A stretch of DNA of 64,000 nt, taken from positions 13,644 to 77,643 of the forward strand of contig JBPOIL010000012.1 of assembly GCA_052034495.1 (NCBI GenBank). The letters are read 5' to 3'. This DNA is from Patescibacteria group bacterium (GTDB taxonomy: Bacteria > Patescibacteriota > Saccharimonadia > CAILAD01 > JADZBC01). The stretch's first letter is position 1. Every line of letters begins with the position of its first letter. This document shows positions 1-64,000 of this stretch, one piece after another. The position numbers were made by a program, and so were the translations under genes. The notes under the pieces were generated by a model that saw only the letters and a program-made list of their open reading frames with translations, did no database searches and was not told the DNA's origin.

Positions 1-1
1 T

Positions 2-2233
2 ACCTTTGGCACCATGGCGGCGCGTAACGCAGTGCGTGATACAGGGCGAGTCTTGGGCATGACGTACGCCGAAGTTGATGCTATCGCCAAGCTCATCCCA
101 GCGCCTGTTCAGGGTAGGCATATCCCACTGGCTAAGTCGATTATTGACGATCAGGATCTGTCGCGCGAATACAATTCCAATCCACGAGCTAAGAACGTGA
201 TCGATGTGGCGATGCAGCTAGAGGGTACGATTCGCAATACTGGTACACATGCTGCCGGTGTAGTAATCGCCCCCGAAGCGCTCGTAGAACGCGTGCCCTT
301 GACCAGGGCGTCTAAGGGCGGTATTGCAACTCAGTATGCCATGGGTCCGGTAGAGGAGCTCGGACTCCTTAAATTCGACTTCTTGGGCTTGTCGAACCTC
401 ACGATCATCAAGAACACCCTTCGTATTATGCGCAGGGTGTACGACGTAGAGATCGATCCCTCCGAGATCCCGCTCGACGATAAAAAAACGTACGAGCTGC
501 TCGCGCATGGGGATACCACCGGGGTATTCCAGTTAGAGTCTTCCGGTATGAAGCGCTACCTGCGCGAGCTCAAGCCCGACCGGTTCGACGACATAATTGC
601 CATGTGTGCATTGTACCGACCAGGTCCGCTCTCTGCGGGGCTGACCGATAGCTTTGTGCGCCGCAAAAACGGGCTCGAAGATGTTACCTACGATCATCCA
701 TCGATGGAGCCGTCGCTCAAGACGACGTATGGCGTGCTCGTCTACCAAGAGCAAGTTATGCAATTCTCTAAAGACGTATGTGGCTTTACGGGTGGCGAGG
801 CCGATACCTTGCGTAAGGCGATTGGTAAGAAGAACATTGAGACGATGACCAAGATGAAGAAGTCGTTCATAGCGGGCGGAGTCTCGCATTCCAAGGTTCC
901 GCAGGATATCATGGAGCGATTCTGGGATCATTTGCTCGGGTTCGCAGATTACTGTTTCAACAAGTCCCACTCGGCCTGTTATGGTTTGATCGCCGTGCAG
1001 ACAGCTTATTTGAAGGCGCACTACCCCGCAGCCTTCATGGCCGCACTTATGACGAGTGACTACGGCAACTTAGACCGGATCGCAATCGAGGTGACGGAGT
1101 GCCGCAAGATGGGCATGGAGCTCTTGCCCCCGGACGTAAATGAGAGCTTCTACGAGTTCGCAGTAGTACCCGGCACTGACAACATTCGGTTTGGCTTGGC
1201 GGCGGTGAAGAACGTAGGTTCTGGTCCGATCGAGGCCATTATTGCCGCGCGCGAAGAGGGCGGCCATTTCAAGTCGGTTGAGGACTTCGCAACGCGAGTT
1301 GAAGCTACCTATGTAAACCGCAAGACCATGGAGAGCCTTATTAAGGCCGGTGCATTTGACAGTATGGGTGACCGTGACACGCTGCTGGCCAACGTTGATA
1401 AAATTACTTCTTACGCAACTCGAGCACAGAAGAACGCCCTGTCTGGCCAGATCGATATATTTGGGTCCATAGGCATGCAGGACGAAATGCCGCCATTACA
1501 GTTTGACGCTCCTTCAACCAAGCCCGACGCCCGTCAACACCTGGTGTGGGAAAAGGAGCTCCTTGGCCTCTACATCTCCTCGCACCCACTCGATGAATAT
1601 GATAATTACCTATACGACCAGACTATGCCGCTCAATAAGCTTGATGCCAGTTTGGAGAACCGCTCGGTTCACATTGGTGGCATTATCACTACCTTCCGCA
1701 AAATCACGACCAAGACAGGATCGAGCATGGCGTTCGTGGGGGTTGAAAGCAAGGACGGGGAAGTAGAGCTGATCGTATTCCCACGCGCCTATGAGCAGTA
1801 TCAGGCAGTCTTGCACGTCGATGCGGTTGTGGAGCTCGAGGGGAAGGTAAGTACGAAAGACAGAGACGGTAAGACGGGCGGTGAGCTGAAGATCCTGATG
1901 GATAAAGTTAAGCCGATAGATATTGAAAAGGCGCGCAAGTGGCTGCCCAAGCCACGAAAAGAGAGCGTCGAGGACGTTGCCCCAATCGCTAGCCACGAAT
2001 TGTTTGTGCATCTGGACGACCTTAAGGACAGTACGCAGCTTATAGCCGTAAAGAAGATACTCGAAGACCACAAAGGTGTTTGCGCAAGCTATTTAGTCCT
2101 CGGTGGAGCGGAAAGGAAGATGATTAAGTTGCCCTACAAGGTTGCCATCAATGACGTCCTGACCAGCCACCTCAATGAGCTGCTCGGTTCGGAGCATATC
2201 GTGGTTAAAGAAAGTGCTGGAGCAATAAAATAA
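2..2233 (+). CDS. dnaE: DNA polymerase III alpha subunit, C-terminal portion; 5' end truncated by the window edge
   Basis: 739-aa ORF open to the window start; Pol III alpha motifs (FDFLGLSNLTII, YGLIAVQTAYLKAHYP) and a C-terminal OB-fold region. Confidence 0.9.
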   Translation, partial: TFGTMAARNAVRDTGRVLGMTYAEVDAIAKLIPAPVQGRHIPLAKSIIDDQDLSREYNSNPRAKNVIDVAMQLEGTIRNTGTHAAGVVIAPEALVERVPLTRASKGGIATQYAMGPVEELGLLKFDFLGLSNLTIIKNTLRIMRRVYDVEIDPSEIPLDDKKTYELLAHGDTTGVFQLESSGMKRYLRELKPDRFDDIIAMCALYRPGPLSAGLTDSFVRRKNGLEDVTYDHPSMEPSLKTTYGVLVYQEQVMQFSKDVCGFTGGEADTLRKAIGKKNIETMTKMKKSFIAGGVSHSKVPQDIMERFWDHLLGFADYCFNKSHSACYGLIAVQTAYLKAHYPAAFMAALMTSDYGNLDRIAIEVTECRKMGMELLPPDVNESFYEFAVVPGTDNIRFGLAAVKNVGSGPIEAIIAAREEGGHFKSVEDFATRVEATYVNRKTMESLIKAGAFDSMGDRDTLLANVDKITSYATRAQKNALSGQIDIFGSIGMQDEMPPLQFDAPSTKPDARQHLVWEKELLGLYISSHPLDEYDNYLYDQTMPLNKLDASLENRSVHIGGIITTFRKITTKTGSSMAFVGVESKDGEVELIVFPRAYEQYQAVLHVDAVVELEGKVSTKDRDGKTGGELKILMDKVKPIDIEKARKWLPKPRKESVEDVAPIASHELFVHLDDLKDSTQLIAVKKILEDHKGVCASYLVLGGAERKMIKLPYKVAINDVLTSHLNELLGSEHIVVKESAGAIK

Positions 2234-2234
2234 C

Positions 2235-2258
2235 AAAACCGCCCGGGTGGGCGGTTTG
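2235..2258 (+). terminator. Rho-independent terminator after dnaE
   Basis: aaaaCCGCCCgggtGGGCGGttt hairpin plus T-run directly after the dnaE stop. Confidence 0.7.
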
Positions 2259-2261
2259 TAG

Positions 2262-2860
2262 ATAATTCCTGTAGGGCGGCGGTGGGGTTGAGCCCACCGC
2301 CGGGACGATGCTTGGGTCCGCGTAAACCCAGGTCGACGTGCCGGTCGACAGAAGCCCTTGCGAGCTCCTCGGGGTACCAGTCTAGTCTCTGCAAAACTGC
2401 AGTGACTATCGTGGCAGCAATCGAGGCCTGGCGGGCCAGCGATTACTCTGCAAATACCGGCGATTTTGCCGGGGTCGAGTTCCATTCGAGGGTCTCAACA
2501 GGTGCCCCTGCAGATTCCAACGAACTTTACCCAGACAGAGCCTGCAGAGCTCCATCTCTAGTGATCGGCGCAGCCATGCTTAACGTCCGTTTATAAATGG
2601 CTGATCACTATGACTTTTTCTTCGGACACCCCGGCTTCCGGGGACTTCTACTTAGCGCGACCTGCGCCTTAATTACCGGTCGCTAGCTTCCTGTAGTAGA
2701 AGGTTGGGCTTTTCGGGATTGGGTGAGAACCCGCGGCTGCCAGCCGCTGGTTTACCCCGCTTCAGCAGGAACTTCAGCGGTGCGGCCGCACCTCCCTAGA
2801 CAAGCTTTTGAGTGAGGGGTATCGACTCCTCCGGTGCATTTCTCAGCTCCGTCGCGACTC
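2262..2860. other. GC-rich, highly structured non-coding island between dnaE and rplS (about 600 nt)
   Basis: No credible ORF in any frame (translations are Arg/Pro/Ser-rich junk). Many perfect hairpins, e.g. GGCGGTGGG-gttgag-CCCACCGCC, GGGTGAGAACCC, GCGGCTG/CAGCCGC and GGTGCGG-cc-GCACC. GC visibly higher than the flanking genes. Confidence 0.3.
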
Positions 2861-2965
2861 ATTCGCATGTCAGAAGCGTATAATATCATAGTATTGATAT
2901 AATGTCAATAGCATTATTGCATATCTATTGCCTAGGTGGCGATAATATGCTAGACTCATAAAGTT

Positions 2966-3589
2966 ATGAACGCTATAGAACTCGTAGAAAAGAAGAATTA
3001 TAAAGCTAAGGTCGCAGACGTACGCCCTGGTGATACCGTTCGCGTACACCAAATGATTCGTGAAGGCAACAAGCAACGCGTTCAGGTATTCGAAGGTGTC
3101 GTGATTCGCCGTAAGAGCATGAACGGCTTGCAGGCCAGCATTACCGTGCGCAAGATTGCATCTGGCGTTGGGGTAGAAAAGACTTGGTTCCTACACTCGC
3201 CAAACGTAGTGAAGATCGAAGTTATGCGACGTGCAAAAGTGCGCCGAGCCTTCCTGGGCTACATGCGTGGACTGCGCGGTAAGTCTGCTCGTATGGCTGA
3301 GCAAGAGTTCGACCGTGCTGCCGCAAACGAAGCTGACGCGCGCACTAATGCTCAGATTGCAGCCGAAGCAGAGGCTGAAGTTGCCGCTGCTGAAACTCCA
3401 GCAGAGAATGCGGGCGAAGACGTAATGCAGCAGGCAGACACCGTTTCGACCGAAGAAGTTGCCAAAGAAGAAGCCAAAGAAGCCAAGCAGGCTGATCCAG
3501 AAAAAGACGTTGCCGCTGCCAGCGACGAATCTGTTGCCGAAAAGGTAGAGGCTGAAGCCGGCGAAGCCAAAGCCGAGCCAAAAGCTTAA
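2966..3589 (+). CDS. rplS: 50S ribosomal protein L19 with a long Ala/Glu-rich C-terminal extension
   Basis: N-terminal ~115 aa match L19 ([28 protein letters not shown]...). Residues ~120-207 are a low-complexity AAEAEAE/KAE tail. Confidence 0.9.
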
Positions 3590-3605
3590 ACTCAGAACTC
3601 TAACT

Positions 3606-3634
3606 AAAAACCGCCCATATGCAGGGCGGTTTTT
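3606..3634 (+). terminator. Rho-independent terminator after rplS
   Basis: aaaaaCCGCCCatatgcaGGGCGGttttt. Confidence 0.75.
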
Positions 3635-3653
3635 AGTTTGCTATACTCCAACC

Positions 3654-4256
3654 ATGATTTGGGCGAGTTATGATTACGAGATTGCTGCGAGGGGGAAAGG
3701 CTTGAGGCTGATCTCTGGGGCTGACGAAGTTGGCCGCGGCTGTTTGGCCGGTCCTCTCGTGGTTGGGATGGTAGTTTTGCCGCAGGGCTGCCAGCTGCAA
3801 TTGGCAGACTCCAAGCTTTTGAGTGCCAAAAAGCGAACGGCGTTAGCAAGTCTTATAGAACGACAAGCTCTCGCTTGGTCCCTCGGTAAAGTAGAACATA
3901 CAGAGATTGATGAGCTGGGTCTAAGTGCTGCTATCAGGCTCGCCTACGAGCGAGCTCTTGATAGCCTTGGCATAAAGCCTGATAGACTCGTAATTGATGG
4001 CCCGCATAGAATAATCGACCATGACTTCGTGGAGCCAATTGTGAAGGCGGATCAAAAGATTGCTTGCGTGGCGGCCGCTTCAATCATTGCGAAAGTCGCT
4101 AGGGATGAGTGGATGCAGCAGCAATCTAAGCTGTACCCAGGTTACGGTTTTGCCACGAACGTAGGCTACGGTAGCCCCCAGCATTTGGCAGCGCTCAAAG
4201 AATACGGTCCTAGCGCCATTCATCGCAAGAGCTTCAAAGTGAAGAGCCATGGCTAA
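3654..4256 (+). CDS. rnhB: ribonuclease HII
   Basis: DEVGRGCLAGPLVV catalytic motif; conserved rplS-rnhB neighbourhood. Confidence 0.9.
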   Translation: MIWASYDYEIAARGKGLRLISGADEVGRGCLAGPLVVGMVVLPQGCQLQLADSKLLSAKKRTALASLIERQALAWSLGKVEHTEIDELGLSAAIRLAYERALDSLGIKPDRLVIDGPHRIIDHDFVEPIVKADQKIACVAAASIIAKVARDEWMQQQSKLYPGYGFATNVGYGSPQHLAALKEYGPSAIHRKSFKVKSHG

Positions 4257-4611
4257 GAATACCACCGCCATCGGGCTGCGGGCGGAGAAGATAGCCGCCG
4301 ACTATATGCGGGCCCAAGGCTACAAGCTCGTTGCCCGCAATGATCGTACCCGTTTTGCGGAGCTTGATTTGATTTTGGCTAATCGTGAGAATATTGTGTT
4401 TGTTGAAGTGAAGTATCGTGTGCACGCTGAATATGGCGGTGGGGCCGGTGCAATTACTGTTGATAAGCTGCGGCGCCTGCGAAACGCAGCAGAAGTTTGG
4501 CTGGCAGAACATCGGGGGTATGATTCCTTACAGCCAAGGGTTGATCTGGTCTCAATTCAAGGCGATCTAGAATCTCCCCAAGTTGAGCACATAGAGAACA
4601 TCACAGATTGA
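4249..4611 (+). CDS. yraN: YraN-family (UPF0102) endonuclease
   Basis: 120 aa, IVFVEVKYR motif; overlaps the rnhB stop, a typical rnhB-yraN pair. Confidence 0.75.
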   Translation: MAKNTTAIGLRAEKIAADYMRAQGYKLVARNDRTRFAELDLILANRENIVFVEVKYRVHAEYGGGAGAITVDKLRRLRNAAEVWLAEHRGYDSLQPRVDLVSIQGDLESPQVEHIENITD

Positions 4612-4625
4612 CAACCTAGCTGTAA

Positions 4626-4635
4626 TTGGGTAGAA
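4626..4635 (+). promoter_or_regulatory. extended -10 promoter (TGgGTAGAAT) of the nusA leader
   Basis: TGn plus TAGAAT about 90 nt upstream of the nusA ATG. Confidence 0.4.
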
Positions 4636-4663
4636 TGGATTTATTCTGATAGTCATTACTACA

Positions 4664-4688
4664 GTCGGCACCTTGGCCGGCTTTTTTT
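4664..4688 (+). terminator. intrinsic terminator/attenuator inside the nusA 5' leader
   Basis: gtCGGCaccttgGCCGgc hairpin followed by seven T residues. It lies between the putative promoter and the nusA RBS (AAAGGAAAC). Confidence 0.45.
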
Positions 4689-4723
4689 GACCACAATTCA
4701 GCTACTAACAGAAAGGAAACATC

Positions 4724-5869
4724 ATGAATACACAGTTTATTTCAGCAATCGAACAGATTTGCGACGAAAAGGGTTTAAGCAAAGAGATTGTCCTCGAAGC
4801 AGTTGAACAGGCATTGGCCGCTGCATACAAAAAAGATTACGGCGATCGCGATCAAGAAGTACGCGTGCAGCTCGATGAGGAGACTGGCGCTCCACGTATC
4901 TTCCTGAGCAAGGAAGTTGTAGAGGAAGTCGAGAATCCGTTCATGCAGATCAGCTTAAGCGATGCCCAGAAGCACAAAAAAGGCGCTAAGCTCGAAGACG
5001 TAATTGAGTACGAAGAGGACAACAAGGACTTTGGTCGAGTTGCCGCTCAGACTGCTAAGCAGGTGATCGTACAGCGTATCCGCGAAGCCGAACGCGAAGT
5101 TGTGTTCGCAGAGTATAGCGACAAAGAGGGCGTGATCTTGAACGCAGTCGTACAGCGCGTGGAAGGCAATAACGTGTTTGTCGACCTCGGTAAGGCCTCG
5201 GGAATTATGTTCCCAGCAGAGCAGATTCGTGGTGAACACTATTACCCTGGACAGCGCTTGAAGGTGTTTATTGTACGTGTTGAACAGACTGCTCGTGGCC
5301 CACAGATTGTGGTTAGCCGCTCGCATCCAGATATGATTCGCCAACTGTTCGAAATGGAAGTACCAGAAATTGAAGCCGGAACCGTAGAGATTGTCGGCAT
5401 CGCTCGTGAAGGCGGAGCAAGAACTAAGATCGCCGTTCGGTCAAACGCTGATGGTGTAGACGCGGTAGGTACGTTTGTAGGTGGACGCGGCGCTCGCGTT
5501 CAGGCTGTAATGGCAGACCTGGGTGAGGAAAAGATCGACATCATTCCTTACAGCGAGAATGTAGAGGAGTTCATTGCATCTGCACTTAGTCCTACAAAGG
5601 TGTTGAGCGTCACGCTCGACGAAGCAGAAAAGAAAGCCGTGGTACGTGTGCCGGAAGACCAGCTGTCCCTCGCTATTGGTCGTCAGGGGCAGAACGTGCG
5701 CTTGGCAGCTAAGCTCACCGGTTGGAACGTTGATATCGACGGCGCCGACGAGTCTGGCGTAGAGGCCACTGCCGAAGCAGCTGCAGACGTGGCCGCTCCA
5801 GAATCTGCTCCAGTTCAGGATGAAGCCGCTTCAGAAGTCTCAGACGCATCCGCAGAACCACAGGCATAA
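4724..5869 (+). CDS. nusA: transcription termination/antitermination factor NusA
   Basis: N-terminal NusA domain, S1 and KH regions, acidic C-terminal tail. Confidence 0.9.
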   Translation: MNTQFISAIEQICDEKGLSKEIVLEAVEQALAAAYKKDYGDRDQEVRVQLDEETGAPRIFLSKEVVEEVENPFMQISLSDAQKHKKGAKLEDVIEYEEDNKDFGRVAAQTAKQVIVQRIREAEREVVFAEYSDKEGVILNAVVQRVEGNNVFVDLGKASGIMFPAEQIRGEHYYPGQRLKVFIVRVEQTARGPQIVVSRSHPDMIRQLFEMEVPEIEAGTVEIVGIAREGGARTKIAVRSNADGVDAVGTFVGGRGARVQAVMADLGEEKIDIIPYSENVEEFIASALSPTKVLSVTLDEAEKKAVVRVPEDQLSLAIGRQGQNVRLAAKLTGWNVDIDGADESGVEATAEAAADVAAPESAPVQDEAASEVSDASAEPQA

Positions 5870-5906
5870 ATTAGCACTGTCAAGCCCTGAGTGCTAATTC
5901 CAGGTT

Positions 5907-5936
5907 AAAACCGTACGTTTTTTGTACGGTTTTTTG
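5907..5936 (+). terminator. Rho-independent terminator after nusA
   Basis: aaaACCGTACGttttttGTACGGTtttttt. Confidence 0.75.
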
Positions 5937-5946
5937 GTTGGTGATA

Positions 5947-5955
5947 TGCTATAAT
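5947..5955 (+). promoter_or_regulatory. extended -10 promoter (TGcTATAAT) upstream of clpC
   Basis: TGn-TATAAT 20 nt upstream of the ATG, with RBS AAGGGAG in between. Confidence 0.5.
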
Positions 5956-5975
5956 GTATATAGTAATAAGGGAGT

Positions 5976-8459
5976 GTGCAGATGTCTCCAGAATTTGATC
6001 GATTTACCGAGAATGCCAAGCGGAGCTTACAGAATGCCGGCGAGCTCGCTATGGGCATGGGCGCTGCCTACGTGGGGACAGAGCATCTTCTGCTTGGGGT
6101 GCTGAAGCAGCAAACGTCGATTGGTTCGAAGATACTTACCGACATGGGGGTCTCGCTTGACCGATTAAACCTAAGTACCGTTCCGAACCTCCAGGCGGGA
6201 GTTGGCGCGTCTACGCCCCAGGCCCTAAGTGCTACGGCTCGTAAAACAATCACCCTGGCTCTTCGCGTAGCTCAGGAGTATGGTCAGCCATACGCTGGTA
6301 CTGAACACCTGCTATTTGCCATCCTAGGTCAAGATAACGCCCGGGCGAACGTATTGCTGCGCGGCATAAAGGTCGACCCTACAGACGTGCGCGGTGAGCT
6401 AGAAAACTATCTGAATGCACAATCATATGCATACGAAGAGCAGGCCACTCGCCAGTCGGGCCGTAAGGGCAAGGGCAGCAAGACACCTACGCTGGATCAC
6501 TTTGGAATAGATCTGACAGCTCGTGCAGCAGCAGCCGAGCTCGATCCTGTGGTTGGGCGTGAAAAGCAGATTGACCGTATGGTTTCGATCCTCAACCGAC
6601 GTAGTAAGAATAATCCAGTCCTGATCGGCGAACCGGGCGTAGGAAAGACGGCGATTGTCGAGGGCTTGGCCCAGCGAATCGTGAATGATGATGTACCAGA
6701 GATGCTGTCCGATAAGCGTATTGTCATGCTTGATATGGCGAGTGTTATTGCCGGGACTAAATATCGAGGCGAGTTTGAGGAGCGACTCAAGAAGCTTATA
6801 GACGAAGCCAAGGCACATGCAGAAGTAATCCTATTTATTGACGAGCTGCATACCGTGGTTGGTGCCGGCTCTGCTGAAGGCGCAATTGATGCTGCTAATA
6901 TCCTTAAACCTGCCTTGGCACGTGGTGAAGTACAAACGATTGGCGCAACTACTCTAGAGGAATACCGTAAGCATATCGAAAAGGATACTGCGCTCGAGCG
7001 CCGCTTCCAGCCAGTTATCGTGCCTGAAACTACGGTCGAGGAAACAATCGATGTGCTAAAAGGCCTCCGCGGCCACTACGAGGAGTTTCATAAGGTCGAA
7101 ATATCGGACGAGGCAATCGAAGACGCATCAAAACTTGCTTCGCGCTACATTGCAGACCGGTTCATGCCAGACAAGGCAATTGATTTGATTGATGAGGCGG
7201 CTTCGCTTGCTCGAATTCGTAAAGGGGGAACTAGTAAACGATTAAAGGATTTGCAGACGAGGCTGTCGAATACGATGGAGCAAATAGATGAGGCGGTTTA
7301 CAACCAAGACTTCGAGTATGCCGCTCGCTTGAAATCCGAAGCAAGCATCCTCGAGCAGAAAATTTCGACCCAGCTGTCCAAGGACGAAAAGCAGGCCAAG
7401 ATAGTAATAAGCTCAGAAGACATTGCGGCAGTAGTGAACCAAATGACAGGGGTTCCTCTATCTAAGTTGATAAAGACAGAGTCTGAGAGCTTGGTGAAGC
7501 TAGAAAAGACACTACAGCGCAGGATTATTGGTCAGAAGGAGGCAGTTACTGCCGTGGCACACGCCATTCGTAGATCGCGCACGGGGATAGCTGACATTAA
7601 TCGACCGATTGGATCATTCATCTTCCTTGGTCCTACCGGTGTGGGAAAGACCGAACTTGCTCGCACCTTGGCCGAAGAGGTGTTTCATGACAAAGATGCG
7701 CTCATTAAAGTTGATATGAGCGAGTTCATGGAGCGACACAACGTGGCGCGGCTCGTTGGTGCACCAGCCGGCTACGTTGGTTATGATGACGGAGGCCAGC
7801 TAACCGAAAAGGTTCGACGTAAGCCATATAGCTTGATTCTGTTCGATGAAATCGAGAAGGCCCACCCTGAAGTTTTCAATATGCTTTTGCAAGTTCTCGA
7901 GGATGGCTTTTTGACTGACGCCAAGGGTCGTAAGGTGGACTTCCGTAATACGATCATCATCATGACATCCAACGTGGGTGCAAAACTCTTACACCAAGAG
8001 GCAGTGCTCGGCTTTGCTACCGACACCTTGGCTGAAGAAAAGAAGCTTGACGCTATGCATGAACGGATGGAAAAGACGATTCATTCGGAGTTGAAAAAGG
8101 CGTTTAGGCCAGAGTTTTTGAACAGGATAGACCACATCGTTATATTCCGAGCGTTATCTAAGATTGATGTTCGTTCGATTGTTGATTTGCAGTTGAACAA
8201 TTTGGCCCAACGACTTTTGGGCAAAGGGGTAGGCATTAAGTTCTCCCGCAATCTGAAGGATTTGCTAATCGACAAGGGTTACGATGTGGAGCAAGGTGCC
8301 CGTCCGCTCAGGCGAGCAATCCAAAGATTAGTAGAGGATAGGCTGGCTCTTGATATGCTTGAAGGCAAGCTGAGCGCAGGGGGTAATATAAAGGTGTCCG
8401 CAAAGGCAGGCCAAGTGCATGTGGAGACGCTTGATCAGCCCCAGCTAGCTTCAAAATGA
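5976..8459 (+). CDS. clpC: ATP-dependent Clp protease ATP-binding subunit ClpC (class III AAA+ chaperone)
   Basis: Double Clp_N repeat; two Walker A motifs ([16 protein letters not shown]); short middle domain; 827 aa. Confidence 0.9.
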
Positions 8460-9052
8460 AGATAGCCGTAGATATTGACGAGGTGTTGGCTCGAGGCTTG
8501 GCGACCTACTTGAACTACTTTAACTCTAGCTATGGGACAAGCTTTATGGAAGAAGACTTCACCCCAAGTAAGGGCTTTTGGGAAGTTCTTGGAGTTGCTC
8601 ATACTGACATTACAGAGGTGGAGCGTCATTATAGGGCGAGCCATCACTCCAAGGATTGGCTGCTGGTTCCTGGAGCACAGGATGCCATCGCCCGCCTTAC
8701 GCAGGACAATGAGCTTGTGATTATCTCTAACCGCCAGTCAGAAGGCCACGAACCGACTCGTGTATGGCTCAAGCGGAACTTTGGCTCGGCTTTTAGCCAG
8801 GTGATATTCACTGAAGCTGAAAGGGTGGGTGACAAAAAGCCTAGTAAGGCGGAGATATGTAAGCGTATTGGCGCCGACGTGCTGATCGAAGACGAAGTAA
8901 AAGAGGTTGCGGCTTGTGTAGACCAGGGCGTGCCGGTGATACTTTTTGACACACGGCTTAATCAGGATATTCAAGGCAAGAATGTTTACAGGGTGTATAG
9001 TTGGAGCGAAGCACTTGAAGTTATGGAATCCTTTGCCCTAAGTAGGAAATAG
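8456..9052 (+). CDS. HAD-superfamily 5'(3')-deoxyribonucleotidase-like protein (NT5C/YorS family)
   Basis: N-terminal IAVDIDEVL (DxDxV HAD motif I), ~198 aa; overlaps the clpC stop (ATGA). Confidence 0.55.
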
Positions 9053-9088
9053 TTTGTTCGTACTATATTCGCATGATATACTTGAGTC

Positions 9089-10432
9089 ATGGCAAAACAA
9101 ACGGCACAGTATGTATGCGAGGCGTGCGGAGCAACCTTCGCCAAGTGGAGCGGCAAGTGTTTAAATTGTGGTGCGTGGGAGACTATTGCCGAAGTTACGA
9201 ACGCGATGCAGGCTCCCGGACAAAAGAGTGTAGCTAGGATAAAAGCCTCTAAGCTTAGCGACGTGAAGGCTGCATCGGTAGAGCGGATTTCGGTAGGGAT
9301 AGGCGAAGTTGACACGGTCCTGGGTGGAGGCTTAGTGCCGGGATCCCTAGTACTTCTAGCTGGCGATCCTGGTATTGGAAAGTCTACATTAGTGTTGCAG
9401 CTGGCGAGTAATGTGGCGAAGTCAAATAGAGTTCTGTATGTGAGCGGCGAAGAATCCCCGTCACAGATTAAGCTGCGCGCAGACCGTTTACGGGAAGTAG
9501 CTACTGAGTTTGATTTTCTTGCCAGTACAGATGCTGATCAAGTTCTGGCACAAGCTGGCAGCGGCGAATATGACCTCATCATTGTTGACTCCATCCAGAC
9601 CATGGTGAGTAATGACGCTACTTCTGCCATAAGTACCGTCGGTCAAATAACAAACATCACAGCTCGGATAATGAACGTTGCCAAGGCAAGTCATACCGCC
9701 TTTGTAATCATTGGGCACGTGACGAAGGAGGGTAATGTTGCCGGCCCGCGTGTACTCGAACACCTCGTAGACGCCGTATTATATCTAGAGGGTGAAAAGT
9801 TTGGGTCCCTGAAAGTGTTGCGCGCGAATAAGAACCGATTTGGATCTACCAACGAAGTGGGGATACTCGAGATGTCTGATGCCGGCCTATCCCCGGTCGA
9901 TAACCCTTCAGCCGCACTACTGGCAGAAAGGCAGCACCTACCTGGCTCAATTGTGTTTGCCGCCATGGAGGGCAGTCGGCCCATTATGGTGGAGGTGCAG
10001 GCACTCGTGTCTCCATCGGTATTCGGATATCCTAAGCGAACGGCTGTCGGTGTTGACATGAACAGGCTTGGATTGTTGGCAGCGGTCATGACTAAACGCG
10101 GAGGCATTAATTTGAGCTCATCTGATATTTATGTTAATATCGTAGGTGGTCTCAAGGTGAATGAGCCAGCAATTGATCTAGCAATTATTTTAGCAATCGC
10201 CTCTGCCCATAAGGGCATAGTAGTGCCATCTGAGTTAACTGCTTTTGGTGAAATTGGATTGAGTGGAGAGCTGAGATCAGTTAGTTTTGCAGAGCGCAGA
10301 CTGGAGGAGGCGAGTCGTCAGGGCTTTAGTAAGGCGCTTGTTTCTCCACAAACAAAAGCCACTAGGCAGTCTACTCAGACGATTAAAGTTAAGACAATTG
10401 CTGAGGCAATTAAGAAGATTAGTAATACATAA
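9089..10432 (+). CDS. radA: DNA repair protein RadA/Sms
   Basis: N-terminal C4 zinc finger (CEACG...CLNCG), Walker A GDPGIGKST, KNRFG motif, C-terminal Lon-like domain. Confidence 0.9.
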   Translation: MAKQTAQYVCEACGATFAKWSGKCLNCGAWETIAEVTNAMQAPGQKSVARIKASKLSDVKAASVERISVGIGEVDTVLGGGLVPGSLVLLAGDPGIGKSTLVLQLASNVAKSNRVLYVSGEESPSQIKLRADRLREVATEFDFLASTDADQVLAQAGSGEYDLIIVDSIQTMVSNDATSAISTVGQITNITARIMNVAKASHTAFVIIGHVTKEGNVAGPRVLEHLVDAVLYLEGEKFGSLKVLRANKNRFGSTNEVGILEMSDAGLSPVDNPSAALLAERQHLPGSIVFAAMEGSRPIMVEVQALVSPSVFGYPKRTAVGVDMNRLGLLAAVMTKRGGINLSSSDIYVNIVGGLKVNEPAIDLAIILAIASAHKGIVVPSELTAFGEIGLSGELRSVSFAERRLEEASRQGFSKALVSPQTKATRQSTQTIKVKTIAEAIKKISNT

Positions 10433-10452
10433 AGGAATCATTCAACACAAAC

Positions 10453-11352
10453 ATGGATACAATTATTCTCGTAGCTCTCGGCTTGACTATATTTTTCGTT
10501 CTAGTTCTCGCCATTATGTTCTATACACAGCAACAGTTTTTAAGCCAGTTTTTGGCTAGAACCAACAAGCCCGCTAAACAGAAGCCAGCCAAACAGAAAG
10601 AGGTGGAAGCAGCAGGTCCACAGGTTCTTGTGGACACATCGGCGATCATTGATGGCCGAATTGCGGACATCATCAAAACCGGCTTCGTACCAGGCAAGCT
10701 TCTCGTTCCACGGTTTGTACTGGCAGAGCTTCAGAACATCGCAGATAGTGATGACGCTATGCGCCGTGGTCGTGGTCGTAGAGGGCTGGAAATGCTCAAC
10801 CTAATGCGCCAGGATCCTAATGTCGAACTCGACATAATCGAAGAAAATCCAGAGGATGTTAAAGAGGTTGACCACAAGCTAGTGTACTTGGCAAAAAAGT
10901 TTAACACGAACATTTTGACCACTGATTACAATTTAAACCGTGTGGCTACTATTGATACCGTGAAGGTACTGAATGTGAATGAGCTAGCTAATGCTATTCG
11001 CCCTGTGGTGCTTCCTGGTGAAGAGCTGACAGTAAAGGTTGTGCAGCCGGGCAAAGAAAAGAACCAAGGCGTAGGCTACTTGGCTGACGGTACAATGATC
11101 GTTGTTGAGAGTGGCGACAAGCTCATGGGTAAAGAGGTTACCACTGAAGTAACTCGTATCTTTCAGACTGTTGCAGGTAAGATGATCTTTGCGACTGAGA
11201 AGAAACCGGGTGCGCAAGGATCCTCTAAGCAAGCTGGAACAAGGCCTCAGAACAGTAATGGCAAGCCTTACCATGCTAGACCACAGCGTTCTAGGCGGCC
11301 TGTCGCACCAAAGCCAAAGGACGGACAGGAAGAGGCTAAAAGCGCAAACTAG
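10453..11352 (+). CDS. yacL: membrane-anchored PIN/TRAM-domain protein (YacL-like)
   Basis: N-terminal TM helix, PIN-like VLVDTSAIIDGRI, C-terminal TRAM-like beta region; radA-yacL neighbourhood as in Firmicutes. Confidence 0.65.
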   Translation: MDTIILVALGLTIFFVLVLAIMFYTQQQFLSQFLARTNKPAKQKPAKQKEVEAAGPQVLVDTSAIIDGRIADIIKTGFVPGKLLVPRFVLAELQNIADSDDAMRRGRGRRGLEMLNLMRQDPNVELDIIEENPEDVKEVDHKLVYLAKKFNTNILTTDYNLNRVATIDTVKVLNVNELANAIRPVVLPGEELTVKVVQPGKEKNQGVGYLADGTMIVVESGDKLMGKEVTTEVTRIFQTVAGKMIFATEKKPGAQGSSKQAGTRPQNSNGKPYHARPQRSRRPVAPKPKDGQEEAKSAN

Positions 11353-11378
11353 TTATGGTGCTTTGGGCGCTGAAAACT

Positions 11379-11410
11379 AAAACCCCTCCAAGCGGAGGGG
11401 TTTTAGTTTT
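11379..11410. terminator. bidirectional Rho-independent terminator shared by yacL (+) and the PBP gene (-)
   Basis: aaaaCCCCTCCaagcGGAGGGGtttt with A-run and T-run on both sides, between convergent genes. Confidence 0.75.
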
Positions 11411-11426
11411 GAGTGTCACTTTGCTG

Positions 11427-14249
11427 CTATTCGTAAGTCTTTGTTGTGCTGCCTCCATAAACTGTGTCGGTAATGACAACTCGGGCTAGGATTCCAGGAG
11501 ACCAGCCTGTCCATTGCCACGGAGCGCTCGTCTTTGCTCCGCCCTGCGCTATGCCGTTATAGTACATAAGCATCGAGTATGAACCACTGCCACTTAGACT
11601 TGAGACGGTACATTTTACGCCCGCACAGCTTAATGATGCGCTCGGTCCTGCGACTGCCGCAACGCTCACTGTATTGCTCAGGCCGTTATACAGCACAGAG
11701 TCAATGACCTTTGCGCTGAACTGGTGCGAGCCTGCGGTTGATGGGGTATGCTCGATATCGTATGACCCGCTTCCGCCAATGTTCTGGCTGGCTATTTCAG
11801 CCCCATCCATATAGTAGATAAGCTTGTTGGCAGGGTATCGACCGCTGACTACATTTGCCGTAACGGTAAAGCTGGTCCCAGTTGCTTTATCGGTGGTAAC
11901 GGAGGCCGTTGGCTTAGCATCACCACATTGATGTACGTCGTCTTTTTGAGTTGGCAAGCTGCCACCGCTCATGCCGAGCGATGCCGCTAGTCCCGATACA
12001 GGGGCTTGCCATCGCGCATAAGATATATCCGTCGATGGGACCTCTGCAGATATGAGGCCAGCGCTCACGGTATCGATAGCTTCTACTGGGGTACATTCTG
12101 TAGCAAGCTTTCCTGAAATGCGATCAACCTTGGCCTCCTGGTCGCCACCTGACTTCGGCACCTGATACCATGAAGGAAAGATGTCGGTTCGGGTCTTCTT
12201 GGTGCCTGGGGTTGGCGCCTTGCCGGTGTTGGCGTCCAGGGTAACATCTTTAATGCCGCTTGGTCGCTTGAATTGCTCTACGGGGTCATCTTTCGTTACG
12301 GCAGCCATGTAGGTTTGCCAGATTGGTGCCGCTACGATGCTTGATGCCTGATTCATGGGGCTGTTGTTGTTGTTTCCTGCCCATACGCCTGTGACAACGC
12401 TTGGTGTGTAGCCCATAGTCCAGGCGTCTTTGAAGTCATTTGTCGTACCGGTCTTAGCAGCAACAGGACGACCAGCCAAGGTAAGTGGGTTGCTACAGGG
12501 GAAGGTGCCAAGACTACAACGTGCACCATTGTCGGAGATGATATTTGATACTAGGTAGGCTACTTGAGGGTCGAGAACCTGTTTACCCTTGTTGTTCTCC
12601 TTCTTGTTGTTTTCTAGGACTTTTCCAGTCTGATCAGTTACTTTGCGGACTACAATTTGCTCGCGATGCCTACCTTCTGATGCAAAGGTCGAATACGCTT
12701 CTACCATCTCAGTTAGCTTTACCTCGCCACTACCTAGTGTAAGAGATAGGCCATAGTCGTTCTTGGCATCCAGAGTCTTGATTCCCATGCTCTCTGCTGT
12801 GTCGAGAGAATTGTCGAGACCAGCCAGGTAGAGCGCCTTGACCGCAGGGATGTTCAGGGATGCACCCAGAGCCTGGCGAACTGATACTACACCGTAGTTG
12901 CGGAGAGTATAGTTGGTTGGCTTGTAGCCGCCCCCAAAGTCCGTAGGTACGTCATACAAGGTCGTGCCGGCGCCATAGTTCTTCTTGAACATCGTTGCAT
13001 ACACGATTGGCTTAAACGAAGATCCAGGCTGCCGTTCTGCAGTAGTAGCGTTGAAGCTACCGAATTCCTGGTCGCCATAGTCATAGCTTCCCACCATTGC
13101 TTGGACTTCGCCTGTCCTTGGATCTGCGGATACAAGCGAGGCGTTCGAGCCATTAGCACGCCGAACTCCTGCCATGCCTTTCGCAACGGCATCTTCGGCA
13201 ATCTTCTGCTTTTCGATATCTAGGGTGGTTACGACTTTGAGCCCGCCTTCGTTTACTCGTTTAATACCATACTCGGCTTCTAGCTGCTCCCTAACGTACT
13301 GCACAAAGTGCGGGGCGGTGATGTTCGCATAAGGCCTATATGGTACAAGCTGGGCCAGAACATCCTCTTTAATGGCTGCTTCTGCCTGTGTTTTTGTTAT
13401 GTACTTCTGTTCTGCCATGTTGTTTAGCACCCGGCGTTGGCGTCGAAGCAGGACGTCCTTATTCGGGCCATATGGGGAGTAGTAGCTAGGCGCCTGTGGC
13501 ATAGCGGCAAGCAGCGCACTTTGGGATAGTGTGAGGTCCTTGGCATCCTTGCCAAAGTAGGTTTTTGCGGCAGCCTGGATGCCATAGGCCGTTGACCCAT
13601 ATGGAATTTCGTTTAGATATAGCTTGAGAATGTCATCTTTCTTGTATAGCTGTTCAATCTCGATAGCCAGGATGAGCTCTTTTATCTTGCGACTTAAGCT
13701 TCGCTCATCAGTAAGCAGGGCGTTTTTGACATACTGCTGTGTGATGGTTGATCCGCCCTGGGTATTTCGCTTGAATACCGTATAGTAAACAGCTCTGAAC
13801 AAGCCCTGAATGCTGAATGCACCATGTTTATAGAAGTCCTTATCTTCAATAGCTACCGTAGCATCTTTGATGCTCTTTGGCATCTCGTTGAATTCAATCA
13901 GACTACGGTTTTTATCTCCATACACTTCCAGTAGTAGGGTCTTTTCGTCACTCGCGTAGATCTTTGTGGTTTGTGCGTTCAGCCGCGCATTGATTTTGTT
14001 CGGACTCGGAAGGTCTTTGGAAAACCACAGGAAGGTCAGCAGGATTAACCCAAGCCCAGCGGCAGCAAGGCCAATGACCGTACGGCGTCCTTTAGGGGTC
14101 TTTACCCAGGCCCATATGTTCTTGGGCTTTAGCTTAGCTAGGCCCTTGGCTTTTGAGGTCTTTCTGCTTCCCGCAGTTGCTTTTATTCTACTGTTCAAGG
14201 GGGAAGAGTCGCGATAGCGAACCTTCCGACCTTTGGATAGTTTTGGCAT
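11427..14249 (-). CDS. class A penicillin-binding protein (bifunctional transglycosylase/transpeptidase) with a basic N-terminal tail and a ~300-aa C-terminal beta-rich extension
   Basis: GT51 motifs (EDKDFYKHGAFS, GGSTITQQ); transpeptidase SxxK (GSSFKP) and KTG (KTGTTND). Start placed at the ATG at 14249 (RBS AGGAAA, -10 TATAAT upstream). The ORF track extends in-frame to GTG 14330. Confidence 0.85.
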   Translation of the reverse strand: MPKLSKGRKVRYRDSSPLNSRIKATAGSRKTSKAKGLAKLKPKNIWAWVKTPKGRRTVIGLAAAGLGLILLTFLWFSKDLPSPNKINARLNAQTTKIYASDEKTLLLEVYGDKNRSLIEFNEMPKSIKDATVAIEDKDFYKHGAFSIQGLFRAVYYTVFKRNTQGGSTITQQYVKNALLTDERSLSRKIKELILAIEIEQLYKKDDILKLYLNEIPYGSTAYGIQAAAKTYFGKDAKDLTLSQSALLAAMPQAPSYYSPYGPNKDVLLRRQRRVLNNMAEQKYITKTQAEAAIKEDVLAQLVPYRPYANITAPHFVQYVREQLEAEYGIKRVNEGGLKVVTTLDIEKQKIAEDAVAKGMAGVRRANGSNASLVSADPRTGEVQAMVGSYDYGDQEFGSFNATTAERQPGSSFKPIVYATMFKKNYGAGTTLYDVPTDFGGGYKPTNYTLRNYGVVSVRQALGASLNIPAVKALYLAGLDNSLDTAESMGIKTLDAKNDYGLSLTLGSGEVKLTEMVEAYSTFASEGRHREQIVVRKVTDQTGKVLENNKKENNKGKQVLDPQVAYLVSNIISDNGARCSLGTFPCSNPLTLAGRPVAAKTGTTNDFKDAWTMGYTPSVVTGVWAGNNNNSPMNQASSIVAAPIWQTYMAAVTKDDPVEQFKRPSGIKDVTLDANTGKAPTPGTKKTRTDIFPSWYQVPKSGGDQEAKVDRISGKLATECTPVEAIDTVSAGLISAEVPSTDISYARWQAPVSGLAASLGMSGGSLPTQKDDVHQCGDAKPTASVTTDKATGTSFTVTANVVSGRYPANKLIYYMDGAEIASQNIGGSGSYDIEHTPSTAGSHQFSAKVIDSVLYNGLSNTVSVAAVAGPSASLSCAGVKCTVSSLSGSGSYSMLMYYNGIAQGGAKTSAPWQWTGWSPGILARVVITDTVYGGSTTKTYE

Positions 14250-14275
14250 GAATTTCCTACGTAATTTACTGGTCT

Positions 14276-14286
14276 TATTATACCAT
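14276..14286 (-). promoter_or_regulatory. extended -10 promoter (TGgTATAAT) for the PBP gene, minus strand
   Basis: Reverse complement of 14276-14286 reads tggTATAAT; ATG at 14249 with AGGAAA RBS downstream. Confidence 0.45.
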
Positions 14287-14341
14287 GCTGGCTGCATTTC
14301 AAGGCTTGTTTTTGTGCTGGCTCGAACCACCTGAGCAGAGG

Positions 14342-14350
14342 TGATATAAT
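14342..14350 (+). promoter_or_regulatory. extended -10 promoter (TGaTATAAT) for tyrS, placed so that the mRNA would be leaderless
   Basis: TATAAT at 14345-14350 overlaps the first ATG (14349). The next in-frame ATG at 14358 lies 7-8 nt downstream of the -10. Confidence 0.4.
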
Positions 14351-15545
14351 GTGTTTTATGAGTAAGAAAGAACAGATAGAAGAGCTTTTGAGCCGAGGGG
14401 TGGAAGATGTTGTTATTCGTCAGGAACTAGAAGAAAAGCTCCTGGGGGATAAGAAGCTTAGAGTTAAGTTTGGCATTGACCCTACTGGCAGCAAGATCCA
14501 TATTGGCCATGCCGTAGTTTACTGGAAGTTAAGGGCTTTCCAAGACCTAGGGCATAAAGTCATCATTCTAATTGGTGATTATACAGCCATGATCGGTGAT
14601 GCTTCGGATAAAGAGTCTGAGAGGCAAACGCTTTCCGTTGACGAGGTAAAGGAGAATATGAAGGCCTACCTGGATCAAATTGGCAAGATTGTCGACTTGG
14701 ATAAGGCAGAGATTCGCTATAACTCCGAATGGCTTAAGAAACTTAGCTTCCTAGATTTACTTGGCCTGGCGGGCGAATTTAAAGTTGCCCAGATGTTGGA
14801 GCGCGACAACTTCCGTAAGCGCTTTGAAAGCAATCAGCCAATCGGGCTGCAGGAGTTTCTTTACCCAATGATGCAGGGGTATGATTCGGTCGCTCTAGAA
14901 GCTGATGTTGAGCTGGGAGGTAGTGAACAGTTGTTCAACATGATGGCGGGTAGGGTCTTGCAGAAACGCTCTGGTCAAATCCCGCAAGCTGTTATGACAT
15001 TCGAACTCTTAACTGGTACAAATGGCAAGAAGATGAGCAAGACTCAGCCCAATTGTGTTTTTATTGAGGATTCGCCTGCGGAGATGTACGGTAAGATCAT
15101 GAGCTTGCCGGACGAGCTGATTGTTCATTACTTCAAGCTTGCTACAGAGGTGCCGCTAGATGTTATTGAGCAGATAGAATTCGACATGACTCAAGGGGCC
15201 AACCCTAGAGACAGTAAGGCGTTCTTGGCGCGCAGCATTGTTACTCGTTACCACAGTCAGAAGAGTGCCGAAGTGGCCGAACAGAGTTGGAATGAACAGT
15301 TCCGTGAAGGCGGAACACCTGAAGATATTGAGGAAGTTGCACTGCAGCCCGACAAGGATCAAGACTTCGTAGCAGTAATATCTGCTATCTTTGAGGTAAG
15401 TAGGTCCGAGGTGCGTCGTCTCATCGAACAGAATGGTGTTAAAATCAACGGCGAATTGGCGACAGCAGACACGTACACTCCTGTGGAGGATGACATTATT
15501 CAAGTCGGTAAGCGTCGGTATAAGCGAATCAAGCTGAAGAAATGA
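14349..15545 (+). CDS. tyrS: tyrosine--tRNA ligase (true start probably ATG 14358)
   Basis: Class I HIGH (KIHIGHAV) and KMSKT motifs; C-terminal S4 domain; ~395 aa. Confidence 0.85.
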   Translation: MCFMSKKEQIEELLSRGVEDVVIRQELEEKLLGDKKLRVKFGIDPTGSKIHIGHAVVYWKLRAFQDLGHKVIILIGDYTAMIGDASDKESERQTLSVDEVKENMKAYLDQIGKIVDLDKAEIRYNSEWLKKLSFLDLLGLAGEFKVAQMLERDNFRKRFESNQPIGLQEFLYPMMQGYDSVALEADVELGGSEQLFNMMAGRVLQKRSGQIPQAVMTFELLTGTNGKKMSKTQPNCVFIEDSPAEMYGKIMSLPDELIVHYFKLATEVPLDVIEQIEFDMTQGANPRDSKAFLARSIVTRYHSQKSAEVAEQSWNEQFREGGTPEDIEEVALQPDKDQDFVAVISAIFEVSRSEVRRLIEQNGVKINGELATADTYTPVEDDIIQVGKRRYKRIKLKK

Positions 15546-17587
15546 GCGCCGAGCGGGTTCGACTAGATACCCCGCTGAGTGAACTTAAGGGGGTGGGGGA
15601 TGTTATTAATCGTGGCCTCGGTAGGCTTGGGCTACAAACAGTTAAGGATCTTTTGGAGTTCTTTCCTAGGCGATGGGACGACTATAGCGTTGTCGACAGC
15701 ATTGCGGCTATACGACCAGGCTTAGTTACCGTAACGGGCACTATAGAGCATCTTGAATCACGCCATTCGTTCCGAAATAGACGGCTAGGGGTAGTGGAGG
15801 CGATAATTACGGATGGAACCGGGACCATCAAGGCGGTCTGGTTTAACCAACCGTTCGTGAAGAGCCAGCTCAATGTGGGTGGTCAATACGTCTTTCGTGG
15901 TAAGTTCGAATTTCGCAGTAATCATCTAAGCCTCCAGAACCCGACCTTTACTACAAAATCTACAGGTTCTGAAGCCCATATAGTTCCGGTGTATAAAGAA
16001 AACAACGCCATTAATTCCAAGCTAATCATTAAGCTTGTAACTCAGATTCTTGGGCTAACTGCTAAACTCGAAGACTTACTACCCGAAGAAGTTCGTGAAC
16101 AACACGGATTAATGTCGTACCAGCAGGCAATTCGTATGCTGCACCGACCCGAATCAGCCGAGCAGCTTGAGGCTGCCAAGGACCGGTTGGCATTCGAGGA
16201 GCTGTTTATGCTCATGGCCTCCGCACTGGCGCTTAAGCACGACATAAAGCTAGACCCAGCACCCCCGATTCCTTTCGAGCTTTCTGCCGTTGAGCAGTTG
16301 CTTACAGGCCTTAAATTTGGTTTGACGAGCAGTCAAAAGAAGTCCGCTTGGGCGGCTTTCCAGGATATGGAGAAGGATAAGCCAATGAACCGCTTGCTCG
16401 AGGGAGATGTAGGTAGTGGCAAGACAATCGTCGCCCTCATGGCTGCTTACATGGCGATTCGTGCGGGTTATCAAGTGGCCCTAATGGTTCCAACTGAGAT
16501 ACTCGCGCGTCAGCACTTGCTTTCAAGTAACAAGCTCTTTGAACCCCTCGGGGTCGAGGTGGACTTGTTGGTTGGTAGTTTGAAAAATCCGGATAAGTTA
16601 GCAGTGAAGCAGCGCATAAGCCAGGGCGAAAGCCAGCTTGTAATAGGCACGCACGCACTCCTGGAAGAAAGCGTGGAATTCGAAAAACTCGGGCTTGTCG
16701 TCATTGACGAGCAGCACCGTTTTGGCGTGAATCAACGCAGATTGCTTAAGGCGCAGTCGGATACTATGCCGCACGTGCTAACCATGACGGCCACGCCGAT
16801 ACCCCGTAGCTTGGCGCTCGTAGTGTATGGAGAGCTGGACGTTAGTATCATCGATGAGCTTCCTCCTGGTAGAAAGCCAGTTAAGACTAGACTTGTACTC
16901 GAAACAGACCGTAGTGCAATGGAGGCACATATCGACGAACTAATTAGTAACGGCCAGCAGGCATTTGTAGTTTGTCCATTGATTACTGAGTCTGATAGTT
17001 TAGGAGTAAAGAGTGTTCAGGCCGAGCACCAAAGGCTCACTAGTGGTGCATTCGCTCATCGTACAATTGAGGTCCTGCATGGCAAACTTAAGGCTGACGA
17101 AAAGCAGCATATTATGACTCAGTTTGCCCAGGGCGAGATTGATATTCTGGTCGCAACGACGGTGATTGAGGTAGGGGTGGATATTCCGAATGCCACAGTT
17201 ATGGTTATAGAGAGCGCTGAACGGTTCGGTTTGGCAGCTCTTCATCAGCTTCGCGGTCGGGTGGGCAGAAGTGGTCAGCAGGCGTATTGCTACTTATTGG
17301 CAGACAGCGATAATCCCAACACCCTGAAGCGGCTGCGGGCCATGGAGCGAACAACCGACGGCTTTAGACTAAGCCAAATTGACTTAGAGATGCGCGGTCC
17401 GGGCGAGATATATGGCGCTCGCCAGCACGGCGTGCTTGATTTGCGCATGGCAAACGTCATGGACACTAAACTGGTCGCACGCGTCCGTTCCGCCGCCGAG
17501 GCTTTCCTGGCAACTGGTGCCATGGTAGAATACCCGCATATGCTTAAGCGACTTAATCAGCTTAAGGCGATAACCACATTGGATTGA
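15542..17587 (+). CDS. recG: ATP-dependent DNA helicase RecG
   Basis: Wedge domain; helicase motifs EGDVGSGKT, DEQHRFGV, MTATPIPRS; 681 aa. Confidence 0.9.
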   Translation: MSAERVRLDTPLSELKGVGDVINRGLGRLGLQTVKDLLEFFPRRWDDYSVVDSIAAIRPGLVTVTGTIEHLESRHSFRNRRLGVVEAIITDGTGTIKAVWFNQPFVKSQLNVGGQYVFRGKFEFRSNHLSLQNPTFTTKSTGSEAHIVPVYKENNAINSKLIIKLVTQILGLTAKLEDLLPEEVREQHGLMSYQQAIRMLHRPESAEQLEAAKDRLAFEELFMLMASALALKHDIKLDPAPPIPFELSAVEQLLTGLKFGLTSSQKKSAWAAFQDMEKDKPMNRLLEGDVGSGKTIVALMAAYMAIRAGYQVALMVPTEILARQHLLSSNKLFEPLGVEVDLLVGSLKNPDKLAVKQRISQGESQLVIGTHALLEESVEFEKLGLVVIDEQHRFGVNQRRLLKAQSDTMPHVLTMTATPIPRSLALVVYGELDVSIIDELPPGRKPVKTRLVLETDRSAMEAHIDELISNGQQAFVVCPLITESDSLGVKSVQAEHQRLTSGAFAHRTIEVLHGKLKADEKQHIMTQFAQGEIDILVATTVIEVGVDIPNATVMVIESAERFGLAALHQLRGRVGRSGQQAYCYLLADSDNPNTLKRLRAMERTTDGFRLSQIDLEMRGPGEIYGARQHGVLDLRMANVMDTKLVARVRSAAEAFLATGAMVEYPHMLKRLNQLKAITTLD

Positions 17588-17597
17588 TCAATACTTT

Positions 17598-18362
17598 ATG
17601 AACTCAGGATTTCTAACATTCGCAGCGAAGGGCAAGGCCTTTCGTTCAGTCGGCACGCATCAGCGCTTTGACCGTGAGGCTTTTCGTTTAGTCTCGCCCT
17701 TCATTAATCACGATAACTTTCCGCGCAGGAAGGACATCCTTTTGTTCGAAGGGGTAGGGGGTCCTGATGGGTTGAAGTTCAAAGGTAACTACGACACAAA
17801 CCATATGTGGGATCCAGTAAACGAGATTGGGTTTTTGCCTACTTGGATCGAGAGTCATTTGGCCAGCATGACGCAGGCTTTGCGCGAAAAGGATATGGTG
17901 GAAGCCAGCTTTCATGCCGGATGGATGGCGCATTATCTGACCGATAGCCTCACGCCCGCCCATCACTTGAGCCACGATCTTATTGCTGCTGAGTACGAGG
18001 AGAAGAGTAAGGCGCGTAAAGGCTGGTTGTACTGGGGCCGCAAGGGACTCATGAGTTCGCACGTTCATTTTGAGGCGGGCATCGCGACGTCCATGGTAAT
18101 GTCGCCAATTCGTGCAGATTTCGATAGGGCGCTATACGAGCGCATTAAAAAGCACGGCCTAGCTCACTGCGTACGGGAGGAATCATATCGTATATCTCAA
18201 CTTGGCCTGTATGATAAGTTTCTGAAAAAGGGCTGGAGCAGCAAGCTTGCTCGCGAAATCAAGCTATCAGTGGTGCCTCGAATTCCGCAGCTAATTGCTG
18301 CCGCCTGGCTGCTCGCCTATGAACAGGCGGATTATTCTCCTAAAGCCCCTAAAGGCAGATAA
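17598..18362 (+). CDS. hypothetical protein, putative zinc-dependent hydrolase of the phospholipase C / S1-P1 nuclease type
   Basis: His/Asp cluster HAGWMAHYLTDSLTPAHH has the H-x3-D-x5-H spacing seen in PLC/P1 nuclease zinc sites. No other recognisable motif. Confidence 0.3.
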   Translation: MNSGFLTFAAKGKAFRSVGTHQRFDREAFRLVSPFINHDNFPRRKDILLFEGVGGPDGLKFKGNYDTNHMWDPVNEIGFLPTWIESHLASMTQALREKDMVEASFHAGWMAHYLTDSLTPAHHLSHDLIAAEYEEKSKARKGWLYWGRKGLMSSHVHFEAGIATSMVMSPIRADFDRALYERIKKHGLAHCVREESYRISQLGLYDKFLKKGWSSKLAREIKLSVVPRIPQLIAAAWLLAYEQADYSPKAPKGR

Positions 18363-18895
18363 TGCTGCAGATAATTTCCGGGGAATATGCACGTAAGACC
18401 CTTGTTCAGCCCCCAAGCTCGCTTACTCGTCCTGTAGGGGAGAAGGTCCGAGGAGCAATATTTAGTAGTCTGGCCGATGAAGTGGTCGGAGCCAAAGTAC
18501 TCGACTTATTCGCTGGTAGCGGCGCATTGGGGCTTGAGGCGTTGAGTCGCGGAGCTGCAAGTGTGGACTTTGTAGAAAAGCACAGCAGGGTGGCGAAGAT
18601 AATTGATGAAAACATTGATAGTCTTGGAATTACAGAAGGAGTGCAGATATTCACTCGTACCGCGGAACAGTTCTTTCGTCATATTGATAGCAGGTACGAC
18701 ATTATCCTAATGGACCCGCCTTACGCAGATTTTACCCAGGGTCTGGTACAGCAGGCAGTAGGTTTGCTACAATACGGTGGCACTTTGGTAGTAAGTACTT
18801 CCAGCAAGAGCAGTGTTGTTGCTCCCGACGGGACCGTAATGGTTCGCCAGAAGGTTTATGGGGATACTATGATTACTGTAATTTTAAAACGGTAA
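18362..18895 (+). CDS. rsmD: 16S rRNA (guanine966-N2)-methyltransferase RsmD
   Basis: DLFAGSGALGLEALSRGA SAM-binding motif and DPPY motif; recG-rsmD neighbourhood. Confidence 0.85.
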   Translation: MLQIISGEYARKTLVQPPSSLTRPVGEKVRGAIFSSLADEVVGAKVLDLFAGSGALGLEALSRGAASVDFVEKHSRVAKIIDENIDSLGITEGVQIFTRTAEQFFRHIDSRYDIILMDPPYADFTQGLVQQAVGLLQYGGTLVVSTSSKSSVVAPDGTVMVRQKVYGDTMITVILKR

Positions 18896-18937
18896 GGTAT
18901 GTAGGCGGAATGGCTGCACAAAGTAGATAGTCAGCAA

Positions 18938-18986
18938 GCGGATGTGGTGGCCGCGTGAAACGTAAGTAGGCGTAGACACGCTAGCC
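18938..18986 (+). pseudogene. partial, degenerate duplicate of the tRNA-Leu 5' half
   Basis: GCGGATGTGGTGG (18938-18950) and AGACACGCTAGCC (18974-18986) are identical to the acceptor/D-stem and D/anticodon-stem segments of the intact tRNA-Leu 90 nt downstream. No anticodon or T arm. Confidence 0.5.
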
Positions 18987-19037
18987 AGGGCCGTCCGGTG
19001 AGACGCTTGGTTGAGAGGTAAGTTTACAATTTAATAT

Positions 19038-19123
19038 GCGGATGTGGTGGAATTGGTAGACACGCTAGCCTTAGGAGCTAGTGAGGTAACACTCGTGAAG
19101 GTTCGAGTCCTTTCATCCGCACC
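19038..19123 (+). tRNA. tRNA-Leu(TAG), type II, CCA encoded
   Basis: Manual fold: acceptor GCGGATG/CATCCGC, D-loop with GG, anticodon stem CTAGC/GCTAG, loop CTTAGGA, long variable arm, T-loop TTCGAGT, discriminator A plus CCA. Confidence 0.85.
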
Positions 19124-19126
19124 AAC

Positions 19127-19159
19127 TAAAAGCGCCCAGTGTCACCTGGGCGCTTTTAG
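19127..19159 (+). terminator. Rho-independent terminator after tRNA-Leu
   Basis: aaaaGCGCCCAGgtgtcaCCTGGGCGCtttt. Confidence 0.75.
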
Positions 19160-19197
19160 TTGGGTAAACTGCCTACGAAATATAGTGTTAAAAAGTA

Positions 19198-19226
19198 TTG
19201 ACATTTTAACGCTTACGTGATATTAT
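19198..19226 (+). promoter_or_regulatory. sigma70-type promoter for the GC-rich small gene
   Basis: Near-consensus TTGACA, 17-nt spacer, TATTAT. Confidence 0.5.
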
Positions 19227-19303
19227 TTATCTAACCTGCGCACAAGGCAAAGGTTACCCCGACAGAGGTTGGGGATGAGTTGAGCCTAGGAGGCCAACCA
19301 GCC

Positions 19304-19636
19304 ATGCAAACCGAAGTGGCAAGAGAAGAGCAGCACCGTCCCCGCCTCGGAAGCAGCTACGACGCTTCCGCGGTCCCCGTGGGGCAGGTGATGCAGGTCA
19401 ACACCCGCAACTCCGCCTACTACTTCGTCTTCACCGATGAGCGGCGCATCAACCGCACCGACATCACCGGGGTCTCCGTGACCACGACGAACAAGGGCAT
19501 CGCGGTGGGTGCGCCCGCCAGCGTGCGGGTCGACCGGGTGATCCGTCGCGGGCAGTCGCTCCGCTTCGGCGCCGGTCGTGGGACCACGACTTCCGACGTC
19601 GTCTCGGTCTACGTGGCGGGTCGCCAGGTCGTCTGA
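19304..19636 (+). CDS. hypothetical small protein (110 aa) encoded in a high-GC island; start taken at ATG 19304 (ORF track begins at TTG 19280)
   Basis: AGGAGG RBS 10 nt upstream of the ATG; own promoter and terminator. GC content visibly far above the genome background; a frame-by-frame GC3 count has not been done. Confidence 0.5.
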   Translation: MQTEVAREEQHRPRLGSSYDASAVPVGQVMQVNTRNSAYYFVFTDERRINRTDITGVSVTTTNKGIAVGAPASVRVDRVIRRGQSLRFGAGRGTTTSDVVSVYVAGRQVV

Positions 19637-19702
19637 CCTGGTCCACCACAACTGCAGTCTTGAATGAGATCCAAGACAACATGCAGAGACCACCTTGATC
19701 TC

Positions 19703-19728
19703 GAGCCCCCACGTTATCGTGGGGGCTC
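19703..19728 (+). terminator. terminator hairpin after the GC-rich small gene
   Basis: GAGCCCCCacgttatcgtGGGGGCTC followed by an AT-rich stretch. Confidence 0.6.
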
Positions 19729-19788
19729 AATTCGTTATATCGCTCTATTACTACCAAATCTGGCTATATTCTGCTAAGATATGAAACT

Positions 19789-21069
19789 ATGATTAAACAC
19801 GAAATTACCTCCACCAAAAACTCTCAAGTTGAGCTAAAAGTTGAACTAACCGCCGACTATCTTGAAGACGTCAAAAAGACAGTTGTGAGTCGCATGAAGT
19901 CAGGCGTAAAAGTAGCCGGTTTTCGACCTGGCAAAGCACCCGATAATATCGTCGAGCGACACCTAGACCAGAGCCAGTTGCAGTCTGAAGTTCTCGAAGC
20001 CGCAGTCGCTCGATCGTATACCGACGCAGTAATTGCTGAAAAGCTCGAGACGATTGCTTCGCCCAAAGTTGAGCTCAAGAAGTTTGTGCCTTACACGGAG
20101 CTGGAGTACACCGCATCAGCTGCTATTATGCCAAAGATCGAGTTCGACCCCGCAAAGCTCAAGGTAAAGCAAGAAGTGGTCAAGGTAGACGCCAAAGAAA
20201 TCGACGAAACTATAGAGGGCTTGCGCAAGCAGATGTCGAGCGAAAAACCGAGCAAAGATCCAGCTAAGGACGGCGACAAGGTCAAGGTCGACTTCGAAGG
20301 TACTCGCGCGGGCAAGCCGGTAGAAGGCGCTGCTGCCCAGAACAGTGAGATTACTCTAGGCGAAGGTCGATTTATCCCGGGGTTTGAAGAAAACATCATC
20401 GGGCTCAAGGAAGGTGATGAGAAGGAATTCGAAGTAACTTTCCCAAAGGATTACCACGCAAAGGACTTAGCCGGTGCCAAGGTGAACTTCAAAGTTAAAC
20501 TAAACGAAGTAAACAGTATTGAACTACCCGTAGTAGATGACGAGTTTGCAAAGGCTATTGGCGACTTTAAGACCGTTACTGAAATGCGTGACGACATAGA
20601 GGCTAAAATTAAGGTCCAAAAGTCTGACCAAGCAGCCCAAGACTATGAACAAAAGGTCATGGCTGAAGTGTTGAAGCAAGTTAAGTTTGAAGTCGCACCA
20701 TTGCTGCTAGACGAACAGAAGCACCGTCTACAACATGAAGTAGAAGAAAACCTCAAACAAAGCGGCCTTGATGTGGACAAATACTTGGCAGTGAGCGGTA
20801 AGGCCAAGGATGAGTTCGAAAAGGAGCTCCATGAAGAGTCTGAAAAGCGTGTTAAGACCGGCTTACTCATTCGTCACGTCGTAGATACAAACAAGCTTGA
20901 AGTTACGAACGACGAGATCGAGACCGAGCTACAAAAGCTCAGGACTCAGTATACCGACAAGCATATGCTCGAAGAGATGACACACGGTCACTTCCGCGAC
21001 GACTTGGCCCAGCATCTGCTCGCTACCAAAGCACGCCAGCTCTTGGTACAATATGCTCTAGGCAAATAG
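19789..21069 (+). CDS. tig: trigger factor
   Basis: N-terminal ribosome-binding domain, central PPIase (FKBP-type), C-terminal arm; 426 aa. Confidence 0.9.
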   Translation: MIKHEITSTKNSQVELKVELTADYLEDVKKTVVSRMKSGVKVAGFRPGKAPDNIVERHLDQSQLQSEVLEAAVARSYTDAVIAEKLETIASPKVELKKFVPYTELEYTASAAIMPKIEFDPAKLKVKQEVVKVDAKEIDETIEGLRKQMSSEKPSKDPAKDGDKVKVDFEGTRAGKPVEGAAAQNSEITLGEGRFIPGFEENIIGLKEGDEKEFEVTFPKDYHAKDLAGAKVNFKVKLNEVNSIELPVVDDEFAKAIGDFKTVTEMRDDIEAKIKVQKSDQAAQDYEQKVMAEVLKQVKFEVAPLLLDEQKHRLQHEVEENLKQSGLDVDKYLAVSGKAKDEFEKELHEESEKRVKTGLLIRHVVDTNKLEVTNDEIETELQKLRTQYTDKHMLEEMTHGHFRDDLAQHLLATKARQLLVQYALGK

Positions 21070-21095
21070 CACTTTAGCTAAGCAAGGAGGTTCGT

Positions 21096-21695
21096 GTGGA
21101 GCGCAATCAAATACTTATTCCAACTGTGATAGAAAAAACTGCCCTAGGGGAGCGAGCTTATGATATCTATTCACGGCTTTTAAAGGATCGCATCATATTC
21201 CTCGGTACTGAAATCGACGATACTGTTGCAAACTTGGTTATAGCCCAGCTCCTATTTCTTCAGAGCGAGGATCCTAAGGAAGAAATTAAGCTTTACATCA
21301 ATTCACCAGGCGGCAGTATATCTGCAGGGTTGGCAATTTATGACACCATGCAGCACATTAGGCCGGATGTATCGACGATCGTTGTCGGGATGGCTGCGAG
21401 CATGGGTGCGTTTTTGGCAGCCTGTGGCGCTAAAGGAAAGCGGTTCGCGCTGCCAAATGCGCGCGTAATGATTCACCAACCATCCGGTGGGTTTAGTGGT
21501 ACGGCGTCTGACATCGAGATAACCGCCAAAGAGATTATCAAGATGCGGCAAAAGCTTAATGAAATCATTGCAGAAAAGACTGGGCAAAAAGTCGACAAGG
21601 TAGCAGGCGATAGCGACAGAGACTACTGGATGGGCGCTGACGAGGCAAAAACCTACGGCGTAGTTGACAGTGTACTAAATAGCTCTGACAAGTAG
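21096..21695 (+). CDS. clpP: ATP-dependent Clp protease proteolytic subunit
   Basis: ClpP family hallmarks ([36 protein letters not shown]); tig-clpP order. Confidence 0.9.
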
Positions 21696-21709
21696 GCGAA
21701 CGAAGCGCC

Positions 21710-22957
21710 ATGGCCTACCGTAGCCTTCTAAAAAACTGGGACTTCGACAAGCTATGGGGCGCGCAATTATTTTCCCAGCTTGCTGCGAACATCCTTAACT
21801 TCGCGCTCATCATCCGGGTATACGAGCTCGCGGCTGGTACCCGCTACGCAAACATAGCTGTCAGCATCTTCATTCTGGCATTTGGCTTCCCTTCAATCTT
21901 CTTCGCCGTGTTTGCCGGCGCATTTATTGACCATCTAGACCGCAAGAAGGTGCTCATCCTCACGAATATTTTGCGTGCCATACTCGTGCTACTCTTTTTC
22001 TTTGTCGAGAAGAACTTGATCCTTGTTTACGGGCTTATATTCGTCATCTCTACTATTACACAATTCTTCGTACCTGCCGAAGGGTCTGCCCTCCCGAACC
22101 TAGTCAAAAAGCGCGATTTGGTGCCGGCAAATTCACTCTTCTTATTCACGATTTATGGCTCCTTCATCGTGGGGTATTCGCTTGCCGGGCCAATCATTGC
22201 TAGCTGGGGGATTGAATCAGTTTACGTGGTTACCTCGGTTTGTTTCCTGATTGCCGCCGTGTTGAGTGCGCTGCTTCCTTCGCTACGAGCAGTGGACAAA
22301 CGAGATGTGCCGCTTGGGGTAATTGCTGCCCAAGTGAATGGGAGTTTGCGTAAAAATCTCAGCAGTATTTATCACAATCGCAAATTGCTCTTCCCAATTT
22401 TGCAGCTCACTATCGCTCAGGGGTTAACGAACATCATAATCGTGTTGGCACCGGCATTGTCACTTTTGCTACTGGGTCGTAGCTTGGCTACTTCTAGCCA
22501 GGTATTCATTTTGCCAGCAGGGATAGGGATGATCGGAGGTGCAATCATCATTGGACAGTTCCTGCGTAAAAAGAACAAAGTTCGCTTAATAGAAATCGGA
22601 TTGCTACTTGCAGCAGGTTCTTTACTCGGACTAGGCCTCATAAAGCAGCTACCTGTTAGCAACATTGCGCTCACGGTGTCTGTCTTGGCATTATGTCTAG
22701 GTTTCTCGAACGCGCTGGTAAGTGTTTCTGCCCAGACGCTCTTGCAGTTGAATAGTACAGAGGAGACCAGGGGAAAGATATTCGGGGCCCTCAATATGAT
22801 GGTAAACATCGCCGCCACCATACCGGTGTTGCTGGCTGGGGTCACAGCAGATCTAGTCTCGCCATTGACGGTTCTTGTGGCGGTAGCAGCCCTGATCGTC
22901 CTGTACCTCATTATGCAGAGACGTAGTCTGAATAAGCTAGTTGTTAAAAGCCCTTGA
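21710..22957 (+). CDS. MFS-type transporter
   Basis: About 12 predicted TM helices, 415 aa, MFS-like loops. Confidence 0.6.
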   Translation: MAYRSLLKNWDFDKLWGAQLFSQLAANILNFALIIRVYELAAGTRYANIAVSIFILAFGFPSIFFAVFAGAFIDHLDRKKVLILTNILRAILVLLFFFVEKNLILVYGLIFVISTITQFFVPAEGSALPNLVKKRDLVPANSLFLFTIYGSFIVGYSLAGPIIASWGIESVYVVTSVCFLIAAVLSALLPSLRAVDKRDVPLGVIAAQVNGSLRKNLSSIYHNRKLLFPILQLTIAQGLTNIIIVLAPALSLLLLGRSLATSSQVFILPAGIGMIGGAIIIGQFLRKKNKVRLIEIGLLLAAGSLLGLGLIKQLPVSNIALTVSVLALCLGFSNALVSVSAQTLLQLNSTEETRGKIFGALNMMVNIAATIPVLLAGVTADLVSPLTVLVAVAALIVLYLIMQRRSLNKLVVKSP

Positions 22958-23161
22958 CAAAGCCGCTCCTACTCCTATACGATTGTATCCAAGAGGATGC
23001 TTAAACGAGAATACCGGAATAGCCATATTGGGCCTGCCGGTTTTTTGTCGGTTTAGAAAAACCTTCTTTATCACGTTTTTATTTACGTAAGTAAAAAGAG
23101 TATCGTGGCACGCCTGATCAGCGTGTTGTTTGGCGCCAAATAACCTAGGAGATAAGCATCA

Positions 23162-26100
23162 ATGCCCCAAAAAGCTGCAGCAAATCGTATTTATCTAAAC
23201 GATAACAAAGAAGTACTACCACTACCCAACCTAATTGATATTCAGACCGAATCGTACAAATGGTTCGTTCGCGAAGGTTTAACAGAGCTTTTTACAGAGG
23301 TTTCTCCTGTCCAGGACTTTACCGGCAAGAAGTTCGACTTGTATTTTAAAGACCATCACTTCGAAGAGCCTAAATTTACTGAAGAACAGGCCAAAGAAAA
23401 GAACCTGTCATTCGAAGCTCCGCTTAGGGCTAACATTGAGCTTGTAATAAAAGAAACTGGCGAAGTCCGCACACAAGAAATCTTCCTAGGTGATTTCCCG
23501 ATCATGACTGAGCGCGGTACATTTATTATCAACGGTGTAGAGCGCGTAGTAGTTTCTCAGCTTGTTCGTAGCCCCGGAGTGTTCTTTACTCGGAGCGACA
23601 CTGGACTCAACGAATTTTTTGGTGCAAAGATCATCCCGAGCCGAGGCGCTTGGCTAGAGATTGAAACAGCCATTAACGGAGTAATGACCGTTAAGATTGA
23701 TCGCAAGCGAAAGCTGCCAGTGACTACACTGTTGCGCGCTTTTGGTTACGGCACCGACAAGGAGCTTAAGGAGCTCTTTGCCCACGTCGATACTGGCGAG
23801 GTTAAGTTTATTGACGAAACTATCGCAAAGGACTCTTCGACTTCAAGCGCTGAAGCATTGATGGAAGTGTATCGACGAATTCGACCTGGCGACTTGGCAA
23901 CGGTAGAGAACTCAAAGAGCCTCATTGATAGTATGTTCTTCGACTTCAAGCGCTATGACTTTTCTAAAGTTGGCCGCTATAAGCTCAACAAGCGCTTAAA
24001 CCTAGATGTTACAAACATTCCTGAAAACCGTGTTCTTCGCAAAGAAGACTTGATTGCGATTATCGCCGAGACAATCCGCATGTCTAACGCAGGCGAAATG
24101 AGCGAGGATATTGATCACCTTGCAAACCGACGACTAAAAATGGTCGGCGAACAAATCCAGCAACGATTCCGATTGGGAATCCTACGTATGGAGCGAATCA
24201 TTAAGGACCGCATGGGCGTAGCAGACATCGAGACCGTTGCCCCAGGGCAGCTAATCAACGTTCGCCCAATCGTGGCTAGCGTTAAAGAGTTCTACGCGTC
24301 TCATCAGCTTTCGCAGTTCATGGAGCAAATTAACCCACTAGCAGAGCTTGTTCACAAGCGGCGACTAAACGCGATGGGCCCAGGCGGCTTAAGCCGTGAG
24401 CGAGCTGGTTTCGAAGTTCGCGATGTACACCGTACTCACTATGGTCGTATTTGCCCAATTGAAACTCCAGAAGGACCAAACATCGGCTTGGTTTCTACAT
24501 TGGCATCGTATGCAAAAGTTAATGAATACGGTTTCATTGAAACTCCTTACCTAAAGGTAGTTAACGAAGTCGAATCTGCAAAATCTGCTGGAGAAATTCT
24601 ACGCGCAAACGTTAAGGATGCAAAAGGAACTGTTATTGCTAAGAAGGGTGAGAAGCTAACCGAAGTTAGCGCTAAGAAGCTAGTTAAGGCAGGTATTGAG
24701 ACCGTGCCGGTTCGCGCGCGGCTAACAGATCAGGTTGTATTCCTGGACGCTGCTGACGAAGAAAAGTGCGTGATTGCCCAGGCGAATACTCCTACTAATG
24801 ACAAGGGATACTTCTTGGCAGAACGACTTTCGGTCCGTGGAATTAACGGTGAGGCTGACGAAGAAGAGGCTGATAAAGTTCAGTATATGGACGTGTCGTC
24901 TAAGCAAACAGTTAGTGTCTCTACAGCTTTGATTCCGTTCTTAGAGCATGACGATCCAAAGCGTGCTTTGATGGGGGCGAACATGCAACGCCAGGCTGTC
25001 GCAGTTGTCCGACCACAGGCCCCAGTAGTGGGTACTGGTATTGAGGCTAAGGCTGCTATGGACTCAGGCCAGGTTATTTTGGCAGAGCAAGACGGTGAAG
25101 TGATCAGTGCTACGGCAGAAGAAGTCACTGTTTCGTACAAGAAGGGTGACAAGAAGACCTACAACCTAACGAACTTTGTTCGTAGTAATGCTGGCGCTGC
25201 TATACACCAACGCGTCGCGGTATTCGCAGGCGACAAGCTCAAAAAGGGCGATGTACTAGCTGACGGTATGAGCACCGTTAATGGTGAATTGGCGCTTGGC
25301 CAGAATGTTCTCGTAGCATTTATGCCATTTGATGGTTATAACTACGAAGACGCCGTGATCATTTCTCAGCGACTTGTCCAGGACGACCGATACACCTCGA
25401 TCCATATTGAAGATCACCAGATTGACGTGCGTGATACCAAGCTAGGCCCAGAGCTCGTTACTCGAGACATTGCAAATGTAAGCGAAGATGCTCTAAAAGA
25501 CCTCGATGAGTACGGTATTGTGCGAATCGGCGCTGAAGTAAGCGCTGGGGACATCTTGGTCGGTAAGATTACTCCGAAGGGAGAGACTGATCTCTCAAGT
25601 GAAGAGCGTTTGCTGAGGGCAATATTTGGCGAAAAGGCTCGTGACGTAAAAGACACCAGTCTGAACATGCCAAATGGCTCTTCTGGTAAGGTAGTAGGCG
25701 TTAAAATCCTCTCCAAAGAGAACGGCGACGACTTGCCGAGCGGCGTACTGCAGCAGATCTACGTATCGGTTGCCGAACTGCGCAAGATTTCTGTGGGTGA
25801 CAAGATGGCTGGACGCCACGGTGATAAGGGTGTGATCTCTCGCATTCTGCCGATTGAGGACATGCCGTATCTCGAAGATGGTACTCCTGTAGACATCATA
25901 TTGAACACGCTCGGTGTTGGTACCCGTATGAACTTGGGTCAGATTTTGGAAACGCACTTGGGCTGGGCTGCAAACGCGCTAGGCTACACAGTGGCAACGC
26001 CAGTGTTTGATGGAGTAACGGTCGAGCAGATTAAAGCAGAGCTTAAGAAGGCCGGCTTACCGGAAGACGGTAAGGCACAGCTCTTCCACGGCTTTAGCGG

Positions 26101-26701
26101 CGAGCCATTCGCACAGAGGACTACAGTTGGTTATAAATACATGCTTAAGCTTCATCACATGGTTGATGACAAGATTCACGCACGTTCAACTGGTCCATAC
26201 GCAATGGTTACTCAGCAGCCACTTGGTGGTAAGGCTCAAATGGGCGGTCAGCGCTTTGGTGAAATGGAAGTATGGGCACTTGAGGCCTATGGCGCTGCTA
26301 ATACCCTGCAGGAAATGCTCACCATTAAGTCGGATGATGTAATTGGCCGATCTAAGGCTTACGAATCGATTATTAAGGATGAGGCCATCAAGGGTTCACG
26401 CATACCAGAGTCATTCAACGTTCTCGTAAAAGAATTGCAGAGCCTCACGCTCGCTGTAGAGCTAGAAAAAGGTCCTGGTCTAGAAATTGATGCCGAGGAA
26501 ATGCTCGCAGACGTAACTGAGGACGAAGCAATTGAGCTAGGTGAGTCAGAGTTGATTATCGGTAGCGAACCAGTTGACGGACAGGCGGTTGTTGATCTGG
26601 ATGGTCCAGACGAAGATAGCTTCGAAGTACTCGCTCAAGTTTCAGAAGAGCTAGGCCCAGACGAGGAAGAATTAAAACAAGTAGAAGGGGAGGAGGTCTA
26701 G
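23162..26701 (+). CDS. rpoB: DNA-directed RNA polymerase subunit beta
   Basis: 1179 aa with conserved rpoB regions throughout. Confidence 0.95.
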   Translation: MPQKAAANRIYLNDNKEVLPLPNLIDIQTESYKWFVREGLTELFTEVSPVQDFTGKKFDLYFKDHHFEEPKFTEEQAKEKNLSFEAPLRANIELVIKETGEVRTQEIFLGDFPIMTERGTFIINGVERVVVSQLVRSPGVFFTRSDTGLNEFFGAKIIPSRGAWLEIETAINGVMTVKIDRKRKLPVTTLLRAFGYGTDKELKELFAHVDTGEVKFIDETIAKDSSTSSAEALMEVYRRIRPGDLATVENSKSLIDSMFFDFKRYDFSKVGRYKLNKRLNLDVTNIPENRVLRKEDLIAIIAETIRMSNAGEMSEDIDHLANRRLKMVGEQIQQRFRLGILRMERIIKDRMGVADIETVAPGQLINVRPIVASVKEFYASHQLSQFMEQINPLAELVHKRRLNAMGPGGLSRERAGFEVRDVHRTHYGRICPIETPEGPNIGLVSTLASYAKVNEYGFIETPYLKVVNEVESAKSAGEILRANVKDAKGTVIAKKGEKLTEVSAKKLVKAGIETVPVRARLTDQVVFLDAADEEKCVIAQANTPTNDKGYFLAERLSVRGINGEADEEEADKVQYMDVSSKQTVSVSTALIPFLEHDDPKRALMGANMQRQAVAVVRPQAPVVGTGIEAKAAMDSGQVILAEQDGEVISATAEEVTVSYKKGDKKTYNLTNFVRSNAGAAIHQRVAVFAGDKLKKGDVLADGMSTVNGELALGQNVLVAFMPFDGYNYEDAVIISQRLVQDDRYTSIHIEDHQIDVRDTKLGPELVTRDIANVSEDALKDLDEYGIVRIGAEVSAGDILVGKITPKGETDLSSEERLLRAIFGEKARDVKDTSLNMPNGSSGKVVGVKILSKENGDDLPSGVLQQIYVSVAELRKISVGDKMAGRHGDKGVISRILPIEDMPYLEDGTPVDIILNTLGVGTRMNLGQILETHLGWAANALGYTVATPVFDGVTVEQIKAELKKAGLPEDGKAQLFHGFSGEPFAQRTTVGYKYMLKLHHMVDDKIHARSTGPYAMVTQQPLGGKAQMGGQRFGEMEVWALEAYGAANTLQEMLTIKSDDVIGRSKAYESIIKDEAIKGSRIPESFNVLVKELQSLTLAVELEKGPGLEIDAEEMLADVTEDEAIELGESELIIGSEPVDGQAVVDLDGPDEDSFEVLAQVSEELGPDEEELKQVEGEEV

Positions 26702-26702
26702 T

Positions 26703-29700
26703 ATGGAGACTAACCACGAACAGCAGGTGATCGATTTTGAAGCAATTAAGCTTTCGCTAGCTTCCCCAGAACAGATTCTTCAATGGTCCCACGGCGAGAT
26801 TACAAAGCCAGAGACAATTAACTATCGTACTCAAAAACCAGAAAAAGATGGCCTTTTCTGCGAAAAGATCTTTGGTCCAACCAAGGATTGGCAGTGTTAC
26901 TGCGGTAAGTACAAAGGTATTCGCTACAAGGGTATTACTTGTGATAAGTGTGGCGTACTCGTAACTCGCAGCATCGTTCGCCGCGAACGACTTGGACACA
27001 TCAGCCTCGCAGTTCCAGCAGCACATATATGGTTCTTGCGTGGTACTCCTTCTACAATCAGCCTCGTTCTCAACATGGGCGTACGTGATTTGGAACGCGT
27101 TGTGTACTTTGCCAACTTCATTGTTAAGTCAGTTGACGAAGATGCTCGCAAGCAAGCACTCTTGGACTTAGACGTTGACTTTAAGTCACGCCGAGCTGAC
27201 ATTCTCAAAAAGCACCAGCCAGAGGAAGGCAAGGAGCTGAGCGAAGAAGCAACCAAGGAACTTGAAGAGCTTGACGCAAACTATACTAATGCTAAGTCTG
27301 AACTCAACGCATTTGCCAAGTATCAGCTACTACCAGAAAGCCGTTACCGAGACTTGAACCTCAAGTACGGCAACGTGTTTACTGCAGGTATTGGTGCCGA
27401 AGCGATCCGTGAATTGCTCGTAGAAATTAACCTACAGGATCTGGCAGACAGACTTCGCGAAGAATCAGAAAGCTCAGTTGGACAGAAAAAGAAGAAAGCA
27501 CTCAAGCGACTCAAATCGATTGAAGGCATGATTCAGGCGGATATTCGCCCAGAGTGGATGGTTACAACCGAGCTGCCAGTTATCCCGCCAGACTTGCGTC
27601 CTATGGTTCAACTCGATGGTGGTCGCTTTGCCGCATCTGATCTGAATGACCTGTATAGGCGTGTGATCAACCGCAACAACCGACTCAAGAAGCTCTTCGC
27701 ATTGGAAGCTCCAGAAGTAATTTGCCGTAACGAAAAGCGTATGCTCCAAGAGGCAGTTGATGCCCTGATTGACAACAATGCTCGTCGTGAACGCGCAGTA
27801 AGTGCTACAGGGAACCGCAAAAAGCTTAAGAGCTTGACCGACCTCCTTAAGGGCAAGCAGGGCCGCTTCCGTCAGAACCTTCTTGGTAAGCGCGTAGACT
27901 ACTCTGGTCGTTCAGTAATCGTTATTGGCCCACACCTTAAGATTGACCAATGTGGTCTGCCTAAGAAGATGGCACTTGAGCTGTTCAAGCCATTCGTGAT
28001 TGGTAAGCTAATCGCACAGGGCTATGCTCACAACGTTAAGTCAGCTGCCCGTATGGTAGAGCGTGCCCGTGATGAGGTTTGGGATACCTTGGACGAAGTG
28101 ATCGCCGACAAGTACGTGCTTCTTAACCGTGCACCGACTCTTCACCGACTTGGAATCCAGGCATTTAAGCCAGTCCTAATCGAAGGTAAGGCTATTCAGC
28201 TTCATCCTATGGTTTGTCCCGCTTTCAACGCTGATTTCGACGGTGACCAGATGGCGGTACACGTGCCGTTAAGCGAAGCCGCTCAGCGCGAAGCTCGCGA
28301 GATTATGATATCGAGCAACAACCTCTTGAAGCCATCAAGCGGCGAGCCGATCGTAAATGCCCAGCAGGACGTTGTACTCGGGTGTTACTTCCTGACCTCT
28401 GTAGAGGAAGGCGCTCGTGGCGAAGGTAAGGTATTCTCCGAACCTAGCGAAGCGATTTATGCCTATCAGGATAAGCACATTGAGCTACGTGCGGCCATAA
28501 AGGTGCGTATAGATGGTACTATCATCGATACAACAGCCGGTCGTCTTCTTTTCAACGAGGCTTTGCCAGAAGGAATTGCGTTCAAGAACGAGGATCAAAA
28601 CAAATCTTCACTCAAGCAAGTTATGGCTGAAGTGTTCGCTACATATGGCAACGAAGAAACTGCTAAACTTGCAGACGCGATTAAGGAGCTTGGATTCCGC
28701 TACGCGACACTATCTGGATTCTCTATTGGAATGGATGATCTCATTACTCCAAAGAATAAGCCTGAATTGATTGCCGAAGGTGACAAGCGAACCGTAGACC
28801 TCCTAAGTCAATACAATCAGGGTTTGATTACCGATCAGGAACGACGCGAGAAGGTAGTAGAAAACTGGAAAGATATCGCTAGCCGTGTAGAAGCAGAAAT
28901 CGAGAAGGAACTTAGCCCAGAGAACTCTACGTTTGCAATTGATATTGCTTCGGGAGCTAAGTCTGGACTCAAGCAGGTTAACCAGATGGCCGGTATGCGT
29001 GGATTGATGCTTTCTCCAGCCGGTAGAATTATCGAGCTGCCAGTAAAGTCCAACTACAAAGAAGGTCTTTCAGTCCTCGAGTACTTCATCTCGACTCACG
29101 GTGCACGTAAGGGTCTGACCGATACGGCTCTTAGAACTGCTGAATCAGGATACCTTACTCGTCGACTGGTTGATGTTGCTCAGGATATCCTGATTACCGA
29201 ACCAGACTGTGGCGACAAAGACGGCTACTTGGTTACTCAAGCAGAAGCTGTTGCCGCTGGTGAGACTTCAGTTGCACCATGGCTTGTTGGTCGTACTTCT
29301 CTGGACAAACTCGTTCATCCAAAGACGAATGATGTCATGGTTAAGAAGGGCCAAATTATTACCGATGATGCCGCACGAGCTATTGTGGACGCAGGCGTTG
29401 AAGGGGTGAAAATTCGATCGATTCTCATGTGTAAGTCTCTTTGGGGAATTTGTCAGAAATGTTACGGCGTAGATCTTGCGAAGGGATCTCCAGTGGAGCT
29501 TGGTGAGGCAGTTGGTATCATGGCTGCTCAGAGTATCGGTGAGCCCGGAACTCAGTTGACTATGAACACGAAGCACCTCGCCGGCGTTGGTACAGACATT
29601 ACCCAGGGTCTCCCGCGCGTAGAAGAAATCTTCGAAGCAAGGAATCCGAAGGGACAGGCTATACTCGCCGATGTCGCTGGTGTAGTAAAGATCGTCAGTG

Positions 29701-30476
29701 ACGATTCCAAACATGCGATTACCATTGCTCCGCCGGACTCAAAGGTGATCGAATACGAACTCGGGGACATGAAAGCCATTGTTAAGTCGGGACAAGTTGT
29801 TGGCCACGGCGACATCATGGCTCAGAGCAAAGATGGTAGCCGTACGGTTAAGTCTAAGGCTGCAGGTACGGTGAAGGTAAGCAAGACTCACATCGCTCTA
29901 ACGCACGACGGTGGTAACACTCGCGAGTACGTCATTCCAGTGAGCTCTGGCTTGCTTGTGAAGCACGGCCAACTCGTAACGGTAGGCGATCGACTGAGCG
30001 AAGGGTCTATTAACCTTCAAGACATGCTTAAGCTGATTGGCGAAGAAGCAGTACAACGCTACGTGGTCGATGAAGTTCAGGCTATCTACTCGTCTCAAGG
30101 TCAGTCAATTGCCTCAAAGCATATCGAGGTGATTATCCGCCAGATGTTCTCGCGTGTACGCATCGAGGATCCAATGGGAACTGACTTCATAGCCGGAGAC
30201 ACCGTTTCAAAGGCAGTATTGGACGAGGAAAACCGCCGTGCAGTTGCCGACGCCAAGAAGCCAGCAACCTATGAGCAGCTACTCATGCCTATGACCAAGG
30301 TATCTACATCTTCAGACAGCTGGCTATCAGCAGCGAGCTTCCAGGAGACAACCAAGGTTCTAATTGGCGCCGCTACTCGAGGCAAGGTAGATAAGCTACG
30401 TGGACTTAAGGAAAACGTGATTATCGGTCGCCTAATTCCTGTAGGTACCGGTTTCCGTGACGAGGAGGAACTTTAA
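26703..30476 (+). CDS. rpoC: DNA-directed RNA polymerase subunit beta'
   Basis: 1257 aa; zinc-binding CxxC motifs and NADFDGD catalytic motif. Confidence 0.95.
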
Positions 30477-30527
30477 GCTGCTTGACCAGATAAGCCTTAT
30501 CTGATAAAGTAACAAAGTTGTAAGACT

Positions 30528-30947
30528 ATGCCGACGATTAACCAACTCATTCGAAAACCACGTTCTAAAGCTCAGCGCAAGAGTAAGTCTCCTGCAATGG
30601 GCCGTAGCTTAAACACGCTCAAGAACAAAGCCACCTCAAACACATCGCCGTTTAAGCGCGGCGTATGTGTGAAGGTATTTACTGCTACACCACGTAAGCC
30701 AAACTCAGCTCTCCGTAAGGTAGCTCGTGTTCGACTGACCAACGGTATGGAAGTAACTGCCTACATAGGTGGGGTTGGGCATAACCTTCAGGAGCATTCA
30801 GTCGTGTTGGTGCGCGGCGGACGCGTAAAGGACCTTGGTGGTGTGCGATACCACATCGTTCGTGGCGCGCTTGATACTGCAGGTGTAGCTGGTCGCAAGC
30901 AAGGCCGCAGTAAGTACGGCGCTAAACTAGAGAAAGCAAAGGCCTAA
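30528..30947 (+). CDS. rpsL: 30S ribosomal protein S12, carrying a ~15-aa internal insertion
   Basis: [11 protein letters not shown] and [17 protein letters not shown] motifs; 139 aa versus ~124 typical. Confidence 0.9.
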
Positions 30948-30950
30948 GAG

Positions 30951-31427
30951 ATGCCAAGGAAAAAGACCAAATCACTGAAGCGCGAATTACCTGCAGACAT
31001 TGTGTATAACAATGTCATGGTTACTCGCATGATTAATAAGGTAATGCGCAGCGGCAAGAAGCGCCTTGCCGAAAGCTTAGTATATGACGCTCTGTCACAA
31101 GCTAGCGAAAAGGCTCAAAAAGATGCACTAGAAGTATTCGAAGGCGCGATTAAGAACGTTTCGCCTCAGGTTCAGGTCAAGAGTAAGCGAATAGGCGGAA
31201 CTAATTATCAGGTTCCTATGGAAGTTAAGGGAGACCGCAAGGTTCACTTGGCAATGACATGGATACTGACGGCGGCTCGAGGTCGTAGTGGAAATTCATT
31301 CGACCGACTGCTTGCTAACGAGCTTGTAGACGCCTATAACAACACTGGTGAAGCAGTTAAGAAGAAGCAAGATACTCACCAGATGGCCGAAGCTAACAAG
31401 GCTTTCGCGCACTTCGCTCGATACTAG
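30951..31427 (+). CDS. rpsG: 30S ribosomal protein S7
   Basis: S7 family sequence, 158 aa. Confidence 0.9.
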   Translation: MPRKKTKSLKRELPADIVYNNVMVTRMINKVMRSGKKRLAESLVYDALSQASEKAQKDALEVFEGAIKNVSPQVQVKSKRIGGTNYQVPMEVKGDRKVHLAMTWILTAARGRSGNSFDRLLANELVDAYNNTGEAVKKKQDTHQMAEANKAFAHFARY

Positions 31428-31448
31428 TTCTCGAAGCAAGAACATACG

Positions 31449-31475
31449 AAAGACCCCTCATAATGAGGGGTCTTT
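31449..31475 (+). terminator. Rho-independent terminator after rpsG
   Basis: aaAGACCCCTCAtaaTGAGGGGTCTtt. Confidence 0.7.
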
Positions 31476-31510
31476 CGTATTGAGACGAGAGTATACTGGA
31501 AGAGTTATGA

Positions 31511-31534
31511 GGCCCTAGCGCATGCGCTAGGGCC
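31511..31534. repeat. perfect 24-nt palindrome GGCCCTAGCGCATGCGCTAGGGCC at the edge of the tdk island
   Basis: Read directly from the sequence; candidate terminator for the minus-strand island transcript, or a protein-binding site. Confidence 0.5.
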
Positions 31535-31557
31535 TCGGGTGAGGGTTGGTCTGAACT

Positions 31558-31776
31558 TCAGTCCGAAGGGTCTTCCGGGGGAAGGCGCTTGTCCCAGGGG
31601 ATCTCGCGAGGGCCACCCTGCAGGATGGTCGGAGCTTCTTCTTCTCCTCCTTCGCTGAGCAGGTGCCTTCCCGGAAGAGGGCTCCCGGTCGGCACAGTGG
31701 GCTCCAGCCCCGTGAATCCGGCCTGGAGGCGCGCACGAAGATCGGCGCCATCTCTCATTGCTTGGTCGTCAGCCAT
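31558..31776 (-). CDS. hypothetical acidic, Pro/Gly-rich small protein (72 aa) downstream of tdk in the high-GC island
   Basis: Same strand as tdk with a 77-nt gap; high GC; weak RBS; could be non-coding. Confidence 0.25.
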   Translation of the reverse strand: MADDQAMRDGADLRARLQAGFTGLEPTVPTGSPLPGRHLLSEGGEEEAPTILQGGPREIPWDKRLPPEDPSD

Positions 31777-31853
31777 CCTATTTGGCCTTGCCTTTCTGTT
31801 CGGTGATCAAGCCTTAGCCATATTAAACGAGCTTCCGCCCGAAGACAAGTGCA

Positions 31854-32399
31854 TTATGCGCGAACAAAGCATGTGCGACAGCGTGCCTCATAGCTATAGG
31901 TACCGTCCTCTGGCAGGATGGACGGAAGCCCTCCTGTGACTACCTCGCCGCCGTTGAGGACTTGGCTAAACCGTGCCTCATAGCTTCTGCACACGTCACA
32001 AACTGCGACAAGGCATTGCACACTTGTCGGCCCAAGTTCCATCAGGGCAACGGTGCCTTCGGTCAGTATGCCGCGATAGTCCATATCGAGCCCGACCGCG
32101 TACACAGTCGTCCCCCTGGATAGCAGTGTATCCAGTGAGCGCAGATCGTCTGGGCTGAACATATGCACTTCGTCTATACCGACTACGTCGTAGTCGGCAA
32201 GCCAGTCGACGTCGATTCCGTCGACCTTTGTCGTCTTGATGCTGGCTCCGGCACGAGAGCTCACTCGGTCTTCCCGGTCGTGCAGGTTGGGCTGCAGGAC
32301 TACCCACTTCAAATCGCTGTGCACGAGTGGCGAGAAGATCTTTATGAGCTCGAGCGATTTACCTGACTTCATGGGTCCCACGGTTAGGTGTAGTGGCAT
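31854..32399 (-). CDS. tdk: thymidine kinase, encoded in a high-GC island on the opposite strand between rpsG and fusA
   Basis: P-loop GPMKSGKS, VVGIDEVHMF, C-terminal zinc-ribbon cysteines (CDVC...CRTC). Start placed at the second ATG (AAGGAG RBS 9 nt upstream); the track ORF extends to 32408. Confidence 0.8.
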   Translation of the reverse strand: MPLHLTVGPMKSGKSLELIKIFSPLVHSDLKWVVLQPNLHDREDRVSSRAGASIKTTKVDGIDVDWLADYDVVGIDEVHMFSPDDLRSLDTLLSRGTTVYAVGLDMDYRGILTEGTVALMELGPTSVQCLVAVCDVCRSYEARFSQVLNGGEVVTGGLPSILPEDGTYSYEARCRTCFVRA

Positions 32400-32533
32400 T
32401 CGTTCCATCTCCTTACGGTTTCTTGACGTGATTATATTCTAGCTTACGAATCTAGCATTCTACCAGCCGTTAGTCGCATGAGGCCTATAGGCTAGGATTT
32501 TCCTTTGACGGCGTTGCATCCTGGGTTTTTACT

Positions 32534-32561
32534 TGATAAAGCGAAGATAATTCACTATAAT
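32534..32561 (+). promoter_or_regulatory. sigma70-type promoter for fusA-tuf
   Basis: TTGATA, 16-nt spacer, TATAAT. Confidence 0.45.
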
Positions 32562-32637
32562 TACCTAGGAATAAAGCACGGATAATGCAACCGGCTTTTT
32601 TGTTTACTAAGCTTACTAAGAAGGAACTTAACTTATC

Positions 32638-34746
<2,109 letters not shown>

Positions 34747-34767
34747 GTCGGTTCAAATTTAGAACAC

Positions 34768-34803
34768 AAAGAGACCTTGTCAGATTGACAAGGTCTCTTT
34801 GTT
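34768..34803 (+). terminator. Rho-independent terminator after fusA
   Basis: AAAGAGACCTTGTCAgatTGACAAGGTCTCTTTgtt. Confidence 0.75.
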
Positions 34804-34959
34804 AGGTTATGATACTGAGCGAGATCGACCAGGTCTTCTAGCAGACAGCCTAGTAGTAGGTAGTAGTCGAACGAGTCGGGAATGTTGAGCCCGACAAAGG
34901 CGATGAAAGCAGACGTGCTGCAGCACATCATCTGTTCTACTGAAAGCATTCACCGTTCC

Positions 34960-35345
34960 GCGCCGCCGCGTGAACTCAACCTCTGGCACGCTTCAGGTAA
35001 GCGCCGAGGTCGATAAAGTGGAGGAACTAGACTGGTTTGCAAAACCACATATCCTGCGAAAGCAGAGGCTCGGAGGCATTCGGGCGGTTCGTATCTTCGG
35101 GGTCAGGAATCTTCTCAAGACCCGTAAGGAACCAGATTGTGGGTGGCGTGCATAATGATTTCTATGCGCGCGCGTCGCACCTCGCGTTAACGCCTCACGA
35201 GCGTTGCGAGGTTTTCGGGAGACGCCGGTTGCCGTCAGGCAGCCACCAAGGTGTGTGGATTCTAGGTACCTCTGCCTGAGGAGGCCCGAGCCTAGGCTCC
35301 ACACACGCTCTGCCCCTGGCTTCCGCCAGGGGCGCTCTGCTTTAA
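34960..35345. other. GC-rich structured non-coding island in the unusually long fusA-tuf spacer
   Basis: No credible ORF. Long imperfect hairpin GGTGTGTGGA...CTAGG...CCTAG...TCCACACAC (about 35254-35308), followed by GCCCCTGGcttccgCCAGGGGC. Confidence 0.3.
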
Positions 35346-35352
35346 AAGTCTT

Positions 35353-35381
35353 TACATTGGAGCAGTTTTTACCTATAATCG
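35353..35381 (+). promoter_or_regulatory. sigma70-type promoter for tuf
   Basis: TTTACA, 17-nt spacer, TATAAT. Confidence 0.5.
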
Positions 35382-35461
35382 AAAAGTCTAAGGCCTAGAC
35401 ATATTTTTATGTGTCTTCGCCAAGCGCTTATAAATTTAACAACGTTCAACAAGGAGAATAT

Positions 35462-36646
35462 ATGGCAGAACAATTCGATCGCAGTAAGCCGCATGTTAAT
35501 GTCGGTACTATGGGGCACGTAGATCACGGTAAGACTACTCTTACTGCTGCAATCACCCACGTATTGGCTAAGAAGCTTCCTAGCGCAGTAAACAAGCCAA
35601 TTAACTACGATGAAATCGACAAGGCTCCAGAAGAGCGCGAGCGTGGAATCACTATCGCAACTTCTCACCAGGAGTACGAAAGCGAAAAGCGACACTATGC
35701 TCACGTCGATATGCCTGGTCACGCTGACTATGTAAAGAACATGATCACTGGTGCTGCTCAGATTGACGGTGCTGTATTGGTGGTATCTGCTGCTGATGGC
35801 CCAATGCCACAGACCCGAGAGCACGTTCTCTTGGCTCGACAGGTTGGTGTTCCATATATCCTTGTCTACATGAACAAGATGGATATGGCCGACCCAGAGC
35901 TTGCTGAGCTTGTTGAGATCGAAATCCGCGAACTCCTAGAAAAGAACGGCTACGACGAGAACGCCCCAATCATTAAGGGTTCTGCCCTTAAGGCACTCGA
36001 AGGCGATGCCGCTGCAGAAGACTCAATCATGGAGCTTGTGAAAGCTATGGACGAAAGTGTTCCAGAGCCAAAGCGCGAAATCGATAAGCCATTCCTAATG
36101 CCAATCGAAGACGTATTCTCAATCAAAGGTCGTGGTACGGTAGCTACCGGACGAATTGAACAGGGAATCGTGAACGTAGGTGAAGAAGTAGAGATCGTTG
36201 GCCTTCACGACACCAAAAAGACTACGGTAACTGGTGTAGAAATGTTCAAGAAGCTCCTCGACGAAGGTCGTGCTGGAGACAACGTTGGCTTACTCCTACG
36301 TGGTATTGAGCGAACTGATATCGAACGCGGTCAGGTTCTGGCTAAGCCAGGTTCAATCACCCCTCACACCGAGTTTGATTCTGAAGTTTACGTTCTTAAG
36401 AAGGAAGAGGGCGGTCGCCACACTCCATTCTTCAAGGGCTACAAGCCACAGTTTTACATCCGCACAACCGACGTTACTGGTGAAGTTACCCTACCAGACG
36501 GCGTAGAAATGGTAATGCCAGGGGATAACATCAAGATGAAGGTTAAGCTCATCGCCCCGATTGCCATGGAAGAAGGACTCCGATTCGCCATCCGCGAAGG
36601 TGGCCGAACCGTAGGTGCTGGTGTTGTAACTAAGATTAACAAGTAA
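35462..36646 (+). CDS. tuf: elongation factor Tu (track ORF starts 17 codons upstream at 35411)
   Basis: [26 protein letters not shown]; AAGGAG RBS 5 nt upstream of ATG 35462; 394 aa. Confidence 0.95.
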
Positions 36647-36670
36647 CCAGGACTATAACGGAACCTTCAC

Positions 36671-36991
36671 ATGCCAGAACAAGCAAACAAACAACGCATC
36701 CGCATTCGCCTCAAGGCGTACGACAGTAAAATTATCGATCAGTCTGCTAAGCAGATCCTTGATACTGCCGTACGTACCGGCGCACAGGTAGTTGGTCCAG
36801 TGCCACTACCTACTGATAAGAACAAGTTTACGGTGCTATCTAGCCCCCACGTGTTCAAAGACGCTCGTGAACAGTTCGAAATGCGTACACACAAACGTTT
36901 AATCGATATTACTGAGCCAACTCCGAAGACGATCGATTCACTTATGAATCTTAACCTTCCAGCTGGTGTAGACATTGAAATTAAGATGTAA
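36671..36991 (+). CDS. rpsJ: 30S ribosomal protein S10
   Basis: [11 protein letters not shown]...; 106 aa. Confidence 0.9.
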
Positions 36992-37009
36992 TTTGCTCGA
37001 TCTAGTGTG

Positions 37010-37046
37010 AATCTAAAAGCCCCTCTTAACGAGGGGCTTTTAGATT
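37010..37046. terminator. bidirectional terminator after rpsJ (perfect 16-bp arms)
   Basis: AATCTAAAAGCCCCTCttaacGAGGGGCTTTTAGATT. Confidence 0.75.
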
Positions 37047-37151
37047 GGCTATGATTTGGCGTGAGCCGTTCTTCAATACACTACGCCTTGTACTTAGTGA
37101 ATTAATATGTTAAAGTATGTATATCATCCGCCCAGACGAGGAGAGTAAGCA

Positions 37152-37457
37152 GTGGAAATCACGATTCACTCATCTCGTCTTAGGCGTGATGTAAGTGGGA
37201 AACTTGACCCGCACGAGGTAGAGGATTATACCCGCCTTGTAAGGACGTTGCTCAATGGCGCACCCAAGCTCAATATCACTCGGGTACGACTTGTCCTTGC
37301 AGAGGATCTGCCTACGGGGCTTGAGTGGCGCATCGAGGTTAAGTCTGCACCCTCTGCGGCAGACACGCGTGTTCACATCATGAAGCGCTTCAAGACACAC
37401 CTGCGCCACCCGAAGGTGGTCGATGGAAGTGACGTCGAAGTGACGTTCCTTTCTTAG
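37152..37457 (+). CDS. hypothetical protein (101 aa, GTG start)
   Basis: GAGGAG RBS 8 nt upstream of GTG; no recognisable motif. Confidence 0.4.
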   Translation: MEITIHSSRLRRDVSGKLDPHEVEDYTRLVRTLLNGAPKLNITRVRLVLAEDLPTGLEWRIEVKSAPSAADTRVHIMKRFKTHLRHPKVVDGSDVEVTFLS

Positions 37458-37485
37458 CAGTAGGCGTGACATCTCTATTCGCAAA

Positions 37486-37520
37486 GCCCGCCCGGGTCAT
37501 CTCGGGCGGGCTCAGTCTTT
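37486..37520. terminator. terminator hairpin
   Basis: GCCCGCCCGGGtcatctCGGGCGGGC plus a T-rich stretch. Confidence 0.65.
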
Positions 37521-37530
37521 ACTCGTATAA

Positions 37531-37563
37531 CCAAAAAGTACCCGAATAATAGGTACTTTTTGG
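37531..37563. terminator. bidirectional terminator (perfect palindrome with A-run and T-run)
   Basis: CCAAAAAGTACCCgaataataGGTACTTTTTGG. Confidence 0.65.
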
Positions 37564-37608
37564 TTAAGACAGAACAAAGGCATCAAGTGTTTAATAGCTT
37601 TGGTCCGC

Positions 37609-37638
37609 CCGCCTGACCCCGATGAAGGGGTCAGGCGG
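37609..37638. terminator. terminator hairpin overlapping the stop of the minus-strand ORF
   Basis: CCGCCTGACCCCgatgaaGGGGTCAGGCGG. Confidence 0.55.
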
Positions 37639-37924
37639 AGAATGCATCTTCAGGTACGAGACCCAATCGTGCAGGGGTGGAGAACGGCGGCTCCCAGTAG
37701 TGGTCATCGAAGCGTTCACGGATTGCAGCGATGACGACTTCTACCTGGTGGTCGGTCATCGCGACCTCTGCCACCTCGTAGGTGAGACCTGCCAGGTGTT
37801 GTACCCGTGCGCCTCTCTGGCCAAGTGAGACCAGCTCTTGCTGTAGGAAGTTGATGACGAGCTGATGATCATCTTCTGGAATCATCACCTGGAACTGCCG
37901 CATGACATCTTGTCGTACGTGCAT
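37631..37924 (-). CDS. hypothetical protein (97 aa; start at the ATG with AGGAGG RBS; track ORF extends to 37993)
   Basis: AGGAGG 9 nt upstream of ATG CAC GTA...; no recognisable motif. Confidence 0.4.
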   Translation of the reverse strand: MHVRQDVMRQFQVMIPEDDHQLVINFLQQELVSLGQRGARVQHLAGLTYEVAEVAMTDHQVEVVIAAIRERFDDHYWEPPFSTPARLGLVPEDAFSA

Positions 37925-38093
37925 TGCACCGAACCTCCTTTCGAAGTTTGTGGCTCGGTGAGCTACAGACTGTATCTGCAATTCACCGGCCACAATCCCT
38001 AAAAGTTTGCAAAGTGCTTAAGGCTATGCCTTAATGTGCACAAATCATACTACAGATAGGTTGACACGTCAATAAGAATGTTGAAAAAAAGAC

Positions 38094-38122
38094 TAGACAA
38101 ACAATGCTAGCTGTGTTACTAT
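38094..38122 (+). promoter_or_regulatory. sigma70-type promoter driving the large structured RNA
   Basis: TAGACA, 17-nt spacer, TACTAT, in an AT-rich stretch. Confidence 0.4.
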
Positions 38123-38128
38123 GTGTAT

Positions 38129-38677
38129 CTAAGTTTGGTTTACGCCAAATTGCACCTTATATTTGGACTTCGGTCCATACAATCAGCTCTTGATACATTG
38201 AGCGTTGATTGTATGGACCTGACACCTTAGGTAAAGTCCATTGAATTGAAATCCGATCCATTTGAGGCTACGGCCACAAGAAAGGGTAGTAGCTTGCACG
38301 GAAGAGCGCACGTTTGCTGGTTCGCCAGTGTGACGTCACCGTTTCTCCTAGCACGCTACAATGCCCTGTAGGGTCGGATGATACCGGAAGCAACGGCCCG
38401 AGGGCCACCGCTTCCTGGTGTCGCCAGAGAATTTACGCCACGCGGCTTGCCGTAGGTATTGTTCTCTGAGCTTCGCGCCTTCTGCTTCGGCAGAAGGTCA
38501 TACGCTGAGGGTCCCGCCCCCTCAGTCGCGCAGGGTGGGTTCCGCCACCTGCCCTTGCGCACGACGCGCCCCGGGATCCGCCGCCTGGGACGCGCAGGTC
38601 GGCGGGGTGGCCTCCGGGCCACCCCGCCGCACCCACCACGAGACCTTGAACTTTGTTCAGGGTCTTCTTTCATTTTT
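38129..38677 (+). ncRNA. candidate large structured ncRNA (~550 nt) of unknown class, promoter to intrinsic terminator; its 3' third is extremely GC-rich
   Basis: No credible ORF. Series of perfect hairpins: GGTCCATACAATCA/TGATTGTATGGACC (38172-38219); CCTTCTGC-UUCG-GCAGAAGG tetraloop (38478-38497); CTGAGGG/CCCTCAG (38505-38525); GGCGGGGTGGCC-tccg-GGCCACCCCGCC. Terminator GAGACC...GGTCTTC plus T-run at 38640-38677. Motifs AAAGTCC (38233) after the first hairpin and GGAAGAGCGCAC (38300) are reminiscent of RNase P RNA, but the spacing does not fit. Confidence 0.4.
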
Positions 38678-38727
38678 GGATTAACTTTCTCTTCGACTCC
38701 CCATAGTTTTTATGCTTAAATAGAGTA

Positions 38728-38991
38728 ATGAAGAATAAGGGCGGCAAAAGGTATTACGAGTCTGACTTCGCTTTTTTGGTAAAGGCGGGCCTTTATCTCA
38801 TCCTCGGACTTACATGGATATCGATTAACGGACATAGAGTGATCCCGATAGGTGTAATCCTGGGCTTTATATTCTCTAAGGTTGATGTGCTAAGGATTGA
38901 TCGCAAGATAGAATATGCTCTACTCGTCGTTGGGGCGCTCTTAGGGCTGGTTTTTACGGGCATTGGCTTAACGATCTCCATTAGTCTATAG
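38728..38991 (+). CDS. small hydrophobic membrane protein (87 aa, two predicted TM helices)
   Basis: Hydrophobic stretches LYLILGLTWISI and VGALLGLVFTGIGLTISI. Confidence 0.4.
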   Translation: MKNKGGKRYYESDFAFLVKAGLYLILGLTWISINGHRVIPIGVILGFIFSKVDVLRIDRKIEYALLVVGALLGLVFTGIGLTISISL

Positions 38992-38993
38992 TC

Positions 38994-39320
38994 ATGGAGT
39001 TTACGCCTACACCCGCATTTTGGGTCAGTTTGCTGCCGGTGCCATTTTTGACCTACCTTAATATTAAAGTCGGCTTCCTTTTACTCGAGCTCCGCAGGCG
39101 CAACCGTGTCAAACGTATAAAATCAAGCAAGCTCTACAACCAGGGGAGGGCACTAGGTATGATATCTGCTTGCTTTGCCTTGTTGCCTGCAATCTTGGAG
39201 TGGCGTATATTCGTTCAGAACCCATGGTGGGCAATATCCTACCTCATAGGTGGTATTTTGGGCGTGCTTGCGCTCAGAATGGTACAAAGGGGCCTCAAGG
39301 CCGAGCTGCGGCGTAAGTAG
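38994..39320 (+). CDS. small hydrophobic membrane protein (108 aa, 3 predicted TM helices), 2 nt after the preceding ORF
   Basis: Hydrophobic segments; basic loop RRRNRVKRIKSSK. Confidence 0.4.
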   Translation: MEFTPTPAFWVSLLPVPFLTYLNIKVGFLLLELRRRNRVKRIKSSKLYNQGRALGMISACFALLPAILEWRIFVQNPWWAISYLIGGILGVLALRMVQRGLKAELRRK

Positions 39321-39344
39321 GCGCTTATCTAGGCTCGAAAACTG

Positions 39345-39374
39345 TTGACACTCCTGTTGGTTATCTGGTACACT
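39345..39374 (+). promoter_or_regulatory. promoter for the rplC-led ribosomal operon, followed by a ~140-nt leader
   Basis: TTGACA, 18-nt spacer, TACACT. The leader contains the hairpin GTCCG...CGGAC and a T-run at ~39483-39490. Confidence 0.4.
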
Positions 39375-39518
39375 AACGCTTGGTCTAAAACATTCCTTTT
39401 CAGGCTTAACGGCTGGGAAGTGATTAGGTCCGCTCGGTACAGGGTAAAGCGCCCGGACGGAAACCCATCAACTTGCCAGGATTTGTTTTTCTAGAATAAT
39501 CACATTAAGGAATCACGC

Positions 39519-40124
39519 GTGAAAGCACTGCTTGCTAAAAAGATAGGTATGACCCAGATTTTTGACGAATCGGGCGTAATGACTCCAGTAACTGTACTGG
39601 AGGCTGGTCCGTGTGTGATTACTCAGCTCAAAAGCGAAGAGCGAGACGGATATAGTGCAGTTCAGATTGGGTTTGGAGAAGCCAAGCACCAAGCCAAGCC
39701 GCAAGCCGGCCACCTCAAGCCAGCCAAAGCCAATAGCCGTTTCCTTACTGAGTATCGCGTAGATGGAGATCAGCCAGAGATGACAATTGGAGATGAACTT
39801 AAAGCCGATGTTTTTGCCGTCGGTGACAGCATAACAGTAAGTGCTGTTTCTAAGGGCAAAGGCTTCGCCGGAACTATCAAGCGTCACAACTTCGCTCGTG
39901 GTCCAATGAGTCACGGTAGCCATAATCACCGTGCTCCTGGTTCAATTGGTGCTGGTTATCCCCAACACGTGTTTAAAGGTCAAAAGATGGCCGGTCAAAT
40001 GGGTAGTAAGGCCGTTACCGTTAAGAACCTCAAGGTAATGGAAGTAGATGTAGAAAATAACTTGCTCGTGGTTCGTGGTGCAGTTCCAGGCCCAAAAAAG
40101 AGCTTAGTAATGGTGAGAGGCTAA
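39519..40124 (+). CDS. rplC: 50S ribosomal protein L3 (GTG start)
   Basis: L3 family sequence; AAGGAA RBS. Confidence 0.9.
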   Translation: MKALLAKKIGMTQIFDESGVMTPVTVLEAGPCVITQLKSEERDGYSAVQIGFGEAKHQAKPQAGHLKPAKANSRFLTEYRVDGDQPEMTIGDELKADVFAVGDSITVSAVSKGKGFAGTIKRHNFARGPMSHGSHNHRAPGSIGAGYPQHVFKGQKMAGQMGSKAVTVKNLKVMEVDVENNLLVVRGAVPGPKKSLVMVRG

Positions 40125-40128
40125 GGAC

Positions 40129-40758
40129 ATGAAGGCGATGACGTACACAGCTGCAGGCAAGAAGGCCACCACTGAAGTTACTTTGGATAAGGCGATATTC
40201 GGGCAAGAAGTGAATGCTGAGCTATTGAGCTTAGCGTATCGCCGCACTCTGGCTAACCGCCGAACTAATAACGCCAAGACCCTTACCCGCGGTCTTGTGC
40301 GTGGTGGCGGTAAGAAGCCATGGCGCCAAAAGGGTACTGGCCGAGCTCGTGTAGGCTCTAGTCGTACTCCGTTATGGCGAACTGGTGGTATCGTTTTTGG
40401 CCCAACTGGTAACGAAAACTACAGCATCACCATGACTAAGAAGATGATTCGCGGTTCAGTTGCCCAGGCTCTAAGCGCCCAGGCCGATCGAATTCGGGTT
40501 ATCGAGTCATTTAAGCCCGCAGAGTCCAAGACTCGCGCAGCAGTTGATTTGCTCGCCAAGCTAGAAGTAGAAGGTAGGGTGTTCATCGTAGTAAACGCCA
40601 TGAGTGAAGCAATTGCTCGATCTGTTGCAAACCTTCCAGGTGTTGAGGCCGTGACCCCGCAGCGCATTACTGCATTCGATGTGCTAAATGCCGACGCAAT
40701 TATTATTGAACAACCTGCTCTGGACAGCATTAAATCTTGGCTAGGAGGCACGAAGTAA
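40129..40758 (+). CDS. rplD: 50S ribosomal protein L4
   Basis: L4 family sequence, 209 aa. Confidence 0.9.
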   Translation: MKAMTYTAAGKKATTEVTLDKAIFGQEVNAELLSLAYRRTLANRRTNNAKTLTRGLVRGGGKKPWRQKGTGRARVGSSRTPLWRTGGIVFGPTGNENYSITMTKKMIRGSVAQALSAQADRIRVIESFKPAESKTRAAVDLLAKLEVEGRVFIVVNAMSEAIARSVANLPGVEAVTPQRITAFDVLNADAIIIEQPALDSIKSWLGGTK

Positions 40759-41126
40759 TGTCGCAGCTAATTCTAAAGCCTATCATTTCTGAAAAGAGCA
40801 TTATGCTTGCCGCAAATCGGGTATACACCTTTGAAGTTCCAATGGCGACTAACAAGATTGAAGTGGCTCGTGCTGTTAAGGCTGCCTTTAACGTTGACGC
40901 AACAGACGTCCGAATCGTTATTACAAAGGGCAAAGTTAAGCGATTTAAGGGCAAGAGTGGTCGTCGCGTTGATGTTAAGAAAGCTATGGTTGCCGTGAAG
41001 GAAGGCCAAAGCATTAAGATCTTCGAAGCGGAAGCCGAGACAAAAGAGGACAAAAAGGCAGTCAAGAAGCAGTCTAAGGACGAGGCTAGGAAGCCTACTA
41101 CTAAGACTGCGAAGGAGGCCAAGTAA
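40758..41126 (+). CDS. rplW: 50S ribosomal protein L23 with a Lys-rich C-terminal tail (start at the TAATG overlap; track ORF starts 40737)
   Basis: [14 protein letters not shown]...; AGGAGG RBS. Confidence 0.85.
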
Positions 41127-41959
41127 TGCCAGTACGAGTTTACAAGCCGAATACCGCTGCTCGCCGGAATATGAGCGTAAGTGACTTCGCAGAGATTACA
41201 AAGAAGTCTCCAGAAAAGTCATTGATCCTCAAGCGCAAGCAGAAGGCTGGCCGTAATAATCAGGGCAAGATTACTACTCGACACCGAGGTGGCGGTGCTA
41301 AGCGTGCGATTCGTATTGTGGACTTCAAGCTCACAGGCGTAGAAGGTGCCAAGGTAGTCGCAATCGAGTACGATCCAGGCAGAAGTGCGCGTATTGCTTT
41401 GCTTCAGCTCAAAGAAGGCGGCAAGGCTTATGTAGTGGCTAACGCCGGTCTCAAAGTCGGTCAAACGGTTACGTCTGGCAAGGATGCAGAAATTAAAGTG
41501 GGTAATCGTTTGCCACTATCTGCTATACCAGTAGGTTCAGTTATTTCTAACATCGAGCTGACTCCAGGTCGTGGCGGGCAAATGGCTCGTTCTGCAGGTG
41601 CTCGTGCCCAGCTAGCTGCTAAAGAGGGTGTATATGTACAGGTCAAATTGCCATCTGGAGAGGTACGACTCGTGCACCAGACCTGTATGGCTACTCTAGG
41701 CGCTATCGGGAATGCCGAGCATCAGAACATCAAGGTTGGTAACGCTGGCCGCAAGCGCCACATGGGCTTCCGACCAACGGTACGTGGTAAGGCTATGAAC
41801 CCGGTTGATCACCCGCACGGTGGTGGTGAAGGTGGTACAGATATTGGTATGCCATTCCAGAAGACGCCATGGGGCAAGCATGCTCTAGGTAAACGTACGC
41901 GACGACGTAAGAAGGGCATTGATATGATTATTCGCCGACGCGGAAAGGGTAATAGGTAG
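41126..41959 (+). CDS. rplB: 50S ribosomal protein L2
   Basis: L2 family sequence, 277 aa. Confidence 0.95.
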
Positions 41960-41965
41960 GTTATT

Positions 41966-42244
41966 ATGAGTAGATCTCTAAAAAAAGGTCCATACGTAGA
42001 CGCTAAGCTTTTGAAGAAAGTTGTTGCTCTTGGCCCGAATGAAAAGACAATAATTAAGACGTGGGCTCGATCTAGTAGCATTTCTCCTGAAATGGTCGGT
42101 AAGACTATCGCGGTCCATAATGGACGACAGCATCTTCCCGTATTCGTTACCGAAAACATGGTAGGGCATAAGCTCGGTGAGTTCTCGCCTACACGCAAGT
42201 TCCGTGGTCACGGTGGTAAATTGGCAAAGGCACAAGGAAAGTAA
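41966..42244 (+). CDS. rpsS: 30S ribosomal protein S19
   Basis: [12 protein letters not shown]... Confidence 0.9.
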
Positions 42245-42245
42245 T

Positions 42246-42644
42246 ATGAAGGTCCAAGCTAAAACTCGCCAATTACCAATTTCTGCTCGTAAGCTACGAC
42301 TTGTAGCGGATATGGTTCGTGGCAAGGATGTTGTTGCAGCTCAGCAGCTTTTGCGAGTTACGCATAAGAAAGCAGCCGACATGGTGTACTCTACCTTGAA
42401 AAGCGCAAGTGCAAACGCGGAAAACAACTACAACCTAAACCCAAAGACTATGCGTATTGACGAGATTCGCGTTGACGAGGGGTCTACCCTTAAGCGTATG
42501 CGACCACGAGCTAAGGGTGCCAGTAGTGCAATTCTACATCGCAGCTCTCATCTTGTGATCACGCTAACTGACGCAAAGCCGACTGTAGACGCAAAGGCTA
42601 AGCCTGCGGTAAAAGCAAAACCAGTAACGAAGGAGGCCAAGTAA
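42246..42644 (+). CDS. rplV: 50S ribosomal protein L22 (start at ATG 42246; track ORF begins 42177 inside rpsS)
   Basis: MKVQAKTRQLPISARKLRLVADMVRGK. Confidence 0.9.
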   Translation: MKVQAKTRQLPISARKLRLVADMVRGKDVVAAQQLLRVTHKKAADMVYSTLKSASANAENNYNLNPKTMRIDEIRVDEGSTLKRMRPRAKGASSAILHRSSHLVITLTDAKPTVDAKAKPAVKAKPVTKEAK

Positions 42645-43261
42645 TGGGTCAAAAAGTAAATCCAACAAGTTTCCGTCTCCAGATCAACAAAGACTGGTCT
42701 AGTAAGTGGTTCGCCACTAAAGATTTTGCAAAAAACCTTTCGGGCGACATCGCGATTCGACGAGTTATTGCGCAGAACCTTACCTTCCGTGCGGGAGTTG
42801 CTGCTGTGGATATCGAGCGCTCAACTGGTGCAGTGACCGTTACTATCCATACCTCTAAGCCAGGTGTAGTGATCGGCCGAAGCGGAACTGGCATTGAAGC
42901 GCTCAAGAAGGCTCTAGCCAAGGCTGCAGGCCCGAACATTAAAGTGAATATTGAAGAGGTCAAGCAGCCAGAGATGCGCGCTCAATTGATTGCAGAGAAC
43001 GTTGCTTCTCAACTAGAGCGACGTATTGCCTTCAGACGCGTAATTAAAATGACAGTAGACAGCGCCGTAAAGGCTGGCGCTCTTGGAGCCAAGGTTCGCG
43101 TAGCCGGGCGCTTAAACGGTGCGGAAATGGCTCGTGCCGAAGTTGCATCGCAGGGAAGCATCCCGCTTCACACCTTGCGGGCAAACATTGATTACGGTAC
43201 TGCTGAAGCAAAAACCACCTACGGCATCATTGGTGTTAAAGTATGGGTTTATAAGAAGTAA
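42644..43261 (+). CDS. rpsC: 30S ribosomal protein S3
   Basis: KH-domain S3 sequence. Confidence 0.9.
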   Translation: MGQKVNPTSFRLQINKDWSSKWFATKDFAKNLSGDIAIRRVIAQNLTFRAGVAAVDIERSTGAVTVTIHTSKPGVVIGRSGTGIEALKKALAKAAGPNIKVNIEEVKQPEMRAQLIAENVASQLERRIAFRRVIKMTVDSAVKAGALGAKVRVAGRLNGAEMARAEVASQGSIPLHTLRANIDYGTAEAKTTYGIIGVKVWVYKK

Positions 43262-43278
43262 GGCCATAGGAAAAGATT

Positions 43279-43710
43279 ATGCTATTACCAAAGAAAACTA
43301 AATTCCGAAAAGCATTCAAGGGCAAGAACGTTGGCCTAGCCACCCGCGGCACCGAAATTAATTTCGGACGTTACGGCCTGCAAGCTATGGGCAATGAGCG
43401 CATTACGTCTCGCCAGATCGAAGCAGCACGTCGAGCGATGACTCGCTACATTAAACGTGGCGGTAAGATTTGGATTCGTATCTTCCCGCATACTCCGGTC
43501 ACTTCTAAGCCGGCAGAAGTCCGCATGGGTAGCGGTAAAGGTGCGTTGAGTCATTATGTAGCAAAGGTTCAGGCTGGCAGGATCATGTTCGAGATGGACG
43601 GGGTAAGCGAAGAAGTTGCCAAAGAGGCAATGCGTCTCGCAGCTATGAAGATGCCAGTAAAAACGAAGTTTATCGTTAAGGCTACGCCAGGAGAAAGTCA
43701 TGAAGGTTAA
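43279..43710 (+). CDS. rplP: 50S ribosomal protein L16
   Basis: [15 protein letters not shown]... Confidence 0.9.
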
Positions 43711-43912
43711 GGAAATGCGAACAAAATCATCCAAGGAACTTGAGACTATGCTTCAGGACCTAAGGACTAAGTTGGCTCAGACGCATGTCGACATGAGAGT
43801 CAAAGAGACCCCAAATGTTAAGCAAATTAAGGCTATTAAGCGAGATATCGCACGCGTCCTAACCCTTCAGCGTGAAGCGCAAGTGAAAGATATGGAGAAG
43901 ACCAATGAGTAG
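43700..43912 (+). CDS. rpmC: 50S ribosomal protein L29
   Basis: 70 aa L29 sequence. Confidence 0.85.
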
Positions 43913-44165
43913 AGTATTAAGCGGCAAGATCGTATCAGACAAGATGGACAAGACGGTTGTGGTAGCAGTAGAGCGCCTCAAAACTCACCCATTGTACAAG
44001 AAGCAGTATAAGACTACTGCTAAGTTCAAGGCGCACGATGAGAACAACGAGTACAAGGTCGGAGACGTAGTTGAGATCACCGAGACTCGCCCATTGAGTA
44101 AAACGAAGAAATTCACCATTACGAAGAAGACAGGCGAAGTAATCGTAAAGGGAGGTAAGGCATGA
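43905..44165 (+). CDS. rpsQ: 30S ribosomal protein S17
   Basis: 86 aa S17 sequence. Confidence 0.9.
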
Positions 44166-44530
44166 TTCAGCCCCAGACCCGACTCAAGATAGCCGACAAC
44201 ACCGGCGCTAAGCAGATCATGTGCATCAAGGTACTTGGTGGATCAAGACGTCGTTATGCTCGCGTTGGCGATATTATTGTTGCTAGCGTAAAGACCGCAA
44301 CTCCTAACGGAACAGTTAAGAAGAAAGAAGTAATTCGAGCGGTCGTGGTACGTACTGCTAAGGAGACATTACGCCAAGACGGATCTTCTATCCGCTTTGA
44401 CGAGAACGCGGCCGTTGTTATTGATAAAGCCGGCTTGCCTCGTGGAACACGAATCTTCGGCCCTGTTACACGTGAATTGCGCGAACGTGGCTACATGAAG
44501 ATTGTGTCGTTAGCACCGGAGGTACTCTAG
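44162..44530 (+). CDS. rplN: 50S ribosomal protein L14
   Basis: [17 protein letters not shown]. Confidence 0.95.
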
Positions 44531-44531
44531 T

Positions 44532-44912
44532 ATGAATACTATGAAACTTAGACTCAAGGATAAGGTAATGGTTATTCGCGGTCGAGACAAGGGTAAGAAG
44601 GGCGAGATTGTTGCCGTTCTTCCTAAGGAAAATAAGGTGGTAGTGGAAGGCATTAATATCGCCAAGAAGCACACCAAGCCAAGCGCAAAGACTCCGCGAG
44701 GAGGCATCGTTGAGCTTGCTAAGCCAATTGATGTTGCGAAGGTGATGGTCCTAGACCCAACTTCTGGAAAGCCAGCTCGCATTGGCTATAGGCTCGATGC
44801 CAAAGGCAATAAGGAGCGAATCTTTAAAGTGTCTAAGTTCCAGAACAAGACGAAGCCAAAGGCGAGCGAAAAGCCAGCCAAGGCTGCTAAGCCAGAAAAG
44901 AATGAGAAGTAA
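44532..44912 (+). CDS. rplX: 50S ribosomal protein L24 with a Lys-rich C-terminal extension
   Basis: KOW motif VMVIRGRDKGKKGEI. Confidence 0.9.
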   Translation: MNTMKLRLKDKVMVIRGRDKGKKGEIVAVLPKENKVVVEGINIAKKHTKPSAKTPRGGIVELAKPIDVAKVMVLDPTSGKPARIGYRLDAKGNKERIFKVSKFQNKTKPKASEKPAKAAKPEKNEK

Positions 44913-44914
44913 TC

Positions 44915-45463
44915 ATGAATAGATTAAAAGACCACTACAAGAATACCCTTGCCAAGGAATTGGCAACATCACTCGGACTCAAGAACCCAAATCAGGTTCC
45001 AAAAATCGAGAAGATTGTTGTGAGCGTTGGTGTAGGCCGAGCGCTTCAAGACAGCAAGCATCTTGAGCAGGCCATGGCTACACTCACGAAAGTTACAGGC
45101 CAGAAGCCAGTAGTTACAAAAGCACGAAAGAGTATTGCTACTTTTAAGCTGCGAGAAGGCAACGAAATTGGTGCGACCGTGACTTTGCGCGGGGAACGCA
45201 TGTACTACTTCCTGGACCAGCTCGTTAGCGTGGTCCTACCTCGTATTCGTGATTTCCACGGCGTAAAAGCGAATGCTTTTGACCCACAGGGCAACTATAG
45301 TATCGGGATTAAAGAGCAAACCGTGTTTCCTCAAATATCCTACGAGGAAGCCCACACCACCCACGGGATGCAAATCAACATAATTACAAGCGGACGAGAC
45401 AAGGAAGCTGCCAAAGCTTTGCTGACAGGCCTTGGTATGCCGTTTGAGAAAGGAGCGAACTAA
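44915..45463 (+). CDS. rplE: 50S ribosomal protein L5
   Basis: 182 aa L5 sequence. Confidence 0.9.
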
Positions 45464-45732
45464 TGGCTAGAAAAGCATTATTGCAGCGCGAGATAAAGCG
45501 TCAGAAATTAGCTGACAAGTATGCCGTTAAGCGCGCCGAATTAAAGGCAATGGGGGATTTAGAAGGATTGGCTAAGTTGCCTCGCAACTCTAACCCTAAT
45601 CGTATGCGTAACCGCTGCGAAGTTACCGGAAGGTCACGTGGTTATATTCGCAAGTTTGGCTTATCACGTATTACGTTCCGTGAGTACGCCTCCAAGGGCC
45701 AAGTCCCTGGTGTAACGAAATCAAGTTGGTAA
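45463..45732 (+). CDS. rpsN: 30S ribosomal protein S14 (long form)
   Basis: 89 aa, ends ...VPGVTKSSW. Confidence 0.85.
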
Positions 45733-45748
45733 AGGAAAGGAGACAAGC

Positions 45749-46144
45749 ATGATTACAACAGATCCAATCGCAGATATGCTTACTCGCATCCGCAATGCAC
45801 GCGGTGCCGGTATGTCGCAGGTCTCTATTCCTTATTCAAGGATTAAGCATCAAATTGCTGATATTCTTGCCAAATCAGGATACGTTTCAGGCGTTAAAGT
45901 TGGGAAGAACGGCGCCTTCCAAGTGCTCGAGCTAGGTATCGACGGAAGCGGCGTAAAACGTCCGTTGCAGAAGCTTATGCGCGTCAGTAAGCCAGGTCGA
46001 CGAGTCTACGCAAAGCGCGATGAAATCCCACACGTTTTAAGTGGCAGGGGTATTGTTATCGTATCAACTTCATCGGGCCTTATGACCGGCCAAGAAGCTC
46101 GGCAAAAAGGCCTTGGTGGCGAATTAATTTGCAAGGTATGGTAG
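45749..46144 (+). CDS. rpsH: 30S ribosomal protein S8
   Basis: MITTDPIADMLTRIRNA. Confidence 0.9.
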   Translation: MITTDPIADMLTRIRNARGAGMSQVSIPYSRIKHQIADILAKSGYVSGVKVGKNGAFQVLELGIDGSGVKRPLQKLMRVSKPGRRVYAKRDEIPHVLSGRGIVIVSTSSGLMTGQEARQKGLGGELICKVW

Positions 46145-46151
46145 GTGTAGT

Positions 46152-46691
46152 ATGAGTAGAATCGGAAAAGTACCAGTTACAATACCCGCAGGAGTTACCT
46201 TAGAAGTTAAGGACGGCATGATTGTCGTGACCGGCTCAAAGGGAAGCCTAAACCAACCCCTCCTCCAGGGCTTTAAAATCGAAGAGCAAGATGGTTTGGT
46301 CGCTGTAGTTCGCGAGGTGGAGAACAGTGACACTCAGAAGCAGTTTGGCCTACTGAGAACCTTGATCGCCAACATGGTAATCGGCGTTTCTACAGGTTTT
46401 GAAAAAACATTAGAAATTAATGGTGTCGGTTATCGTGCGGCAGCTGAAGGTCGCGGCGTAAGCTTGAGCCTTGGGTACTCGCACAAAATCAGCTACCTAC
46501 CCCCAGAGGGCGTAGAGCTCAAGGTTGAAGGCAACAAGATCATCGTTTCAGGCTATGATAAGCAGCTTGTAGGTGAGGCTGCGGCTAAAATCCGCTCGTA
46601 CCGCAAGCCAGAGCCATATAAGGGCAAAGGTATTAAGTACGCAGGCGAGCACATTCGACGTAAGGCTGGTAAGACAGCGGCTAAGGGATAA
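46152..46691 (+). CDS. rplF: 50S ribosomal protein L6
   Basis: 179 aa L6 sequence. Confidence 0.9.
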   Translation: MSRIGKVPVTIPAGVTLEVKDGMIVVTGSKGSLNQPLLQGFKIEEQDGLVAVVREVENSDTQKQFGLLRTLIANMVIGVSTGFEKTLEINGVGYRAAAEGRGVSLSLGYSHKISYLPPEGVELKVEGNKIIVSGYDKQLVGEAAAKIRSYRKPEPYKGKGIKYAGEHIRRKAGKTAAKG

Positions 46692-46695
46692 TATT

Positions 46696-47043
46696 ATGAA
46701 AAGACTCACATCCGACATCCTCAAGAAAAAACGAATCAGGGCCAAGATCCACGGTACCGCTCAGCGACCACGTTTAGCAGTAAGCGTGTCTAATCGTCAG
46801 GTTGTAGCTCAGCTCATTGACGATGATGCTGCTAAGACTTTGGCATACGCCACATCAACTGGTCAAAAAGAGTTGGACGGCAAGACCATGACTGAAAAGG
46901 CCACCTGGGTAGGCACGAAGATCGCAGAACTCGGTGCTGCCAAGAAGGTATCGGCGGTAATCTTTGATCGTGGTATACACATTTATCATGGTAGGGTTGC
47001 TGCATTGGCTGGCGCTGCTCGTGAGAAAGGATTAAAATTCTAG
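46696..47043 (+). CDS. rplR: 50S ribosomal protein L18 (start at ATG 46696; track ORF starts 46573 inside rplF)
   Basis: MKRLTSDILKKKRIRAKIHGTAQRPRLAVS. Confidence 0.9.
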   Translation: MKRLTSDILKKKRIRAKIHGTAQRPRLAVSVSNRQVVAQLIDDDAAKTLAYATSTGQKELDGKTMTEKATWVGTKIAELGAAKKVSAVIFDRGIHIYHGRVAALAGAAREKGLKF

Positions 47044-47045
47044 AT

Positions 47046-47531
47046 ATGGTAGAAGCAGTAAAAGAATTCGAAGAAAAGATCATAGCCCTAGATCGTGTTA
47101 CACGTGTTGTTAAGGGTGGTCGACGTTTCCGCTTTAGAGCGACCGTAGTGGTAGGGAATGGTAAGGACAAAGTTGGCGTTGGCGTAGGCAAGGGTCAGGA
47201 CGTTCAGACAGCTATAGCCAAGGCCGTAAGTAAAGCCAAGAAGGCAATGATTACCGTTGAGCTAAAGGACAACACGATCCCTCACGAAACCCAGGTTACT
47301 TTTGGCGGAGCAACGGTATTTATGAAACCAGCCAGCCCTGGTACAGGCGTGATTGCCGGCGGTGCAGTCCGGTCCGTAGTTGAGGCAGTCGGCATCAAAG
47401 ACCTGCTCACCAAGTCGCTTGGTTCAACGAACAAGATTAATAATGCTTACGCGACACAAGAGGCTCTATCTACTCTAGGTAGTGTAGCGGCGTTTGGCGC
47501 AAAGCCGACGGTAGCCAAGGAGGCTAAATAA
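47046..47531 (+). CDS. rpsE: 30S ribosomal protein S5
   Basis: 161 aa S5 sequence. Confidence 0.9.
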   Translation: MVEAVKEFEEKIIALDRVTRVVKGGRRFRFRATVVVGNGKDKVGVGVGKGQDVQTAIAKAVSKAKKAMITVELKDNTIPHETQVTFGGATVFMKPASPGTGVIAGGAVRSVVEAVGIKDLLTKSLGSTNKINNAYATQEALSTLGSVAAFGAKPTVAKEAK

Positions 47532-48019
47532 TGAAGATTCATGAATTGCCCCTAAAGTCCCACAAGGCCAAGAAGCGCCTAGGGCGCGGTATCGGTTCTG
47601 GCCAGGGAAAGACTGCCGGACGTGGCACAAAGGGTCAGAACTCACGAACTGGCGGCGGTGTACGCGTTGGGTTTGAGGGTGGTCAGACTCAGCTTTCTCA
47701 GCGCTTACCGAAGGTACGCGGATTTAAATCTAAAAACCCGACTAACTATCAGGTTGTGAATGTTGGCGATCTCGCTCGTTACAAAGCAGGGGTTGTTGAC
47801 GGCACCAAGTTGGCTGCTGATGGACTTGTCAAAAAGGCCGATGGCCTTATCAAGCTCCTTTCTGTTGGTGAAGTCACCGTGGCCTACACGGTAGAAGTGA
47901 CTGCTGCGAGCCAAGTTGCTGTCAAAAAGATCGAAAAAGCAGGCGGCAAGGTAGTACTTGGGACCAAGAAGGCTCAAAAGCCAGCAGCAAAAGCACAGGA
48001 TTCAGAAGACGCTAAATAA
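47531..48019 (+). CDS. rplO: 50S ribosomal protein L15 (no L30 gene between S5 and L15)
   Basis: Gly-rich L15 N-terminus RLGRGIGSGQGKTAGRGTKGQ. Confidence 0.9.
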   Translation: MKIHELPLKSHKAKKRLGRGIGSGQGKTAGRGTKGQNSRTGGGVRVGFEGGQTQLSQRLPKVRGFKSKNPTNYQVVNVGDLARYKAGVVDGTKLAADGLVKKADGLIKLLSVGEVTVAYTVEVTAASQVAVKKIEKAGGKVVLGTKKAQKPAAKAQDSEDAK

Positions 48020-48040
48020 TCAAACGGGAGGGTAGGCGAT

Positions 48041-49357
48041 ATGAATAGTACAGTGCTACGACAAATGTATCGAAACAAAGAGCTGCGCAAGCGGCTCGGC
48101 GTCGTCGCGCTCGTACTATTTGTATACGCCTGCATCTCGAATGTGCCGGTTCCGGTACCGGACACCGTAAAGCTCCAGAGTTTCTTGCTTCGACTCTTTC
48201 AGTCGAATCCGCTCTTAGGTTTCGCTAATTTGTTCTCAGGTGGCGCCATGACGAACTTTTCGATCATCCTCATGGGTCTTGGGCCCTACATTAACGCCTC
48301 TATCATTATGCAGCTATTGACTCAGGTAGTACCTAAACTTGAGGCTCTGAGTAAAGAAGGTGAATCAGGCCGCAATAAGATCAACTACTATACAAGGCTC
48401 CTGACAGTTCCTTTGGCACTCATTCAGTCAGTTGCAATGATATTCTTCGTACAAACTACTTCAAAGCAGATATCGGGCGTTGATCTGATCGGCAAGCCTT
48501 CGCCATTCCAGTGGGCACTTATGGTCGCCACGATAACCGCGGGGAGTATGCTTCTGATGTGGCTCGGCGAGATTATCACTGACAGAGGTATCGGCAATGG
48601 TATATCAATACTGATTGTTGCGGGTATCGTGGCTTCCTTGCCCTCTACAATCTCTCAGCAGGCAGCTTTATTGCAGGCCGACCCTTCGAAGATTGTAAGT
48701 ATTGTAGCTATAGTCGTTATGTTCTTGCTTACGATCGTTGGTGTGGTGTACATCAACGAAGGTCAGCGCAATATACCTGTTTCGTACGCCAGGCGTACAA
48801 GTGCAAACGCAGCTTATGGCTCGGTAGATACTCATCTTCCGCTTAAGGTAATTATTGCCGGCGTGGTGCCAATCATATTCTCTTTAGCTTTCTTGCAGGT
48901 GCCTGCATTTATTGGGCAGATATTCAGTAATGCAAAAACCGACTGGGTGGCTAGCTTCGCTCAGACACTCTCTAAGGTATTTGCTCCAACCAGTTGGGTA
49001 TATGCTGCAACCTACTTTGTCCTCGTAGTCGCCTTTACCTATTTCTACACCTCGATTATATTTAAACCGACTGACATTGCCGAGAATCTACAGAAGCAGG
49101 GCGGGTTTATACCTGGTATACGGCCAGGTAAGGAAACCGCAACCTATCTCAAGAGAGTGGTGAACCGAATTACCCTCTTCGGCGCTCTGGCGCTCGGTAC
49201 ACTGGCTATCCTACCGTTTATACTCGAGGCAGTATTGAAAACGTCAGCCTCGCTCGCGATCGGTGGTACGAGCCTATTGATTATCGTTGCAGTGGCGATT
49301 GAGACTATGCGCCAAATCGAAGCCAAGGCGCTGACGGCGACGTATGATCAGTATTAA
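48041..49357 (+). CDS. secY: preprotein translocase subunit SecY
   Basis: 10-TM SecY sequence, 438 aa. Confidence 0.95.
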   Translation: MNSTVLRQMYRNKELRKRLGVVALVLFVYACISNVPVPVPDTVKLQSFLLRLFQSNPLLGFANLFSGGAMTNFSIILMGLGPYINASIIMQLLTQVVPKLEALSKEGESGRNKINYYTRLLTVPLALIQSVAMIFFVQTTSKQISGVDLIGKPSPFQWALMVATITAGSMLLMWLGEIITDRGIGNGISILIVAGIVASLPSTISQQAALLQADPSKIVSIVAIVVMFLLTIVGVVYINEGQRNIPVSYARRTSANAAYGSVDTHLPLKVIIAGVVPIIFSLAFLQVPAFIGQIFSNAKTDWVASFAQTLSKVFAPTSWVYAATYFVLVVAFTYFYTSIIFKPTDIAENLQKQGGFIPGIRPGKETATYLKRVVNRITLFGALALGTLAILPFILEAVLKTSASLAIGGTSLLIIVAVAIETMRQIEAKALTATYDQY

Positions 49358-49379
49358 TCAACTTTAACCTGGAAAACCC

Positions 49380-49408
49380 TTTACAATGACACACGGAACC
49401 TATATAAT
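49380..49408 (+). promoter_or_regulatory. internal sigma70-type promoter upstream of infA
   Basis: TTTACA, 17-nt spacer, TATAAT. Confidence 0.45.
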
Positions 49409-49430
49409 AACAACTTGTAGCGCGTAATCT

Positions 49431-49652
49431 ATGGCAAATACAAAGGAAGTAATTGAAATTGACGGGACCGTGCTCGAGTCTCTACCGAATGCCATGTTTA
49501 AGGTAGAACTAGAGAACGGCCATACCATCTTAGCCCACATATCAGGCAAGATGCGCATGCACTATATCAAAATTCTTCCAGGCGACAAGGTTACCGTTGA
49601 AATGACCCCATACGATCTTAGTAAGGGGCGAATAACATATCGCCATAAGTAA
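49431..49652 (+). CDS. infA: translation initiation factor IF-1
   Basis: 73 aa S1-like IF-1 sequence; adk and map are not present between secY and infA. Confidence 0.9.
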
Positions 49653-49670
49653 CGCAGTAAGGGTAATTGT

Positions 49671-49784
49671 ATGAAAGTTCGAGCCGGAGTTAAGAAAATG
49701 TGTTCCAAGTGCAAAGTCGTAGTACGCAAGCGCGTAGTGCGGGTTATTTGTGAAAATCCTAAACATAAGCAGAGGCAAGGCTAG
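49671..49784 (+). CDS. rpmJ: 50S ribosomal protein L36 (37 aa; below the ORF-track length cutoff)
   Basis: [37 protein letters not shown]; stop abuts the rpsM ATG. Confidence 0.8.
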
Positions 49785-50171
49785 ATGGCACGTATTGCAG
49801 GTACGAACGTTCCAAATGAAAAACGAGCAGAAGTAGGCTTGACCTACATATTTGGCGTTGGTCTTACAACGAGCCAAAAGATGCTTGCCGAACTTAAGAT
49901 CGACCCAAGCACTAGAATTAAAGATATCTCCGAATCAGATCTCGTAAAGATTCGTGAATACATTGATAAGAACCTGCAAGTTGAGGCAGATCTTTCACGC
50001 CAAGTAAGCCTAAACATCAAGCGACTCAAAGAGATTAAGTCGTACCGTGGAGTGCGCCATGGAGCAAACTTGCCAGTACGTGGCCAGCGCACCAAGACTA
50101 ACGCCCGAACCAAGCGTGGTCGCCGCGTAACAGTGGGTAGCGGACGTAAAAAAGCAGCAGCAAAGACATAG
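49785..50171 (+). CDS. rpsM: 30S ribosomal protein S13
   Basis: MARIAGTNVP... Confidence 0.9.
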   Translation: MARIAGTNVPNEKRAEVGLTYIFGVGLTTSQKMLAELKIDPSTRIKDISESDLVKIREYIDKNLQVEADLSRQVSLNIKRLKEIKSYRGVRHGANLPVRGQRTKTNARTKRGRRVTVGSGRKKAAAKT

Positions 50172-50189
50172 GATAAACGGAATATAATA

Positions 50190-50582
50190 ATGGCAAAAGC
50201 AGCAACCAAACCAAAACGACGAAAGATTAAGCGCAGCCTACCTAAGGGCCAGGTGCACATTAAGTCTACGTTTAATAACACGATTATCTCTGTAACGGAC
50301 GATAAGGGTAATGTAGTGAGCTGGGGAACAGCCGGTCTTGCCGGTTTCAAGGGCTCACGCAAGAGTACTCCTTATGCTGCTCAGCTGGCATCAGAAAAGG
50401 CCATCAATACAGCTAAAGACTTTGGTCTAGCTAAGGTCGATGTATTCGTAAAAGGAATTGGTAGTGGTCGCGAGTCTGCTATCCGCGCACTTCAGGCTTC
50501 AGGCGTAGCTATTGCCAGCATCACCGACGTCACGGGCGTTCCGCATAATGGCTGCAGGCCAAGAAAGGCAAGAAGGGTCTAG
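50190..50582 (+). CDS. rpsK: 30S ribosomal protein S11
   Basis: 130 aa S11 sequence. Confidence 0.9.
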
Positions 50583-50584
50583 AT

Positions 50585-51196
50585 ATGGCAAGAAATATTG
50601 GACCAATCGCTAAATTGTCACGTCGAGAGGGCGTAGAGCTTCATCCGAAGGCTGCAAAGGCTCTTGCTCGTCGTAACTACATCCCTGGCCAGCACGGTCA
50701 GTCAAGGCGTTCTAAGCCTAGTGATTACTCTGTTCAGCTGCGTGAAAAACAAAAAGTTAAGCGCATGTACGGAATCCTTGAAAAGCAGTTCCGCATTTAC
50801 GTTGCTCGAGCAGAACGCATGGATGGCGTTACAGGTGAAAACCTATTAGCTCTTTTAGAGCGAAGGCTCGACAACGTTTGTTACCGGCTTGGATTTGCTC
50901 CATCAAGGCAAGCTGCTCGTCAGATGGTGGCACATGCTCATATCACCCTGAACGGCAAGAAGGTGGACATTCCATCTATCACCGTCAAGCCTGGCGATGA
51001 GATAGCGGTTCGGGCTTCAAGCCTAAAGAAACCATTATTCGTAGCCCTAGATGGCAACCTGGCTGAAGCTAGCTCGGTAAGCTGGCTAAGCTTGAACGCC
51101 AAGAAGCTGTCAGCTAAGGTCACAAGCCTGCCGCTGCGAAGTGAGTTGGATCAGGATATTCAAGAGCAGTTAATCATTGAGTTCTACTCAAGGTAA
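50585..51196 (+). CDS. rpsD: 30S ribosomal protein S4
   Basis: 203 aa S4 sequence. Confidence 0.9.
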   Translation: MARNIGPIAKLSRREGVELHPKAAKALARRNYIPGQHGQSRRSKPSDYSVQLREKQKVKRMYGILEKQFRIYVARAERMDGVTGENLLALLERRLDNVCYRLGFAPSRQAARQMVAHAHITLNGKKVDIPSITVKPGDEIAVRASSLKKPLFVALDGNLAEASSVSWLSLNAKKLSAKVTSLPLRSELDQDIQEQLIIEFYSR

Positions 51197-51216
51197 TTAA
51201 AGTAAGGAGTTATACG

Positions 51217-52155
51217 GTGCTAATCGACATCAATCTACCAGAACTAAAAGAAATTTCAACAGAAGGGAACATGGCTACCTTTACGATCGAGCCATTGCAC
51301 CCAGGCTACGGTATGACCCTAGGTAATTCTATGCGAAGAGTTTTGCTTTCTTCGTTGGCCGGAGCTGCCGTTACCGCTGTAAAGATTGACGGCGTCAGTC
51401 ACGAGTTTTCAGCCCTAAAGGGTGTTAGCGAGGACATGATCGAGGTTATCCTGAACCTCAAGCAACTGCGATTACGCTATGCCGGTGACGAGCCAGTGCA
51501 CTTAACGCTAAGCAAAACGGGCTCAGGCCCAGTTACCGCTGGAGACATCAAGACTGATAGCGAAGTCGAGGTGGTAAATAAGAGCCTCGTTATCGCCCAC
51601 CTAGACGGCGCGAAGGCAAAGATTGAAATGGAAATCAGAGTCGAACAGGGACGCGGTTATGTGCCAGTAGAGAACCGCCCAGGCGAGAAGCTTCCTGTAG
51701 GGATGATTGCTGTTGACGCCCTATATACTCCTATCAAGCGCGTAAGGTATAGCGTTGAGAATACTCGTGTTGGACAGATGACCGATCTAGACAAACTCGT
51801 ACTAGAAGTCGAGACTGACGGCACCATTACTCCTAAGGATGCGGTCACTCAGGCAGCAGAGATTCTTGTAGGTCACTTCCAGGTGATTGCTGGTCACAAC
51901 GTAGTAAGCGTTGGTGCAGACGGAATCGTTACTGCTGATGCTCGCGAACAGGCGAATCTAGCAACAGTACTGATTGATGAAGTAAACTTCAGCCCACGTA
52001 CTACGAACGCCTTACTTAACAACGACATTAAGACAATCAAGGATCTAAGCGAATTGACCGACGCTGAACTCAAAGAGCTCAAAGGTTTTGGCCAGAAAGC
52101 TTATGAAGAAGTTGTCGCTAAGCTCGATGAGCTTGGAATTAAACAGGAAGATTAA
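51217..52155 (+). CDS. rpoA: DNA-directed RNA polymerase subunit alpha
   Basis: N-terminal domain plus C-terminal domain with helix-hairpin-helix; 312 aa. Confidence 0.9.
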   Translation: MLIDINLPELKEISTEGNMATFTIEPLHPGYGMTLGNSMRRVLLSSLAGAAVTAVKIDGVSHEFSALKGVSEDMIEVILNLKQLRLRYAGDEPVHLTLSKTGSGPVTAGDIKTDSEVEVVNKSLVIAHLDGAKAKIEMEIRVEQGRGYVPVENRPGEKLPVGMIAVDALYTPIKRVRYSVENTRVGQMTDLDKLVLEVETDGTITPKDAVTQAAEILVGHFQVIAGHNVVSVGADGIVTADAREQANLATVLIDEVNFSPRTTNALLNNDIKTIKDLSELTDAELKELKGFGQKAYEEVVAKLDELGIKQED

Positions 52156-52167
52156 AGGAGAGATTCA

Positions 52168-52614
52168 ATGCATCGCCACGCATATAACCAGCGCAAATTG
52201 TCCCTAGCAGCCGGCCCACGTCGTGCGCTTGTGCGTGGTTTGATTGACTCACTTATCTTGTATGAGCGAATTGAAACCACCGAAGCTAAGGCAAAGACAA
52301 TCGCACCTAAGTTCGAACAGCTCGTTACGAAAGCAAAAAAGGGAGACCTCCACAATTATCGACAGATTATGAGTGTAACTTTGTCTCCAGTTGCTGCGCA
52401 GAAATTGCGTTATGAACTGGCCGACAAATTTCAGAGCCGCCAAGGTGGCTACACCCGCATTATTAAGACCGGTGCCCGACGTGGCGACGGTGCTTCGATG
52501 GCGGTAGTAGAGCTCGTGCTCGACGAGCCAAAGTCACCGGCCGCTACTAAGAAGCAAGAATCTGCAGAAGAAGTTAAAAAACCAGTGGCTGAAAAGTCAG
52601 GAGCAAAGAAATGA
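52168..52614 (+). CDS. rplQ: 50S ribosomal protein L17
   Basis: MHRHAYNQRKLS... Confidence 0.9.
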   Translation: MHRHAYNQRKLSLAAGPRRALVRGLIDSLILYERIETTEAKAKTIAPKFEQLVTKAKKGDLHNYRQIMSVTLSPVAAQKLRYELADKFQSRQGGYTRIIKTGARRGDGASMAVVELVLDEPKSPAATKKQESAEEVKKPVAEKSGAKK

Positions 52615-53045
52615 AGACATTTAGCTTAAAACCTCAGGACGCAAAACAGGGCTGGGTAGAGATTGACGCAGCCGGAAAGACTCTTGGCAGACTATCTACT
52701 GAAGTCGCAACTCGATTGATGGGAAAGAACAAGCCAGAGTATACCGCGCACGTTGTTTGTGGCGACAAGGTTATCGTTACCAACTGTGTTCAAATCAAAG
52801 TAACCGGCAACAAGCTAACGGATAAAATGTATTACTCACATAGTGGCTATCCTGGCGGAATTAAGGAGATTGCCCTCAAGGATCTTCTAATAAAAGACCC
52901 TACACTCGTCATACGCCACTCTGTTAAGGGTATGCTACCGAAGAACAAGCTAGCTGCAGATATGCTAAAGAACTTGAAGCTGTATGCAGGCTCTGAACAT
53001 GGCCACGCGGCGCAGGCAGGATCAATAACTAAGGTGGAAGTATAA
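52611..53045 (+). CDS. rplM: 50S ribosomal protein L13
   Basis: 144 aa L13 sequence. Confidence 0.9.
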   Translation: MKTFSLKPQDAKQGWVEIDAAGKTLGRLSTEVATRLMGKNKPEYTAHVVCGDKVIVTNCVQIKVTGNKLTDKMYYSHSGYPGGIKEIALKDLLIKDPTLVIRHSVKGMLPKNKLAADMLKNLKLYAGSEHGHAAQAGSITKVEV

Positions 53046-53046
53046 T

Positions 53047-53463
53047 ATGGCAACTGAAACAACAACCAAGAAGCAAGCACACTATTATCCTGGTGTTGGC
53101 CGACGTAAGGCTGCCGTGGCAACAGCACGACTTGAAGCTGGTAAGGGTAAGATCACCGTTAATGGTAAATCACTCGAAGAATACGCAAACAACGCCACAT
53201 TGGCAGCGATTATCACTCAACCACTCGAGTTAGTTGGTAAGCAGAAAGAATCAGATGTGAACGTGCGCGTAAGCGGCGGCGGTAAGACCGGACAGGTCGA
53301 GGCAATCCGTTTGGCAATTGCACGCGCACTGAACAGTATGAGTGATGACTTTCACGTTTCTCTACGCAAGGCAGGATTCTTGACACGAGATGCCCGCAAG
53401 AAAGAGCGCAAAAAGTACGGACTCAAGAAGGCTCGTAAGGCGCCGCAGTTTAGTAAGCGTTAA
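53047..53463 (+). CDS. rpsI: 30S ribosomal protein S9
   Basis: 138 aa; ends ...APQFSKR. Confidence 0.9.
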   Translation: MATETTTKKQAHYYPGVGRRKAAVATARLEAGKGKITVNGKSLEEYANNATLAAIITQPLELVGKQKESDVNVRVSGGGKTGQVEAIRLAIARALNSMSDDFHVSLRKAGFLTRDARKKERKKYGLKKARKAPQFSKR

Positions 53464-53614
53464 GCACTACGGGGCATATCTCCATGCACAATACGAGGCT
53501 TTATGGCCTCGTATTGTGTTAAGGGTAAGCAGCTGGAAGAGTGGTGTCGGGGTGCAACGGAATGTATACTTAAACGTAAGTTGAACAAATTAGCCAAAGG
53601 GGAGAATAGCTAGA

Positions 53615-54523
53615 GTGACGATAATTGACGAAAGCATGGTAGGACAGCGCCTTGATAGTACCTTGGCCCAAAGTCATGTGGACTATTCCAGACAAGATTG
53701 GCATAATTACATCTCGCTAGGTCTCGTCACTATCAACGGAAGGGCCGTGAAGCCAGCGTACAGAGTCCAGTTAGGGGATGAGCTGTCCGTAGTGGAGGTA
53801 GAAGGTCATGTGGCAAAAAACGCCGTAGAGCAGCCTCCTGCGGCATATCGCGGACCAGATATACCGGTCGTGTACGAGGATGGCAACATCATCGTTATTA
53901 GTAAACCGGCGGGCGTCGTTGCGCATGGAGGTGACGGTGTGCCATATGAAGATTCTGTCGCAGCTTGCTTTGCGGACAGGATCGAGCAAGATGGCTCACA
54001 GAGGGCCGGTATTGTTCATAGACTTGATAAGGATACGTCGGGCGTCATGGTATTGGCTCGTACTCTGGCTGCCAGTGAAGATCTTAAGGACCAGTTTAAA
54101 TCACGAAGCGTAGATAAGTCTTATACGGCTCTCGTTTGGGGCTGCATGCAGCAGTCAACCGCTAGGGTCGAGCTGCCGCTTGCAAGACATCATTCAATTC
54201 CTACTCAGATGTCCGTATCCCCCGATGGCAAGATGGCCGTTACCGAATATAGTGTAGAGAAGGAGTATAGAGATTACTCACTGCTAGACATACGGCTCCT
54301 GACGGGAAGGATGCATCAGATTCGTGTCCACATGAATTATTTAGGCAACCCTGTCGTCGGGGATGCTACTTATGGCCGTCGGCCTGTACCTGAGGGCCTA
54401 TCTAGGCAGTTTTTGCACGCGCGACGTATAAGCTTTAAGGTTCCCGGCGGGGCACTAGAAAGTTTTGAGGCGCCGCTTCCAGCCGACCTAAAGGCCTTCC
54501 TGGAGGGGCTTGAACGTGCTTGA
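53615..54523 (+). CDS. rluD: RluA-family 23S rRNA pseudouridine synthase (RluD-like)
   Basis: N-terminal S4 domain; catalytic HRLDKDTSG motif. Confidence 0.8.
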   Translation: MTIIDESMVGQRLDSTLAQSHVDYSRQDWHNYISLGLVTINGRAVKPAYRVQLGDELSVVEVEGHVAKNAVEQPPAAYRGPDIPVVYEDGNIIVISKPAGVVAHGGDGVPYEDSVAACFADRIEQDGSQRAGIVHRLDKDTSGVMVLARTLAASEDLKDQFKSRSVDKSYTALVWGCMQQSTARVELPLARHHSIPTQMSVSPDGKMAVTEYSVEKEYRDYSLLDIRLLTGRMHQIRVHMNYLGNPVVGDATYGRRPVPEGLSRQFLHARRISFKVPGGALESFEAPLPADLKAFLEGLERA

Positions 54524-55292
54524 GTACATTGCACATCCATCTACGAGGTCACAGCTAGAGGCCATTGCCCTCAATCCAAGTCATGCCTACGTTTTTAGTG
54601 GACCAAAGTATGTATATAAGCAGCGCGCGGCAGAGGAAATCGCTTTAAGCTTAGCCGGTGCCAAGAGCATTGATGACCCTAATATTGTTGTTGTCTCAGC
54701 CGACGAGGATGGGGGGAGGCTAAAAATATCGCATATTAAGGCTGCGCTCGACCAGCTGGTTCGGACTGCTTATCGCGAAACAGCCCACCGAGTGGTGCTT
54801 GTAGCTGCTGCCGAAGCAATGACCCCAGATGCGTCCAACGCGCTTCTAAAGAATTTAGAAGAACCTCGTGACGGAGTTGTATTTATACTCGTTACAAACG
54901 CAGCTCATGCCTTACTGCCGACAATCCGATCGCGAACTCAACAGATCAATTTCTACGCTGGTAGCTTGGACCAAGGAGGTTTACCACCACGCTTGAGTGA
55001 AGAGCTTAAGAGCTCTCCCGAACTTGCCGAACGCCATGCTGGGGCTCGCACTATGGCGGATGACTTTATAAAGGGCGACATTAGTAGCCGCTTCTTGATT
55101 GCTAAACAAACTCACGAGATCGGCCTTTCTGTGGATCTACTTGGATATATTGCTGATGCATTAAGGGCCGAGGGCATTACTTCTGCCACAGAGGCTTCAC
55201 TGGAAGCTGTCATCCGAGCTGAGGACAATCTAGCGCGCAATGTGAGTGACAGGCTTTGTATTGAGTATCTGGGGATGGAGATGGCCTTATGA
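54510..55292 (+). CDS. holB: DNA polymerase III delta' subunit
   Basis: LLKNLEEP and RSRTQ motifs; degenerate Walker A. Confidence 0.65.
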   Translation: MNVLEYIAHPSTRSQLEAIALNPSHAYVFSGPKYVYKQRAAEEIALSLAGAKSIDDPNIVVVSADEDGGRLKISHIKAALDQLVRTAYRETAHRVVLVAAAEAMTPDASNALLKNLEEPRDGVVFILVTNAAHALLPTIRSRTQQINFYAGSLDQGGLPPRLSEELKSSPELAERHAGARTMADDFIKGDISSRFLIAKQTHEIGLSVDLLGYIADALRAEGITSATEASLEAVIRAEDNLARNVSDRLCIEYLGMEMAL

Positions 55293-55969
55293 TTGCCGAG
55301 CTCGCACTAGTTATCATGGCGACGGTATTTTGTTGGACTATTATTCGCCGGGGTGACTCACTTACGAATTCATCCATTACGGGCTTCATGACAGGGAAGC
55401 CAATGAGTCATGATGAGCGAGTCGCGAGGTTGATTAACTTGGCGGACCGCTATTATAGCGAACATAAATACATACCCGCCGAGAGGGCGTATCTGCGAAT
55501 TTTACGCTTAGATCACCGTAATACACACGCCTATAACAGGCTCGGCTTTATTTACACACAGCTCAACAATGCCCCGGACGCATTGGAATGCTTCAAGATC
55601 GTAGCAGACCAAAAGCCAAGTGCGGCCCACTATCACAACTACGCCATGGCACTGTTCAAGAACCGCGAGTTCAGGCAAGCTGCAGATGTTTTAATCAAAG
55701 CAAATGGAATAGAAAAGACGCAAACTAGACTCATAAGCTTAGCGCGTATTTATCGTATCCTTGGCGAATACGATAAGCAGGCGGCTACTTTGGAAGAGGC
55801 TTTGGAGCTGCAGGGCGGAGATAGTATCGAGATCCTGCACTTACTTGCGGAGACGCACTTGCACAACAAAGACCTCGTTGCTGCAAAGGCTGTATTTAAG
55901 AGGATTCTAAAGCTTGAGCCTGACAACATGAGGGCTAGGCAGGTGTTAAGCCAACCCGCCCAATCTTGA
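55289..55969 (+). CDS. membrane-anchored tetratricopeptide-repeat protein
   Basis: N-terminal TM helix; TPR-like repeats (AYNRLGFIYTQLNNAPDALECF...). Confidence 0.55.
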   Translation: MIAELALVIMATVFCWTIIRRGDSLTNSSITGFMTGKPMSHDERVARLINLADRYYSEHKYIPAERAYLRILRLDHRNTHAYNRLGFIYTQLNNAPDALECFKIVADQKPSAAHYHNYAMALFKNREFRQAADVLIKANGIEKTQTRLISLARIYRILGEYDKQAATLEEALELQGGDSIEILHLLAETHLHNKDLVAAKAVFKRILKLEPDNMRARQVLSQPAQS

Positions 55970-56036
55970 ACGCTAAGCATAAAAATGCTAAACTGAAGCC
56001 TGCATTTAGGCTTAACTTGTTTCGTGAGTTCTTTAT

Positions 56037-56110
56037 GCCCCTATAGCTCAATGGTAGAGCAGCGGTTTTGTAAACCGTCGATGCGGGTTCGATTCCCTCT
56101 AGGGGCTCCA
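56037..56110 (+). tRNA. tRNA-Thr(TGT), CCA encoded
   Basis: Manual fold: acceptor GCCCCTA/TAGGGGC, anticodon loop TTTGTAA, T-loop TTCGATT. Confidence 0.8.
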
Positions 56111-56121
56111 GTTAGTAACTC

Positions 56122-56207
56122 GCAGGGGTACCGAAGTGGCCAACCGGGGCAGACTGTAAATCTGCTGACATTCGTCTTCGGGGGTTCGAATCCCTCCCCC
56201 TGCACCA
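56122..56207 (+). tRNA. tRNA-Tyr(GTA), type II, CCA encoded
   Basis: Acceptor GCAGGGG/CCCCTGC, anticodon loop CTGTAAA, long variable arm, T-loop TTCGAAT. Confidence 0.85.
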
Positions 56208-56227
56208 TGTATTATCTAAGCCCGTTT

Positions 56228-56302
<75 letters not shown>

Positions 56303-56309
56303 TGCAATT

Positions 56310-56510
56310 ATGAAGAAAAAAGAACTTACATTATCTAAAGACAAAAAAGCCCTCGGCGTAGCGGGCGGAATTGCTGAATACTTTGATACCGATCCTGCTT
56401 GGGTTCGAATTATCGCGCTTATTTTTATTGTCGCAACTGGCTTGGTGCCTGGTTTGATTGTGTACTTTATTATTGGTAAGGCCATAATCCCCGAGGGAAA
56501 AAAGAAGTGA
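56310..56510 (+). CDS. PspC-domain membrane protein
   Basis: [25 protein letters not shown] (PspC domain) plus a TM helix; 66 aa. Confidence 0.7.
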
Positions 56511-56668
56511 CCGAGCGTAAGCAGCGAATCATGGTGGCGCTTGAATGCAGTACTTGTGGCAGCAAGAATTATCGTACGAGTAAGAACCGCGCTAAAGCTG
56601 AGCGCCTGGAGCTCAAGAAGTTTTGCCGCAAGTGTAATAAGCTGACCCTTCACAAAGAGTCTCGCTAG
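56507..56668 (+). CDS. rpmG: 50S ribosomal protein L33 (53 aa, GTG start overlapping the pspC stop; not in the ORF track)
   Basis: [53 protein letters not shown]; C4 zinc ribbon. Confidence 0.75.
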
Positions 56669-56715
56669 GTATAAAAGCACCTAGTTTTCTGCTAAAATAG
56701 GCGAGTTACAAATAA

Positions 56716-56792
56716 AGGGGTGTAGCTCAGATGGCTAGAGCGTCGGTCTCCAAAACCGAAGGCCGCGGGTTCGATTCCTGCCACCCCTGCCA
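56716..56792 (+). tRNA. tRNA-Trp(CCA) with A1-U72, CCA encoded
   Basis: Acceptor AGGGGTG/CACCCCT, anticodon loop CTCCAAA, T-loop TTCGATT. Confidence 0.8.
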
Positions 56793-56813
56793 AGCAATCA
56801 TACGCTACCATAT

Positions 56814-56833
56814 AAAGCCCCGAGAGGGGTTTT
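56814..56833 (+). terminator. Rho-independent terminator after tRNA-Trp
   Basis: aaaGCCCCgagaGGGGtttt. Confidence 0.65.
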
Positions 56834-56864
56834 ATGCTATCATATGTCATATATAGGAGGGTGT

Positions 56865-57836
56865 ATGACAGGGACAGGAGAATTGGGTCAAGATAAAAAG
56901 AGGTTTGTGCCATCGTTAGACCCAGGGATATTAGAGACGGACTCAAATGAGGGTAACGAAGGCAAGGCTGAAAAGCTAGGTCATAAGCCGGTAACTACAA
57001 TTGATGTACGCCGTCATAGCGACTACGATGGTGGATTTCCAGATGCAGGTTGGGGTAAGCCTACGGAAGAGGAACAACAAAAACTTGGGCACTTAACCGA
57101 GCAAGGCATCGAGAATGCTACTCGCGTAGCCAGAGAGATAGTCGGCAGGAGGCTTGATGAGTCTGGAGATGATGTTGACTTTTTAGTTATAGCAAGCCCT
57201 ACCCACTGGCTTGGAGACGAGCAGCTTGGGCAAAGGGCCATCGAGACAGGAAAGATATACTCAGACGAGATCAAGCGTCAACTTGAAGAAAGAGGCTTGT
57301 CGAGTGACCACTTGATCAATACCACTCAGCCTAAAGCCTTAGAGCACGAGGTCGGCGACGTAAGGGTCGGCAGGAAGATGGTTGAAGCACAGATTTTTGA
57401 TGACCCCGCGGCACTAGACGTAATTGATGAACTCCGTGCTAAATATGGGGGTCAAGGTACGGAGTTTTGGGATGCATGGTATGCCGGCGATGATAGTGAA
57501 GCCCTTGATTCTGTAGGAGCCGAGAGCTCTACTGATGCTGCGGACCGAGCAGACAAAATGATAGAAGCCATTGTTCGCTACGGTAAGATTTATAACACGA
57601 AGACGGGCAGGAGCCTAGCAGTAATAGTCCTAACTCACCATGAAATTTTACAGCCCTATGCGCTACACAAGCTTGGGGTTTCTCAGCAAGAGTTCGTACC
57701 CGGTAAAAACGATGGGTTTGAGATAAGAGTCGAGGATGAAAGGGCAGTTGTATCAATTGCTGGCCACGAGATTGAGCGGACATCAAGACGCGAGAGAAGG
57801 TCTGGTGAGAGCCCGGACGTTGCCGAAGTAGATTAG
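56865..57836 (+). CDS. histidine-phosphatase-superfamily protein (putative; start at ATG 56865 with AGGAGG RBS; track ORF starts 56844)
   Basis: N-terminal RRHSDY (RHG-like) and C-terminal LTHHE segments resemble the PGM-branch His phosphatase catalytic core. Confidence 0.4.
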   Translation: MTGTGELGQDKKRFVPSLDPGILETDSNEGNEGKAEKLGHKPVTTIDVRRHSDYDGGFPDAGWGKPTEEEQQKLGHLTEQGIENATRVAREIVGRRLDESGDDVDFLVIASPTHWLGDEQLGQRAIETGKIYSDEIKRQLEERGLSSDHLINTTQPKALEHEVGDVRVGRKMVEAQIFDDPAALDVIDELRAKYGGQGTEFWDAWYAGDDSEALDSVGAESSTDAADRADKMIEAIVRYGKIYNTKTGRSLAVIVLTHHEILQPYALHKLGVSQQEFVPGKNDGFEIRVEDERAVVSIAGHEIERTSRRERRSGESPDVAEVD

Positions 57837-57849
57837 GTAATCCATCTAT

Positions 57850-59379
57850 ATGACCCCCACTAAGAAATTCAAGCAACTAGTGTTTATTAAAGCGATGGAG
57901 ATAAATGGGATATCTCCACTACCGCACTATTTCGAGGAGATCTATACGAACCGGACAGGTATAAGAAAGCTTGGCTTACGTGGTGATGAGAATTACTTAT
58001 TCCATAGTGTGAATGGGCTTGGGGCTGGCTACTACGAGCGGCATGAGATGGAGTTATCTGCTCAATCCGTCTATAAGTTTTTTCAGACAAAGCAGCACCG
58101 TGTCGACTTCTTTAAGAAGATAGAGAGGCTTCTGCAGGATCTCCATGTTTTTAGCGAGATGCTAGATGAGGAAGACCTCTCAGCGCTAAGCGACAAGCAG
58201 ATAGCTCAATATTTTCTTGAGGCTAACCGTATGCATGGTAGGGCTTTTTCCCTGTACATCGTTAGCCAACCATATAGGATGGCCATTTTCGAGAAGAATC
58301 TTAGGTATGAATTGGGGAAGAGGGTTGCTGCAAGTCGCATAGACTCGTATTTGGCTGAGCTTGCGACTTCAGAGAAGCCTACGAAGGTCACTGCTGAAGA
58401 GCTTGATTGGCTTCGCTTCCTGATAAAATACAAAACTAAGTACGGCAATAGCTTAAGTCTTTCCGGTCTTCGAGAGAGCAAGCCTGATATGTACAGTGAC
58501 TTAGTTAGCCATTTCGAGAAGTATAGGACTCTCACGCTTGGCGATGGTAATTGGACATATGATATAAAACATTACCTGAACAACTTGAAGAACGATTACC
58601 CAAAAGACCTAAAGGACCTTAAGAAGAGCCTAAATGAAAGGTCCGGCTATCCTGGCTTTGTAAAAGCTCGTCGCAATTTGCTTATAAGTGAGCTTTATCT
58701 GACTCAGGAAACCGTCGATGACCTCGCTTTTTTGGCGGACATAGGCCATACTCGCCTCGTCATGAGGATTGATGGCTGGTTGCCATTTGTATCTACGATT
58801 ATTAAGTTAGACATCGAGCTTTCTAAAAGACTAGATGTGGGGGATGTACTTAACTATATGACCGAAGAAGAGCTGGTAGCCCTGGCCGAGAATGGAGATA
58901 TGGTGCCCGAGAGAGAACTGCTCGCGCGGAAAAAAACTGGGGAGTTCCTCATCCTGAATGACCATGGCTCGTACAGAATTTTTTATGGCGCAGAGGCAAA
59001 TAAGAAGTTTAAATCTCTAGTACCCGAGGTCGATCATGCAGCTATCACGGAGCTCAAAGGCTCAACCGCTGTAATGGGTAAAATTACAGGGAAGGCATGT
59101 GTATACCGATGGGATGATAACTTAGAGAAGAAGCTCGAAGTCATTAAGAAAAACCCAATCCTAATTACTGGTCAGACGCGACCCTCCATGATGCCTATCA
59201 TCCGTCTTGCGAAGGGGATCGCCACCGATGAGGGTGGTGTTACTTCTCACGCCGCCATAGTGTCACGGGAGCTTGGCATACCGGCAGTCATTGGTACGGT
59301 CCACGCTACTAAGGTTTTCAAGGACGGAGACCTAGTGGAGATTGATGCGGACAACGGAGTAGTGAGGAAACTGTCATGA
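57850..59379 (+). CDS. PEP-utilizing-enzyme mobile-domain protein: ~400-aa unknown N-terminal domain plus C-terminal phosphohistidine swivel domain (like the RPH/PEP-synthase-like C-terminal two-thirds)
   Basis: C-terminus GQTRPSMMPIIRLAKGIATDEGGVTSHAAIVSRELGIPAVIG is the conserved PEP-utilizers His-swivel motif. Confidence 0.65.
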   Translation: MTPTKKFKQLVFIKAMEINGISPLPHYFEEIYTNRTGIRKLGLRGDENYLFHSVNGLGAGYYERHEMELSAQSVYKFFQTKQHRVDFFKKIERLLQDLHVFSEMLDEEDLSALSDKQIAQYFLEANRMHGRAFSLYIVSQPYRMAIFEKNLRYELGKRVAASRIDSYLAELATSEKPTKVTAEELDWLRFLIKYKTKYGNSLSLSGLRESKPDMYSDLVSHFEKYRTLTLGDGNWTYDIKHYLNNLKNDYPKDLKDLKKSLNERSGYPGFVKARRNLLISELYLTQETVDDLAFLADIGHTRLVMRIDGWLPFVSTIIKLDIELSKRLDVGDVLNYMTEEELVALAENGDMVPERELLARKKTGEFLILNDHGSYRIFYGAEANKKFKSLVPEVDHAAITELKGSTAVMGKITGKACVYRWDDNLEKKLEVIKKNPILITGQTRPSMMPIIRLAKGIATDEGGVTSHAAIVSRELGIPAVIGTVHATKVFKDGDLVEIDADNGVVRKLS

Positions 59380-60212
59380 AATACATATCCCCATTTAGTA
59401 GGATTTCAAAGAAGGATTCCATGGTATATGGGGGGAAGGTTGCTTCTCTCGGTGAAATGTATTCAGCTGGCATCCCGGTACCAAACGGGTTTGGGGTGTC
59501 AATTGAAGCTCATAGAGAATTGGGGGGCAAGCCCTTTACAGATGAGTTTAGGCAGGACCTCCAGAGCGCGCTTAACGAGCTGGGGCATGACCGTGTTGCA
59601 GTTCGTTCATCCGCTGTCGCAGAGGATGCAGCGGATGCTTCATGGGCTGGCCAGCTGGAGACGTATTTGAACGTCGATGCAGATGGCCTTGAAGATGCTA
59701 TCAGGAAGTGCTGGAAATCTGTCGATGCAAGTCATGTTAAGGCATATGCAAAAGGTAAGAAGCTAGGTAAAGACAGTCTGCTGGTTGGCGTCGTAGTTCA
59801 AGGCATGGTGGACAGCGAGGCTTCTGGCGTTATGTTTACCGTCAACCCCGTTACTCACAGTAAGGGTGAACTCATGATTGAGGGCGCTTATGGGCTCGGA
59901 GAGACCGTAGTCCAGGGTATCGTAACTCCCGATAATTGGCTCGTTGATCGTAAGGACCATACTGTGTCGCATTTCGGTATACAGGTTAAGGAGAAGATGA
60001 TGATTTTTCAGAATGGCAAGAATGTCACGTTAGCAGTCCCTGATGCAATAGCCGATAGGGCTGTCTTGATGGAAGAGCAGGTACTTGAGCTGGCAGCGTT
60101 AGGTATTAAGATAGAGGATCATTATGGGGCTCCGCAAGATATCGAGTGGGCTCGCTCTAAGGGTGCTTTCTATATAGTACAGGCACGTCCGATCACAACT
60201 CTTGATTCTTAG
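59376..60212 (+). CDS. pyruvate-phosphate-dikinase N-terminal-type (PPDK_N) ATP-grasp nucleotide-binding domain protein
   Basis: GGKVASLGEM...GIPVPNGF, VRSSAVAEDAADASWAGQ, DIEWA and QARPIT motifs of the PPDK_N/RPH ATP-binding domain. Overlaps the upstream gene by 4 nt (ATGA). Confidence 0.65.
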   Translation: MKYISPFSRISKKDSMVYGGKVASLGEMYSAGIPVPNGFGVSIEAHRELGGKPFTDEFRQDLQSALNELGHDRVAVRSSAVAEDAADASWAGQLETYLNVDADGLEDAIRKCWKSVDASHVKAYAKGKKLGKDSLLVGVVVQGMVDSEASGVMFTVNPVTHSKGELMIEGAYGLGETVVQGIVTPDNWLVDRKDHTVSHFGIQVKEKMMIFQNGKNVTLAVPDAIADRAVLMEEQVLELAALGIKIEDHYGAPQDIEWARSKGAFYIVQARPITTLDS

Positions 60213-60316
60213 CTTCATTCAATAACAGTGTAGGGCATGGCATGGCACGGAGGCCCTATACAGGCCGACAATTGTTCATGCTTATGCTACAATTGATAGG
60301 TAAAATGACTTAATTT

Positions 60317-61168
60317 ATGCGCGTAATTGCAAAGATTATTATTATCCTAACATCCCTGGCTCTTGTGTGCTTGGTTGGTGCGCACGTAATCACCAGTAGC
60401 GTTACGAACGAGGACTTGCTAAGCAAGCAGTTTGAGTCAGCAGGGGTGTACAGCCTGGGGGCAGAGTCCTTGCAGGAATCATTCCAGGAAAGCCTTAAGG
60501 CGGCTAACGTTTCTGACCCTGTTGTAGGCGAGATACTCGCAAAGAGTGTGACTGCAGAGGCAGTGGCGAGTGCTGCCAAACCTGTAATCGGTGAATTTAC
60601 CGACTGGATAGTCGCCAAGGGCGGGGAGGAGCTAAAACTAGCCTTGGATTTGACGAGTATTAAAAGCCAGATAGTACGGGAATCAAAACTCCGGGGAAGT
60701 ATCGAGACGAGCTTTGTGGTGACACGCGAAGTACCTGATAGTTTGAGTTTACTAGAGACGTCTAAAGCCGGCTCAAATTACGAAGGGCTACAGCAGGCGT
60801 ACCAGCGAGCCAATGCATTAGTTCTACCTTTGCTCGTAGGCGTGTTGGCAGGGATGGGTCTGCTCGTGCTGTTGGCGTTGCGCTTGCCCCACAAGCGCTT
60901 GGCCTGGCCAGGGTGGGTGTTGATTGCTGCCGCAGTTGTGGGCATCGTTCTGGTATATGCCACCCCCACACTCCTCGCCGCAACGATACTGAAAGAAGGA
61001 GCGGTGAACGCGGAGATTAATCGGATTAGCTTAGGACTGATCCGGGCGACACTGGATGCTTCACGGCTGTATTGGTATGTTCTTGCAGCTGCAGGAGCTG
61101 GCTTATTTGCGCTATCAATACCGCTGCAGCATCGCTACAATAAGCGACAGAAGAAAGGGCGGCACTAA
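60317..61168 (+). CDS. hypothetical membrane protein (N-terminal TM, extracellular region, C-terminal TM bundle)
   Basis: Hydrophobicity pattern only; stop overlaps the downstream kinase start (TAATG). Confidence 0.45.
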   Translation: MRVIAKIIIILTSLALVCLVGAHVITSSVTNEDLLSKQFESAGVYSLGAESLQESFQESLKAANVSDPVVGEILAKSVTAEAVASAAKPVIGEFTDWIVAKGGEELKLALDLTSIKSQIVRESKLRGSIETSFVVTREVPDSLSLLETSKAGSNYEGLQQAYQRANALVLPLLVGVLAGMGLLVLLALRLPHKRLAWPGWVLIAAAVVGIVLVYATPTLLAATILKEGAVNAEINRISLGLIRATLDASRLYWYVLAAAGAGLFALSIPLQHRYNKRQKKGRH

Positions 61169-62769
61169 TGTCTTTTGATAGCTCCCAATACCTAAGAAAA
61201 CTATACGACGGAACCTCGAGTAGGCTACGCTGGCAGATTATTGCATTGGTTGCAGCAACGTATTTGTTTGTTGGGAAAAACATTGGAGCTGTTACTGCAA
61301 TACTAATCGTCGCATCGGCCTATAACGCTTTTACATATACCGCGTGGGCGGCGCGGCACGACGTCATAGGGACTAAATGGTTCGATATCACCACCAACTT
61401 CACCCTGATTGCCTTACTCGTTCTATGTACGGGAGGTCTTGCAAGCCCGTATGGGCCGCTTGTGCTCGTTATTATCCTGGTTGCTAGCTATTGGTATGGT
61501 TATACGGGCCTGGGCTATGTCATGGCTCTATTGCTCGCTTATTGGGCTCTTATGCTCTTTCAGAACCCTATCTACGACTTATCACATGCAATCTTTGGTG
61601 TGTTCTCGATTATCTTAGGGGATTATACTGTTCGATTGGGCAAACTTACTCGTAGCGAGCAGGAGAGGATCGATCGTGACACCAACGCGTTAATGCAGCA
61701 GCGCAAGAGGCTCTTTAGTCTCGTAAACGGCCTCTCGCAGGCAATCTTTGTTGTCGACAAGGATGGAAAGATCATTGTGTATAACGGTGCGGCCTTGGAG
61801 CTTCTAGACACTCACTACGAGATTGAACGCCTACCTGCGGTAGAGGTCGTACACTTATGTGATGAGGCTGGCTCGCAGGTTTTCCCAATTCAGCATTCTC
61901 TTTCTTCTGGAGAAATGTTCGCGAGCAGCGACTTGAAGCTAAAGGTTAACGAGACCACAACGCTCGATGTGTATACAAGCATTACCCCTATGGTTGAGGA
62001 GGGCGAAAGAGTTGGCGCGCTATTACTCCTAAGGGATATTAGTGAGCAAAAAACGCTCGATAGCCAGAAGGATGAGTTTATTTCTATCATATCTCATGAG
62101 TTACGAACTCCAGTAGCGATCGTGGAAGCCGACTTGTCTACGCTCATGTTGCCTAAGTTCGCCCAACTACCGGAGCATGCCAGCAAACTCCTTAATAATG
62201 CCTATCAGAACCTTACTTTCTTAGCGAGTTTATTAAAGGATCTATCAAATCTGGCTAGTTCCGAGCGCAGTCTGCTCGAAACAGAGTTGGCTCCATTGGA
62301 CCCTGTATCGTTTTGCCACGCGATGATCGACGGCATCCGGCCAAAAGCAGAGGAGCAGGGCTTGAAGCTCAAGTTTACTCATTCCACTGGACTCAAGAAG
62401 GTCACCACAAGCCCCCAGCGCGTAGAGGAAATACTAATGAACTTCATGACGAATGCCTTGAAATACAGCAGCCGCAAGAACTCCATCGTAGAGCTTCGTA
62501 TATCTCCATCCAAGATGTATCAGGGGGGTGTCTGCTTTAGCGTAAGCGACTCTGGCATAGGTATGAAGAAGAAGGATCAGGCCCAACTATTCACTAAGTT
62601 CTTCCGCTCCGAGAACCCTCAGGCACAGGCGGTCAAGGGAACCGGCATGGGGCTGTATATATCTAAAAAGCAGGCTGATAAGATCGGCGCAACAATCAGT
62701 TTGGAAAGTACATTCGGAAAGGGTAGTGTCTTTTCACTAGACGTCCCCCGTGACGTCAAGAAGGCTTAG
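61168..62769 (+). CDS. sensor histidine kinase (multi-TM N-terminus, PAS-like, HisKA, HATPase_c)
   Basis: H-box ISHELRTPVAIVEADLSTL; G-boxes GTGMGLYISKK and GKGSVFSLDVP. Confidence 0.8.
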   Translation: MSFDSSQYLRKLYDGTSSRLRWQIIALVAATYLFVGKNIGAVTAILIVASAYNAFTYTAWAARHDVIGTKWFDITTNFTLIALLVLCTGGLASPYGPLVLVIILVASYWYGYTGLGYVMALLLAYWALMLFQNPIYDLSHAIFGVFSIILGDYTVRLGKLTRSEQERIDRDTNALMQQRKRLFSLVNGLSQAIFVVDKDGKIIVYNGAALELLDTHYEIERLPAVEVVHLCDEAGSQVFPIQHSLSSGEMFASSDLKLKVNETTTLDVYTSITPMVEEGERVGALLLLRDISEQKTLDSQKDEFISIISHELRTPVAIVEADLSTLMLPKFAQLPEHASKLLNNAYQNLTFLASLLKDLSNLASSERSLLETELAPLDPVSFCHAMIDGIRPKAEEQGLKLKFTHSTGLKKVTTSPQRVEEILMNFMTNALKYSSRKNSIVELRISPSKMYQGGVCFSVSDSGIGMKKKDQAQLFTKFFRSENPQAQAVKGTGMGLYISKKQADKIGATISLESTFGKGSVFSLDVPRDVKKA

Positions 62770-63944
62770 CGTAGTTCGGTACGCTTCTGCCAACGTGGGC
62801 GGAATAATTCATAGCTAAGCATTGAGAATGCTAGCGCCGTTAGGCTGATGAGGCTTGTTGCGGGGTAGAACAGTGCCCCCAAGAAGCCTTGTTTGCTGGT
62901 GGAGGATATCATGATCCTCGGAGCTAAGCCCGCGCAGTACGCTGCCGCCCAGAGCGTGATTGACTGAGGACTATAGATTGCCGAAGCAAGAAGTCCGACC
63001 CCTGGAGTTACAAAAAGGAAAGCCCCAAGTGTGATAGCGCTGACGGTCAGAGGCATGTTGAATTGTAGGGCGGGATAGTAACGCTGGACATTGTCATGGG
63101 TAATGGTTTCAAAAGTAGCATGGTTTTGAGACGTTGCGACGTCACCCGCTAGGTAGAAGCTGGTTTTAAGCCCTGCTAGGCTGGCTTGACGCGCTAGCTC
63201 CATTTCGGCGATTGGGCTCTTGCGAGAGGACTTGAAGCCTCCAATTTTGTGTAGGGCTGATCGATTCATCCCAATCAGGCCGCTGTAGGCCAAGTTGATG
63301 CTCGGGTGTTTCTTTTCAACCCATCCCGCCGGATAGCAACCTAGGAGCAAGAAGTGGTTTTGGTTGAGAACAAGTTTTTGTGCTAGGGTTTTGTTCTGGT
63401 CTGCAGGCAAGAGCGAGACGAGTTGTAGGCTTTGCTTCTCCATTAGGCTAACGATTGTCGCGAGGGCATTGGGCATTAGGATGGTATCAGCAGACAGCAG
63501 AACTACTACCTCGCCTTCGGCATGGGTTAGTAGCTGTTCGGCAGCCCAAGCACTGGCTTCCCAACCCGACTCTGGCTCACTAATGTCGAGTATCCTTAGT
63601 CTTTCGTCCTGAAAACCTTGCGCTAGTTTGAGCGTGTTGTCATCAGAACCTAGGTCGGTAAACAGTACCTCTATGTCAGGATAGCTTTGTCCAAGGACGG
63701 CAAGTAGGGTCGAGTTAATGTTTGAACCCTGGTTGAGGGCATGTATTAATACACTAACCTTAGGTGGCTCGCTTATGACAGAGTTTGTTTTTGGTCTTCG
63801 TAGGGAGAGGGCGTTGTAGGTGCCGAGTAGTAGTTGAAGCAGCCCAAGCCCAATGAGGCTGTAGGCAATAATGTTGAAGCGCGCTGTACCCAGATTGAAT
63901 GGATCCGCGGTGAAAAGAATGATTTGAGTTAGCCAGAAGCCCAC
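62766..63944 (-). CDS. family-2 glycosyltransferase with C-terminal membrane domain
   Basis: VSVLIHALNQG and SDDNT (DxD-type) GT-A motifs; C-terminal TM helices. Confidence 0.6.
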   Translation of the reverse strand: MGFWLTQIILFTADPFNLGTARFNIIAYSLIGLGLLQLLLGTYNALSLRRPKTNSVISEPPKVSVLIHALNQGSNINSTLLAVLGQSYPDIEVLFTDLGSDDNTLKLAQGFQDERLRILDISEPESGWEASAWAAEQLLTHAEGEVVVLLSADTILMPNALATIVSLMEKQSLQLVSLLPADQNKTLAQKLVLNQNHFLLLGCYPAGWVEKKHPSINLAYSGLIGMNRSALHKIGGFKSSRKSPIAEMELARQASLAGLKTSFYLAGDVATSQNHATFETITHDNVQRYYPALQFNMPLTVSAITLGAFLFVTPGVGLLASAIYSPQSITLWAAAYCAGLAPRIMISSTSKQGFLGALFYPATSLISLTALAFSMLSYELFRPRWQKRTELR

Positions 63945-64000
63945 GAGCCAATTAAGCCAGAGGAAGTTTTTCCAGCCCCTGCGGTATACATGTGCTTTGG

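Follow-up and report, generated by a model that had tools for sequence, protein, structure and literature searches.

The S10 operon leader of Escherichia coli is the target of ribosomal protein L4, which acts through attenuation and translational control. In the DNA studied here (a 64,000-nt stretch of a Saccharibacteria genome, called the window), the gene order of the canonical str-S10-spc cluster is retained (rpsL-rpsG-fusA-tuf-rpsJ-rplC-rplD-rplW-rplB onward), but the operon boundary is shifted by one gene, with rpsJ lying within the tuf unit. Long spacers are found at the rpsJ-rplC and fusA-tuf junctions, and an opposite-strand thymidine kinase gene lies between rpsG and fusA. As in E. 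coli, a leader of ~140 nt stands ahead of the gene that heads the rplC-rplD-rplW-rplB cluster; its conserved hairpin is followed directly by a U tract, ~30 nt from the start codon, as would be expected if a protein stimulates termination. Unlike the E. coli leader, it sits before rplC rather than rpsJ, and its core (AGGUC...GAAACC with an AA bulge) is Saccharibacteria-specific. No obvious sequence resemblance between the two was noticed.

The rpsJ-rplC spacer also holds a candidate RNA gene of ~548 nt, which may be compared with three kinds of described RNA. The OLE RNA/OapA system of Bacillota serves as a working analogy only: it too pairs a large (~550-600 nt), ornate and highly structured RNA, made from its own promoter, with small multi-pass membrane proteins that contain basic segments and whose genes come immediately downstream. 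However, the Rfam OLE model did not match the window RNA, the window membrane proteins had no detectable family and no reported OapA match, and their genes also occur in relatives lacking the RNA, in another taxon and genomic context. ROOL, GOLLD, HEARO/omega-RNA and raiA resemble the window RNA in length (>500 nt), many covarying helices, narrow phylogenetic range and lack of a known function. The window RNA differs in having no Rfam match to any of these, no prophage or tRNA context, no IscB/TnpB neighbour and a fixed chromosomal position inside a ribosomal gene cluster. Sequestering RNAs of the CsrB/RsmZ type likewise carry several hairpins with one short loop motif (in the window YCCGCC, 2-4 per molecule); the window RNA has just those 2-4 sites, its motif is not GGA, and, at a much greater length, it includes a 5' domain that is conserved and free of repeats.

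The rpsJ-rplC junction

Positions of all features are given in Table 1. All of those listed in a first-pass annotation of this DNA exist where it had placed them, including the strong bidirectional terminator after rpsJ, which is kept in locus L001, with an analogous hairpin after rpsJ in L119. The tuf-rpsJ spacer is short and free of terminators, so rpsJ closes the tuf unit instead of opening an S10 operon; this layout was the same in all related loci.

Table 1. Features in and around the rpsJ-rplC gap (positions in the window)
Feature	Position	Strand	Details
tuf-rpsJ transcription unit	35462-36991	+	tuf-rpsJ spacer 24 nt, no terminator inside
rpsJ	36671-36991	+	last gene of tuf unit
Bidirectional intrinsic terminator (predicted)	37010-37046	both	perfect 16-bp inverted repeat flanked by A-run and T-run; closes tuf-rpsJ unit
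101-aa ORF, orphan, optional	37152-37457	+	GTG start, GAGGAG Shine-Dalgarno
Three perfect hairpins	37485-37512 (10 bp), 37528-37566 (15 bp), 37609-37638 (12 bp)	both	between convergent ORFs
Variable small-protein slot	37631-37924	-	97-aa 'family B' in window; alpha/beta fold, C-terminal WEPP motif, AAGGAGG Shine-Dalgarno
Slot structured 5'UTR, ~113 nt	within 37925-38072	-	AAAGGAGG, then GGUUCGGU; GGUUCGGU able to pair with upstream CACCGAGCC
Slot promoter (predicted)	38072-38044	-	TTGACG-17-TATGAT; part of conserved 37925-38072
RNA-gene promoter (predicted)	38094-38122	+	-35 TAGACA, 17-nt spacer, TG-extended -10 TACTAT
Structured non-coding RNA gene (candidate), ~548 nt	38129-38676	+	predicted promoter to terminator
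RNA P1	38133-38140/38143-38150	+	folding
RNA invariant AAAUUGCACCUUAUA	38147-38161	+	conserved among homologues
RNA P2	38172-38193/38198-38219	+	folding
RNA middle domain	between P2 and YCCGCC-loop hairpins	+	variable, branched
RNA YCCGCC-loop hairpins	~38504-38527, ~38532-38555, ~38570-38589	+	folding
RNA GC hairpin	38600-38629	+	folding
RNA terminator (predicted)	38640-38676	+	terminator scan; conserved in all homologues
ORF87-ORF108 two-gene unit	38692-39320	+	includes predicted promoter
ORF87-ORF108 promoter (predicted)	38692-38721	+	TTCGAC-18-TGC-TTAAAT, 7 nt upstream of ATG
ORF87, membrane protein, 87 aa	38728-38991	+	conserved
ORF108, membrane protein, 108 aa	38994-39320	+	conserved
rplC promoter (predicted)	39345-39374	+	TTGACA-18-TG-TACACT; promoter scan
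rplC leader, ~138 nt	within 39345-39518	+	Shine-Dalgarno AAGGAA
Attenuator-like hairpin	39413-39479	+	P1-P1b-bulge-GG:CC-AA bulge-P2; conserved AGGUC...GAAACC
rplC leader U tract	39482-39491	+	directly after hairpin
rplC	39519-40124	+	first gene of remaining S10-type cluster (rplD, rplW, rplB and so on)

The distance between rpsJ and rplC in the window is 2527 nt. Among the matches listed, the gap was 702-4789 nt in 10 of 10 Saccharibacteria species loci with both genes, versus 17-95 nt in 69 of 69 loci from other bacteria (Actinomycetota, Bacillota and others), in a survey whose Patescibacteria were 10-11 Saccharibacteria species. All ten contigs with an identical RpsJ had a gap of 2.1-3.1 kb. 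The first-pass annotation was thus right that rpsJ normally lies beside rplC, but its reading of an accessory insertion splitting the operon held only in part: the split is neither private nor recent, being old and lineage-typical in Saccharibacteria (TM7).

The right 1.6 kb of the gap (37928-39512), containing the RNA, both membrane-protein ORFs and the rplC leader, was 70-82% identical in nucleotide sequence across the window's clade (RplC at least 81% identical). Close relatives differed from one another in the left ~0.9 kb (37047-37928). The gap is densely packed with independent predicted transcription units; the promoter scan found 8 sites (3.1 ± 1.8 in shuffled sequences). By itself the terminator scan showed no enrichment (5 sites versus 3.1 ± 1.6 in shuffles), so the above-chance case is carried by the perfect palindromes of 10-16 bp, which are conserved in relatives.

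We think it very unlikely that the gap arose when an accessory or mobile island, acquired recently, split an otherwise intact S10 operon between rpsJ and rplC. The variable left part, a coding sequence swapped between strains 98.5% identical, four orphan proteins and the GC content of the RNA 3' half (60-64% versus ~49% for the genome) would fit such an island. However, every sampled Saccharibacteria locus with both genes is split, which largely refutes that part of the idea; the right 1.6 kb is common to the clade; and relatives with only 50-68% RplC identity still have the membrane genes and the promoter and leader of rplC. No integrase or transposase was found, nor any flanking direct repeat, target-site duplication, adjacent tRNA or match to phage or defence families. 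Comparison of the junction with relatives, as the first-pass annotation had proposed, therefore gave an old, fixed arrangement for the split and the right 1.6 kb, and 'accessory' remains apt for the left ~0.9 kb, where the 101-aa gene may be present or absent and the L005 coding sequence is exchanged.

The convergent genes of the left part

The 101-aa protein has orthologues in L001 and L118 (47-55% amino acid identity), and its gene is missing from L002, L004, L009, L010 and L117. Only 2 true matches were obtained among 1.84 billion representatives, and searches of Pfam, NCBIfam, PADLOC and PHROGs gave none; in L091 and L096, 92-aa ORFs showed a weak profile match to it (hhalign E = 5e-4).

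On the opposite strand, L005 carries a different coding sequence within flanks 98.5% identical to the window. The 5'UTR of this slot was conserved across loci while the coding sequence was not, and together with the 3' hairpin it surrounds non-homologous coding sequences. The stretch 37570-37638 was 85-88% conserved even where the minus-strand ORF differs, and the third hairpin overlaps the stop codon of that ORF. The three hairpins are predicted to act as terminators serving both convergent ORFs. Judged from sequence comparison, both ORFs are real genes, because orthologues in diverged relatives (47-55% amino acid identity) retain their length and position.

The structured RNA

The region predicted to be transcribed into RNA had a minimum free energy of -285 kcal/mol, with z = -11.9 on the plus strand versus z = -8.8 on the minus strand. 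Since a GC-rich, probably coding island elsewhere in the window folds at z = -9.7, the z-score alone is weak and the case rests on covariation. The RNA sequence groups are just 49-65% identical to one another. In the 5' domain, 96.3% of alignment cells were paired over 27 pairs, 10 of which had changed on both sides, from ~9 distinct sequences of one clade, whose kinship can inflate such counts. Slid controls gave 27-48% paired, and none of 500 shuffles matched the observed covariation score. Compensatory pairs made up 6 of 13 in the 3' hairpin; the variable middle third is not reliably alignable. The covariance model scored 90-120 bits on the plus strand versus 23-41 on the minus strand, and exactly one copy, at a single position, was found per locus or genome fragment. 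The promoter hexamers and the TG were kept in 12 of the 12 homologues read. These results uphold the promoter-driven, terminator-ended structured RNA of ~550 nt described in the first-pass annotation, and the comparisons indicate that 38129-38676 is an undescribed structured RNA gene.

Could the region instead be an array of GC-rich hairpins, such as REP- or MITE-like repeats or terminator debris, or else a coding gene that has decayed or been overlooked? Its 3' half does consist of independent GC hairpins whose number depends on the lineage (lengths 553-683 nt), gene callers annotated an overlapping 160-aa ORF in L096-L099 and L101, and the GC-rich, probably coding island also folds at z = -9.7. 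We nevertheless regard this as highly improbable. Compensatory changes accompany the conservation of the 5' domain, promoter, penultimate hairpin and terminator, no second copy of the hairpin motif exists in the window, and each genome fragment holds one copy at one position. No conserved reading frame was found across the region; translated similarity jumps between frames and strands.

Searches against Rfam 15 gave no family match over 7 kb at E up to 1, only hairpin-type miRNA matches of ~18 bits for the RNA alone at E up to 10, and no gathering-level match in 15 related loci. A fast-evolving form of a known RNA missed by the models (RNase P RNA, tmRNA, SRP RNA, 6S RNA, OLE, ROOL, GOLLD or omega-RNA) is hardly credible after this, although the size and GC-rich UUCG-loop hairpins recall stable housekeeping RNAs and weak motif resemblances such as GGUAAAGUCC and GGUAGAGCGC were seen by eye. 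Those motifs are not conserved among homologues, ARAGORN found no tmRNA, and the RNA is confined to the window's clade, being absent from sister Saccharibacteria, which must encode essential RNAs elsewhere.

Every homologue has 2-4 YCCGCC-loop hairpins, with differing stems, and within the window strong-stem examples (6-9 bp) are exclusive to the RNA. The window yielded neither a candidate protein to bind this motif nor mRNA sites matching it.

We judge it unlikely that the region, instead of being a free-standing RNA, is a long 5' leader that controls the downstream membrane genes in cis as a riboswitch or attenuator. Its orientation is that of ORF87, the terminator hairpin ends 51 nt ahead of the ORF87 ATG, and synteny is constant in all RNA-bearing loci. 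Against this, the canonical terminator and its U tract are conserved with compensatory changes, and a separate promoter with a TG-extended -10 lies between terminator and ATG. L119, which lacks the RNA, has a promoter-like element in the same position ahead of its 85-aa gene (-10 TATGAT, not TTAAAT), and L119-L121 keep both genes without such a leader. To our knowledge, riboswitch leaders are also far shorter than 550 nt. Our preference is for an RNA that acts in trans, either as the scaffold of a ribonucleoprotein or by binding protein.

The link of the RNA to its neighbour genes consists of constant synteny in one clade, which common descent alone could explain.

The small membrane-protein genes

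Both small membrane-protein ORFs noted earlier are present and conserved. The 87-aa family had 29 homologues with the motif RI[DN]RKIEYALLVVGA, and the 108-aa family had 15. By HMM distribution, the 87-aa gene also occurs in L012-L016, L119, L122 and L123, and the 108-aa gene in L119. The loci L119-L121 present a minimal core of ~920 nt (rpsJ, an 85-aa gene, a 108-aa homologue and rplC) with the RNA absent. As they exist in relatives without it, the membrane genes do not need the RNA, and sequence comparison places ORF87 and ORF108 before the origin of the window's clade.

The HMM and structure predictions suggested for the four small ORFs found no family; the AF2 model of ORF87 was helical (pLDDT 79), and neither ORF87 nor ORF108 received a family or fold assignment. 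By these searches all four gap proteins are orphans. The closeness of the predicted promoter to the ORF87 ATG suggests that the ORF87-ORF108 mRNA is probably leaderless. No terminator was found between ORF108 and the rplC promoter, and transcription of the pair is predicted to be able to read through into rplC.

The rplC promoter and leader

The new rplC promoter reported in the first-pass annotation, with its leader of ~140 nt, was recovered. The promoter pattern TTGACA-N17/18-TGnTAnAnT was conserved in the Saccharibacteria loci examined, and relatives lacking the RNA have the promoter and the leader too. All 20 distinct leader sequences, folded independently, gave one common bulged hairpin: P1, P1b and P2 show many base-pair substitutions, and the GG:CC pair and AA bulge are invariant. 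A descriptor of this hairpin matched upstream of rplC in every locus of the window's clade and, among the matches listed, at 20-230 nt upstream in 8 of 10 distant Saccharibacteria species loci and in 0 of 69 loci of other bacteria (background ~40 matches in 2.4 Mb). Homology across the phylum rests on this hand-made descriptor, as the leader covariance model R2, built on the window's clade, was significant only as far as L119, L122 and L123 and not in the most distant leaders. Rfam leader families gave no match. The hairpin may attenuate transcription when bound by one of the operon's own ribosomal proteins.

Discussion

We consider it probable that the 2.5 kb is an old inter-operon spacer typical of Saccharibacteria, filled in layers, with the S10 cluster cut in two, an RNA that would act in trans and a leader that may be an attenuator. 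The layered filling is proposed because the distribution is nested: the 87-aa gene is more widespread than the 108-aa gene, and the 108-aa gene more than the RNA. The oldest accretion would be the pair of very small membrane genes directly upstream of the rplC promoter. The second, limited to the window's clade, would be the ~548-nt RNA gene, back-to-back with the ~100-aa gene of exchangeable coding sequence. The 101-aa gene would be a third, sporadic addition.

The RNA would act in trans as a ribonucleoprotein, with the invariant, single-stranded AAAUUGCACCUUAUA and the P2 region as its specific core and the 2-4 YCCGCC apical-loop hairpins as repeated docking sites for a protein. In these Saccharibacteria, rpsJ would be transcribed with tuf up to the strong terminator, and the genes from rplC onward would be transcribed separately from a sigma-70 promoter of their own, where the leader hairpin and U tract may allow attenuation by a ribosomal protein of the operon, parallel to the action of L4 on the E. 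coli S10 leader.

Displacement of the S10 operon boundary

The gene order in the window is rpoB/rpoC, rpsL, rpsG, thymidine kinase (minus strand), fusA, tuf, rpsJ, a 2.5 kb segment, rplC, rplD, rplW, rplB and the rest of the ribosomal cluster. The distance between rpsJ and rplC, 2527 nt in the window, was taken in 90 loci. The species loci came from an RpsJ genome scan (80 loci listed, the window's own clade not among these), and relatives were added through exact-protein look-ups, which led to metagenomic and MAG contigs from the window's clade. The best RpsJ matches in the species genomes listed were Candidatus Saccharibacteria MAGs, with identity of at most 81% among the matches listed. Also among the matches listed, each of the 10 Saccharibacteria species loci with both genes had a gap of 702-4789 nt, as against 17-95 nt in every one of the 69 loci from Actinomycetota, Bacillota and other non-Saccharibacteria. 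All ten contigs with an RpsJ identical to that of the window had a gap of 2.1-3.1 kb. The premise of the first-pass annotation, that rpsJ is normally followed directly by rplC, is therefore borne out by the other bacteria. Its reading of the segment as an accessory insertion is borne out only in part. The gap is universal among the Saccharibacteria loci listed and the identical-RpsJ contigs, and the split is thus a lineage trait.

Every element listed in that annotation was present in the sequence, and the features are collected in the table.

Predicted features of the rpsJ-rplC segment and of other parts of the window
Feature	Position	Strand	Remarks
62% GC island	19190-19730		just 3' of tRNA-Leu; promoter, GGAGG Shine-Dalgarno sequence, terminator
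Island ORF	19304-19636		110 aa
Thymidine kinase gene	31854-32408	-	between rpsG and fusA
fusA-tuf spacer	34747-35461		716 nt
Conserved stretch of fusA-tuf spacer	34903-34967		
Terminator in fusA-tuf spacer	35313-35345		directly before tuf promoter
Bidirectional terminator after rpsJ	37010-37046		perfect 16-bp
101-aa gene	37152-37457	+	convergent with the variable-slot ORF
Three perfect hairpins between the convergent ORFs	37485-37512, 37528-37566, 37609-37638		
Variable-slot ORF	37631-37924	-	97 aa
Variable-slot 5'UTR	37925-38037	-	two hairpins
Variable-slot promoter		-	TTGACG-17-TATGAT; back-to-back with RNA promoter
RNA promoter-like site	38094-38122	+	TAGACA-17-TACTAT with TG
Structured RNA	38129-38676	+	~548 nt; ends predicted
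RNA terminator	38640-38676		
TG-extended -10 element		+	TGC-TTAAAT; downstream of RNA terminator, 7 nt before ORF87 ATG
ORF87	38728-38991		small, hydrophobic
ORF108	38994-39320		small, hydrophobic
rplC promoter	39345-39374	+	TTGACA-18-TACACT
rplC	from 39519		

When the segment was compared with relatives by blastn, 37928-39512 was common to all (70-82% identity, 98-100% in the nearest strains) and 37047-37928 was shared only in patches, so that the accessory reading fits the patchy part and fails for the remainder. An empty site was seen in no relative; parts of the segment do vary, the 101-aa gene for one and the coding sequence on the minus strand for another. The segment held four small orphan ORFs only, with no matches in Pfam, NCBIfam, PHROGs or PADLOC and no mobility genes (integrase, transposase or recombinase). 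No flanking direct repeat of at least 12 nt spans it, and no tRNA lies near it, the nearest being at 19038 and 56037.

In a canonical S10 operon rpsJ and rplC are contiguous, within tens of nucleotides, and a single promoter and leader lie ahead of rpsJ. The window and all ten Saccharibacteria loci listed lack this contiguity. In the window only 24 nt separate tuf from rpsJ, with neither promoter nor terminator in between, and the conserved promoter and leader are upstream of rplC, not rpsJ. These comparisons show that the operon boundary has shifted in the Saccharibacteria lineage, with separate transcription units and nested conservation. Transcription of tuf-rpsJ would end at 37046, and rplC would be driven from its own promoter. 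Neither the split nor the RNA nor the leader was found described in literature searches. The str operon, too, is interrupted in the window's clade, since rpsG and fusA have the thymidine kinase gene, on the opposite strand, between them; a small ORF accompanies thymidine kinase in relatives.

Layered conservation of the gap contents

Proteins were traced with HMMs in six-frame translations of the loci, and the RNA by nhmmer and a covariance model. The 87-aa protein was found in the window's clade, in the RNA-less relative L119, in the loci L122-L123 and in five loci of more distant species (L012-L016), its gene always directly upstream of rplC. The 108-aa protein was restricted to the window's clade and L119, and the RNA to the window's clade. 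RplC identity to the window was 81-100% in the RNA-bearing clade and 68% in L119, the nearest RNA-less relative. A minimal core occurs in L119-L121, where rpsJ, a terminator, an 85-aa gene, a homologue of the 108-aa gene and rplC fit within ~920 nt.

Elsewhere in the Saccharibacteria the gap houses an ABC-F ATPase (548 aa, L122:1102-2748), a CTP-synthase-like ORF (527 aa, L017:9321-10904), a MamF-like protein and large ORFs of unknown kind. The presence of the first two, both housekeeping-type genes, means that the junction tolerates large insertions, and since other Saccharibacteria have placed different genes there, it behaves as a permissive, gene-accumulating site. A record labelled 'Bacillota bacterium' (L013, DATIJU010000023.1) has a Saccharibacteria-type locus: the gap measures 3.9 kb, an 87-aa homologue is present, and the leader element precedes rplC by 222 nt. 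This record is probably mis-binned or mislabelled.

A structured RNA between rpsJ and rplC

Against shuffled sequences, the fold of 38120-38690 had z = -11.9 on the plus strand and z = -8.8 on the minus strand. This score was not relied on, because the GC-rich, probably coding ORF of the 62% GC island (19304-19636) also had z = -9.7. The collection comprised twelve RNA homologues, of which roughly nine are distinct. All twelve keep the -35 element, the TG-extended -10 element and the intrinsic terminator. They also share a hairpin at the 5' end, the invariant AAAUUGCACCUUAUA, a second, long hairpin, a middle that varies, a run of GC-rich hairpins and a penultimate hairpin of 12-16 bp with a UYCG-type loop. 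RNA identity between groups was 49-65%, and RpsJ was 96-100% identical in the five groups where it was measurable.

RNAalifold predicted 27 pairs in the 5' domain, with 96.3% of cells paired and 10 pairs changed on both sides. The observed covariation score and percentage paired were matched by 0 of 500 shuffles, and sliding the partners by 1-3 columns reduced pairing to 27-48%. In the penultimate (3') hairpin, six of the 13 pairs were compensatory. The covariance model gave one match per locus, at 90-120 bits on the plus strand versus 23-41 bits on the minus strand; the rest of the window, the RNA-less Saccharibacteria and the controls gave none. A metagenome pattern scan for the 5' motif gave 15 matches, all attributed to chance and lying on contigs of 29-43% GC, where nhmmer found nothing real.

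Translated similarity among the homologues switches frame and occurs on both strands, and hence no ORF is conserved in the RNA. The 160-aa gene annotated across the RNA in the related loci L096-L099 and L101 was rejected as spurious. These covariation and frame analyses show the predicted RNA to be structured and non-coding, and we conclude that the locus is a real, previously uncatalogued ncRNA gene of ~548 nt with predicted ends.

The 160-aa public call sits on the GC-rich half of the RNA (e.g. L096:3972-4454). The homologue of the 108-aa gene is uncalled in L002, L006, L007 and L009, yet was found by HMM. Gene callers place spurious ORFs on the RNA, and the small conserved genes are called inconsistently.

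Each homologue carries two to four hairpins with YCCGCC in the apical loop, on differing stems; strong-stem hairpins with this loop occur nowhere else in the 64 kb window. Within 38162-38219, the 5' strand of the second hairpin, P2 (GUCCA...), has an alternative partner in a copy of the P2 3' strand lying upstream. Their pairing would give a short cUUCGg hairpin (GGAC-UUCG-GUCC) that competes with P2 and is visible in every homologue, its partners changing together. It was only 75% paired on the MAFFT alignment, owing to a one-column misalignment. The alternative pairing suggests a possible folding intermediate or switch.

Comparison with known RNAs

Rfam 15 gave no match over 35000-42000 at E values up to 1. 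With the RNA alone and E values up to 10, only hairpin-type miRNA matches of at most 18 bits were returned. Nothing was found by Rfam in 15 related loci, and the whole window yielded tRNAs only; ARAGORN detected no tmRNA. OLE, ROOL, GOLLD, HEARO, RNase P, tmRNA, SRP and 6S were rejected as identities of the RNA, none reaching its gathering threshold. Resemblances to RNase P, tmRNA and SRP seen by eye were discarded as well, being neither conserved among the homologues nor backed by Rfam. The invariant AUUGCACC could pair with the sequence around the start of the minus-strand ORF in the window (GGUGCAAUG), but this idea was dropped because other loci lack the complement.

The RNA would be stable and trans-acting, with its repeated YCCGCC loops binding a protein, and its possible partners are the proteins encoded adjacent to it. 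Synteny confined to one clade argues only weakly for such a partnership, and some relatives have the membrane genes but no RNA. The layout of an RNA beside membrane-protein genes is like that of OLE/OapA, but there is no OLE match and the membrane proteins here are orphans. An RNA and a protein of that kind would be expected always to occur together, whereas the membrane proteins here occur without the RNA in L119, L122, L123 and L012-L016. It seems to us a rather unlikely reading that the ~548-nt RNA is the first of a new class of large ornate RNAs in one Saccharibacteria lineage, acting as an RNP with the flanking-encoded proteins, membrane-tethered or ribosome-linked like OLE/OapA, with the YCCGCC loops as docking sites and a ~530-nt unit between fusA and tuf perhaps as its companion. 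Were the RNA of such a class, a candidate partner would be the fast-evolving ~100-aa alpha/beta protein transcribed back-to-back with it; further candidates would be the two very small, basic-tailed membrane proteins whose genes are tied to the rplC operon.

Small genes beside the RNA

The ~100-aa minus-strand gene occupies a variable slot, in which a ~113-nt 5'UTR and a 3' hairpin are conserved across the clade. Its product belongs to family B in the window, L003 and L096, and to family C in L001, L002, L004, L005, L009, L010, L117 and L118; L091 and L094 carry singletons. The families are unrelated, only a C-terminal [WF]E[PD]P motif being common to them. Homology of B and C was considered and found no support (hhalign probability <1%, with only a short [WF]EPP motif shared). 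In L005 both flanks match the window at 98.5% identity, but the gene is of family C, which points to a putative allelic replacement through recombination in the conserved flanks. In the 5'UTR, the 3' arm of the second hairpin (CACCGAGCC) has another potential partner in GGUUCGGUG, located after the Shine-Dalgarno sequence and before the AUG; the alternative pairing is possibly a translational switch, kept despite the exchange of coding sequence.

A shallow AF2 model of the 97-aa protein (pLDDT 63) had a beta-alpha-beta-beta-alpha order at modest confidence, and the structure search gave generic ferredoxin-like matches only. As to a toxin-antitoxin or defence role, PADLOC, Pfam and NCBIfam gave no matches for families B and C or the neighbouring ORFs, and the slot holds a single gene with its own UTRs, not a two-gene toxin/antidote layout. 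The 101-aa gene is an orphan that occurs in some lineages only, with two true relatives among 1.84 billion representatives.

The position of the TG-extended -10 element before ORF87 suggests that its mRNA may be leaderless; a related element, TATGAT, stands at the same place before the 85-aa gene of L119. There is no terminator between ORF108 and the rplC promoter, so that the membrane genes can read into the rplC unit. HMM searches and structure prediction, which the first-pass annotation had proposed for the small ORFs, established conserved 87-aa and 108-aa families and assigned them no known family or fold. The 87-aa family is strongly conserved, with the motif RI[DN]RKIEYALLVVGA; its AF2 model (pLDDT 79) gave non-specific, helical-only structure matches, from which no fold or family assignment was obtained. 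Downstream of ORF87 in L005 (L005:8331-9583), the 108-aa gene is spread over two frames and the match to rplC stands at no more than 58%; the cause is a frameshift, a rearrangement or an assembly error.

The rplC leader

A promoter (TTGACA with a TG-extended -10) followed by a hairpin of common architecture lies upstream of rplC in every Saccharibacteria locus examined. Helix P1 forms the outside and P1b follows it; a 2-nt bulge, a GG:CC pair that never varies and a bulged AA then lead to P2, which is variable. AGGUC and GAAACC are conserved, and a U-rich tract comes directly after. RNAalifold predicted nothing on the MAFFT alignment of the leaders, because they were misaligned, and the architecture was obtained instead from per-sequence folds and a descriptor. 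All 20 leader sequences, with the hairpin 23-222 nt upstream of rplC, folded alone into the common architecture, and P1, P1b and P2 use many different Watson-Crick and wobble combinations. The descriptor was scanned over 2.4 Mb from 125 sources on both strands, against a background of ~40 scattered matches. It matched 20-230 nt upstream of rplC in all window-clade loci and, among the loci listed, in eight of ten distant Saccharibacteria species and none of 69 other bacteria. A leader covariance model trained on the window's clade scored 48-62 bits in L119, L122 and L123; in more distant species, L012-L021 among them, it gave no more than sub-threshold matches, which stood at the expected positions. 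The folds and descriptor matches show the predicted leader structure to be conserved.

The element is a conserved 5'UTR structure placed to terminate transcription or occlude the ribosome-binding site, and by position and form it is a predicted ribosomal-protein leader of the attenuator type. Its nearest counterpart in function is the S10 leader of E. coli, which responds to L4. When AGGUC...GAAACC was compared with the 23S rRNA of E. coli, only loose resemblances were obtained (e.g. GGGUC...GGGAAACC at 577-635) and no convincing mimic. Expression of rplC would be tuned by protein-dependent termination at ~39490, and the leader is a new candidate within the known class of ribosomal-protein leaders.

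Other features of the window

The fusA-tuf spacer is 693-753 nt long in the RNA-bearing clade and 223 nt in L119. A promoter (TTGACA-17-TATGAT) overlapping the fusA terminator is conserved in all four sequence groups. The spacer looks like a second promoter-to-terminator unit, ~530 nt long and free of called genes, that flanks tuf-rpsJ opposite the RNA. It had no real Rfam match, and its fold gave z = -4.1. Only one stretch is conserved between groups, and it is possibly a 37-41-aa ORF starting MKA[DG]VLQH. The ORF of the GC-rich island has a strong G/C bias at third codon positions and no Pfam match; the island may be a gene that came from an organism with high GC content.

Biological implications

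Bacterial ncRNAs of more than 500 nt are rare, and most are without known function. Saccharibacteria genomes are of ~1 Mb and under strong reduction. A 550-nt RNA retained with its promoter, terminator and base pairs despite ~50% identity likely matters to the cell. Natural transformation has been demonstrated in cultivated Saccharibacteria (PMC10633639), and would make a genetic test of the RNA possible if the RNA or its clade is cultivable.

The boundary of the near-universal S10 operon differs in the Saccharibacteria lineage, which means that this boundary can move. The candidate rplC leader, conserved across the Saccharibacteria sampled, adds a candidate phyla radiation case to the evolution of ribosomal-protein autoregulation.

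Follow-up and report, generated by a model that had tools for sequence, protein, structure and literature searches.

The rpsJ-rplC spacer in the ribosomal-protein gene cluster of a saccharibacterium (CPR) contains a stretch without genes, and the question raised by this locus is what it encodes. An earlier note on the same DNA had proposed a candidate large structured non-coding RNA of ~550 nt between a promoter and a terminator. Here we report a computational follow-up within the window, which is the whole stretch of 64,000 nt that was analysed. Positions 38129-38677 of the plus strand very likely hold a real structured RNA gene. Our preferred reading, drawn from sequence evidence and with a probability of about 0.6, is that they encode a large structured ncRNA of Saccharibacteria, confined to one clade and not described before. 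To our knowledge, bacterial ncRNAs longer than ~500 nt with conserved structure are rare, and every class so far is biochemically unusual or still puzzling. Genomes of CPR bacteria and Saccharibacteria are ~1 Mb or less in size and are thought to shed anything dispensable. That an RNA gene of ~0.6 kb with a strong-looking promoter is kept within the most conserved gene cluster of such a genome suggests a real selective benefit. No lineage-specific large structured RNA of CPR or Saccharibacteria is described in the literature that was searched.

The ORFs flanking the RNA are 87-120 aa long and have no significant Pfam match, and ribosomal-protein and elongation-factor genes lie further out. Downstream are genes for 87-aa and 108-aa membrane proteins, followed by the rplC operon. 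A gene-free gap with a small minus-strand ORF on one side and the conserved 87-aa gene on the other is present in six related lineages (L089, L091, L093, L095, L182 and L184), and the gaps in relatives were linked to the window RNA by nhmmer and alignment. The syntenic homologs, which come from eight lineages that all belong to a single narrow clade of Saccharibacteria, are 574-709 nt long and keep a single architecture despite less than 50% identity in the centre; in 8/8 lineages the RNA adjoins the 87-aa gene in the same orientation. The divergent upstream ORFs of the homologs share only 14-23% identity, and a conserved protein partner was not found among them. The absence of a plausible ORF, as described previously, was upheld, with no gene called in the related contigs and no frame conserved. 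A hidden small ORF was likewise rejected, as tblastx between homologs gave short matches spread evenly over the six frames, and the 86-105-aa ORFs of the GC-rich part are Arg/Pro-rich junk.

Beyond this clade the locus looks different. Sister lineages lack the RNA, and a DEAD-box helicase gene occupies exactly the same slot. The 80 GTDB loci reached via L3 came from distant genomes only (≤65% identity), whose rpsJ-rplC spacers hold unrelated protein-coding genes, and 80 metagenome loci reached via the 87-aa protein had short AT-rich gaps that gave no covariance model (CM) or nhmmer match.

The coordinates of the features are collected in Table 1. Every feature listed in the earlier note is present, at the positions given there or 1-3 nt away, including the TAGACA/TACTAT promoter and the terminator, which were recovered by a promoter scan and a terminator scan, respectively. 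The -35 (38094-38099) and -10 (38117-38122) boxes are separated by a 17-nt spacer, and an A-rich tract lies upstream. As TG is present at 38114-38115, the promoter is of the extended -10 type (TGtTACTAT, 38114-38122). In the alignment of the eight lineages T(A/T)(G/T)ACA and TGnTAnnAT are kept while the other positions vary. Transcription would start 7-10 nt past the -10 box, where conservation sets in (CUAAGUUUGG), and the 3' end is predicted to fall within the U-tract of the terminator. The latter consists of the hairpin GAGACCTTGAAC-TTT-GTTCAGGGTCTT at 38640-38666 followed by CTTTCATTTTT. In relatives the terminator hairpin differs in sequence (GCCCCUC…GAGGGGC, GCCCUGAC…GUCAGGGC), and the U-tract and its position are kept.

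Table 1. Coordinates of the RNA gene and its parts in the window
Feature	Position	Strand	Evidence or remarks
RNA promoter, -35 TAGACA, -10 TACTAT	38094-38122	+	promoter scan
RNA itself, ~547 nt	38129-38677	+	fold z-scores, homologs in 8 lineages, CM score; ends predicted
P1, 8-bp hairpin AGUUUGGU-UUAC-GCCAAAUU	38132-38151	+	covariation
Linker UUG(C/U)ACCUUAUA	38150-38161	+	alignments of homologs; mostly single-stranded
Three-way junction, P2 (UGGACUU 38164-38170 / AAGUCCA 38234-38240) enclosing P3 and P4	38164-38240	+	P2 covariation
P3, 21-bp hairpin	38172-38219	+	covariation
P4, small hairpin inside P2	38224-38232	+	
Variable central domain	38241-38476	+	predicted from MFE folds of homologs
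9-bp hairpin GCCUUCUGC-UUCG-GCAGAAGGU	38477-38498	+	folds; positional equivalent in L093 GCCGACCAG-UUCG-CUGGUUGGC
Three consecutive C-rich-loop hairpins	38504-38594	+	direct-repeat family D1
Terminal 16-bp GC hairpin GGUCGGCGGGGUGGCC-UCCG-GGCCACCCCGCCGCACC	38597-38633	+	covariation
Intrinsic terminator, 12-bp stem GAGACCUUGAAC/GUUCAGGGUCUU and U-rich tail	38640-38677	+	terminator scan

The fold is considerably more stable than that of shuffled controls, both for the whole RNA and for its parts. The minimum free energy (MFE) of the whole RNA is -281.6 kcal/mol compared with -197.2 ± 6.4 for shuffles; part of the resulting z of -13.1 stems from mixed composition, as the 5' end is AT-rich and the 3' end GC-rich. 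When three segments were folded separately the z-scores were -5.3, -3.6 and -6.5, and in each case 0/200 shuffles were as stable. Two homologs gave -15.0 (L184) and -13.1 (L089). The strand is assigned as plus, since conserved G·U pairs would turn into A·C if the minus strand were transcribed. The plus strand also has the lower MFE (-281.6 vs -255.2 for the minus strand) and the higher CM score, which is 99 bits vs 33 for the window copy and 83-102 vs 23-35 bits across the homologs.

The 5' domain consists of the hairpin P1, a linker and a three-way junction. In P1, pair 10-21 is GC in 5, AU in 2 and GU in 1 of the sequences, pair 12-19 is CG in 4, UG in 3 and UA in 1, and pair 6-25 is G·U in 8/8. 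The 12-nt linker, UUGCACCUUAUA, is the most conserved sequence of the RNA, invariant but for one C/U position, and P1 extends at its 3' end over the first two U of the linker. A consistent intramolecular partner for the linker was looked for and not found, nor was a trans partner above chance within the 64-kb window, where its complement is not enriched at start sites. The closing helix P2 takes the forms UGGACUU/AAGUCCA, UUUGGAC/GUCUAAA, UGAGCC(U)/(A)GGCUCA, AUGAGC/GCUCAU and GAGCCG/CGGCUU; in L089 the best match of the scan was another 8-bp pairing and GGACUU/AAGUCC was assigned by eye. P3 had been described as a 14-bp stem; the stem stands, and its length is 21 pairs. Both sides have changed in 7/21 of these pairs (e.g. 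54-110, CG in 4 and UA in 4; 57-107, AU in 3, GC in 3 and UA in 2; 60-104, GC in 5 and CG in 3), and a G·U at 66-98 is conserved.

Covariation was quantified in two parts of the RNA, the 5' domain and the hairpins near the 3' end, because the full-length MAFFT alignment is unreliable over the central ~240 nt. In the 5' domain 94.4% of the cells pair, compared with 24-47% when the partners are slid, and the covariation score is 0.397 vs 0.05-0.11. Double-change cells number 27 vs 10.8 ± 2.6 in shuffles, of which 0/500 reach the observed value, phylogeny not being part of this control. Strain-level SNPs lie in loops or rebuild stems. A covariance model, R1, was built from the P1 hairpin, the linker UUGYACCUUAUA and a P3 of 20-26 bp. 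All eight lineages and four non-seed strain variants score 83-102 bits with it, and it gave no match among 88 other CPR loci. The family comprises eight lineages of one narrow sub-clade, which limits the power of the covariation statistics as well as the general reach of the finding. Taken with synteny and the conservation of promoter and terminator, the homologs and their covariation, which the earlier note had proposed to look for, give strong support to its core reading, an independently transcribed, highly structured non-coding RNA of ~550 nt.

As the central ~240 nt is too divergent to be aligned reliably, its structure model is drawn from single-sequence MFE folds. These predict a long-range closing helix, an irregular long hairpin carrying a semi-conserved GGNAGAGCGCAC motif (38299-38310), then two more hairpins, and an analogous central domain appears in the MFE folds of all homologs. 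Three 3' stems reported previously, CCUUCUGC-UUCG-GCAGAAGG (38477-38498), CUGAGGG/CCCUCAG (38504-38526) and GGCGGGGUGGCC/GGCCACCCCGCC (within 38597-38633), were all found again. Three consecutive hairpins carry the C-rich loops UCCCGCC (38504-38526), UCCGCC (38528-38560) and AUCCGCCG (38565-38594) and are copies of a 15-nt module, GGG(U/A)(U/C)CCGCCNCCUN, at spacings of 28 and 36 nt. Every homolog has 2-4 such hairpins, with stems of differing sequence and the loop consensus (A/U)UCCGCC(G); one loop has diverged, reading AUCAUCGC(C) in L089 and L182, and in L184 it is GUUCAUCCCG. In the terminal hairpin, pair 43-75 is CG in 3 and GC in 3, pair 44-74 is GC in 5 and UA in 2, and pair 51-67 is UA in 3, CG in 3 and UG in 1. 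Near-perfect hairpins in series make up much of the RNA, and between lineages their sequences turn over, as apparently does their number. The high GC content noted before for the 3' part was also borne out, with 0.75-0.78 at 38500-38650 vs 0.495 for the window; the window-wide scan was a GC-regression scan. Further GC-rich patches lie at 19305-19637 and 34822-35345.

Such a composition could also mark DNA without any RNA function, namely foreign or decayed DNA such as the remnant of a DEAD-box helicase pseudogene, or a cluster of palindromes acting at the DNA level. The GC contrast, the existence of other GC-rich patches and the helicase gene at exactly this position in the sister clade would fit such an origin. 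It is, however, largely refuted by the covariation, since the helices are kept by compensatory changes with G·U pairs that fit the plus strand only, and the promoter and terminator are conserved. Moreover, a tblastn search with the sister-clade helicase against all homologous gaps gave no match within the RNA, whatever the lineage, and no frame is conserved. No blastn similarity was found in 50,697 phage records, plasmids gave no blastn match and the 5' signature was absent from IMG/VR. We therefore consider this explanation highly improbable. A repeat family or MITE was rejected as well, as no sequence repeats tie the RNA to the rest of the window and no second CM match of R1 was found.

Membership in a known family, as a divergent RNase P RNA, tmRNA, 6S, SRP, ROOL, GOLLD, OLE or HEARO/omega-type guide RNA, is extremely unlikely. 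The size is similar to that of ROOL and OLE, and two segments of the window copy, AAAGUCC and GGAAGAGCGCAC, look like motifs of RNase P. The Rfam comparison suggested by the earlier note was negative: 37950-38800 had no match to Rfam 15 at E ≤ 10, six diverged homologs had none at E ≤ 1, and the whole window gave nothing relevant at gathering score. In particular, neither the window nor the six homologs matched the models of RNase P RNA (RF00010/RF00011; P1-P4 core, CR-I to CR-V), ROOL (RF03087), GOLLD (RF01998), OLE (RF01071), HEARO (RF02033), RNAIII (RF00503) or 6C (RF01066). For tmRNA (RF00023), which is marked by tRNA-like acceptor/T-arm ends and a reading frame for a tag peptide and into which the earlier reader could not fit the locus either, Rfam gave no match; ARAGORN found no tmRNA in the window, its output being 5 tRNAs. 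In RNase P, the CR-I motif AAAGUCC is universally conserved and forms the helix P4 of that RNA with a distal ACAGAA…GGCUUA. Here the AAAGUCC that had served as a clue to RNase P turned out to be the 3' strand of the covarying P2: it pairs locally with UGGACUU and becomes GGCUCA, GCUCAU or GUCUAAA alongside its partner strand. As it changes in step with this partner, it is not a conserved motif of a catalytic core. The absence of the RNA from sister lineages at this locus would also be odd for an essential housekeeping RNA.

The supposed resemblance to ROOL, GOLLD, OLE and HEARO is confined to general properties, i.e. a length above 500 nt, extensive conserved secondary structure and a GC content well above that of the genome. 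The function of these classes was unknown at their discovery. The RNA described here differs from them in its much narrower distribution (one Saccharibacteria sub-clade) and lack of any model match, and is less 'ornate', being dominated by simple, almost perfectly paired hairpins with turnover from lineage to lineage. It also lacks their associations: the phage and tRNA-cluster context of ROOL and GOLLD is missing, the nearest tRNA being more than 17 kb away; no OLE-associated protein was found; and its neighbours include no transposase gene and no IscB or TnpB gene, the latter being expected next to HEARO or omega RNA.

In all eight lineages the RNA lies directly beside the 87-aa gene in the same orientation, and RNA leaders are common in ribosomal-protein clusters such as the one around it. 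These points raise the possibility that it acts in cis, as a long 5' leader or an attenuator. Transcription would normally stop at 38640-38677, and the 87-aa and 108-aa genes, perhaps with the rplC operon, would be subject to control by regulated read-through. Mutually exclusive pairings in the 5' domain (GGAC-UUCG-GUCC vs P2/P3) would in principle permit a switch. Between the terminator and the ATG, however, the 87-aa gene has a conserved promoter of its own (-35 TTCGAC, 18 nt, TGcTTAAAT ending 7 nt before the ATG), an equivalent of which (TGCTATCAT, with an equivalent extended -10) is present in the RNA-less sister clade at the same distance from the ATG. For rplC, likewise, a separate promoter is present, together with a conserved attenuator-like leader. 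Because the downstream genes have promoters of their own, a leader role is unlikely. Further points against it are the very stable 16-bp hairpin directly before the terminator, the lack of matches to riboswitch, T-box and r-protein leader models and the wide occurrence of the downstream genes among Saccharibacteria without any such RNA upstream; no antiterminator alternative to the terminator stem was noticed (no systematic search). From the retention of the 87-aa promoter in relatives that lack the RNA and from the separate promoter and leader of rplC we infer that the RNA is probably an independent, trans-acting and discrete transcript of ~550 nt (574-709 nt in relatives).

Such a transcript might instead be a precursor that is cut to small RNAs, either as RNase III products or as a guide array of stem-loops of the TIGR-Tas type. 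A TIGR array lies next to a Nop-domain Tas gene, and each of its tandem units has a pair of 8-12-nt spacers bordered by box C/D motifs (PMC12045711). The RNA described here recalls these arrays, which are known in CPR bacteria (PMC12045711), in that variable palindromic stem-loops follow one another between genes of such a bacterium. Discrete hairpins also line up along its 3' half, and three of them copy one module 28 and 36 nt apart. The neighbours, however, are 87-120-aa ORFs and ribosomal-protein genes, with no Nop-domain Tas gene or other large protein gene nearby. There is no tandem repeat or periodicity, the near-perfect stems have 4-8-nt loops instead of paired 8-12-nt unpaired spacers, and no box C/D-like motifs were seen by eye in the RNA. 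Furthermore, the hairpins are orthologous and covary between lineages, as opposed to hypervariable spacers, which makes a precursor quite improbable; a tandem, CRISPR or TIGR-like array is among the rejected candidates.

For the preferred reading, a discrete trans-acting RNA, we tentatively propose that the C-rich loops and the linker may be recognition surfaces, the working surfaces being the parts under sequence rather than structure constraint. One surface would be the 12-nt linker beside the 5' three-way junction, the other the 2-4 apical C-rich loops on GC-rich stems of drifting sequence. Loops and linker could bind multivalently to G-rich RNA segments (GG[C/U]GG[A/G]) or to a sequence-specific protein, and the remaining hairpin array would be a nuclease-resistant scaffold. 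Targets were looked for in the window and not identified: GG[CT]GG[AG] occurs near 4 crude start sites vs 1.7 expected, 3 of the 4 belonging to spurious ORFs, and a 64-kb window is too small for a target search; WTCCGCC is not enriched across the window.

This proposal has precedents in design. RNAIII of S. aureus is a stand-alone transcript of ~514 nt with many hairpins and its own promoter and terminator, and in RNAIII, RsaE/RoxS and the 6C RNA of Actinobacteria multiple apical C-rich loops on stable stems are the recognition elements, which base-pair with G-rich or Shine-Dalgarno stretches in target mRNAs. The RNA described here shares with these the own promoter and terminator, the multi-hairpin form and several C-rich loops, a likeness of design principle and not of membership, in the absence of sequence or CM similarity. 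It differs from these RNAs in its CPR host, in having no embedded peptide ORF (tblastx) and in its loop, which is UCCGCC in place of UCCC/CCCC and is not complementary to the canonical GGAGG Shine-Dalgarno sequence. The CsrB/RsmY/RsmZ sponges similarly carry a short loop motif in several copies on variable stems of a dedicated non-coding transcript. Their motif is GGA, whereas UCCGCC is found here in only 2-4 copies, and the conserved 5' three-way junction with its invariant linker is additional.

An RNA of this size might also act like ROOL, GOLLD or OLE without belonging to them, by homo-oligomeric self-assembly or as the scaffold of a large RNP. The size class and many helices would fit, the conserved loops could provide loop-loop contacts, and RNAs of the ROOL/GOLLD/OLE type form RNA-only assemblies (PMC12286853). 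In addition, the 6-nt palindrome GGAUCC overlaps one conserved loop in 5/8 lineages; it is, however, lost in L089, L182 and L184, and its GGG is predicted to be paired. Together with the missing phage and tRNA association and little sign of conserved multi-way junctions or internal loops beyond the 5' domain, this renders such an action very unlikely. A point against the preferred reading is the hairpin chain with its turnover, which is less typical of RNAs whose tertiary fold is intricate and might be explained by selection for stability only. Rather unlikely, too, is the bolder possibility that the RNA is the first member of a new class of large (~550-710 nt) structured ncRNA in Saccharibacteria, which are ultra-small epibionts, and has a sophisticated function of its own, for example as a multivalent RNA or protein trap, as a self-assembling RNP scaffold or in partial takeover of the role of the DEAD-box RNA helicase. 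For experimental work the locus offers a testable object, with a defined (predicted) transcript, a covariance model of the 5' domain and two candidate recognition surfaces, and the helicase-bearing sister lineages provide a natural 'knock-out' of the RNA at the same slot.

In the window, the gene order rpoC, rpsL, rpsG, tdk (minus strand), fusA, tuf, rpsJ is followed by ~2.5 kb of lineage-specific sequence, beyond which lie rplC, rplD, rplW, rplB and the remaining S10/spc ribosomal-protein genes. The distance between rpsJ and rplC is ~20-150 nt in ordinary bacteria; in CPR loci this spacer is enlarged and filled with unrelated protein genes. Within the spacer lies an element of ~550 nt (38129-38677, plus strand), which we regard, with a probability of about 0.9, as a real structured RNA gene. 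The earlier note had proposed a large structured non-coding RNA here, and the proposal is supported by fold z-scores, homologs, covariation and the presence of a promoter and a terminator.

Features of the rpsJ-rplC spacer (window coordinates)
Feature	Position	Strand	Remarks
Spacer ORF	37152-37457	+	101 aa
Small ORF	37631-37993	-	start probably 37924
P1	38132-38151	+	8-bp hairpin
Linker UUG(C/U)ACCUUAUA	38150-38161	+	invariant, mostly single-stranded
P2	38164-38170 with 38234-38240	+	closes three-way junction with P3 and small hairpin P4 inside
P3	38172-38219	+	21-bp hairpin
Central domain	between 5' three-way junction and GC-rich hairpin run		variable; based on single-sequence folds
UUCG hairpin	38477-38498	+	first of GC-rich hairpin run
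Three hairpins with C-rich loops	38504-38594	+	
Terminal hairpin	38597-38633	+	16 bp
Intrinsic terminator	38640-38677	+	
Two small membrane-protein genes	38728-38991 and 38994-39320		downstream of candidate
rplC promoter and leader	39345-39518	+	last item of spacer

The stems, promoter and terminator described in the earlier note were all found in place, as was the unusual base composition (GC up to 0.75-0.78 against 0.495 for the genome). The minimum free energy of the plus strand was -281.6 kcal/mol, compared with -197.2 ± 6.4 for dinucleotide shuffles (z = -13.1; minus strand, z = -7.95), an effect that whole-sequence shuffling overstates, since base composition runs from AT-rich at the 5' end to GC-rich at the 3' end of the element. 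Shuffled by segment, it gave z-scores of -5.3 (38129-38300), -3.6 (38301-38475) and -6.5 (38476-38640), with 0 of 200 shuffles as stable for each, and a GC-corrected scan of the whole window flagged, among others, windows within the element and its immediate flanks.

The L3 protein (rplC product) of the nearest GTDB species representative, a Candidatus Saccharibacteria MAG, is only 65% identical to that of the window, and the next GTDB matches are other Patescibacteria/CPR genomes. Relatives were sought with L3 in a large protein collection, which gave a graded series whose contigs were fetched. Six of these (L089, L091, L093, L095, L182 and L184; L3 identity 82-88%) carry a gene-free gap of 800-940 nt in the same place (1665 nt in L091, where the two small genes are uncalled), as do near-identical strains. 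The gap sequences are homologous to the candidate (nhmmer and alignment), with RNA lengths of 574-709 nt when the count begins immediately 3' of the -10 box and stops just short of the promoter of the next gene. Conservation differs along the element: alignment is good over the promoter and over the first ~100 and last ~110 nt, and the central ~240 nt are too diverged for it to be reliable. Every homolog nevertheless follows one common fold plan (z = -15.0 in L184 and -13.1 in L089).

The 5' domain was aligned across eight sequences: standard pairs occupy 94.4% of cells, a share that drops to 24-47% once the 3' partners have been slid 1-3 columns along, and 9 of 29 pairs changed on both sides. 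Double-change cells numbered 27, against 10.8 ± 2.6 in shuffles that are blind to the phylogeny of the eight related lineages (0 of 500 reached the observed value). The covariation score was 0.397, compared with 0.05-0.11 in the slid controls, and RNAalifold agrees. Helix P2 occurs as UGGACUU/AAGUCCA, UUUGGAC/GUCUAAA, UGAGCC(U)/(A)GGCUCA, AUGAGC/GCUCAU and GAGCCG/CGGCUU; in L089 the best match of the scan was another pairing, and GGACUU/AAGUCC was read by eye. Seven pairs of the terminal hairpin show double changes, and the terminators of relatives are hairpins of unrelated sequence that still have a U-tract 3' of them. Near-identical strains differ at 14 positions, most of which lie in loops or restore stems: a U-to-C change at 38199 converts a G·U pair to G-C, changes clustered at 38314-38329 rebuild the UUCG hairpin, and one at 38183 weakens a P3 pair. 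The comparison, limited to eight related lineages, shows that selection maintains the helices. The RNA strand is fixed as plus because G·U pairs, one of them present in 8 of 8 sequences, would be A·C on the opposite strand; covariance-model scores were 83-102 bits on the plus strand against 23-35 on the minus strand.

A hairpin with a cUUCGg tetraloop, GGAC-UUCG-GUCC (38165-38176), is mutually exclusive with P2/P3, since GUCC also opens P3 and GGAC closes it. All four strands vary in concert in relatives (GAGCC/GGCUC), so both folds can still form, and the competing pairings (38165-38240) could represent a co-transcriptional folding intermediate or a switch.

Membership of a known family was considered. 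The earlier note had likened the element to described RNA classes, and Rfam 15 returned 0 matches for the window copy at E <= 10 or for the six homologs at E <= 1. The hint of RNase P dissolves, as its AAAGUCC belongs to the covarying helix P2, of which it forms the 3' strand; no tmRNA was found in the element; and it has no conserved reading frame. Neither a tandem nor a CRISPR-like array is present, and phage, plasmid and viral-contig collections gave no match. The TIGR stem-loop arrays of CPR bacteria need both a neighbouring Nop-domain protein and dual spacers, unpaired and with box C/D motifs (PMC12045711); here the Tas gene and spacers are absent and no box C/D-like motifs were seen by eye. 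The RNA makes up a new family among the large structured bacterial ncRNAs, which are themselves a recognised kind.

In the promoter, T(A/T)(G/T)ACA and, across a spacer, TGnTAnnAT are conserved with the remaining positions varying freely, and conservation of the RNA starts 7 nt past the -10 box. A second conserved promoter lies 3' of the terminator (TTCGAC at 38692-38697, 18 nt, TGcTTAAAT at 38713-38721). The end of its -10 box is 7 nt upstream of the ATG of the 87-aa membrane-protein gene, and this arrangement (38692-38730) suggests that the mRNA of the gene is leaderless. In the RNA-less sister clade (L098 and L100; L3 71-73% identical) the arrangement recurs (L098 3660-3692): TGCTATCAT stands 7 nt before the ATG of the 85-aa ortholog. 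The rplC gene has its own predicted promoter (TTGACA-18-TACACT, 39345-39374). With separate promoters for both neighbours, the RNA is most simply a separate gene and not their leader, and it probably acts independently, in trans.

In the highly conserved rplC leader, CUGGGAAGUGAUUAGGUCCG…CGGAAACCCAUCUACUUGCCAG form a long, imperfect stem whose tip varies in length, and GAUUUGUUUUU comes after it. The leader resembles an attenuator and recalls the L4-controlled S10-operon leaders. It had no Rfam match and a single-sequence fold z of +1.0, and it lacks covariation because its sequence is nearly invariant.

A covariance model of P1, linker and P3 (R1) recovers all members of the clade, among them four strain variants that were not in the seed, and found no second copy within the window and 0 matches in 88 other CPR loci. 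At 80 metagenome loci fetched via the 87-aa protein (<=68% identity), just short AT-rich gaps precede that gene. In exactly this slot the sister clade has a minus-strand gene for a 399-aa DEAD-box helicase (L098 2266-3465; L100 2245-3444), of which no remnant is detectable in the RNA region. The divergent small ORFs upstream of the RNA have a mutual identity of just 14-23% and are not a conserved partner of it.

Selection on sequence, as the alignments show, acts on two kinds of mostly unpaired segment: the 12-nt linker, invariant save one C/U position, and the C-rich apical loops of consensus (A/U)UCCGCC(G), which number 2-4 per homolog on stems of differing sequence. In the window, one 15-nt module accounts for three of them, its copies lying at spacings of 28 and 36 nt. 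Loops that stay constant while their stems drift are a hallmark of recognition surfaces, and we favour, with low confidence, a model in which linker and loops play this part. Such a trans-acting RNA would bind G-rich RNA segments or a protein multivalently, and its GC-rich hairpin array may also confer stability. The Gram-positive regulatory RNAs RNAIII, RsaE/RoxS and 6C use C-rich loops, and the protein-sponge RNAs CsrB/RsmZ share the design of conserved loops on drifting stems; the likeness is one of manner of working, not of family membership. The linker has no consistent intramolecular partner, its complement is not enriched within the window, and GG[C/U]GG[A/G] shows no meaningful placement at start sites across the 64 kb.

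The RNA lies among the core ribosomal-protein genes of a minimal genome, in a phylum for which our search of the Saccharibacteria/Patescibacteria literature turned up no RNA of this sort. That it is narrowly distributed and built mainly of hairpins tempers this significance; its size, its clear covariation and its natural absence from the helicase-bearing sister clade make it worth experiments.

Several other features were observed. The rpsJ-rplC junction, which most bacteria keep tight, is a hotspot for insertions in CPR genomes, with cargo (L001 5186-6001; L004 1983-3034; L007 2154-6001) unrelated from locus to locus: a small membrane protein, a ~215-aa protein, and a 690-aa protein with two others. 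A perfect palindrome, TTAAGGC-TAT-GCCTTAA (38018-38034), sits between the divergent promoters, where the minus-strand mRNA is predicted to begin; it is TAGGGC-GAT-GCCCTA in relatives, its arms compensated on both sides, and could serve as an operator or form a stem-loop at the 5' end of the mRNA. The rpsG-tdk gap (31480-31860) is GC-rich with a spurious-looking 116-aa ORF and, unlike the candidate RNA, folds no better than shuffles (z -0.9). An ORF of 110 aa (19305-19637, plus strand; GC up to 0.73 in a genome of 49.5% GC) adjoins tRNA-Leu and looks GC3-rich by eye; it resembles a real gene, possibly horizontally acquired. The fusA-tuf gap (34786-35345, plus strand) has the layout of a second RNA gene, with a near-consensus promoter (TTGACA-17-TATGAT) overlapping the fusA terminator, ~520 nt without a credible ORF (fold z -4.7; no Rfam match) and, directly before the tuf promoter, a hairpin GCCCCUGG-CUUCC-GCCAGGGGC (35308-35333). 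In L089 the last hairpin of this gap has the same position and a different sequence, and tuf has an almost unchanged promoter and 5' UTR.
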